A DNA stretch of 63,327 nt, counting the filler, from Bigelowiella natans CCMP2755 (taxonomy: Eukaryota; Protista; Cercozoa): the NCBI GenBank assembly GCA_000320545.1. It is 5 parts of 5 records of this genome, joined end to end, with 100 filler letters (N's around TTAATTAATTAA, not from the genome) between each part and the next. Parts side by side here need not be neighbours in the genome. Positions count along the whole stretch, not along the records: positions 1 to 25,762 come from ADNK01002878.1; 4 more parts are not named here. One strand, 5' to 3'. The position numbers and the translations under genes were made by a program. This document shows, piece after piece, positions 1 to 63,327 of the stretch. The first letter of the stretch is position 1. Every line of letters begins with the position of its first letter. The notes under the pieces are model-generated. The model searched no databases. It was not told where the DNA came from and worked only from the letters and a program-made list of their open reading frames with translations.

Positions 1-677
1 GGGGAGGGGACGCATCTCTGCTGCGTCAGCGTGTGCGATTTTTTAATGGGGGAGTGTGAGTGCGCTCGAGGATGAAAAAACACGCGCGCACTTTAGTGTG
101 TTGTGTGAAGAAAAACGTGTTACATCACACACGGGGGGTTCGGTCTGTGTCTAGTGCGCGCGCATACATAGCACGCGCTCTATATGTGTATACATACAAA
201 AATAACATACAAATATATTCGCGTGTGGCTTGCGTAGTGAGCGCCACCCACCCCCCCGCACAGAAAGACAGACTCTGGGTAGGGGGGGGGGGCAGTGTGT
301 CTCTCGCACACACATCCCCACCGAGACGCAAATCATGTTTATCCCCTTCTCGTGGGGGAGAGAGAGTGCGTGTGCGCAAGCGCATCAGAAAGAGAATACA
401 AGTGATAGAAAGTTAATTTAATAGAGGGGGGGGGGGCAAGAGAACGCGCGAGAGAGACGCGTGTGTGAAAAGGGTACCTGCATCTTTCTCTTTCTCGCCC
501 CACAGACACAGAGTGAAAAAGACACACTTATCCGTGTTTCGCGCGCGGGGGGGGGGGAGAGAGAGAGAGAGAGAGAGAGAGTGAGTGAGAGAGAGAGAGA
601 GCACAAGTGCCGATAGTTTTAGCGAGCTGCATGGAAGAGCAAAGAGCCGTCTTGTTGCTCAGCACTGTCTCAAAATC

Positions 678-965
678 ATGAGATATTCCCACTCTTTGAT
701 GCTGATGGATGGCAGGTATTACTGCGTGAACGTGCCGTCATATGGGCTCCTCGAGAAGATCGGAGAGGCAGCGAGGCTGTTTAATAGAACCTCTGGCGCG
801 AAGGAATATGCGAGGAAGATACGGGTCAACGAAGATGAGGGCGGCCTCATTGAGGCCATCGTAGCATCATTTGTGTTAAAGCGCCCCGTCTGGATATGGG
901 TCTTTAACGTTCGTGGCCTGCCTTTGGTTGAATCTCCCCTGATTTGCCTTGTCCCCGACCCTTAG
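678..965 (+). CDS. Possible exon(s) of an OTU-like cysteine protease domain protein (fragmentary)
   Basis: Translation EYARKIRVNEDEGGLIEAIVASFVLKRPVWIW resembles the OTU helix segment Y...m.....WGG.iE..alS..l.rpI.v. The catalytic Cys and His motifs were not found and the gene model is unresolved. Confidence 0.25.
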   Translation: MRYSHSLMLMDGRYYCVNVPSYGLLEKIGEAARLFNRTSGAKEYARKIRVNEDEGGLIEAIVASFVLKRPVWIWVFNVRGLPLVESPLICLVPDP

Positions 966-2578
966 TGAGCGTATCGTTGTGTCTTTGCATACGTGCGTGC
1001 GTGTATCTTCGCGTCTGTGTATTCACTGCAGCGTATATGCTCTCTCAAACGGGTACAGAACTATCGAATTTTGTCCTTCTCGTCTTACTGCTTGTTGTTC
1101 TTTGTGTGTTAGTACATGTTCTACCCTCACGGCCCCGACTCCGAGAGGGTCGCCAAGCGCCCCCCCCTCGGCCTGTTCCACAACGGGAAAACGCCAGTCG
1201 GCCACTGGGATGCTGTGTGTCTTTCGGAGGTATTATTATTGAGGCCATATATTGTTTCCAGTACACAATGGCGTGAATAGTAACGCAGGCACACTATTGC
1301 GTAGTAGTGAGAAGCATTGGAAGCGCTTCGGGCTATTGATGGATGTCGTAGTGTAGTTTATAGTTCTTTGAATTTCACTTTCTCTTTTTGTATATATGTG
1401 TGTGTATGTGTGTGCTGCCCTTTGTGAATGTGTGTATGCTATTGCGTTTGCTTTGTATGTCTGTCTGTCTCTGGGCATCCGTACTGCCCCTAACCGAACC
1501 GAAGCGACTGTGATGAAGCTGTCTCTTGAAGGAGGAATCATCCTTGAAACTCTTAGGGATCTCTCGGCTACCGATATTAAAATGGGCGGGTTCTGAGACG
1601 ACTGGGTGTGCACTTAGTGGTCAAATCCATGCGCAATTAAGCTGCAGTACAGACAAACACGTAACAAACACATTAGGTGCTGGTTTAGTCGTGCGTTCTT
1701 ATATGCTCAAATAAAGCTAGAATATGCGCGTTGCCCTTCGAAGATCCTTCTATCTGTTAGAAGTTAGGTCATAAATAGATGAGAGGTACAGTAAACGTGT
1801 TGTAGTCTAGCGTGGGCGCACTGTATATCTTGTGATTCGATGCGTAGAATGCAAGCTTGTATCGCATCGCGCTCGGTATATGCAATATACAAGAAGGTGG
1901 TCGTAGTCCCGCTGCTGAGCGTATTATTATCAATGTAGCCATCATGATCATGATATTTCTTGATGTTTTGTGCAGCACAAAGCGGGTGTGCGGATAATGT
2001 TGTTCGAGTATGCAAGTACATTTGTAAACTTGAAATTACACCGCACTAGCGCACGCTGCAACTAAGTGCACGACCGTTCGCCGAGCAGCCTGAATTGCAA
2101 CAGATGACAAAGAGCAGTTTATATTGTGCCGCGCATGCTGGCATGCGCATGCCACATAATGCTTTCAATCACATGAATGACAAAATTCCAACACAGCTAG
2201 ACAGGCGGCATCAAAGAAAAGAAGCTCAGTCTTTGAGTAGCTTTTGTAGGATTTCAACTGAGGATGTTTAATAGTTGCAGACTTTCAAACCTTCTCACGA
2301 CGCTGCCATATTAGATTTTGGTATCTTAATAACGCCCAAACAGCACCTTAGCCGCCCCTGACACTTCCAGAGCTGCAAGATCGGCAAACACGTATATTTT
2401 GTTTTATTTCGAATCTACTAGTGGTACAATGTAGGCTATGATTCGATACTAAAACAGTACAATTGATACTAGTATAGTTGATATCACTATACGCGTGATA
2501 TCAACAAGTGCGTGCTTTTCGTCGCATGAAAACAGAACCTGATCTGTATGGTTAAATTAAGCACATGTTCTTGTTATG

Positions 2579-4993
2579 TCACCGAGTGCACAAAAATTGT
2601 TGACTTTTGATATCATCTAAGTAAGCAATGCCTGCAACGATGACCATCATCATTGCACTGACTGCTGCCATAAATGCTGCTGCAAAATAAATCATCGAGA
2701 GCCTATGAAATTCATTTATTTTCGGAGTAATAAGTCTCCGCGAACACATTGTGGCCAAACATCCCACGCCTATGAGTACACCGCCGTAGTCGAATTGAAG
2801 GGATCCTACAAGACTATTTGTCAGTTTTTGTTTATGTACATTATGTGTTTCGGACTCAAGTCAACTTTTACCAACTGATGCGTAGCTTAGAAGTACAACG
2901 CCAGTTGTGAAGAAAACCATCGTGTTGGACGTTGCCAAAGCAACTTCTGAAATTTGCCGATTAAGATTGCTCAGCGGCGATTGTGTCATATTGAGTAGTA
3001 ACTCGACAATGTCAATTACCAGGCAGGGCTCTCATTTCCATCATCAAGGGGTACGTAACTACCGCTCCTCCAATACCAAAAAGTCCTTAAATGTTACAAT
3101 CACATGCAACTTCTACAAATCAGGATATTCATCATCTATAAACTGCCAGTCACGGTATGCAAAACCTGAAAAGAAGCCTGCGAAACCATTCAGAATCGTA
3201 TTGAAGAGCGTCGAACGGCCCGTCCATCTTATGTCCCCGATTGCGAAGGTGTACCTGCGCATGAGACTTCTGTTTGAATATGATCCAATCCAGTCATAAA
3301 TTTCATTTTTTGGTAGAGTACCTGGCTTTTTTTTTCCTCTGATGCTGTAGAAGGAGAGTAGCTCGATTGTAAATACTAGAGAATACCTTGTAAATGTTAC
3401 GGTCTTTACAATGTAGATCGAACTTAGCGATATTTGGCTTACACACCAATATGAGAGCATTGACTATTATGAGTAGCCAAAATCCAGAAGTGCCGCATCT
3501 TGTGGCAAAGGACAGTGCAAGGAATGCTGAATATATATGTGTGGTATTAGATATTTTTCATGTTTCAGCTTCATCTCGCACCTAATACAGTTAAGAAGAC
3601 TGCAAAAAGTCCACGGACCTAATTTGAGTTTGGAATTAAAATTGCAGTGATGATTTGTGAAATTCGTTGGAGGTTGTAGTTGTTAATCCTGATAACCTTG
3701 CTCCAAGGAGGCAGCTGCATCTCCTCTCTCAGTATCTTCTCAAGTTCATCGCTATGGGTCTCCATTACTTCATTGTGGATCACTTTATTAGTAATTTGGA
3801 ACTTAGGTTCTCCAATGGGAGGTGGTTTGGGTAGAGAGACACTAGTGGTTGGTGGCATATTGACAAGGCTTGGTTGTTCCTTCTTCCCTTCAATGTTTGA
3901 AAAGCTCATCTGTGCCGAACTTTCTATATTTGGAGACCGAGATCCATTCACGCTGCGTTTGTCATCAACAGGGCTTACTATTCCCACGTCCACGTCACCT
4001 CTACTACTTTGCTCAATGTATACTGAATTCACTCTGCTTCGATGTACTACTCCAGATTCCGCGTCTTCCCCCATGAATAGACCCACCTTGGCTGAGTTTA
4101 CACTATTGATAGAAACAGCTGAAGGGCGACGGGTGAGACTCTGTCATTGTACACATGTAGCAGATTCAGGTCGTATCATGTGTGAACGTGTGGACGAAAA
4201 TTTGAGCCTACTTCGTATTCTCTTCTATGCAACGCTAGGGCCTTTCTGGTGAGATTGAGAACCAAGATACAAAGAACAAAACCAAGAAGTAGAGAGACAA
4301 CCCAACCTAAAAGAGAAGCTGCTTAAAGAGTGCCTGTGCTCAAATGCTCAGGATGCATCAAATAACCTGGGAGTAGTTGAGTTACTAAACTTCCAAAAAC
4401 AGCCATCAGAATTGCCATTGGCTTTGCATAAAGTTCATCCCAAATCATATTGTATATCAATTGAATTTAGAATAACTTGCATCATAGTCTTCGATAGAAT
4501 AAAACTACCTCCATCATTCGAATTACGTCCCAATTTACTAGAGGACGGTTAGACTTTGTGTAGAGAGCATATTTGGATACAATTAAGGTCAGTGGCTAAA
4601 ACATGTTTTTGTCTCAACAATGATGACGTACCGATGGACGCCTCTGTGCATGTTTGAAATTAAATTTACTATTGAACTTCCGAATATTGTTGCAACAGAG
4701 AGCGGAAGAATTTCCTAAGGAAAGAAAAGTCATGATTCTCTCTTATCTAAAACGTGAAGTAACTTACCTGTATCGGAGACCTAGTCAGCACAAGCGAATA
4801 CAACGGAACTAGGAATTCTCCGCCATTGATGCCAAACCCAGAGGCAATGAAAACTTAGTCACGAATCACACAGTAAAACACTCAGTATAGTACGAAAACA
4901 TTCAACGGTCCGCGCGACGATGCACGCACCAGTAAGGAAAGCCGAGCACACCACCCCGCCGTTGGCGGCAGTGAAAGGGGTCAGGCTGGCCAT
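2579..4993 (-). CDS. Sulfite exporter TauE/SafE (TSUP) family membrane protein, multi-exon
   Basis: Spliced by eye with GT-AG introns: MASLTPFTAANGGVVCSAFLT|VFIASGFGINGGEFLVPLYSLVL, ILPLSVATIFGSSI, RPLVNWDVIRMME|PMAILMAVFGSLVTQLLP|GWVVSLLLG, long loop, DIRWTG..AGFFSGF..GIGGAVVTYPLMMEM..VALATSNTMVFFT..LQFDYG..SMIYF. The two G-rich TSUP repeats are typical of the family. Confidence 0.8.
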
Positions 4994-5337
4994 CCAGGCG
5001 TCCCTCTAACGAGCTGACGAGTAGAAAACTGGCAGAGCGCAACAAATTGCGAAACAGCAAATCAGAGCTTGTCGCAGCTTGAAATCCTCAGTCGTTTCCG
5101 TAGTTTCTCACTGATTTTGCAAATGTCGTGCAGTTCCTGGCAAGGTCGGTCAAGCGCCGAAAGCAGGGAAACGCGCGAAATTGCACTTGAAGTTGTGCTG
5201 CTGCTTTGATGGAGGCTTCAGGTTGTGTGCAAGAAGAAAGCCGCACAGGGCTTTTGGGCACCAACTGAACATGCACCTCGCACCGTGACCCATCTGACAT
5301 CTAGCCATGATCCCATGATCCTTTCAACCGCTTCCGT

Positions 5338-5663
5338 TGTTGCGCGTAAGGTGTTCACAGGCCGAGGCGCTACGTGCACAAGTAGGCAGGGGGGGGGAAA
5401 GGCACGTTTGCTTCCTTTTGAAGAGTTGTGTTTATTTTTATTAAAGATTATATTTTTATTAAATCGTGCACTGCGTAATCATTCGCGAAGCTTTCGCGAA
5501 TGCCGCCGCACGTGGGGCAGCACACTTCCGGTGTGCTGCCATGAGTCCCGCCGGAACCCACGTGCCTATGCTGTATTAATATCTACGTTATCTATATTCT
5601 ATATCCGCGACAACCCCTTTGTTGTCGCACGTGACTTGTGCCCGCGTAGTGGTACGCGCTACA
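5338..5663 (-). repeat. 3' LTR (326 bp)
   Basis: Appears identical by eye to 10999-11324. Termini TGTTGCGCG...CGCGCTACA form an imperfect terminal inverted repeat. Confidence 0.97.
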
Positions 5664-5671
5664 CCTCCCCC
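5664..5671 (-). other. Polypurine tract
   Basis: Minus strand GGGGGAGG directly abuts the 3' LTR. Confidence 0.8.
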
Positions 5672-5714
5672 AAGTCACGTTGCTCCTTCCTTCCTTCCTT
5701 ATTCCCTTAGACCT

Positions 5715-6310
5715 TCATCGCTTTCGGAACTTCACCAACCACCAGGTAATAGATTCCTCTCTAACCTTATCTCCTTTGTCGCTTACCCAGAACTCACCTT
5801 CGTCCTTAGGTTCGTGTCCATACCAGCCCTCTGCATCAAGGTCCCCCAGGACCTTATACCAGTGCTCAAAGGGTAAGTCGGGAACAGCTAGGTAGAGTAG
5901 CTGATATTTTCCGTCCTTTATTTTCATAGCTACCCTCTCCATATTTCGTAATCCAGGGTAGCCTAGATAGACAATCTTCATGCGCCAATCGTCGTTCACC
6001 CTGACCTTATTGTTTCCATATTCCACATCGAACTTAGGTCGGGGTCCTAAACAAGGCATTGCTCGCTCCCACACAGTAGGGTTTACTTTAACATCCTCTA
6101 GGAGCTTCTCACCGATATCATAATTCTTTAGGTGACTGATGTGGCGCAAGGTGACCCTGTTCCCATCATAGATGTAGTACTGCTTCCTCCCCTTCCTCTC
6201 GGTAACCTTTGCAACGCCACCCCAGAAGGGGTCTTGTTTATTTCTCGATCTCAGATTTACCTTGGCCCTAACATACTGTCCTTCCTTTAGAACTCGGCCA
6301 TCGTACGGGA
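5715..6310 (-). CDS. Orphaned C-terminal end of pol: duplicated integrase C-terminal segment plus degenerate N6-adenine MTase-like domain
   Basis: Open frame reading ...RHISHLKNYDIGEKLLEDVKVNPTVWERAMPCLGPRPKF (identical to the pol end) and continuing DVEYGNN..DDWRMKIVYLGYPGLRNMERVAMKIK..LLYLAVPDLPFEHWYKVLGDL..WWLVKFRKR*. It ends about 45 nt before the PPT. Confidence 0.8.
6030..6310. repeat. Inverted repeat arm A (281 bp)
   Basis: Reverse complement of 9243-9523; no mismatch seen on inspection. Confidence 0.95.
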
Positions 6311-6358
6311 GTATGCAACATTAATGACGAAGACGCTAACAGGACTATCAAAGTTGCT

Positions 6359-9300
6359 ATGACCAAGGTTAAAGTTAAAGACAGCTACGGAGACTACAAG
6401 AAACTACCTGCCCTTTGGGATAGTGGCAGCATGCCGAAGTCCTTCATAAGCCTAAGCACAGTAAGAAGGTTAGGACTATTGGATCAAGTGACTAAGAAAG
6501 AACGTAAATATGCTCAAGCAGACGGAAGCTCTTCCATGAAGACCGTCGGTGAGCTAATGCTAAAGCTACAGATACCTGGCAGCGACGCGGAGACCCAAAT
6601 CAAGACCCGAGTAGCCATGACTTTATCCATGGAACTACTCCTCGGACAGGATGCCCTAGAAAAATTAGGGGGGATCATATCATTCTACAATCACAAGATA
6701 TACTTTGCTAAGTTGCCAAAGAAGTCAGGCAGGACCATCAGCCAGAACATGATACGGCTTGACGAGTGGACCTCTGAGTCAAGCGTTAATGCGTTAGAGT
6801 TTATGGACCTAGCGGACAACAAGCTACCTACACCTACCGAGCTACGGAAGAAGAACCCCGGCAAGACCATCCGACAGATAACGGAGCTACTGGACAAGAC
6901 CCCCCCAGCTGATGATTGGGATATCGACAAAGGCAAAAAGTACATTAATAAAATATTAAACGAGAAGTACTCTGACATCACCAAGCCGACGACGAAGCCC
7001 TCCAGCAAGCTTACCCCAGTAAAGATCGAGCTAAAGAAGGGATACGAAGAGTGCATCATCAATGACCCAGAACATAGGCGACCGGAAGCGGACTGGGAAA
7101 AGATAGAGTGGCAGATCAATGAATGGGCAAAGGAAGGGAAGATAGAGCCAAGCAACTCACCATGGAACGTGAGACATGTGCTAGCTAAGAAACCTACTTA
7201 CCCTTTCTTCCGCCTGGCGCACAACTTCATCCGCCACAACCGAGTAATAAAGAGGATCCAGACACCTACACCAAGGATAGATGACGTTATTGAACACGTC
7301 ATAGGATACAAATACTACTCTTCCCTAGATAAAAATGAATCATACATGCAGACACCCATCCACAAAACCTCCCGCCCCATTACCGCGTTCTCCAGCAGGC
7401 ACAGGAAGTGGCACTTCGTCGTATTCCCTTACGGCCTAAGCATATCAGGGGATGCGTTCAGTAGTCAGAACTACAGGGCATACACACATGATGGGATGGC
7501 GTCTGTGTTGTGGGTGTTTGTGTTTGTGTATGTGGATGATGACATAATATGTACCAACACAGTCGTCGCTCAGATCTTCCTCCTGGAAAATATATTTATT
7601 AGGTTTGCACACTTCGGTTTTACTATTAGACTGCAGAAGTGTACATTCCTAGCTACAAGAATCAAGTGGTGTGGATATTACCTGGAGCAAGGCCGCATCA
7701 CCCCAAACCCCGAGAAAGTAGCAGCACTACAGCAAGCCCCTAAACCTAAGAATGCAAAGGAGTTAAAGTCATTCTTGCAGACTGCAGCTTGGATACTACG
7801 TAGGTTCTCCCCTACCTACGCTAGGACTGCAGCTGCTTTTACTACTGCTTACCGGAAGGAGAACTCTGTAGGCCTCAGCTTCGCTAAGGTGTGGGCCAAG
7901 GCTGGCCTTGATGCCCACTTCGATAACCTAATAAAGTTATGCAGCAACACCCTATTGAATGCTAAGCTAGACACTACTAGACCAGCTACCCTATGGACAG
8001 ACTGGTCTAAGCTAGGTATGGCTGCTGTACTTACCCAAGACCAGCAGATCATACGGGTGTGGGGCAGGGCCTGCACAGCAGCTGAGGCCAAGTACAGCCC
8101 TACAAAAGGAGAGTATAAAGCCATGACTGAGGCGCAGAGGAAACTAAGATACTACCTGCTGTCGGTGCCCAGCTTCACCTTAATGACTGACCACAAGCCC
8201 CTCCTAGGCATCGACCGCAAGCTCGAAGCGCCTAACGATGAGTATGCAGCTATGAGGGCGGACACGGAAGAGTTTAGGGACAAGAGGACAGTGGTCTACG
8301 CACCAGGAGACAAGCAGCTTGCTGACTATTTCAGCAGGCTGTTCGAAAAGAAAGTCCCTACCCAGGTCACCCCTATGGTTAACGCGATTACCTTCGAGGA
8401 CGGCGACTTCCTGCCTGAGCCAGAGGAGCTCCAGCACCTTCAAGAACACCTGGATAAATACAAACACAAGCATGAGGTACTTAGTGATAGGATATATGTA
8501 TACACTAATAATGTTAGGCGTACCTACGTGCCACGGCGGACCAGGGGAGCCCTTCTCTTTACCGCCCATGGACCTGCACACGTAGGAGAAAACCATATCA
8601 CTGCTCTACTCTACCATTACTACTGGCCCTACAAGCTAAAAGAGATAAGGACATACCTGCGTGGCTGCAGGTGCTCCAGCTTGAAGGCGGCAGGCGTCGC
8701 CACCAAGGAGTCCAGCAAGAGCCGTGCATCTAAGAAAATCAAAGCAAGGAACTTCTTAGATATCGTGCAAATTGATGTTTATAAGTACGATGGCTATCAC
8801 TACCTTACCTTCGTTGATGTGGCCACTGGAAAGTGCTGGGTTAAAAAGATTATCAAGGTCAACGTTGCTAAGAAGAACAAAGGCTTATATAAGCAGAGGC
8901 TTACTAACTGCTACCGTACCTGGGAGTCTGAGCTCCAGGCTATCCCTGATGAAGTTAGCATAAACAAGATACCAAAGAAGTTACATGTGGATAATGAGAC
9001 CTCTCTTCTACAGCTACCACACCCTAATATTGATGCCTCACCTGTATACTATGCCCAGTCCAACTCCAAGGTAGAGCGACTCCACCGCACCTTGGCCAAC
9101 CTAAGCAGGATAAATAGCACCACACCAGACAAGATACAAGGGTTAGTAAACGACACCTTCACGTCTGGGGGAGGTATCAAGGATAAGGAGAGGGAAGAAG
9201 GCGACGACAACGACGACGATACCGAGAGCGAAGACGAGAAGGTCCCGTACGATGGCCGAGTTCTAAAGGAAGGACAGTATGTTAGGGCCAAGGTAAATCT

Positions 9301-9604
9301 GAGATCGAGAAATAAACAAGACCCCTTCTGGGGTGGCGTTGCAAAGGTTACCGAGAGGAAGGGGAGGAAGCAGTACTACATCTATGATGGGAACAGGGTC
9401 ACCTTGCGCCACATCAGTCACCTAAAGAATTATGATATCGGTGAGAAGCTCCTAGAGGATGTTAAAGTAAACCCTACTGTGTGGGAGCGAGCAATGCCTT
9501 GTTTAGGACCCCGACCTAAGTTCTTTATGTCGTCTAGGGTCATGGGCTTGTCTTGGTCCTGCGTTGCTGGTACTGCTGTCTTCGTCGGCGCCTGCTTAAG
9601 GTGA
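6359..9604 (+). CDS. pol: Pol polyprotein (aspartic protease, reverse transcriptase, RNase H, integrase), inverted relative to the element
   Basis: Motifs ALWDSGS (PR), PYGL and YVDD (RT), LWTDWS..YSPTKGE..TDHKPL (RH), H-x3-H..CRC, IVQID, LHVDNE, KVERL (IN). The last 26 aa are read from antisense gag. Confidence 0.95.
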   Translation: MTKVKVKDSYGDYKKLPALWDSGSMPKSFISLSTVRRLGLLDQVTKKERKYAQADGSSSMKTVGELMLKLQIPGSDAETQIKTRVAMTLSMELLLGQDALEKLGGIISFYNHKIYFAKLPKKSGRTISQNMIRLDEWTSESSVNALEFMDLADNKLPTPTELRKKNPGKTIRQITELLDKTPPADDWDIDKGKKYINKILNEKYSDITKPTTKPSSKLTPVKIELKKGYEECIINDPEHRRPEADWEKIEWQINEWAKEGKIEPSNSPWNVRHVLAKKPTYPFFRLAHNFIRHNRVIKRIQTPTPRIDDVIEHVIGYKYYSSLDKNESYMQTPIHKTSRPITAFSSRHRKWHFVVFPYGLSISGDAFSSQNYRAYTHDGMASVLWVFVFVYVDDDIICTNTVVAQIFLLENIFIRFAHFGFTIRLQKCTFLATRIKWCGYYLEQGRITPNPEKVAALQQAPKPKNAKELKSFLQTAAWILRRFSPTYARTAAAFTTAYRKENSVGLSFAKVWAKAGLDAHFDNLIKLCSNTLLNAKLDTTRPATLWTDWSKLGMAAVLTQDQQIIRVWGRACTAAEAKYSPTKGEYKAMTEAQRKLRYYLLSVPSFTLMTDHKPLLGIDRKLEAPNDEYAAMRADTEEFRDKRTVVYAPGDKQLADYFSRLFEKKVPTQVTPMVNAITFEDGDFLPEPEELQHLQEHLDKYKHKHEVLSDRIYVYTNNVRRTYVPRRTRGALLFTAHGPAHVGENHITALLYHYYWPYKLKEIRTYLRGCRCSSLKAAGVATKESSKSRASKKIKARNFLDIVQIDVYKYDGYHYLTFVDVATGKCWVKKIIKVNVAKKNKGLYKQRLTNCYRTWESELQAIPDEVSINKIPKKLHVDNETSLLQLPHPNIDASPVYYAQSNSKVERLHRTLANLSRINSTTPDKIQGLVNDTFTSGGGIKDKEREEGDDNDDDTESEDEKVPYDGRVLKEGQYVRAKVNLRSRNKQDPFWGGVAKVTERKGRKQYYIYDGNRVTLRHISHLKNYDIGEKLLEDVKVNPTVWERAMPCLGPRPKFFMSSRVMGLSWSCVAGTAVFVGACLR
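9243..9523. repeat. Inverted repeat arm B (281 bp)
   Basis: Reverse complement of 6030-6310. Confidence 0.95.
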
Positions 9605-10959
9605 TCTAATATTCCGTTTATCTGCTGCTGTATAGCATTGATACTGTTCTGCTTTTTGTTCTTATATTTATTGTTCTTCCCGTTGTTGCTGCCTTGCCAT
9701 TTGCTGTTGTTATATCCTTGTCCTCTGCCTTTCTTTCTCTTTAACTTCTCGTAGTGTTCGTTGAGCTGCCTGATCGTCATCCTGGGTCGTCCTTCTTTCC
9801 TGTCTCTGCAGTCTTTAGCGGTGTGTTTCCCTTTACGTGAGCAGTATCCGCAACGTCGGTTACCTTCCCTGTCCTTGTACCAGTCTCGCTGCGGCTTAAT
9901 AGCGTTAATGTTTCCTATGCCAGGTACCTTAGGGCTGGTAAACTTGCGGTCCTGCTCCTGCTCGCGTAGGGATATAGCCTGCACTGCTGCCTCCATCGTG
10001 GTGTAGCCTTTCTCCGTAACGTAAGTGGATTCCTTTATCTTTAACTTGAACTCTTCAAACCTTGCCTGATCATCACCTGTGTTGTAATTAAAATCATGTA
10101 GTTCGTCGATCATATCCTGGAAGCGCGTGGCAAAGTCTCTAACAGGTTCTCTCTCATGCTGCATCATTGCTCTGTATTTTCTAATAGCCTGGGGTAGGGA
10201 GTTAGCATCCTGTTCATTTACAAAAGCCTTCATTATCGCCTCAACGTCTCGTAGCCCACTAACTGTAGTGTGTATTTTCTCTAGCTGCCTGATCCGGGTC
10301 CTGCCTGTCTCGTAAAGGTCCATGGCTTGCTTTATTATAGCTAGCCATTTGAGCTTGTCGTTTTCGGTGGGGTTAGGGGTAAAGTCGCAGAGTATACTCC
10401 TAGCGTTCTTCCACCACCTCCTTGCCTCACCTCTTTTCCCGTTGTATTTCGTTATCATAACCGGTGCTGTTTTAACAGACATGAACTGGGTGTTCCGCTG
10501 TACCGGCTGCTGCTGCTTGACGGTGCTCTGGGTCGTCCCCCGCGAGGCGCCCAGACCCCCGTCGTTCCTAAACAAAGCTGCCCACTCTGGAGGTAAGTCT
10601 GCTTCGTAATCCATGATGTCCTGCATGATAGCTGCCCAAACATCATGTGTCTGATACTTGTATTCTATCGATACTTTCAGTTTGGCGTAGTTGCTCGCCC
10701 TGGGTCGCAAGGCTCGTAATGCCATTACGACCTTCTTGCTTTCGGCGGCCACGTCCTCGTCGTCCGCCTCGTAGAAGTTCTCCAGTGCCTCTGCTGCTGC
10801 ATCTGCTTTCTTAATCCCGGGTGCTGGTCCCGGCGGTGCCTGTGGAGGTGTTCCTCCTCCTTCCTTAGCGTCCGTATCGCCCTTCCTTTCCTGTTTCTGC
10901 TCGTGCCCTTGCACGGCCTGCGAGCCAAAGTCCTGCTGTTCTTCTAGCTGCTGTGACAT
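9430..10959 (-). CDS. gag: Gag (capsid-like region plus Zn knuckle)
   Basis: 509-aa ORF starting just after the PBS. Retrotrans_gag-like segment MMQHEREPVRDFATRFQDM and knuckle CGYCSRKGKHTAKDC. The last 30 aa are read from antisense pol. Confidence 0.92.
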   Translation of the reverse strand: MSQQLEEQQDFGSQAVQGHEQKQERKGDTDAKEGGGTPPQAPPGPAPGIKKADAAAEALENFYEADDEDVAAESKKVVMALRALRPRASNYAKLKVSIEYKYQTHDVWAAIMQDIMDYEADLPPEWAALFRNDGGLGASRGTTQSTVKQQQPVQRNTQFMSVKTAPVMITKYNGKRGEARRWWKNARSILCDFTPNPTENDKLKWLAIIKQAMDLYETGRTRIRQLEKIHTTVSGLRDVEAIMKAFVNEQDANSLPQAIRKYRAMMQHEREPVRDFATRFQDMIDELHDFNYNTGDDQARFEEFKLKIKESTYVTEKGYTTMEAAVQAISLREQEQDRKFTSPKVPGIGNINAIKPQRDWYKDREGNRRCGYCSRKGKHTAKDCRDRKEGRPRMTIRQLNEHYEKLKRKKGRGQGYNNSKWQGSNNGKNNKYKNKKQNSINAIQQQINGILDHLKQAPTKTAVPATQDQDKPMTLDDIKNLGRGPKQGIARSHTVGFTLTSSRSFSPIS

Positions 10960-10970
10960 TGTTAGTCAAA

Positions 10971-10993
10971 TCGTTTCCCGTGTGTGGAAGCCA
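10971..10993 (-). other. Primer binding site (tRNA 3'-end complement, Glu/Asp-like)
   Basis: Minus strand TGGCTTCCACACACGGGAAACGA begins 5 nt inside the 5' LTR. The plus strand reads like a tRNA T-arm/acceptor end TCGTTTCCCGTGTGTGGAAG-CCA. The isoacceptor identity is inferred. Confidence 0.8.
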
Positions 10994-10998
10994 AAGGT

Positions 10999-11324
10999 TG
11001 TTGCGCGTAAGGTGTTCACAGGCCGAGGCGCTACGTGCACAAGTAGGCAGGGGGGGGGAAAGGCACGTTTGCTTCCTTTTGAAGAGTTGTGTTTATTTTT
11101 ATTAAAGATTATATTTTTATTAAATCGTGCACTGCGTAATCATTCGCGAAGCTTTCGCGAATGCCGCCGCACGTGGGGCAGCACACTTCCGGTGTGCTGC
11201 CATGAGTCCCGCCGGAACCCACGTGCCTATGCTGTATTAATATCTACGTTATCTATATTCTATATCCGCGACAACCCCTTTGTTGTCGCACGTGACTTGT
11301 GCCCGCGTAGTGGTACGCGCTACA
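10999..11324 (-). repeat. 5' LTR (326 bp)
   Basis: Direct repeat of 5338-5663, followed by TSD CCGT. Confidence 0.97.
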
Positions 11325-12870
11325 CCGTTGAACTGCTTCAATCGTGCACTCATTCGTTCACTTGACACCGGAATTGCAACGGAGCGTGAAGAGCGGAGAC
11401 AGCAATGATGCGCAGACACCTTCCACATGCACACAATGACTGCACAAAACGTGCAAGCGTCACGTTGCTGTCGAGCAAGTTGGATGCGTCTCAATGTCGT
11501 CGTTGTCAATGATCGATGTGATCCTTCGTGTCGTGGCGTCGTGGCGATGACCAAGCGCGGCCATTCATCAAGTGCAAAGCTCGATCACTGAGCAATGCAA
11601 TTGAGCAAGTTCGACGCACAGATCAGGTCGTTCGTTTGGCCTTGCTAGCTTGGCTAGTTGGCGTGCATGCATGATTCTGGAATCCCAGAACAATTGTGCG
11701 TTGCACGACCACATTTTGGCATTGGGCGACCCTTCTAGCTAGCCAATGTGGTCCAGCATTGATCAAATTCAAGCATGTTCATGACATCCGTCTCACGCTT
11801 GCTGATCGCGTGCTAGCGTGGGATCGCCGGGATGCGACATGACGTCATCATGGGCACGGTTCATGCTGTGCACATTGACACACATGCTGGCATGCCAGCT
11901 GCAGCCGCCAGCATGCTAGCATGGCACATGGATTTTGTCACTTTTATCACTTCATTGCATCCGTTTTGCATTGCCAGATTGGCGCAAATGCGCACCACCG
12001 TACATAGCGTGTGCTTGCATGCATGCATGCCAGCTAGCGTGCCAGGCGGACACAACTCCGAAAAACCTGCAACGAGTGGCATGACCTCTCAATTGAGAGC
12101 ATTTATTTTGCGTTTTTGTGCTGAAATTTTGCAAGCATGCAAAGCCAGTGTGTGTGTGCACGCCCTCATGAGCTTGCAAAACTTGTGGCACAGCAAGTCA
12201 CAGTGCAACTGCGCTAGCTATTTCAGAAGTGGCAAGCATTTTCCGCTGGCAGGCGTTGAAAAATGAGGTTCTGAAGCTGGCATTCGAAAAAAAATCAAAA
12301 TTGAACTTCAAACAGGCTCCAGTGTGGAGTGTGCTTCCAATGTCCAATTGCAACGATTGAGCGTGCCAGGCTGTGCGCGCAAAGCATGGTTTGTGCAAAA
12401 CCCAGTCGTCACAGGGGTTGATGGAGTTGTGGAACATCGGAAAGACAAAAGACACAGCGCTTTGGCTGCGAGCCGTCTGCGTGCATTCCACAGTCGCAAC
12501 TGCGTGGGCTGGCATCCTTCGATTCTGTGTTGCGCAGGAACCATTCTAGCATTGTCGGTGAGCTACAACATCACAAGGGGTAGAGACACGCACGTACTAT
12601 GTAGTGCAATGAATTAGCATGCTTTGTCTTTAGTTAGACACGTATGTACTTTGGTCGTCATATCTGTGCTTTGTCTCAAAGCGCGTGGAGCGCATGGGCA
12701 CTTGCTGCAGCATGCACACAGCAATATTTTTGTGACGCCCAGCCAGCTCTTGTGAGCACATGCAAGCACAGCAGCTTAGCGCTACGATTAGATAGTCGAC
12801 ATCAATGTTACGACTATATTTGAAACATTAAATATAATAATCATTAATTTGGCTTGGAAGTAACCTAGAA

Positions 12871-13461
12871 CTACCAGACCTCAGTCCCTGGTATAACAGC
12901 ATCAGTACACTTCTTTGGATATGATTTCCTCCAGAGCCCGATTACATGCTCCTTTTTGCAGTTGGGATTAGTGAGCTTCTCGTTGCCCTTACATTTGTCA
13001 AGAAGAGCCAACGTTTTCTGCGCGAGCTTAATATCCATTGTTTTCGCATCCTCGGGGTATAGAGCCATTAAGCATTGCTCAAACGAAAGCTGTAGTAATT
13101 AACAAGACCATCAGGTACGACGAAGCACATTTTAATTTTCTTCCAACGCGCGCGCCCACACACATACGCACACGGACACCCACACGCAGACATTAAAATA
13201 CATATTATATATGTATATTTACCGCACGGGTCGCACCGCTTAAATATGCATATATATATATATATATATATATATACAAAGTTAATTGTCTTCTGCGTAC
13301 CCCAGCGACATTGATTTGGCAGTTCCAGATGGCCCTTCCTTTGCAGATGCTCGTGCGCTTGACGACTTGCGGGAAATCATACTTAACGTACGCGTGTCCC
13401 GTGGTCATAGCCCCATCTTCCCATTCCATTTCCGGCACACTTCGTCCTGAAAACGATATAT

Positions 13462-13492
<31 letters not shown>

Positions 13493-14902
13493 TATATTAT
13501 ATACATATTTATATATTATATTATATACATATTTATATTTAAATGTGGGTTTGCGAGCGTGCTTGTGTGTATGTGTGTGTGTGCGTGTGTATGTGTTTGT
13601 TTGTCAGTGTCCCACACCTTTCCAAGAGCCCTTGCACTTCGTCCACCCATCGTAGAAATGCGTGAAGATGCCAGTAGCGTTGCGTGGTGCCAGAATTGCC
13701 ATATCCCACCAGTGCAGGATCGACTTCGGAGTCTTCTGCATCAATCTAAGAAGAAGTAGTAGGAAGGCCGAATCAATCATTGGCGATTCCCCGCTGACTA
13801 CACAATAACATATCCGGAAAAGACAGGGTTGTGCTACTGTGCCAAGAATGTAGCAGGAAGTAGGAAATGACGTTTCTTTCTAGAGGTTTATCATTCAACT
13901 CACTCTTTGGCCGGCTTGACAGGCTTCACCCAAACGCTATCGGTACGTCCACGGAATACCGCATCGAAGGTTACGTTGTATTGCTTCTCAACGTCCTTAA
14001 CCTGCTGGACGCAGTCCCATGCTCCCTTCATCTGACCTGAGAATGATGTTCCCCAAAAATTCGAACGTTACTTCACATAGACGCACGTTATATATTGCGT
14101 AATCGTTATACATTGTGTCATCTATTTCTAGGAATAGAATATTGTGCATAGGTACAGTAGGGAGTTTTAACCTAGAGAATTTCTGAAAAGAGGAGGATTG
14201 GGCTGCTTCATTGCGTTTTTCCATGAGTAGTAAACGCCCATGTTTGTCTTCGGTACACTTTCAGCGTCGTAGTGACATGAAGATGCACTCAAGGAGAAGT
14301 CTTGCTCCTGAAGAACACAATTTAATCATTGACGCAAAAGCTCGCTGGAAAGAACGAAGACTGTCACGGAAAGTACCTCTTTATCGTAGATGATACTGCG
14401 AATTGGCCTGATGACCCTGAGTGCATGGTTGATTTTCTTTTTGCTCACCATCCCTTTATCCCCAAGATGGTCATCGTAGCGCTTCAGTATCGTAATCGCG
14501 TACGCATTGTCGGAGATTTTGTCTAGCAGATTCTGTTTACTGCACAGGAGGAAAAATACAAAGATAAGGGCCAGCCGACCGATGTTTTTGTGGGAATGAT
14601 TACATGCTAGTGTGGACGATAGGATCGACGAAGTTCCTGACAAGACCAACCACGCAAACTGCAACCAGAGGGCCCTTTGTGTAGAGAAAAGAGATTTGAG
14701 CCATACAGTAGCGATGAAACTCATATAGAAAAAAACTGACCTTGTTTTTATCGTTAGAAGGAAGCACATGCGGTGTGTGTTTATGAGCCTGTAGTGGTGA
14801 TCCACCACTATGAGCAACGTTCTTGAGAGAAGTTGTCAAGGTGGGGAGCGCAAGGAGGAGGAAGGCAGAAACCGGCGACATTGCAGCCGAGCCAGGAGCC
14901 AT
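12871..14902 (-). CDS. Secretory-pathway protein, putative glycosyltransferase-like, multi-exon
   Basis: Signal peptide MAPGSAAMSPVSAFLLLALPTLTTS. Motifs VAVCVVGLVRNF..P.VH.S and WDCVQQVKDVEKQYNVTFDAVFRGRTD match the 'AvC.sG..R.f ... C...i...E......yD.viR.R.D' pattern of uncharacterised GT-like proteins. Confidence 0.55.
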
Positions 14903-15558
14903 TTTGAGAACTGTTATTCAGTTTAAGACGTTGCTTTAAAACATGATCATAATTTAAAATCTAGTCCGTTTTCAGATAATTTAAACGTAATTTTGGTCTT
15001 TGTTGATAAGGCTTACATGCCAGGAAAGATGTAGTTTGGAAATGGTTTCTGAATGATGCAGTAAGAGCGTGATACGCGCGGCACCAAGGGCATAAATTGG
15101 CTTTTGGAAGGCGAAATATCATTGTCGCTTATGTAAAATATGCATAGAATTGCTTTATTTGCTGTGCCATAACGATGCGTTACATTTTGCTTGCTTTGAA
15201 TCCAACTCGCACATGGTGTAAATCAAGAGAGTCACTCGAGATCTCTATTTCCTTTCAACCCATTTGAAACCGCTTTCCAATCTTTTAATTGATGACGGAG
15301 CAAGAAAATGGACTAGTTTTCTCATAAAGAGGAATTCTCATAATAGTGTATTGCGACAAGTATTTATTAATGTCGTAGATTGATTTTACCGAGAATTTTA
15401 GGATATGACAACACAATTCGACTTGAGTCGCGGTAACGTTAAAGCTATAGAACAGAAAGCTCCCCCCCCTCTCTACCTCACCCATACTACGTAAATTGAA
15501 AAACGAATATGATATAATTTCAAACTTCGAAATTTTTGATAGTTCATAACATAGGTTG

Positions 15559-18309
15559 ATGGCTCCGATGTCACAATCTCCAATTTCTGTGGGAGGAATG
15601 GCGACCCTGTTCCTCGCAACAGGAGTCGCTGCTCTTCGTCTCCCAACTGTAAAAACATACCCAGGGTATTCGCAAGTCACGAATGTTGCTGTTCCGAATG
15701 GAAACACTTCAACGATTAAGTACCTTGGCTCCTTTGACGATGCCGATTCATGCGAAAAGGTAAGGACATGAATCCTTACAACCTTAATTTATCATTGCGA
15801 ATTAAGTTATATTTGCTGATCACTGAGGCTCGTCCCCAGCTGTATCGAATATCTTCATGTGCTGACTTCCCTTGATTTGGTCATGTAAATTCTCACAGGC
15901 ATGCATCAACATGAATGATGAGCGATGCTGGAGTTACACATACTATCATGACGATGGGAGCAACTTCACGTTTGCAGGTATTGGTGTCCGAACTAAAAGC
16001 CACGCAATCTGCTGTTTCGATGGGCATCTTCGCCCCTCTTCCTAACTTTGGCTTTTCCGCCAATATTCCCCACTTCGTATATGCCCTCCTTCAACCTAAC
16101 CTAACGGTTCTTTCTTAGCGCAATGCTTCGGTCTTACTGCGCCCCGATTTTCGCCGACACCTGAGGTTTGCCCCAACCAATCCCCCCCCCCTCATCTCGA
16201 GCAAGCAACCCTCCGGCATCCCAAAACCTGTGCGATATTAAAGTAAGGAATTGTCTTTTTTTGCGCTTGCAGAACAACTCTTTCACCGGCGTTGTGGCTT
16301 GGAACTGCCGCGACGACTCCGATTGTAGCTTTAATGGGGTTTGCAGCAGCGACGGCGTTTGTGAGTGTAATGCAGCCTGGTCCGGAAACCGGTGCGAGAT
16401 GCTCAATCTACTGCCAGACGAGAGAAATTCGGTGATACAACAGCGCGTAGCAGAAATGATAACAACAGTGGTGATGATAGAGTGATAAGATTGATGATAG
16501 TATTAGCGAGGATGGCCTCATCCTTTTAACGCGCTGTGCAGGCATACAGAATATCGACTTCCAATACCATCCTAACGAACCAACAACAACATCAGGGATA
16601 CCGCGGAGTCGACGATGGTAAAAACACGTCGAGCTGGGGGGGGGCGGTGTTGAAGGGAGAGGACGGGCTGTATCATATGTGGGCAGCGGAGATGACGGAG
16701 CATTGCGGTATCGGAGCTTGGGCCCAGAACTCGAGGATCATTCGTGCAACTTCTAAGACTCCTGGCGGGTAAAAACTAATGTGTTTTATGAGGCGTTGGT
16801 GACTTTGCTGGCATTGTCGGAGCCACGCGGGCCCTCTGCTTTTCGAGATCGTTACTTGGTTTCCTAACGGCGCTGAGGCGGATATGAACGTGTGCGATTG
16901 CTGCTATTTCATGCAGGGCGTACGAGAGAGATCAAGTCGTATTCGATGTGTTTTCGCATGAGCCTGAAGGTGATGGGCCCGGGGAAGGGGGGGGGATTCG
17001 AAAGATGGATGGTTGTTAGGGTGAGGGCAATACAAACGGAAGTAATGTTTCTACGCCACTCACGATGATATTTGAGATGTGCTCGTTTCCTCCTCGAATC
17101 TTTGAACATCTCTTTCCCCAATTTCTCTAATTCCTGCTTTTTCTCTTGCTCGCTGGTGTCTTCCAGTTGTCCAAGGGCCCAATGGGGAGTACGTCATGTT
17201 CTACACGGCGCAAATCCGCTCGGAGCACGGAGATTGTGAGACCACTGACAACAACAACAACAACAACATCATCATCATCATCAGTGGCAAATATTCCCCA
17301 ATGACAGCTACACACGCAAACACGCCCAAGATGTTTAAATACACGCACGTTTCTTCACCAGGCAACTGCTGCCAGGAGGGGGTCTCCAAGTGCGATGGCT
17401 CGACAGGTGCCAGGCAGCTCAGTCAGACACACAAACGACGGGAATACTTCGTGCCTTCATCACCACCACCAAACAGCCCGCCATGCAACAACAACAACAA
17501 CATATTTACTACTACTACTACAACTACGACTACTTCCAAACGAGCTCTATACTGTGCTCTCTCCGATGGTGATGGCTGCTTTTGTGTGCATTCTTTCATC
17601 ATCATCATGATACTCATACTCATCATCATCATCATCGTCGTCGTTGTCATCGGCACCATGTTAGGCCCGAACGATTGCCCTTCAAAGCACACACTTCGTG
17701 ATAACGACCCGAGCTACATGGCGTATGCGCTCAAGCCGGAGGGACCTTGGTAGTAGTAGTAGTAGTAGTAGTTGTTGTTGTTGTTGTTGTTGTGAATAGC
17801 ACGTCGTTAATAAGTAGAAACATCCCGACATGCTGCAATGAGCCTCCATAAGCGATAACTGAGTGAGTAATGGTCATTCTCTCCTCCCCCCCCCCCCCTG
17901 CGTGTCCGTAGGTCCTCCCCACAACAGCTTTGGCCTGAGTACGAAGGCGCAGGTAACCATGATGCTTGCGGCGCTACCACTGCTGCTAAAGAGAGAGAAA
18001 GAGAGAGGAGAGAGAGAGAGAGAGAGAAAGCGGCATTAGACCATCGTACACCCTCCTCCTGCCTGTACTATTCACTCTATCTTTTCACTCTGTAAGCTCT
18101 CAATGGCTATAATCAATCACTTAACCGTGCCCCTCTCGTCTGATCGCATTTCCCCCTGCACCACTCGCTTTGTGAACCAAAGACACGAATTTCGCACCGG
18201 TGATACTGCCAAACGGCACCCTCGTGGCTATCTGGAGGACCTGGTAGTAGTAGTAGTGATGATAATAACAACAACAGCAGTAGCAATTTTGCTCTTTTAC
18301 AGTTTCTGT

Positions 18310-18344
<35 letters not shown>

Positions 18345-18393
18345 TCTCTCTTTCTCTCTTTCTCTCTCCTCCCCTCCCCTCGATCTCTTTCCC

Positions 18394-18432
<39 letters not shown>

Positions 18433-18520
18433 AATGCCCGTGCTCTAGGGAGAGTGTGAGAGGATCTCGATGCTACCTTGCGATTGGAGAAAACTGGTTA
18501 ATAGGCTCCTGCTGCACATC

Positions 18521-18558
<38 letters not shown>

Positions 18559-19767
18559 AACACACACACTCACAAACACACATCAACACACAAATCAGCA
18601 CCCATACCAACACATACGAGTCATAGTGGGAGTGGGAGATAGAGCGCTTCCCTGCAGCTCCATCCACGATTCCCGCATGTCGCACAACGAAATCAGCTTC
18701 GACTTTCCCTGTAGAAGAAGTGGTTTGCGAAGCACTAAATGTGAATGTAGGTTACATATTGCATCGCATGGCCTTGACTGTTTATTGCTTTGTACCAATG
18801 CAGGAACGACACGTCGACGTATCAGCAATTTGAAGTCGAGCTATTTCCTGACCTTGGTAGCTGCAAATAGTAGTAGAAGTAGTAGTAGCAGTAGTAGTAG
18901 TAGTAGTAGAAGTGGTAATAGTAGACCTGGCCCCCTTTCCTTTCATTGCAACGAGCTGTAGTAAGTCGTAGTAGCAGCAGCACCGAGTTGAACGTAGGGC
19001 AAGAAGAAAAAGACGCATGCCAGAAATCGCCCAAGATCGTCATTCCTCAATTGGCGATAACAATACTAATACCAAGAGTTGTTTCCGTTCCTTTCTCTCA
19101 GGAGCAGCTGGAACCGAAGATCCTTTCCTCTATATCGATGCGAAGGGACGATTTCATGGTAATAACAGGGATCATACGTTTTTTGGCATGATGTGCGTGC
19201 GTGTGTTGTGCTATATTCTATTGAGCCTCTTCCGGAGTTACGATAATGCGAGTGTGTTGTTGGTTGCTTGAGTTGTCATCGTCATCGTAATTCGCATTAT
19301 TCTTATAATCGTGTTGTTATCGTTGTCTTTTTTTCCATTACTACCACCACCATCATCATCATCATGGTCATCATCATCATTATCTCATCAACATCATCAT
19401 CGATGCAATCAAACCATCAGCCGTGTTCCACCACATGTACGGGACGGATACGTTGGACCACTGGTGGCTTCTTGCCGAGGTATATTATACCGATACCATG
19501 CGTGCATTTACACGGGGGTATGAGGGGGGGGGGGGGGGGGGGGATGAGAGAGGGAGAGAGAAAATCGACTTATATTCTGTGCATATACAGGGAGGTCACG
19601 CGTTTTCGGAAGATGGCATCAATTGGACATATACGGGTATTATTATTACTATGACTACCAATTAGAGGGAGAGATGAGATACACGTATCACACACAAGGA
19701 AGGAAGTAGTGCCGATTTGAAAACACCCTCTTTCGAACCATTTCCCCCCATTTATACCAACACATTT

Positions 19768-19815
<48 letters not shown>

Positions 19816-19862
19816 GGGGGGGGACAAACCTGAGACTTCACGGCTGCAAATTCTTCTCGTTT

Positions 19863-19906
<44 letters not shown>

Positions 19907-20621
19907 TGATATATTACATTAATAAACTAGGCGTTGCTTGGGGAGATCCTCTCGACAGAAAACGCGGCAATGTCGTCACGTACAAGGTGCGAGTAGGACG
20001 GGCTTTTGTGCATTTTTTTCCTTTTGTTGTCATTTTGATTTTTTCTGGTTTCGTTGCGGGGTTCCCAAAAGGCCCCCGGCCTCTGTTGGGGTCTCGCATG
20101 AATACGACGACGTTGATGCCTTTGAAAGCTCCTTCCCTCGATAGTAGTCTGCACGAATCCTTCTTCCCAAACGTGCAAGACTGCTCATGGTTCTTGCTAC
20201 TCTCTTTTCCCTTTCTGCATCTGCTTCAAAGGATGGTAGCACGTTCCGATTTACTCGTCGGGAGCGTCCACACTTGATCTTGGACGAGCACGGAAACCCA
20301 ACTCATCTTATCACCGGTAGTAAGTAGTAGTAGAAGTAGTAGTAGGTAGTAGTAGTAGTAGTAGTAGTGGAAGTAGCAGCAGCAATATTAGTACCAAAGT
20401 GCTAGGAGGAGGTGGAAGGTGATATTCATTCGTAACCATCGATATTTATGTCGACAAAGTTTCTTCGCTGCGCGAGCTTCCTTTCTCGTGATCTTCATTA
20501 TCTTGACGATGATTCTCGGTTTGCAACAGCTGCGCAATACGGAACCGGCAAGATCCCAACCGAAGTCGGTGACAACGGAGATGCCAGCTACACCATGATC
20601 CAGGAGATTGCTCATCAATAA
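15559..20621 (+). CDS. Secreted PAN/apple + EGF-like + five-bladed beta-propeller glycoside hydrolase (GH43-like), many exons
   Basis: Hydrophobic leader; DSCEK|AC..RCWSYTY (PAN); CRDDSDCSFNGVC..CECNAAWSGNRC (EGF); SSWGGAVL, HCGIGAWAQNSRII, FSHEP, TEDPFLYIDAKGRFH, GGHAFSEDGINW, RRERPHLI, DASYTMIQ*. Confidence 0.8.
17240..20385. repeat. Intronic microsatellite arrays (CA, GA, TA, CAT, TAG, CAA, G runs); representative of similar arrays in 23.7-30.7, 37-48, 51-52 and 56-63 kb
   Basis: Simple repeats are directly visible in nearly every intron of these genes. Confidence 0.95.
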
Positions 20622-33745: not shown

Positions 33746-35925
33746 TTATTCATTAATTCTATAGGATGAGCCCCAACTCTTGAATTTATCTTGCTCTGCT
33801 GTCATAGACTGAAACAGCTCTGCTTCCGACAGCCCCTGATTTTGCATCGACGTGCCTTGCCGATCCAACGAAATGCTGCCTGGAGAACGACTAGTACGGT
33901 TGCCGATTTTCAACTCCCCGCTTCTTGTATTTGTCCCAATTCCAGGATTATAAGTCGAGAATGTTTGGAATGCAGAAAGAGAAGATACTCCCTTTTGGGG
34001 TAATTCGTTTCCCATTTGTCGTCGCCCATCCGTGTTAGGGTGGCTTTGACTGAAGGTTTGTATTGGTTCCATATGCAAGTGATGGTGTGAATCTTGCCCG
34101 GTATTGTTATGGTGTGCCGAACGATACTGCAGATGTCGAAGCTGTCCTTGTCCGACTTTAAATGCTGACATGATAGCATAATTTTTTCCTGAAGGCAGAA
34201 GTGCTGCATACGGATTTTGCCTTGATAGAGGCTCTGGTCGATGATATTGTGGTTCCTATTTTAGGCACATTAGTAATGTCAAGAATGTTTTCAGATTGAA
34301 GACCACCTGTGGAATCGAGGATCTGAGGTAGTCATAGGTTGATTTAATTTCCTGAAGATTTGGTCGTTGGTTCCCAAGCTGTGAGTATTCGAAGGTTGAT
34401 TGAGCGAGGTTCGTTTCTGCCATTTTATTAAGAGCTTCATTTTGTTTATAATGGGCTTTAAGATGTACCTATGCATGTTTTAGTGTCAAGATAAAATAGA
34501 TTACATTACATTAGTAAAAAACTTCACTTTCAAATGGGACTTTTGCTTGAACTTTGCTGAACAAATTCCGCACAGAAATGGACGTTCCCTGAGAGAACAT
34601 CATTGACATAATGAAACCCATTTTACAGGGGGAAAATCTGAACATAATTGGAAATGATATGATACCCTGTGTGGACACGAACATGTCGTTGATATCTGAA
34701 AATAAGACTAATGCTCAGAATTGAACGTAAGACGTCAGTGTGATGTGTACTGTACTCGCTTCTACTTCGGAACATCTTGTTACATTGCGTGCAGCTCCAG
34801 CTGTAAATAAAACATGTGTTTAGCCTCGCACTAAAGAAGGATATGAGAAAGTCGACCTTTTTAATGTCATTGGTAAAGTAAATTGATTTGATGAGCTAGA
34901 TATTGAAGACCCAATTTGACTATCTTCTCCATCCATATTTATCTTAACATCTGATAAAACACTTTTTTGCGCTATAGCCATTGTTCTGGCTCCGACAATG
35001 TATCCTAATACTGGAAGCTTCTGACGATTGATTATCTCCATCATTCTATCGTCGGTGACCACGAAACTGAATGAAGAGGATAATTACAGGATTACAGGTA
35101 CATCTATCAATGAAACTATTTACTAATCAAGTTTTTTTGGAACTTATTCAGCTCTACCTTTCCTGCCCTTTTTGAGAAGCATGTGGTTTAATACTTGTTT
35201 GATATTCGGAGATCGGTATCGCATTGATTGGAATGGGCGTTTTTCTTGAAAGTGGACTTTTCTTCAATCCTGCTATTGAATGCCAATGACAACATTAATT
35301 GTAATTCAATGAATAATACATGACAGGACCTTGAGCTTTTGAATTCCAAGATTTGGTTGTTGCTGGTCTAGGTTTCTTTTTTGGAGGTTTTGTTGATGTT
35401 TCCAACCCAGGTACATGTGGTCTAACTTTCTTCTTCGGAGATCTAGTTGCTGATTCCAATCCAGTTGTATCATCCGGCGGCTTGGACGACATAATTTGTT
35501 CTTCTGTCAATTTTCCACGATGAAGCGGCGGAAGCAGCGCGGAAGAGTTGACGTTTTGCCAAGGGGGAGACGTTCCAGGCGCTGTGTGTGCGCGCAAGGA
35601 TGCCACTCCGCCTTTTGACCGTGTACGTGCAACAGATCGGATGATGGGCTAAATCTCAACGATACAAGCTTCATCCCGCGCAGCTGCTGCCTCTTAAGAA
35701 CTTAGGAGTACCGCGCTACCACAAGCCTCGTTATTTTTAGACCTCTGGTGTTGCTTTGCGATTATAGCTTGGAATCTCACGACCTTTTTCATGTGCGACA
35801 TCGCTTTGCTCACGTCGTCAGGGGCGGGTTTTCCATCGTTGGAGCTGTTCTGAAGCTGTTCGCTTTCGCATTCGAAGGAGAAATCAGATGCACTCTCGAC
35901 ATTGAAGCCCCTGGTCAACCCTCTA
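33746..35925 (-). CDS. C2H2 zinc-finger transcription factor (two fingers), multi-exon; start unresolved
   Basis: Four small exons at about 34800-34450 splice to WSCTQCNKMFRSRSE|YQRHVRVHTG|ERPFLCGICSAKFKQKSHLK|VHLKAH, with the canonical TGERP linker. NLS-like PKKKVR and PKKKPR lie upstream. Confidence 0.88.
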
Positions 35926-36696
35926 AAGATTATAATTGCAGCATTTCGTGTGATGTTTCGGTGAAATGGATGGTATTATGAAGATGTAGTGACGACTCAT
36001 TTACTTTTTCTGTGATCAAGTTCGCAACCGAGTGTGTCAAATTTCTCTGTTTGTTGTAATGTTTGTAGTGTTCCGCGGCACAATCCAACATGAACAAACG
36101 TTAGTTGTTTGAACGCGACAACTGTCAAGCAGAACAAATTTAGCTTCAACATCGCTCAATGCCAGCCGCAAAGTTAAACTTTGACAGGACATGCTCTATT
36201 TTCCTTCTGCGACACTTCTAGTTTCATGTCGCAAGAAATGTCTCAAAGGCCCAAGCAGCGTACTCGAATCAAGCATCGAACAATGCGATTCATGCGAGCA
36301 CCCGCTCTGATTTCGACAGGAATTTGCCCGTGTAACATCCAACCAAATCTCCAATTGTCTTCCCGACCACCACCGTTCAATCAGTCTAATTGCAAGCTTT
36401 GCTCAATTTTGGTGTGAATAAAGTCTCGATCAGTAGCGTGCGCGTTGTCGTCGTGCAGCCTGCTGAAGAAATTTTCACTGTTGTCAGAAGCACACACGAC
36501 GACGACACAACAGGCTGCAAATTTTACTCTTTCGATCAGAAGTTATGAGGTGTAATTGGGATGAATATGACTGCCAGATGTGGGCAAAAATGTAGCTTCG
36601 CACCCATTTATAATTGAAAGAGTTAAAACAAAACAAAATATATACCAAATACTTCTGAAATATATTGTCTAGGAAAAAAGTTGTGGACACGACCCC

Positions 36697-37318
36697 ATGC
36701 CTCTCCGACGAGCTCCATTCGCTTTGGCGAAGATCGTTCCCGTGTCAGTGTGTCCCCGGGCGCGTCTCGCGTCGAGACGAAGCAGGTTTATGTCATCGCT
36801 TACTCACGTTACCGAGGATAACCGCCCGACGATGAAGAGGTGAGGCGAGGCTCTCGAATCTGTTCTTTTTAGATGAGTTAGTTATGCTCGACGTACCTCC
36901 CACCTTCCACTGTTGCATCGCTAAAACGCCACGATCATGTCTTGTCTTTCTGCCAACATCCTCACGCAGCGTTACGAACAAGCGCGTAACGAAGAGGCTG
37001 GCGACGGCAGTATCGTCTGTCCTCCTACCCCCAGGTTGTAATTAGAGGTCAGGCCATAGTTTTCGAAATCAAGCACAATCCATTTCTTTTAGTCCGCGGT
37101 CACACCAACATGGCGACCAAGCTTCATGTGCTACATGCACGGTATTTTATTCACCATATCAACGTAACCCTCTCGCCCCCTTCCCCTCTTGACTCCATTC
37201 CTTAGTCGTTCTGGATGGAATTCAAGACGCAGAACAACCGAAAGACGATGATGGGAAGCATACGAATGATACTGCTAATGATACTGCTGCTGCGGGGGGT
37301 TCAAGGTGTGTAGTAACA

Positions 37319-37362
<44 letters not shown>

Positions 37363-38834
37363 GGGGGGGGTCAATATGCGTAACAATGAAACGTCCAAAG
37401 AAGGTATGCAAAACAGAGCGAACGAAAGGGGAGGGGGAAGGGAAGATTCTATCAGCATTGTTATGCGAAGGAAGGAAAAGCACATTGTTTCGTGAGACCA
37501 AAATGAACTATTGCAACTCTTTGCCATGCAAGTATTGTTGTTATCATCATTCCTCAAGTTATCATGCCATAAGACTTTCTCTTTGTGTCTCCTCTTCGCT
37601 TGTGGGCATAAAAGCGAGATTTCGAGTAAGAAAGGACCTGTATTTGCGACGGCGATAATCGCGGGAACGATGGTAGTAGACACCCAATTTCTTGTTTTCC
37701 ACCAAACAGAAAATGAACGACGATTCCCTTCTCTTGTTGTATATTGTGTCTGTCTTCCTAGTCTTTGCCGACGAGTTTCACATATCGAGGATGCGTTCAT
37801 TTACATCGATACGGTGATGTGTTGCAATGCACGTTCGCAGGCTGTAAAGAGGACATCTGATCTTATTCCATTCTGCCACCCGCTTCCAATTGAAGTAATA
37901 AACCCCGTCGTCATCGTTGTCCGCGTGCTTCATTGGGTGGTGTTGGTGACTATGGGTAGAGAGCTCGTCAATCCCCGTAGACGATGTGATATATCACAAT
38001 CATTTGGTCATATTTGTGTGTGTGTGTGAATGTGTGCATCCATTAGGCCTGCACTATTGATGTTCAGCTGGAGCCTCAACCGAATGGGTTATCGACTGAT
38101 GTTTCCTTTACAGGGGCTTGTCTGCTTTCTTCCCCTCAATATCATCGAAGAGAGAGAAGGGGGGAGAGGGGGAGGGGCTTAGTTACGGAGATTAGCTTCT
38201 TCGCTGAGAGCAGCAAAGATGCGCATTTCACAGCTGCAGCGGGCATGAATTGGAAATATGTCTCCTGTAGATATGCGAAGGCCAACATCGAGTGCACGGT
38301 GGAAGTGACCTCTAAGACCGGGGTAGTACACAGTAGTATTACGCGTGAGTTTGTAAAGTAGGGGAAGGGTCAGCTCACCTGAGCGAGAAATAAGGAAAAA
38401 TCTTTTTCGCAGTGTGATGATCCAGAGTGCCAATCCGCAAGCGTTTTCGCTTATGGCGTAATACCCGAGCATTAGAAACCAAATCGCTTCGATTCCTTGC
38501 TCTCAGGTGTGCGTGCGTGTGTATTTGTGTGTGTTTCTTAGGTTGAGATGGAGGCACTTACGGGAGCGTCTGTCTGTGCCCTAACGATTTACGATATGCT
38601 TAAGGTACGCACCATCGTATATCATACGTGAACATGCATGGCATGCAGAGCAGCGCGACGATCATTAATTTACATGTCGAGTGGCTCGCGTGGCAATGGC
38701 CATTGCGCGTAGCTTGGCGTATGTACTTTCCGCTATGAGTATAGAGACATGCTACACACAGCACGGTCTTCCAAACTACGGCGTCATTCAGAGACCATGC
38801 ACATGTGTCAAAGTGACAAACACATGCACACAGT

Positions 38835-38869
<35 letters not shown>

Positions 38870-38992
38870 CTTATTCACACCTGATGATGGTGGTAGGCCC
38901 TCTCCCAAGAAATGGTGATAGAAAACACGAAGATCGTGCGCAAAACCGGAGGGAAATCCGACATAGGAGGGAAGGCATTCGTTGATTCGTAG
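36697..38992 (+). CDS. moaC: Cyclic pyranopterin monophosphate synthase MoaC (MOCS1B/CNX3) with R-rich mitochondrial-type leader
   Basis: SSLTHVTEDNRPTM, KRVTKRLATA, KKGPVFATAIIAGTM|AVKRTSDLIPFCHPLPIE, KTG|VEMEALTGASVCALTIYDMLK|A, KTGGKSD. Confidence 0.95.
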
Positions 38993-40006
38993 CAGCCACT
39001 TGCGAGTAGTGCGGAGTAGACCGAAGACCATATATATTCAAAGAAATCGTTTACTGCGAGCACAGCGCACATAGCTAGATGGGAATAGCTCTAGCACTAG
39101 CAATGTAGCAATCATGATGAGTGCCATGAGAATCGCGGGTGCAGCAGATTCCTATAGTCCTTGTGGAGAGACATGTGTGCAATACAAGCGATGCATGGCG
39201 AGAGTGAGCAAGATGTACAACACAATAACGCATGCCAATCCCATATGTTCATTCATTTGTACGTGAGCCTTTCTAGCTTTGCTCTCTTGGCCTTGCCTGT
39301 GCAAAGCGTTGCGAAGTCAAGCAAGCTCTGTCTTCGACATCACATTCCCATGCATTTCATGTCATTGCTGCATATGTGCTGCGATGTGCAAATGATTGTG
39401 CATGCGAAAAAGAGTGTGTGCCAGGCTAGCAAGTGCATTGCTTGCTAGCTTGTGTTTGTGTATCGCGAGCCTTACGTGCATGATCTTGATTGAAACAACT
39501 CGCACTATCTAGCTATCCATGTTTGACAACCAACAGCAAACATCTGCGCCTTCCGTTGCAACTCTTTATTTGCATTTTGGAAGTCCAAAATCCGATTGCT
39601 GATCACCATCAAGTTGCGTACAAGTGTTCGATCATGTCACAGTGGACACAGCGCTCATCTAGCTACATTGAGGCGCTTCGATTTGGCCAGGCCATGTATG
39701 TGTGCACAAACGTCAGCAACACATGCGATGATGCTGTTTTTGCACTCACGATCGGAGATAAAAGATGCACAGGTGACGATTGCTAATTGTAACTATTTTT
39801 CAGGTTATTATTCGACACCAATCAGGAAATATTGTGGCGCTATTTACTTTCGTTGCTGAGCAAGCTGACACGACTAGAAACTTACTCTTAGGATATGTTA
39901 CAGTGACAACCAGGCTACTCTTCCTTCTCCTACCAGGAAGTAGGGGAGGGCAGGAGAAGATCGGATAGACCTTCATTGCATCAGAGGCAATGACAGGATA
40001 TAAGCA

Positions 40007-40045
<39 letters not shown>

Positions 40046-40100
40046 CACACACACACGAGGCAGACACGCATGTTGATGACGCATTTCCTCTGTTCCTCCA

Positions 40101-40642
40101 TTATTCAACCAGAGAGGGGATATCTCGCTTCTTCCTTGGAGTGGGCGATGATAATGACGACGACGACGACGACGACGATGACAATGACGATGACGATGAG
40201 GATGGTGACGATCGGCCGAGGTGATGATGAAGAAGAGGGCTCATTTCATCTTTGTTGTTGTTGGTGGTGGGTATCTTCGCTAGCAACGCTGCCAGATCCG
40301 CCTCCCTCCGGTCCAACTGAAGAACGGTAATAAAACGACAACATCGTTCTCATCACGACGGATCAAAGCTACATATAGGGGGGAAAGAGACGCTTTTGCA
40401 CACTGCTGCGACAGGGTCGAACAAGACCGTCGGCTTGTCCTTCACATTGTGGAGATCAGTGCAAGGTACTAGCGGGTACCTCTGCCTCCCGCTGTCTCAG
40501 ACGCGACTCCCGCCGTTCCAAATCGGCCAGTTCCGTGCGATCTCTCAGCTCATACATCTCCATCCGCAGAGGGTCCCTCATCACATCCTGGGTACGGGAG
40601 GAGGAGTATATGCGTGATGATTTTCATCGTTGCAAAGAAAAA

Positions 40643-40684
<42 letters not shown>

Positions 40685-40876
40685 ACCTGAAATCCTTCTC
40701 GGGGAGTCCTCACGCCATCTAGTATGTCCGCCACTCCAAAAATTATGGGATACTGCAATTGAACGGGCGCGCGAGGGGGAGGGGGGGGGGGGGGGAGGAA
40801 GGTAAAAAAGGGGCCACTTCTCCCTTCCCTCCTCTATCACTCTCACCCAATACATGCACAATATAAACCGCTCTGC

Positions 40877-40924
<48 letters not shown>

Positions 40925-43770
40925 CTACTACAACCTTGAGATCGACACGATACGACTTGTCCGTGTTTCTAATAAGCTTGATGAGAGCTCTGGCAGTGGG
41001 AACGCCCTCAGCGACTTGGCTCATCTAGCATGCAGCCGCCATCACCACCACCAACCAATGAATGAATGAATGAATGAATGAGCAGCAACAACGCCAATAA
41101 CAACAACAAGTAACAGGAAGAGTGTGTGGTTTGGATGTGATTGCCTACGGTAGAGAAGGAAGCAGAGAGGATGAATGACAGCACTAACAACAACCCCCCC
41201 CCCACCACACACCCGGCCGTTCCCCCCTCCCCCCTTCTGCTAAGTATCACTGAATTGTGAGAGGAAAATATAATCGCAGCTCTGTAGGCGTCTCAGAAAA
41301 ATAATAGTGAAAAAATTGAAAAAAAAAGACAAAGGTTCAAGATTTTGAGATATCTTTCCCCCCCCCTCTCCCCCCCCCCCCTTCCCCCCCCTCCTCCCTC
41401 TCCAAGCTCCGTTCACCACATGGACGAGGGGCTAAGCTTACGAACGACGCACCGAGGCCTGAATATCTTCGATCTTTTCCCCGCGGCCTATCCTGAGAAA
41501 CAGCATGTGTGACCGAAAGGGACAAAACCAACTCCGACGTGATGATGGTGATGATGATAATGATTACGATGATGATGATGATGAGGAGGAGGAGGAGGAG
41601 GGGGGGTGAAAGGGGAGCAGCAGCAGCGAATGCAACCACCTTTCTCCCGTTATCCTATTACGGGACATCGGACCAAAGCAGGTGCCAAAGGTGTCGCCGA
41701 AGCCTGAATGAAGAAAGAGCAAGGAAGGCCAAGGTTCAAACCGTCATCATTGCTCATCAACGCCGTTGTAAGCATTCTTATCGTAACTATCATTGTCATT
41801 ATCATCAGAATATTCTATATCTGCTGCAGCGTTATTAGTAGTGGTGGAGGAGGAGGGGGAATGAAGGTCCAACAGCAAAACACACACACACCTGCAAGGC
41901 CAGTAAGAGTGCCCTAGTCAAAGGAGGGGTGGGGGGGGGGGGGAGAACATCATTCCAACATACATCAGAACGATCACATCCAGCGACGACACCGATCACA
42001 GCACACACGCATACACACACGCATACGCGCACAAGCAAGACTCAAACGTATGCAAAGCACGTTCTCAGTAGCGCAATATCATGCGTAAAGCTCTTCTCTA
42101 CGTCGTCTCTCCTCTCTCCGTGTTTCTCCCCGTCCCTCCTCCTCGCCCCCCCCTTCTGATTCTATGTTCCGTCTCCTTTTGTTGGGGCAAAATTGCTACA
42201 ACTACAACAACAACTACTACTACTACTACTACTACTACTATTAGTACTACCTGCTTCGCTCCGAGAAGTAGTCCAAGGCGCCGCATTTCGTAACACCCTC
42301 GCGTGACGATTGCAGACCGCGCATTCATTCCAAGCTGCAGACCCTGATGAGGTAAGATGAAATGAGAGAAAAAGCACCGCACAAGCCTCCTGCCTCTTCC
42401 GCCCCGTCCCTCTCCTCCTCCCTTCCTTCCTCCTCCTAATACTACTACTAAGAATCGTTTGGTAGGCTAGTCTCCTGACCCCCACGATGAGGCACCGTAT
42501 TGGTGGTCGTTGTGTTAATATTCTAGCTTACCTCGGCGATGCCTGCAGCTAACGCTATGACGTTCTTCAGAGCCCCGCCAACCTGCCGACACCCCACACA
42601 CACACACACACACACACGCATACACATCATCATCATATCATCACCATCATCATCATCCATCATCATCATTAGTCGAAGGGGGGGGGGGGGAGAGTATGCG
42701 AGGGAACGTAAAGGCTTTGAGCTCAATACTTTCTGCTCGTAGCTGTGATAAAAGATGTTACTGTTATTTTATAAATTTAGAGTCTTAAATGCGTCTCCCC
42801 CCCCCCCCCCCCCCCCCCCGTTCCCACTTTCAACCACACACTCGACCTCAACTCCGACCACATCGGTGGTCGCATAAGTCCGCAGCCTATAGTCATATAT
42901 GAGAGAGTTGTATGTGGATGTGCGTGAGTGAGAGAGCGTGCTGTCTTTTTTAACTTGCCACGTGATACTCGCAGGGTGCTCACGTTAATTTTCTCAATGA
43001 AAACACATCCGTTTCTTCGCTGTACCGACCTTTCACTCGCCAGCATAGCTGCGACTCTACGTGCCATGCTGAGTGGGGTGGGTTGATGGTGATGATGATG
43101 ATGATGCAGGAGAGGGCACACACACACACACACACACAGACACACACACACAGACACACAACGCACACACACGCACACGTGTCCAAAGCACGTCTTCGCG
43201 GGATTACAATAAATCAGATCTATCAATGACTCCTCCTCCTCCTCCTCCTCCTCCTCCTCCTCCTCCTTCGCCTCTTTCTGCTCGCATTACCGACTGTCCT
43301 CACTAGCTACGACTAACGCCGTTGCCTTTCCTCGTGACACCTCATCCGCGAATGAAGGGCTTTTGTAGCACACGACGACATACCAAAGCAAAGCACACAC
43401 ACAAACACACAGAGAGAGACAGATCAGATCATAGTGGTAATAGTAATAGTAGTAGTGGTAGTAGTTCTTGAATACATACGCATAAATACATATTCTATAT
43501 TCGTCTTATGGCGAAAGCAGCAGCAGTAGTAGCATCAACCCGGAAATGAAGGCCAATGGAGGCACAGTCTCCCCCCCTTCACTCAGCGTCTGCTCGCGTT
43601 AGATCGGATAGGGATACGGTGGTGGCGATGTTAGTGTGGGGCTTGAGACGGGGTGTGGGGGGAACGGTGTAGTAGAGGAGAGAAATATTTGTCAATTTTC
43701 TTGTTCTCCTTGGCACCAACCTCATCATCATCAATAGCGTCATTTCTTATCTCCATGTCCACATACACAC

Positions 43771-43809
<39 letters not shown>

Positions 43810-44130
43810 ATATAGCTTCATAGTTTACTAAGCACAGCCAACGGATGATTCGGCTGCTCTGTCCTCCTCCTGCTCACCTCATTGATCACTTCGTGCATGA
43901 GACTCTGTGAGGCCACCTAGCAGCAGCAGCAGCAGCAGTAGAAGCAGGGCGGATATTAGGGCAGGAGAGAGGAGGAGGAGGAGGAGGAGGAGGAGGAGGT
44001 GTTAATTGTGAATGCGAGTAGTTTTCAATACTACCTCAATACCCTTCGAGCATGACACAATCGGCGTGCTCTTAGGTAGATAGGGACGGACGCTCTTCAG
44101 AAAGACCCTGCTTGCTTGAACGGGAATCTT
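40101..44130 (-). CDS. gpsA: NAD(P)H-dependent glycerol-3-phosphate dehydrogenase (GpsA-type); 5' part lost at the gap
   Basis: IPVQ..PIVSCSK|GIE, PSFADEV, VGGALKNVIALAAGIAE|GLQLGMNARSAIVTRGCYEMRRLG, GFGDTFGTCFGPMSRN, VAEGVPTARA, YPIIFGVADIL. Confidence 0.92.
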
Positions 44131-44170
44131 AGAGGAGAACAGGGGGGGGGGGGAGGGGGGGGGGGGGGGG

Positions 44171-44270
44171 NNNNNNNNNNNNNNNNNNNNNNNNNNNNNN
44201 NNNNNNNNNNNNNNTTAATTAATTAANNNNNNNNNNNNNNNNNNNNNNNNNNNNNNNNNNNNNNNNNNNN
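44171..44270. other. Assembly gap with artificial linker
   Basis: 100 nt of N with a central TTAATTAATTAA. Confidence 0.98.
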
Positions 44271-44411
44271 TGGCGGGTGGGGTGGGGGGGGGGGGGGGTG
44301 AGAATCGTTAAACTGATGATTAAATAGTCCTCGCGCATAGCAACAACAAACACGACGCGCGAGTGCATACTTCCAGGGAAGGATATTAAAAAAAAGGAAT
44401 AAGGATCTTAC

Positions 44412-44773
44412 TCGAGCCTTTTAGCAATCGAGTGGGGATTCAGGTGTTCGCCGCGAGCATGGCCACTTCCATTGGCATTCTTCTGTGTTGAAAGACTCAA
44501 TTGCATAACGCCAATTGGAACTCCGAATTTGGACTCTAAGGCCTTATAGAGCTGCTTCAAGGGTTGATTTCTGTGGGTGTGTGACAAAGGCAGTGTGGAC
44601 GGGGAAAACGAGGGGGGGGGGGTAAGGAGTCGTCGATATTTTCATTGATAACTTGCAAAGATTGTCATCATCATCATCATAATCATGATCGTTATAGCAT
44701 TACAAATCCTCTCTCCTCCCTATTTTTATTAACATAGCGTATTTTTTGAAAAGATCTCTTGCTCGCCTGTGTT

Positions 44774-44808
<35 letters not shown>

Positions 44809-46844
44809 TGTCATCGATCATCGTCGTCAGCGTCGTCGTTGTCCATGGAATGTTGGTCATAATCATAGCCGTGAAACATACAGCTGAAACATACAGCTGA
44901 ATACGAATACGAATCTTCTTCCTCCATTTGGCCGGGCGAGGCAGCATCTTGCCGGTAGCCTTCTCCACAGCCTCCAGACACTTTTTATTCGCGACAACGA
45001 TGACATCGAATTTAACGTCCATTTGAGATGATGACCCCGCTGCTGCTGCGGCTGCTGACGATGGCAGTTCTTTCCTTCGATCATCGCCGTCGTCGCACTC
45101 GCTCGCATCCTCATCACAAAACTCGCAGAGGTCAGGCCCATAGTCGGTGATAGCATCAGTAATAGTTGTAATGGGGCTGCCCGCTGCGGCATCGGAATAC
45201 GCATCGTCATCTTCTTCGTCTTCTTCGGGTTCAGCGCCGCCATTGCTGGCTCGAATGGCCTTGCCACCTCGCACATGCTTGCCGTCGCCCTTGGCGTCTC
45301 CCTGCAATGACAGTTGCGGTTGAAGTTCATCATAGCCGCCTACTTCACTATCATCTTCATTGAGGGGAGAGGGGCGGAGCGGGGAGAAAGTCGCAGCAGG
45401 TGCTACGGTGCAAGACGGGTGTCCCCCGCCCCCACCTCCATAGCGCAGCGGATCAAGGTTGGTGGGGGTTTCGGCTGGGAGAGGTTGGTGAAGAGGAGAA
45501 TCAAGTTGTGCTCTTGGACTTTCATCGTCTCCTTTCCCCTCACCTGCGGTCTTCCCGTCGTCTCTCTCTGGGGACTTCATCAACTCGTCCATGGCAGCAG
45601 TAACAACGCCTTTGAATCGGAGCGCCCCAGCCCTAGTGACAGTGTTCCCTTGGCCGTCATCGACGTCTGGAAGCCATCGTCATTATTTGATAATGCTTCG
45701 ATTCAGTATGGCGTAATATCAGCTCTGCCCTCCTCGTCCCCTCCCCCCCCTCTCCAAACCTCCTCTCTAGCCCCCATTACTGTTTACGTTTTTAGTAAAG
45801 AAAAGTACCTTCGCAATGAATGTCGTTGTACTTGTGGATCTGCCAAAGCAAAAAATGAAAGGAGCAAAAGGTACAGGGAGGAAGGGGGACAACCGGGGGA
45901 AAAAATTGGAGGGGGGAAATAACAAATAAATGTGTGTGCTAGGAGGGCGAGCATCATTAGCAAGGAAGACAGGAAGTAAGGGGTAGATAAAGGCCACGGT
46001 GAAAGAGAAAATGTGCGTGCTTTCAGGTCATTGATTATTATGTTTCCAAACGGCATTGGCCATGCAAAATGGTGATTTTATGTTTAGTAAGAATTCTCTT
46101 CTTATTCCTCCTCTTCCTCTTCTTCTTCTTCTTCTTCCTCGTTTTCCCTGCCCACCTCATACGTGACAGCTTCCTTTACCTGAGAGACCAACGAGACATT
46201 AGTCAGTAACAGCGCACCAAGGAGCGCAATCAGAGCAGTAGGAGCGCAAGGTTATGCTTGGAAACACGCACGAGAAACCGTGTTACTAATCTACATTTGC
46301 AGCTGTCGTAGAAGGGAGATGCAGAGAATATCTCAGAGGCCGACGTTCAAGCGGATGGGCGAGTCGATCATTGATGTTTTCATTCATAATTAAAAAATAG
46401 AAATAAAAAAAAAGAACGCTTCAAAAACAATAGCTGCTAGTGATGCTGTTTGCCTTTTTCCGGAGAGCATCAGCCCGCTCCTTCGCTCGTCTTCTCTCAT
46501 CCACCGCCTCTTTTGGCATGAATGCCCTGGGATTTCTGGTCATCTCGACGAATTTGTGCGGTGCTATCAGCCTGTGTGCAAACATCCAAAAACACACTCG
46601 CAAATACTAAAGCAACACACAATATACAGTTAGGCAGCGCACGATACAACTCCTCGCCAGCGTCCATACCCAGCTTGTAACTCATTTCCCACGTGCGGCT
46701 CCTTCAACGCATGCAACACATCGCGAATTCGAGCCCCGTATTCACTTTTCCCTTTCTCTTCTGGATGAATTTTGAGAGGGGAGACTGATCAACTAGCGTT
46801 CTAGGGAGGAATGGCGCAAAAACATTCACAGCCGTGCGTGCACA

Positions 46845-46940
<96 letters not shown>

Positions 46941-47322
46941 AGTAGTAGACGAGAAGTGAAAATATTTATATATGGCACTGAGCAGTAAGACGATCTAGTG
47001 GATTAGGATAAAGGTGCTATATTCAGAGAGATTATGAAGGGTTTCACAAAAAAAGCAGCAAGATAACTGGTCTCGGCGTATATCTCCTCCTCTATCATAG
47101 TGCGGATAGCGCCTTCCCCATCGACTTCCGCATCATATATTGCCTTCCTTAGGAAGTGGAGGGTGCGCTGCCGCGTTGCCTTGTCCACGCCGTTGCTGTC
47201 TGCTGCTGCTGAGGCGGAGGCATTGCTTCTTCTGCTGGTGAGGTTTGTTCTCCTCTTGCGTTTCCCTCTGCGAGTGGCCTGATAAAGCAACACACAGTTG
47301 ATCGGCTTATCGTATAAACTTA

Positions 47323-47367
<45 letters not shown>

Positions 47368-48119
47368 TGTATATTGATATTGACGTATGCACGCGCACGG
47401 CTCCGAATGACTCCTAGTAAAATGGACGAAGAGGTTGGGAAGGCACGCCTGCGCGTGTGAAGTGTGTTTCGTTATAGCCGCATCACCTTGTGGGATGAGC
47501 TATGCTGCTGCTGCTGCTTTCTCTTCTTCAGATTCAGCCAATGAGAGGGGGTAATACGGGAAGAGGACCGACCTCGTTCGTATTTGTAGCTATCACTACT
47601 TGCATCGTCATCTTCATCGTCATCGTTGTGGTCATCGTCAACTAGAAGAGAGAGATCCATGCAATTGTTGCCTATTTTGAACGGTTCTCTGACGAGCGGC
47701 TCCTCACCTATCTTGTTTTCTACTTCTTCTTCGCCGTCGCTATCGATTGCATCACAGCTTTCATCGTCGTCATAGACGCAGTAGTCGTCTTCATCTCGAC
47801 GTTCTCGCGTTTCGTGGCTCTCCCATTTTGATCTCCGCTTTTTCTCTCGAGTTTCCGTGTTGTGATTTCTGGCCACGGAATTGTTGGTGCTATTCCTTTC
47901 AATGCGGAGCAGGGTGGTTCGAATGAGTTTCCCTCCCTTCTCGGCCGCAGAGATTTGCAGGGATTTTGGCTGTATCTCTGTCTTTGGAGGCGGCCGTGAG
48001 CTCTGCGGCTTTTAAAGAAATGATTATGACCGGGAATAGCTGCATCGAAAGGCGTCGTTATGTGTACACATGATGCTTCAAACGGGTATACCGTCCCATT
48101 TATGTTGTTTTCATCACGG

Positions 48120-48187
<68 letters not shown>

Positions 48188-61944: not shown

Positions 61945-62872
61945 GTGTGTGTGTGTGTGTGTGTGTTTGTCTTTTCTTTCATTGTTTGCGTGCTTATAAC
62001 ATAGTACTGATGCCGATATATGTGGTCCCATCCAGGTTGAGAGCTACGCACACTCGCTGCCATGCTCGCAGAGGGGAGGAGAGGTAGCACTAGAAACAGC
62101 AGCAGCAGCAGCAGCAGTAGTGTTGGTGGTGGTGGTGGGGAGGGGGTGATAAAGGACCCTGGCACCTATCACCAAGCGTAGTCGCAGCATTTGAACAAAA
62201 ATGAAGTTCGTAGACCACAAAGCACCTTGCGCGCGCGCGTGTGCGTGTGCGCGTGCGTGTGCTTTCGAATGAGAAGTCGTATCTGTGCAGGTGATCGAGC
62301 CTATGCTGTCGCAGCAGTGGTATCTCAATACTACCTCGCTTGCTCAGAAGGCCCGGGCGACGGTTCTGGAGCAAAGGTGGGTGAGGAGAGGAGAGGAAAG
62401 AGTGTCGGAGGACCCATGCTTTGGTTGTGCTGATGTAGCCATAGGAGCGTTGTTTGCTCTATATTTACACACAATTACACACACACGCACACACACACAC
62501 GCTTTTTACTGCAAGGTTACGATTCGTTCCAGAGCGGTTTACGAGCACGTTTGTGCGGTGGATGGAGAATCTCCAGGACTGGTGGGAGAAGGGGGGGGGA
62601 GAGAGAGGAGGGAGCATGCGCCTTCATGATTGATTGCGGAGGATGGCCCCCGCGGAAGATAAAAATCCATCAAACATGCTTTAAATATATATATATATAT
62701 ATATAGATATAGATCTTATGTATAGTAAGTTATAGGCTCCATATATCTCAAAATGGTCGAATGATCCGATTACATATGCGTGAGCCTATTTTGAATGGTC
62801 TCCGTGTATATCCCTACAACTGTGTTGTGGGACATCGTAATATCATATGCGCTCGCTCAAACACACACACAC

Positions 62873-62913
<41 letters not shown>

Positions 62914-63228
62914 CACACGCTCACTCACCTCTCCTATGTGGCACTGTTACTCTCAATAAGAGCAGTATATTTAGCAGCAACGTCGATACAGCGCCATTTG
63001 CAAAATACCTTCGTTCTCTTGAATAACCCAGGAATCCCTGTATGGTACATCCCTGACGAGAAAGGGGGAGGGGGGGGGAGTGGTGGCCTCAATGCTGATG
63101 AGAACGCTGCCGCCACCGGTTACTCCCCAAAGGCAGGGGGGGGGTGGGAAGAGGGGCCCTCGAGATACGTTGTAGCAGAGGATGAGGAGGAGGCGAGAAG
63201 GCTCGCGCGACAACAGTATGGCTACGAG
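60164..63228 (+). CDS. valS: Valyl-tRNA synthetase (internal part, probably organellar type), with apparent lesions
   Basis: WVPGTDHAGIATQ, RRLGASCDW..ERFTLD, GLIYRG.RMVNWSPKLRTAVSDIEVE, VATTRPET, FGTGAVNITPAH, VIEPMLSQQWY, WMENLQDW, IPVWY. Confidence 0.93.
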
Positions 63229-63252
63229 GTGATGCTGCTCTCCGATATGATA

Positions 63253-63291
<39 letters not shown>

Positions 63292-63327
63292 TTATATATA
63301 CTTTTTTATGAACATATATCACGTTGC

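What the first reader, a model, noticed from the sequence alone, without database searches (positions are those of the whole stretch)
5338..11324. Ambisense LTR retrotransposon: intact pol inverted against gag and bracketed by a 281-bp inverted duplication
Seen: on the element (minus) strand the order is 5'LTR-PBS-gag-X'-(PR-RT-RH-IN)'-X-tail-PPT-3'LTR, where X is 281 bp (6030-6310 and 9243-9523). The gag and pol ORFs converge and overlap at 9430-9604. Both are uninterrupted, the LTRs look identical and the TSD is intact. Rejoining the gag breakpoint (..GAC ATA AA, 9524) to GGGA GTA TGC (6307) restores one frame, DDIK-G-VCNINDEDANRTIKVAMTK.., and continuing through X into the tail gives a single 1655-aa Gag-Pol. 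This indicates an essentially lossless inversion with G/GGGA microhomology, with one breakpoint at the Gag/protease boundary. Inference: it is either a one-off staggered-break or template-switch inversion in a very young copy, or a replicating architecture with Gag and Pol on opposite strands, which is not the norm for Metaviridae.
Basis: partly seen in the sequence, partly recalled or inferred. Interest (0 to 1): 0.88.

Follow-up and report, generated by a model that had tools for sequence, protein, structure and literature searches.

The report
One rearranged copy of a retrotransposon
This is one scrambled copy, with its enzyme genes flipped, of a jumping gene that has about 260 normally arranged copies in the genome of the marine alga Bigelowiella natans; it is an accident of copying, not a new two-stranded way of organising such an element.

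Summary
Two 326-bp LTRs are identical, the 4-bp target duplication is CCGT, and a 281-nt perfect inverted repeat (6030-6310 / 9243-9523) brackets an inverted PR-RT-RH-IN segment. The gag and pol ORFs converge.

The genome is Bigelowiella natans, a haploid genome assembled from Sanger and 454 reads. Normal copies run LTR-gag-pol-LTR on one strand, are 5,717 bp long and carry one 1,657-aa ORF. The normal gag/pol junction occurs 260 times. The pol-side junction of this copy occurs once. The gag-side junction occurs twice, and the second case is the error-rich last 240 bases of contig C1451.

Against the normal copy, this one has lost no base and gained one inverted copy of a 281-bp stretch. The junctions overlap by 9 bp (GAACTTAGG) and 3 bp (GGA), and both meet the same point of the normal element. 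This points to a single event of two microhomology-guided template switches, either during reverse transcription or during host replication or repair.

The copy can encode only a truncated Gag. Its pol lies antisense with no promoter of its own. An ambisense replicating design is not supported. Interest is low.

Side observations: the family is in a very recent burst, and its antisense strand gives multiply spliced RNA.

The parts
5334..5337 (.). Target-site duplication CCGT, left copy.
   Evidence: Other copies have their own 4-bp duplications.
5338..5663 (-). 3' LTR of the element (the element's sense strand is the window's minus strand). It is 326 bp, TG...CA.
   Evidence: It is identical to 10999-11324. 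A 30-mer from it occurs 664 times in the genome.
5664..5673 (-). Polypurine tract (TTGGGGGAGG on the sense strand) abutting the 3' LTR.
   Evidence: Read directly. The same flank is present in normal copies.
5718..6029 (-). Tail of the polyprotein (aa 1554-1657 of the normal ORF), in its normal orientation.
   Evidence: (L001 4945-5922 equals window 6310->5334).
6030..6310 (-). X, the sense copy: 281 bp encoding aa 1460-1553 (integrase C-terminal region).
6308..6310 (.). Junction 2, with microhomology GGA shared by the start of pol and the end of the X arm.
   Evidence: A 30-mer across the junction is unique in the genome.
6311..9242 (+). Inverted segment holding PR-RT-RNase H-integrase, 100% identical to normal copies but on the opposite strand to gag.
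   Evidence: (L001 2010-5225 equals window 6308-9523, 100%), and Pfam.
9243..9523 (+). X', the inverted duplicate of X. It is contiguous with the inverted pol, as in the normal pol-X order.
9515..9523 (.). Junction 1, with 9-bp microhomology GAACTTAGG shared by the end of gag and the end of X'.
   Evidence: A 36-mer across it occurs only here and at the end of C1451.
9524..10959 (-). gag, in normal orientation, with a CCHC knuckle at aa 370. Together with the 9-bp junction it supplies the native residues up to ...DDIKNLG. The ORF then runs 27 foreign codons into X' and stops at 9430.
10960..10998 (-). Leader and primer-binding region between the 5' LTR and the gag ATG.
   Evidence: It is identical in normal copies. 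No tRNA match was tested.
10999..11324 (-). 5' LTR, 326 bp.
11325..11328 (.). Target-site duplication CCGT, right copy.

Best explanation
The window holds one rearranged, non-autonomous copy of a very young, high-copy Ty3/gypsy-type LTR retrotransposon of Bigelowiella natans.

The normal element reads A (gag) - B (PR-RT-RH-IN) - X (281 bp of the integrase C-terminal region) - C (tail) on one strand, as a single 1,657-aa ORF. This copy reads A - X' - B' - X - C. The block B+X was copied in reverse and X was then copied again in the forward direction. No base was lost.

Mechanism (inferred). A growing DNA strand whose 3' end stood at the gag/pol boundary (...GAACTTAGG) annealed to the complementary 9-mer at the far end of X on a strand of the same polarity. 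It then returned by a 3-nt match (GGA/TCC) to the proper template at the start of X and finished X-C-LTR.

This could have happened during plus-strand synthesis by reverse transcriptase before integration. It could equally have happened during host replication or repair after integration (a FoSTeS/MMBIR-type event, or a staggered break with microhomology-mediated joining). The sequence cannot tell these apart.

Consequences (inferred). The LTR-driven transcript encodes only Gag with a 27-aa foreign tail. Pol is antisense in that transcript and has no promoter of its own on the other strand. The copy therefore cannot replicate by itself. It keeps both LTRs, the primer-binding region and the PPT, so it could at most be mobilised by the proteins of normal copies.
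For: - Anatomy.
- Normal copies L001-L004 are collinear, with LTR starts 5,390-5,391 bp apart against 5,661 bp here. L001 carries one 1,657-aa ORF.
- Three BLAST blocks map the window onto L001 with breakpoints at L001 2010/2011, 4945 and 5225, at 99.9-100% identity.
- Census by exact pattern: normal junction 260, junction 2 once, junction 1 twice.
- Microhomology of 9 bp and 3 bp, and both junctions meeting at one point of the normal element.
- Independent read sets show the normal joint: a contig in X13 joins 6310 to 9515 on opposite strands, and a loose end in X2 at 6308 reads ATAAAGAACTTA.
- A contig in X1 bridges the left flank into the LTR, so an insertion at this site is seen in a run of the same or a very closely related organism (run names are coded; X1 may be the assembly's own source, so not necessarily independent).
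- The genome is haploid, so there is no allelic contig to confuse matters.
Against: - No raw read was seen to span either junction. The only read tool returned Logan contigs and listed few pieces.
- The assembly is from Sanger and 454 reads. The interior of a 5.7-kb, 260-copy repeat is placed by mate pairs rather than by spanning reads.
- Junction 1 also stands at the end of C1451, next to a different and unique flank. A strict one-off explains this only by a misplaced read.
- Neither junction was found in metagenome contigs or in protein records.
Confidence: 0.8

Rival explanations
1. The inverted form exists at more than one locus. Either it was packaged and reverse-transcribed in trans by proteins of normal copies, or the 9-bp inverted match is a recurrent template-switch hot spot. 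A hot spot would produce the same junction 1 repeatedly, with a different second junction each time.
For: - Junction 1 is present, base-perfect, in C1451 next to a flank that is unique in the genome and differs from the window's flank.
- A variant lineage does spread in this family. The same 264-bp in-frame gag deletion sits at two loci with their own target duplications, AAGA and TGAA.
- X1 holds another strand-switch joint inside X (6164 to 9284) at about single-copy depth.
Against: - Junction 2 occurs only once in the genome.
- C1451 ends 222 bases past the junction, and its last 130 bases carry 6 mismatches. That looks like the tail of a single read. Many contigs of this Sanger/454 assembly end inside this repeat, so a read from the one inverted copy could have been recruited there.
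- The X1 joint is absent from this assembly.
Confidence: 0.1
2. The rearrangement is not in the alga's genome. It arose in a cloned insert in E. coli or through chimeric reads, and the assembler built it into C859.
For: - The assembly is from Sanger and 454 reads, with hundreds of identical copies.
- No independent read set was shown to carry either junction.
- The two junctions lie 3.2 kb apart, about the span of one small-insert clone.
Against: - The two junctions form one coherent, lossless event with microhomology at both, and both meet the same nucleotide of the normal element. Random chimeras would not do this.
- Junction 1 appears in two contigs with different neighbouring sequence quality, so at least two reads probably carry it.
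- The flanks of C859 carry a matching target duplication.
Confidence: 0.08
3. A true ambisense retroelement design: Gag is expressed from the LTR transcript and Pol from an opposite-strand transcript, and the arrangement is propagated as such.
For: - Both ORFs are open.
- Antisense transcription of the family exists in nature. In this copy such a transcript would carry pol in sense.
Against: - There are 260 collinear copies against one complete inverted copy.
- The inverted copy is base-for-base a rearranged normal copy.
- The pol ORF has no LTR or other evident promoter. It starts at an internal Met, 17 codons inside the normal protease region.
- Gag-Pol fusion, which normally delivers Pol into particles, is lost.
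Confidence: 0.02

Closest known systems
Ty3/gypsy-type LTR retrotransposons (Metaviridae) with a single gag-pol ORF
   Same: - LTRs are TG...CA.
- The target duplication is 4 bp.
- A PPT abuts the 3' LTR.
- Gag carries a CCHC knuckle.
- The domain order is PR-RT(YVDD)-RNase H-integrase.
   Different: - It is a divergent lineage. The nearest proteins outside Bigelowiella are only 38-42% identical.
- Pfam does not detect the integrase core, and the match to PFV integrase is weak (E 0.012).
- The window copy has its pol block inverted.
Microhomology-mediated template-switch rearrangements (FoSTeS/MMBIR; inversions flanked by inverted duplications; staggered-break inversions). Named from general knowledge; a multi-step template-switch case is PMC7507428, seen only as a search hit (title and start of abstract), not read.
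   Same: - An inversion with an inverted duplication at one breakpoint.
- Microhomology at both junctions.
- No loss of sequence.
   Different: The event is confined to the inside of a 5.7-kb retroelement. Reverse transcriptase, which is itself prone to template switching, is an equally good candidate for the polymerase.
5'-inverted LINE-1 insertions made by twin priming. Named from general knowledge; L1 5'-inverted copies are named as a structural class in the abstract of PMC2912911 (search hit; the paper was not read).
   Same: A retroelement copy in which one block is inverted relative to the rest. Junctions show microhomology and small duplications or deletions. The event happens during reverse transcription.
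   Different: L1 uses target-primed reverse transcription at the chromosomal nick, and the inverted block is the 5' end. Here the element has LTRs and both of its ends are intact and normal.
Mu killer of maize, a rearranged transposon copy with an inverted duplication that gives a hairpin RNA (PMC3440606, abstract as listed; the paper was not read)
   Same: A rearranged copy of an active transposon that holds part of the element in inverted orientation. In principle it is a source of double-stranded RNA against the family.
   Different: No small-RNA or silencing data exist here. No Piwi-domain gene was found in this genome by a six-frame search. The family looks active rather than silenced.

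Membership tests
Ty3/gypsy-type LTR retrotransposon (Metaviridae) | Two direct long terminal repeats ending TG...CA | tested here: met
   The LTRs are 326 bp, identical, and TG...CA.
Ty3/gypsy-type LTR retrotransposon (Metaviridae) | Short target-site duplication that differs between copies | tested here: met
   CCGT here; CACG, TGGG, GGTG, AGTG, AAGA and TGAA in six other copies.
Ty3/gypsy-type LTR retrotransposon (Metaviridae) | pol order protease - reverse transcriptase - RNase H - integrase | tested here: met
   Pfam on the normal ORF gives PR at 513-599 (weak), RVT_1 at 798-939, RNase H at 1018-1118 and integrase H2C2 at 1222-1269 (weak). YVDD is at aa 889.
Ty3/gypsy-type LTR retrotransposon (Metaviridae) | Integrase catalytic core (DDE, Pfam rve) | tested here: inconclusive
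   PF00665 was not reported at E <= 0.1. There is only a weak match to the PFV integrase N-terminal region and start of the core, E 0.012.
Ty3/gypsy-type LTR retrotransposon (Metaviridae) | Primer-binding site complementary to a host tRNA, and a polypurine tract | tested here: inconclusive
   A PPT (TTGGGGGAGG) abuts the 3' LTR. A TGG-containing leader follows the 5' LTR, but no tRNA was matched.
   Junction 2 occurs once, junction 1 twice (the second at a dangling contig end), and the collinear junction 260 times.
   Only Logan contigs of a metatranscriptome were available. Splice orientation shows antisense RNA of the family, but nothing specific to this copy.
Microhomology-mediated template-switch inversion with duplication | Microhomology at both junctions, no loss of sequence, and an inverted duplication at one breakpoint | tested here: met
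   The overlaps are 9 bp and 3 bp. All bases of the normal copy are present. The 281-bp inverted duplicate is present.

The most novel reading that the evidence does not exclude
The inverted derivative is not inert. One possibility is that the 9-bp inverted match is a recurrent switch point, or that the derivative has been mobilised in trans, which would explain junction 1 at a second locus (C1451). A second possibility concerns its LTR-driven transcript. That transcript carries 3.2 kb of antisense pol, a 281-bp perfect hairpin, and eight introns that are spliced in antisense RNA of the family. It could act as a natural antisense or hairpin source against a family in full burst, as Mu killer does in maize. 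It could also serve as a natural intron-marked reporter of retrotransposition.
Probability: 0.07. Interest if true: 0.55.

Novelty: new member of a known kind. Interest (0 to 1): 0.2.

Why it matters
As it stands, little. Rearranged dead copies are a normal by-product of an active retrotransposon family, and this one does not change what is known about how retroelements are organised.

It is a clean, lossless example of a two-step microhomology-guided template switch, with both switches anchored at one nucleotide position. That makes it a useful textbook-style case.

It also draws attention to a very recent burst in Bigelowiella natans: about 260 internal junctions and 664 LTRs, near-identical in this repeat-prone Sanger/454 assembly. 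I found no paper in the held library that mentions this element family. The two papers most likely to cover it, Curtis et al. 2012 and Blanc et al. 2015, are not held and could not be read.

Tried and rejected
- **Read-level check.** Only Logan contigs were served. The output lists the normal joint in X13 and X2 but no piece across either inverted junction. Presence or absence of the junctions in independent reads is therefore undecided.
- **Exact-product look-ups** of the two junction-dependent ORFs found nothing on record.
- **Exact junction patterns in metagenome contigs** found nothing.
- **The X1 strand-switch joint (6164 to 9284)** is absent from this assembly.
- **Search for a sister contig of the C1451 flank** found only C1451 itself, so the second locus cannot be resolved.
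- **Piwi (PF02171) six-frame search of the genome** gave no hit. This is weak negative evidence, because exons are short. Papers gave no statement on RNAi in this alga.
- **Coding potential of the antisense RNA.** Removing the 12 introns gives no ORF longer than 189 codons, so there is no sign of an antisense gene.
- **Papers.** Curtis et al. 2012 and Blanc et al. 2015 are not held.
- **No mended or consensus sequence was built.**
Full report
**1. The observation**

The region is as described.
- The repeat finder gives one direct repeat (5336-5635 / 10997-11296, 100%) and one inverted repeat (6030-6310 / 9243-9523, 281 nt, 100% complementary).
- Read directly, each LTR is 326 bp, TG...CA, at 5338-5663 and 10999-11324. 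The two are identical, and CCGT flanks the element on both sides.
- ORF 6359..9604 (+, 1081 aa) holds protease, reverse transcriptase, RNase H and the integrase zinc domain.
- ORF 9430..10959 (-, 509 aa) is gag. It has no Pfam hit, but it carries a CCHC knuckle at aa 370.
- The two ORFs converge and overlap at 9430-9604.

**2. The genome**

Relatives of the polyprotein carry JGI 'Bigna1' names at 93-100% identity. The genome statistics, 91.4 Mb in 3,736 contigs, match the published Bigelowiella natans assembly exactly. That assembly is from Sanger and 454 reads, and the genome is haploid (PMC12730881, Table 1 and text). This matters in two ways. There are no allelic contigs. And the interior of a long identical repeat was placed by mate pairs, not by spanning reads.

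**3. The normal element**
- The LTR has at least 40 perfect matches, and a 30-mer from it occurs 664 times.
- In four copies (L001-L004) the LTR starts are 5,390-5,391 bp apart, against 5,661 bp here.
- L001 carries a single 1,657-aa ORF with domain order PR-RT-RH-IN.
- BLAST of L001 on the window gives three blocks:
  - L001 201-2011 equals window 11325->9515 (5' LTR and gag).
  - L001 2010-5225 equals window 6308->9523 (pol and X, 100%).
  - L001 4945-5922 equals window 6310->5334 (X, tail and 3' LTR).
- The normal order is therefore A-B-X-C on one strand, and the window copy is A-X'-B'-X-C. No base is lost and the copy is 270 bp longer.
- The natural frame at the gag/pol boundary reads ...DDIKNLGVCNINDED....
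- The window's gag reads ...DDIKNLG followed by 27 foreign residues and a stop.
- The window's pol frame opens only 13 codons upstream of VCNIN, and its first ATG lies 17 codons inside.

**4. The junctions**
- On the gag side, normal copies match the window down to 9515, while the inverted arm runs up to 9523. The overlap is 9 bp, GAACTTAGG.
- On the pol side, normal copies match from 6308, while the arm runs to 6310. The overlap is 3 bp, GGA.
- In coordinates of the normal element, junction 1 joins 2011 to 5225 and junction 2 joins 2010 to 4945.
- Both junctions therefore share one breakpoint, at the gag/pol boundary. The other breakpoint is staggered by 281 bp. Two independent events would not coincide to the nucleotide, so this is one event.

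**5. Census**

| Feature, by exact pattern | Places in the genome |
|---|---|
| Collinear gag/pol junction | 260 |
| Junction 2 | 1 (this window only) |
| Junction 1 | 2 (this window and C1451:157023-157058) |

- C1451 has a different flank that is unique in the genome.
- That contig ends 222 bases beyond the junction, and its last 130 bases carry 6 mismatches. This looks like the low-quality tail of a single read.
- Many contigs end inside this repeat. A read from the one inverted copy recruited to the wrong contig end is therefore the simplest account.
- A second copy, or a recurrent switch at the same 9-mer, is not excluded.

**6. Independent data**

Twenty public runs hold the stretch or a part of it (14 hold half its words or more). 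All were served as Logan contigs.
- X13 shows the normal joint (6310 to 9515, opposite strands), and a loose end in X2 reads the normal gag end.
- An X1 contig bridges the left flank into the LTR.
- No listed piece crosses either inverted junction, but only a few of several thousand pieces are listed. This says nothing either way.
- Look-ups of the junction-dependent ORF products, and of the junction patterns in metagenome contigs, were blank.

**7. Mechanism (inferred)**

The pattern has four features: an inverted block, an inverted duplication at one end only, microhomology at both joints, and both joints anchored at one position. It fits a strand-switch model.
- A 3' end standing at the gag/pol boundary annealed through its last 9 nt to the complementary 9-mer at the distal end of X, on a strand of the same polarity.
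- It copied that strand backwards until the template ended at the same boundary.
- It then jumped back by 3 nt to the correct template at the start of X.
- The polymerase may have been the element's reverse transcriptase during discontinuous plus-strand synthesis. In that case the copy integrated already rearranged.
- It may equally have been a host polymerase after integration (FoSTeS/MMBIR-like), or the event may have been a staggered break joined through microhomology.
- I see no way to separate these from sequence. A 9-bp inverted match is not special in itself. By my own arithmetic, roughly 60 such pairs are expected by chance in 5.7 kb. What is informative is its use at the joint.

**8. 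Function (inferred)**

The copy keeps both LTRs, the leader and the PPT. It could therefore be transcribed and, in principle, packaged by proteins from normal copies. It cannot make Gag-Pol. Nothing found here supports expression of pol from the plus strand.

**9. Comparison and verdict**

The family passes the tests for a Ty3/gypsy-type element, except that the integrase core is not detected by Pfam. The rearrangement belongs with microhomology-mediated template-switch inversions. It resembles 5'-inverted L1 copies only in outcome. The ambisense reading fails its defining test, which is shared junctions at several sites. The finding is real but ordinary, and interest is low.

**10. Seen in passing**
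- The family is in a very recent burst.
- A 264-bp in-frame gag deletion is shared by two insertions with their own target duplications, so variant lineages do spread.
- In a marine metatranscriptome (X15), contigs at 99% identity or more lack 12 short segments (56-165 nt). All have GT-AG ends (one has GC-AG), and all lie on the antisense strand of the normal element. Removing them gives no long ORF. The family thus gives a multiply spliced antisense RNA.
- Eight of these introns lie in the inverted block. In this copy they would be in the right orientation to be spliced from the LTR-driven transcript. This is an inference and was not tested.

Noticed in passing
Whole genome G000; examples L001-L004 (C516, C394, C356, C265): The family is in a very recent burst. 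There are 664 LTR 30-mer matches and 260 collinear gag/pol junctions, and the copies are 99.9-100% identical over 5.7 kb. That is roughly 1.5 Mb of a 91-Mb haploid genome. Identity may be inflated, because reads from all copies may be mixed in a Sanger/454 assembly.
   Followed up: partly
Window 5746-5809, 5873-6037, 9821-9923 and 10021-10101 (+ strand); 6452-6575, 6656-6716, 7093-7201, 7266-7383, 7928-8034, 8574-8656, 9263-9351 and 9422-9477 (- strand): Contigs of a marine metatranscriptome (X15) skip 12 short segments of 56-165 nt. Eleven have GT...AG ends and one has GC...AG. All lie on the antisense strand of the normal element. Several have strong GTAAGT or GTATGT donor sites. After splicing there is no ORF above 189 codons. 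The family therefore gives a multiply spliced, apparently non-coding antisense RNA.
   Followed up: partly
L005 (C581:8268-13183) and L006 (C509:52407-58058); missing part = window 10116-10379: The same 264-bp in-frame deletion in gag is present in two insertions with different target duplications (AAGA and TGAA). A deleted variant lineage has therefore transposed. The C581 copy carries a further large deletion that is unique to it.
   Followed up: yes
L008 = C1451:155236-157260: A second contig carries the 5' LTR, gag and junction 1, then ends 222 bases into the inverted arm with 6 mismatches in its last 130 bases. Its flank is unique in the genome. It is either a misplaced read or a second rearranged copy.
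   Followed up: partly
Window 6164 joined to 9284 (run X1 only): One contig of run X1, at about single-copy depth (132, against 123 for a unique flank contig), joins the antisense and sense strands of X at another point. It is not present in this assembly. It could be another strand-switch rearrangement in a different culture or strain, or an artefact.
   Followed up: partly
L001:4164-5537 (aa 1200-1657 of the normal polyprotein): Pfam rve does not recognise the integrase core. The only matches are the H2C2 zinc domain (weak) and PFV integrase (E 0.012). The closest relatives (38-42% identity) also lack a recorded rve domain. This looks like a divergent integrase lineage.
   Followed up: no
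Whole genome G000: A six-frame search for the Piwi domain (PF02171) found nothing. Short exons may hide it, so this is not evidence that Argonaute is absent.
   Followed up: no

Follow-up and report, generated by a model that had tools for sequence, protein, structure and literature searches.

The window analysed here is a stretch of 63,327 nt, filler included, joined from parts of five records of the Bigelowiella natans CCMP2755 genome, in which a young Ty3/gypsy-type LTR retrotransposon interrupts an intergenic tract nearly devoid of TA dinucleotides outside the palindrome CTAG (Table 1). The two LTRs of the element (5338-5663 and 10999-11324) are 326 bp each and identical, its target-site duplication is CCGT, and its TA content is that expected from base composition (observed/expected ratio, o/e, 1.06). 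The element is therefore not eroded although it is flanked on both sides by the TA desert, in agreement with the original prediction that a TA-rich element had inserted into sequence already eroded: the erosion is older than the LTR insertion, and the desert was one tract of ~1.45 kb before the element landed.

Table 1 The interrupted TA desert, the inserted element and adjoining sequence
Feature	Position	Strand	Description
Left desert part, before LTR insertion	5103-5337		1 TA, in CTAG; left CCGT target-site copy 5334-5337 at its end
Young Ty3/gypsy-type LTR retrotransposon	5338-11324	-	RVT_1 and RT_RNaseH domains; gag on - strand
Single-copy desert part	11329-12049		10 TA in 721 bp, 7 in CTAG; CG o/e 0.98; hardly any RNA reads
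~40-bp dispersed motif	11757-11796	+	Also at 21590-21628 (+) and 58070-58112 (-)
Copy of a dispersed, multi-copy, non-coding repeat	12050-12435		3 TA in 386 bp; CG o/e 0.60
Single-copy right desert end	12436-12550		1 TA, in CTAG
Uneroded flank, TG/CA-rich and CC-poor like the desert	12551-12787		TA o/e 0.89; reaches poly(A) site of - strand gene

Thirteen Bigna1 models match the element at 91-100%, and a cupin ORF in the window shares 98% identity over 100% of the query with EP00466_Bigelowiella_natans / Bigna1 136262; both results identify the window as nuclear DNA of B. natans. Polarising substitutions through the 13 models of the LTR family yielded only three usable amino-acid differences, all of them transversions, and showed no erosion. 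The family looks active, as judged from abundant RNA, identical LTRs and 99-100% identical protein copies; RNA depth in run X21 was ~7300 at the LTR end (11280-11326) vs 41-68 for the adjacent gene. The pol segment of the element is inverted, with pol on the + strand and gag and the integrase tail on the - strand (6030-6310 / 6308-9523 / 9243-9523), and is accompanied by a perfect 281-bp inverted duplication. Other copies appear collinear, as gag leads directly into the pol start at 6308 in 9 of the 13 Bigna1 models, and the inversion in the window may be a true rearrangement or an assembly error. Contigs from runs X1, X6 and X7 join an LTR end either to 11907-11910 or to sequence resembling the beginning of the repeat at 12050 (11321-11331, 11907-12052), a weak hint, from contig sides of only 21-28 letters, that other LTR copies may lie beside other copies of this repeat and that insertion could be preferential.

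Between 11329 and 12550 there are 14 TA dinucleotides vs 72.7 expected from base content (o/e 0.19), nine of which lie in CTAG, two in TTAT and one each in GTAC, ATAG and CTAT, and the stretches 11329-11645 and 12221-12546 contain no TA. On the other side of the element, at 5103-5337, the single TA, located in CTAG, compares with 13.3 expected. The hand count that drew attention to the locus (about 14 TA and nine CTAG where some 70 TA were expected in ~1220 bp, none at 11329-11644 or 12221-12545, and a continuation at 5103-5337 with a lone TA in CTAG) was thus reproduced, the TA-free stretches each being one nucleotide longer. The desert has its edges at 5102 and 12564, TA being normal again from 12564 onward. 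With both halves pooled and microsatellites masked (1445 bp), five non-CTAG TA were counted vs 73.2 expected from the remaining window (Poisson p = 3e-25), and CTAG accounts for 10 of the 15 TA vs a background share of 3.3% (p = 3e-12). The single-copy parts carry three non-CTAG TA in 836 bp to the right of the element and none in 233 bp to its left. Other dinucleotide o/e values at 11329-12550 are 1.67 for TG, 1.82 for CA, 0.89 for CG, 0.56 for CC and 0.60 for GG. The retention of CpG that had been proposed for the whole tract applies to its single-copy parts, where CG o/e is 0.98-1.01, and fails in 12050-12435, where it is 0.60. Repeat-induced point mutation (RIP) of fungi converts CpA to TpA, scars repeats and may reach flanking DNA. 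The tract shares with RIP its localised, dinucleotide-specific transitions, with the direction reversed as predicted: TpA is lost (0.19), CA is raised (1.82) and GC is up, whereas RIP makes TpA from CpA.

The tract is non-coding. None of 16 tract frames reached the curated cut-off in a Pfam search (best E 0.0047), none of 10 frames had a PHROG match better than E 0.01, and Rfam gave no matches anywhere in the window; the same Pfam and PHROG results, which decayed homology could escape, leave a viral (NCLDV or virophage) origin of the tract unsupported. Raw RNA reads of run X21, with depths taken from 6 in 100 of its reads, covered 11346-12731 at a depth of 0-2.6 vs 41-68 at 12798-13061, which belongs to the adjacent - strand gene; a poly-T loose end at 12788 places the poly(A) site of this gene at ~12788. 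As two runs presumed to be RNA carry exact tract contigs (X17, 11732-11961; X19, 11340-11477), the silence of the tract is not absolute.

Eight of 24 public runs were compared with the tract; X20 and X22-X24 were left out, and X18 and X19 are represented by a small share and by short pieces only. Positions 11329-12049 were covered by one 796-nt contig without differences in 4 of 4 DNA runs, and more broadly 11297/11340-12092 and the sequence from 12387 onward were recovered as single contigs with no differences in 4 of 4 DNA runs, a comparison of low power in which the right side of X6 is in two pieces. Between them, run X2 placed 131 contigs on the repeat, 105 of which were <99% alike, and their summed depth reached up to 32,053 vs 141-159 in the flanks, a depth not to be read as a copy number. 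Of the 1222 bp at 11329-12550, 386 bp are thus a copy of a dispersed repeat and the remainder is single-copy, so that the tract is a member of one repeat family in this part alone. No loci were found when metagenome contigs were scanned for exact repeat patterns, and within the window a degenerate repeat pattern matched no copy other than that of the tract. Many dispersed, non-coding copies are a MITE-like trait of 12050-12435; in the window copy no matching right end or target-site duplication was found, and the ~40-bp motif stands forward at 11757. This motif is also found, reversed, beside another repeat copy in run X17, and its similarity between sites gave a best score of 61, reached by none of 60 shuffles. 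Given its recurrence at 21590, at 58070 and beside a repeat copy, the single-copy part probably represents older debris of repeats. The motif copy at 58070 has four TA where the tract has CA, CA, GA and CG and the 21590 copy has CA four times, an unpolarised difference. A degenerate candidate inverted repeat at 11598-12095 (nhmmer E 2.8e-7) was rejected, as its arms are 54% identical with a folding z of -1.94, and an equally high score was obtained once in 1200 block shuffles and for 2 of 184 control pairs.

Differences between repeat copies were taken from the union of 48 distinct listed copy rows, based on contigs, which omit rare variants. At least 33 transitions were seen among them, at least 25 at YR dinucleotides, which make up 53% of positions (p = 0.006). 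The listed rows vary at 18 YR sites, of which 14 include CG, two include TA and two are TG/CA only; three of the CG-type sites fall in a (TG)n run, whose alignment is uncertain. A simple decay of CpG would be the simplest reading of these differences and likely acts inside the 386-bp repeat. The scarcity of pure TG/CA swaps suggests that the TA poverty of the repeat family preceded the divergence of its copies. The window reads CCAG at 12145-12148, where other copies carry CTAG or CTGG, and CTAG at 12214-12217, where loose ends of other copies show CCAG or CTGG; CCGG is not among the listed states at either site. Among these differences, the one non-CTAG TA site, 12219, is TA in the window and TG in 10 of 10 covering X2 contigs, and this TA could be newly arisen.

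Several intergenic tracts of the window combine a high content of TGCA, CATG and CTAG with little CC/GG and near-normal TA (1600-2760, 20640-22060, 32640-33450, 39020-39760, 52900-53560 and 57960-58560). Within 20640-22060 alone there are 24 CTAG, and most of these tracts seem, by eye, to start right after a gene stop codon. The abundance of TGCA, CATG and GCATGC noted originally is present in the tract, yet is largely a pre-existing trait of this intergenic class, in which TA is normal. Simulated TA erosion of six other intergenic tracts gave GC 0.50-0.51, CC 0.53-0.58, GpC 1.50-1.55, TGC 2.8-2.9 and 23-24 TGCA/kb, compared with 0.51, 0.62, 1.59, 2.74 and 20.8/kb in the desert, and slightly over-predicted TG (1.86-1.92 vs 1.69) and CATG (18-19 vs 16 per kb). 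Erosion simulated on ordinary background did not yield the GpC of 1.6 or the 21 TGCA/kb. No correlation between non-CTAG TA and TG+CA was seen in 104 tiles elsewhere in the window (rho -0.07). A second TA desert lies at 32866-33400, shortly after an ORF that ends at 32635, with five TA in 535 bp (o/e 0.14), TG 1.56, CA 2.19 and no CTAG; it includes a TA-free run of 357 bp, longer than any other in the window. Mild TA poverty at 49050-50000 (o/e 0.44) and 35800-36560 (0.38), without a strong TG/CA rise or CTAG, probably has a different cause.

A process with this specificity has been measured in B. natans. According to the main text of a 2026 preprint, of the 302 de novo mutations found across 15 mutation-accumulation lines, 231 lay in two integrated viral regions, and 230 of these 231 were A>G/T>C, all on TpA (10.64898/2026.01.13.699255). 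The same text describes TpA-poor, CpA/TpG-rich windows, with 1-kb cut-offs of 0.43 for Rho_TA and 1.52 for Rho_CA+TG, defines a hypermutation cluster as at least three consecutive 1-kb windows, gives viral inserts of 25-186 kb as the proven targets, notes the signature also in transposon-like and unannotated sequence, states transcriptional silence for the NCLDV region, names RIP as an analogy and puts forward, as a hypothesis, adenine deamination by an ADAT2-like deaminase (10.64898/2026.01.13.699255). In a scan of the whole 63,327-nt stretch (1-kb windows, 100-bp steps), both cut-offs (TA <=0.43, CA+TG >=1.52) were passed by seven sliding windows only, all of them on the desert; the best had TA 0.21 and CA+TG 1.80, and the tract as a whole has a Rho_TA of 0.19 and a Rho_CA+TG of ~1.75. 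Like the viral targets as presented by Mettrop et al. (10.64898/2026.01.13.699255), the tract combines TpA loss with CpA+TpG gain, passes the cut-offs and, in the X21 reads, seems near-silent; unlike them, it is 1.45 kb long, intergenic and non-viral, and at 1222 + 235 bp it falls below the cluster size of three consecutive windows. The context-specific TA to TG/CA transitions of the original prediction therefore correspond to a measured process, although the substitutions of the tract itself are unpolarised and repeat copies differ mostly at CG sites (14 of 18). Nothing in the analysis pointed to a modified T, to 5hmU or to base J, and the preprint favours deamination of A. In amphioxus, ADAT2/3, of the enzyme class proposed for B. 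natans, performs natural A-to-I DNA editing as a tRNA deaminase, and the GAA and hairpin-loop context reported for it (PMC10354150) explains neither the TpA nor the CTAG rule. Transposons and repressed genes of B. natans carry an H3K9me3/H3K27me3 state (10.1101/2025.03.17.643675), a candidate targeting cue for the mutator.

Loss of TpA by this hypermutation, sparing mainly CTAG, is in our view the probable origin of the desert. Several observations run contrary to it: variable YR sites among the listed repeat copies are mostly of the CG type, with TA in two only and unpolarised; the TA at 12219 could be new; the DNA runs show no differences in the single-copy part, at low power; the proven targets are viral inserts of 25-186 kb; TA and TG+CA are uncorrelated across tiles; ordinary background does not reproduce the composition when eroded; TG and CATG are slightly over-predicted; exact tract contigs occur in two presumed RNA runs; and the young, TA-rich LTR family is without erosion. 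Coding sequence with TA-avoiding codon use, for which several stop-free tract frames of 50-149 aa could be cited, has a negligible chance of being the answer, since losing TAA and TAG opens frames by itself and neither the protein-family searches nor an RNA depth near zero point to exons with biased codons. CpG decay, the deamination of 5-methylcytosine, raises TG and CA and cannot remove TpA. That the TA deficit is an arithmetic by-product of CpG decay in formerly GC-rich sequence, in which T, A, TG and CA would increase and TA would not, would fit the raised TG and CA, the dominance of CG/TG/CA states in copy differences and the low CG of the repeat, but the ancestor would have to be 70-75% GC, a value far from the maximum of 57% reached by any of 501 other 1-kb windows, the single-copy parts retain their CpG, and simulated CpG decay left 45-65 other TA/kb vs 3.5 observed, with 0 of 120 simulations reaching five or fewer. 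It is extremely improbable, and the original exclusion of CpG decay stands for the desert as a whole; CpG decay remains a contributor inside the repeat. It is also improbable, though less so, that the whole tract is what remains of one or several old repeats, their source sequence having been poor in TA for reasons of its own, with no erosion at the locus. Nearly a third of 11329-12550 is dispersed repeat, the ~40-bp motif is common to two other intergenic tracts, and the rarity of pure TG/CA swaps (2 of 18 listed sites, at low depth) places the TA poverty of the repeat before the divergence of its copies. Against this, the single-copy parts are equally TA-poor, the desert edges at 5102 and 12564 differ from the repeat edges, a sister copy of the motif retains four TA, and the B. 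natans TpA mutator would itself account for a TA-poor source copy.

The persistence of CTAG was assessed against 20 matched tiles, the top 20 of 174 outside the tract by TGCA+CATG, picked blind to TA and CTAG. These contain 6.7 CTAG and 47.5 other TA per kb; in the tract, CTAG stands at 6.9 per kb and other TA at 3.5 (Fisher p = 3.5e-6), and the comparison is conservative because three of the tiles overlap the second, small desert. CTAG density in the remaining tiles is 1.8/kb, and the CTAG richness of the tract partly reflects its substrate. TA occupies 10 of 28 C..G frames in the tract vs 47 of 67 in the flanks, a survival of 0.51, compared with 0.096 in frames with one fitting flank and 0.075 in the remaining frames; the six flank tracts of this test were chosen by eye, partly on CTAG. 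As half-matching frames survive no better, resistance seems to require the whole CTAG. In simulations (120 size-matched runs per model), 10 or more CTAG were reached in 0 of 120 runs with no sparing, 2.5% with fourfold slower loss, 19% with tenfold slower loss and 42% with full sparing, and in 2.5-19% under a model of CCAG-specific re-creation. Full sparing never combined at least 10 CTAG with 16 CCAG/CTGG, and no single model matched 10 CTAG together with 16 CCAG/CTGG well, so that the simulations bracket the CTAG loss rate and fit slower loss and re-creation alike. Since CTAG, CCAG and CTGG states all occur among repeat copies at both sites, CTAG is resistant rather than immune, and the claim that the desert spares CTAG is accurate for its density and too strong as an absolute.

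We lean towards a mutator that strikes CTAG more slowly. It is possible, although less likely, that the mutator is indifferent to CTAG and that a second C-to-T process, for example at a methylated inner C, remakes CTAG from CCAG/CTGG in a closed cycle; this judgement concerns the CTAG sub-question only and is compatible with TpA hypermutation as the source of the desert. TGCA/CATG-rich tiles of normal TA hold 39 CTAG, 20 CCAG/CTGG and 4 CCGG, the poorest tiles 60, 181 and 51, as if CCGG and CCAG/CTGG drained into CTAG; all three of CTAG, CCAG and CTGG are present among repeat copies; and the fit of CCAG-specific regeneration equals that of tenfold slower loss (P(CTAG >=10) 0.19 each). A general decay of CAG/CTG, as from CWG methylation, was rejected by simulation, as it would strip CTG, predicting a CTG o/e of 0.04-0.41 and <1.4 CTAG/kb vs 1.19 and 6.9 observed. 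The CCAG-specific form alone survives, and no report of such methylation was found for B. natans. Maintenance of CTAG or GCTAGC by selection, or their shielding through protein binding or base modification, is very unlikely. Each of the 10 surviving CTAG is preceded by G or followed by C, vs 26 of 39 in the matched tiles, and six of the 10 are GCTAGC vs 8 of 39, but the CCAG/CTGG of the tract are biased likewise (13 of 17; seven GCCAGC/GCTGGC), which indicates that the flank bias follows local GpC richness, and the repeat copies differ from one another at both of the CTAG-type sites. A literature search, by abstracts and listings, returned no relevant account of a CTAG exception, one on the repeats of B. 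natans gave nothing of use, and no B. natans methylome was found, the passage located mentioning DNMT6 only and PMC12344493 containing no mention of the species.

Under TpA hypermutation, the substrate would have been TGCA/CATG/CTAG-rich, CC/GG-poor intergenic DNA like that in other parts of the window, probably the debris of old repeats, in which each TpA could be destroyed from either strand to give TG or CA. Ordinary TpA would have been reduced by about 92-93% and CTAG by about half or less, with CTAG either struck several-fold more slowly or partly re-created. The mutator, for which the ADAT2-like adenine deaminase proposed in the preprint is the candidate enzyme, would have been at work earlier than both the divergence of the repeat copies and the LTR insertion. 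The source copy of the 386-bp repeat was likely eroded already and passed this state on, and later divergence among the copies would have been mainly by CpG decay.

The core process is already known from the 2026 preprint, and the tract is best read as a further, non-viral instance of it. In the main text of 10.64898/2026.01.13.699255 no CTAG exception, TGCA/CTAG-rich substrate or LTR element was found, and the CTAG exception is an addition beyond that text. A wider, doubtful picture would be of the TpA mutator as a reverse-RIP genome defence that marks small non-autonomous repeats and spreads ~1 kb into single-copy flanks, with a four-base code that protects the palindrome CTAG through enzyme context or symmetric modification; together with CCAG/CTGG-to-CTAG flux, repeated rounds would build a TGCA/CATG/GCTAGC-rich compartment, the favoured landing site of a young LTR family. 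The B. natans TpA mutator runs counter to the near-universal GC-to-AT bias of mutation, and the tract suggests that it has also acted on short, non-viral intergenic and repeat DNA besides large viral inserts. If CTAG is under-represented among de novo TpA mutations, this would constrain the recognition site of the enzyme or indicate a protective mark; if it is not, a second, CCAG-specific C-to-T process would be indicated.
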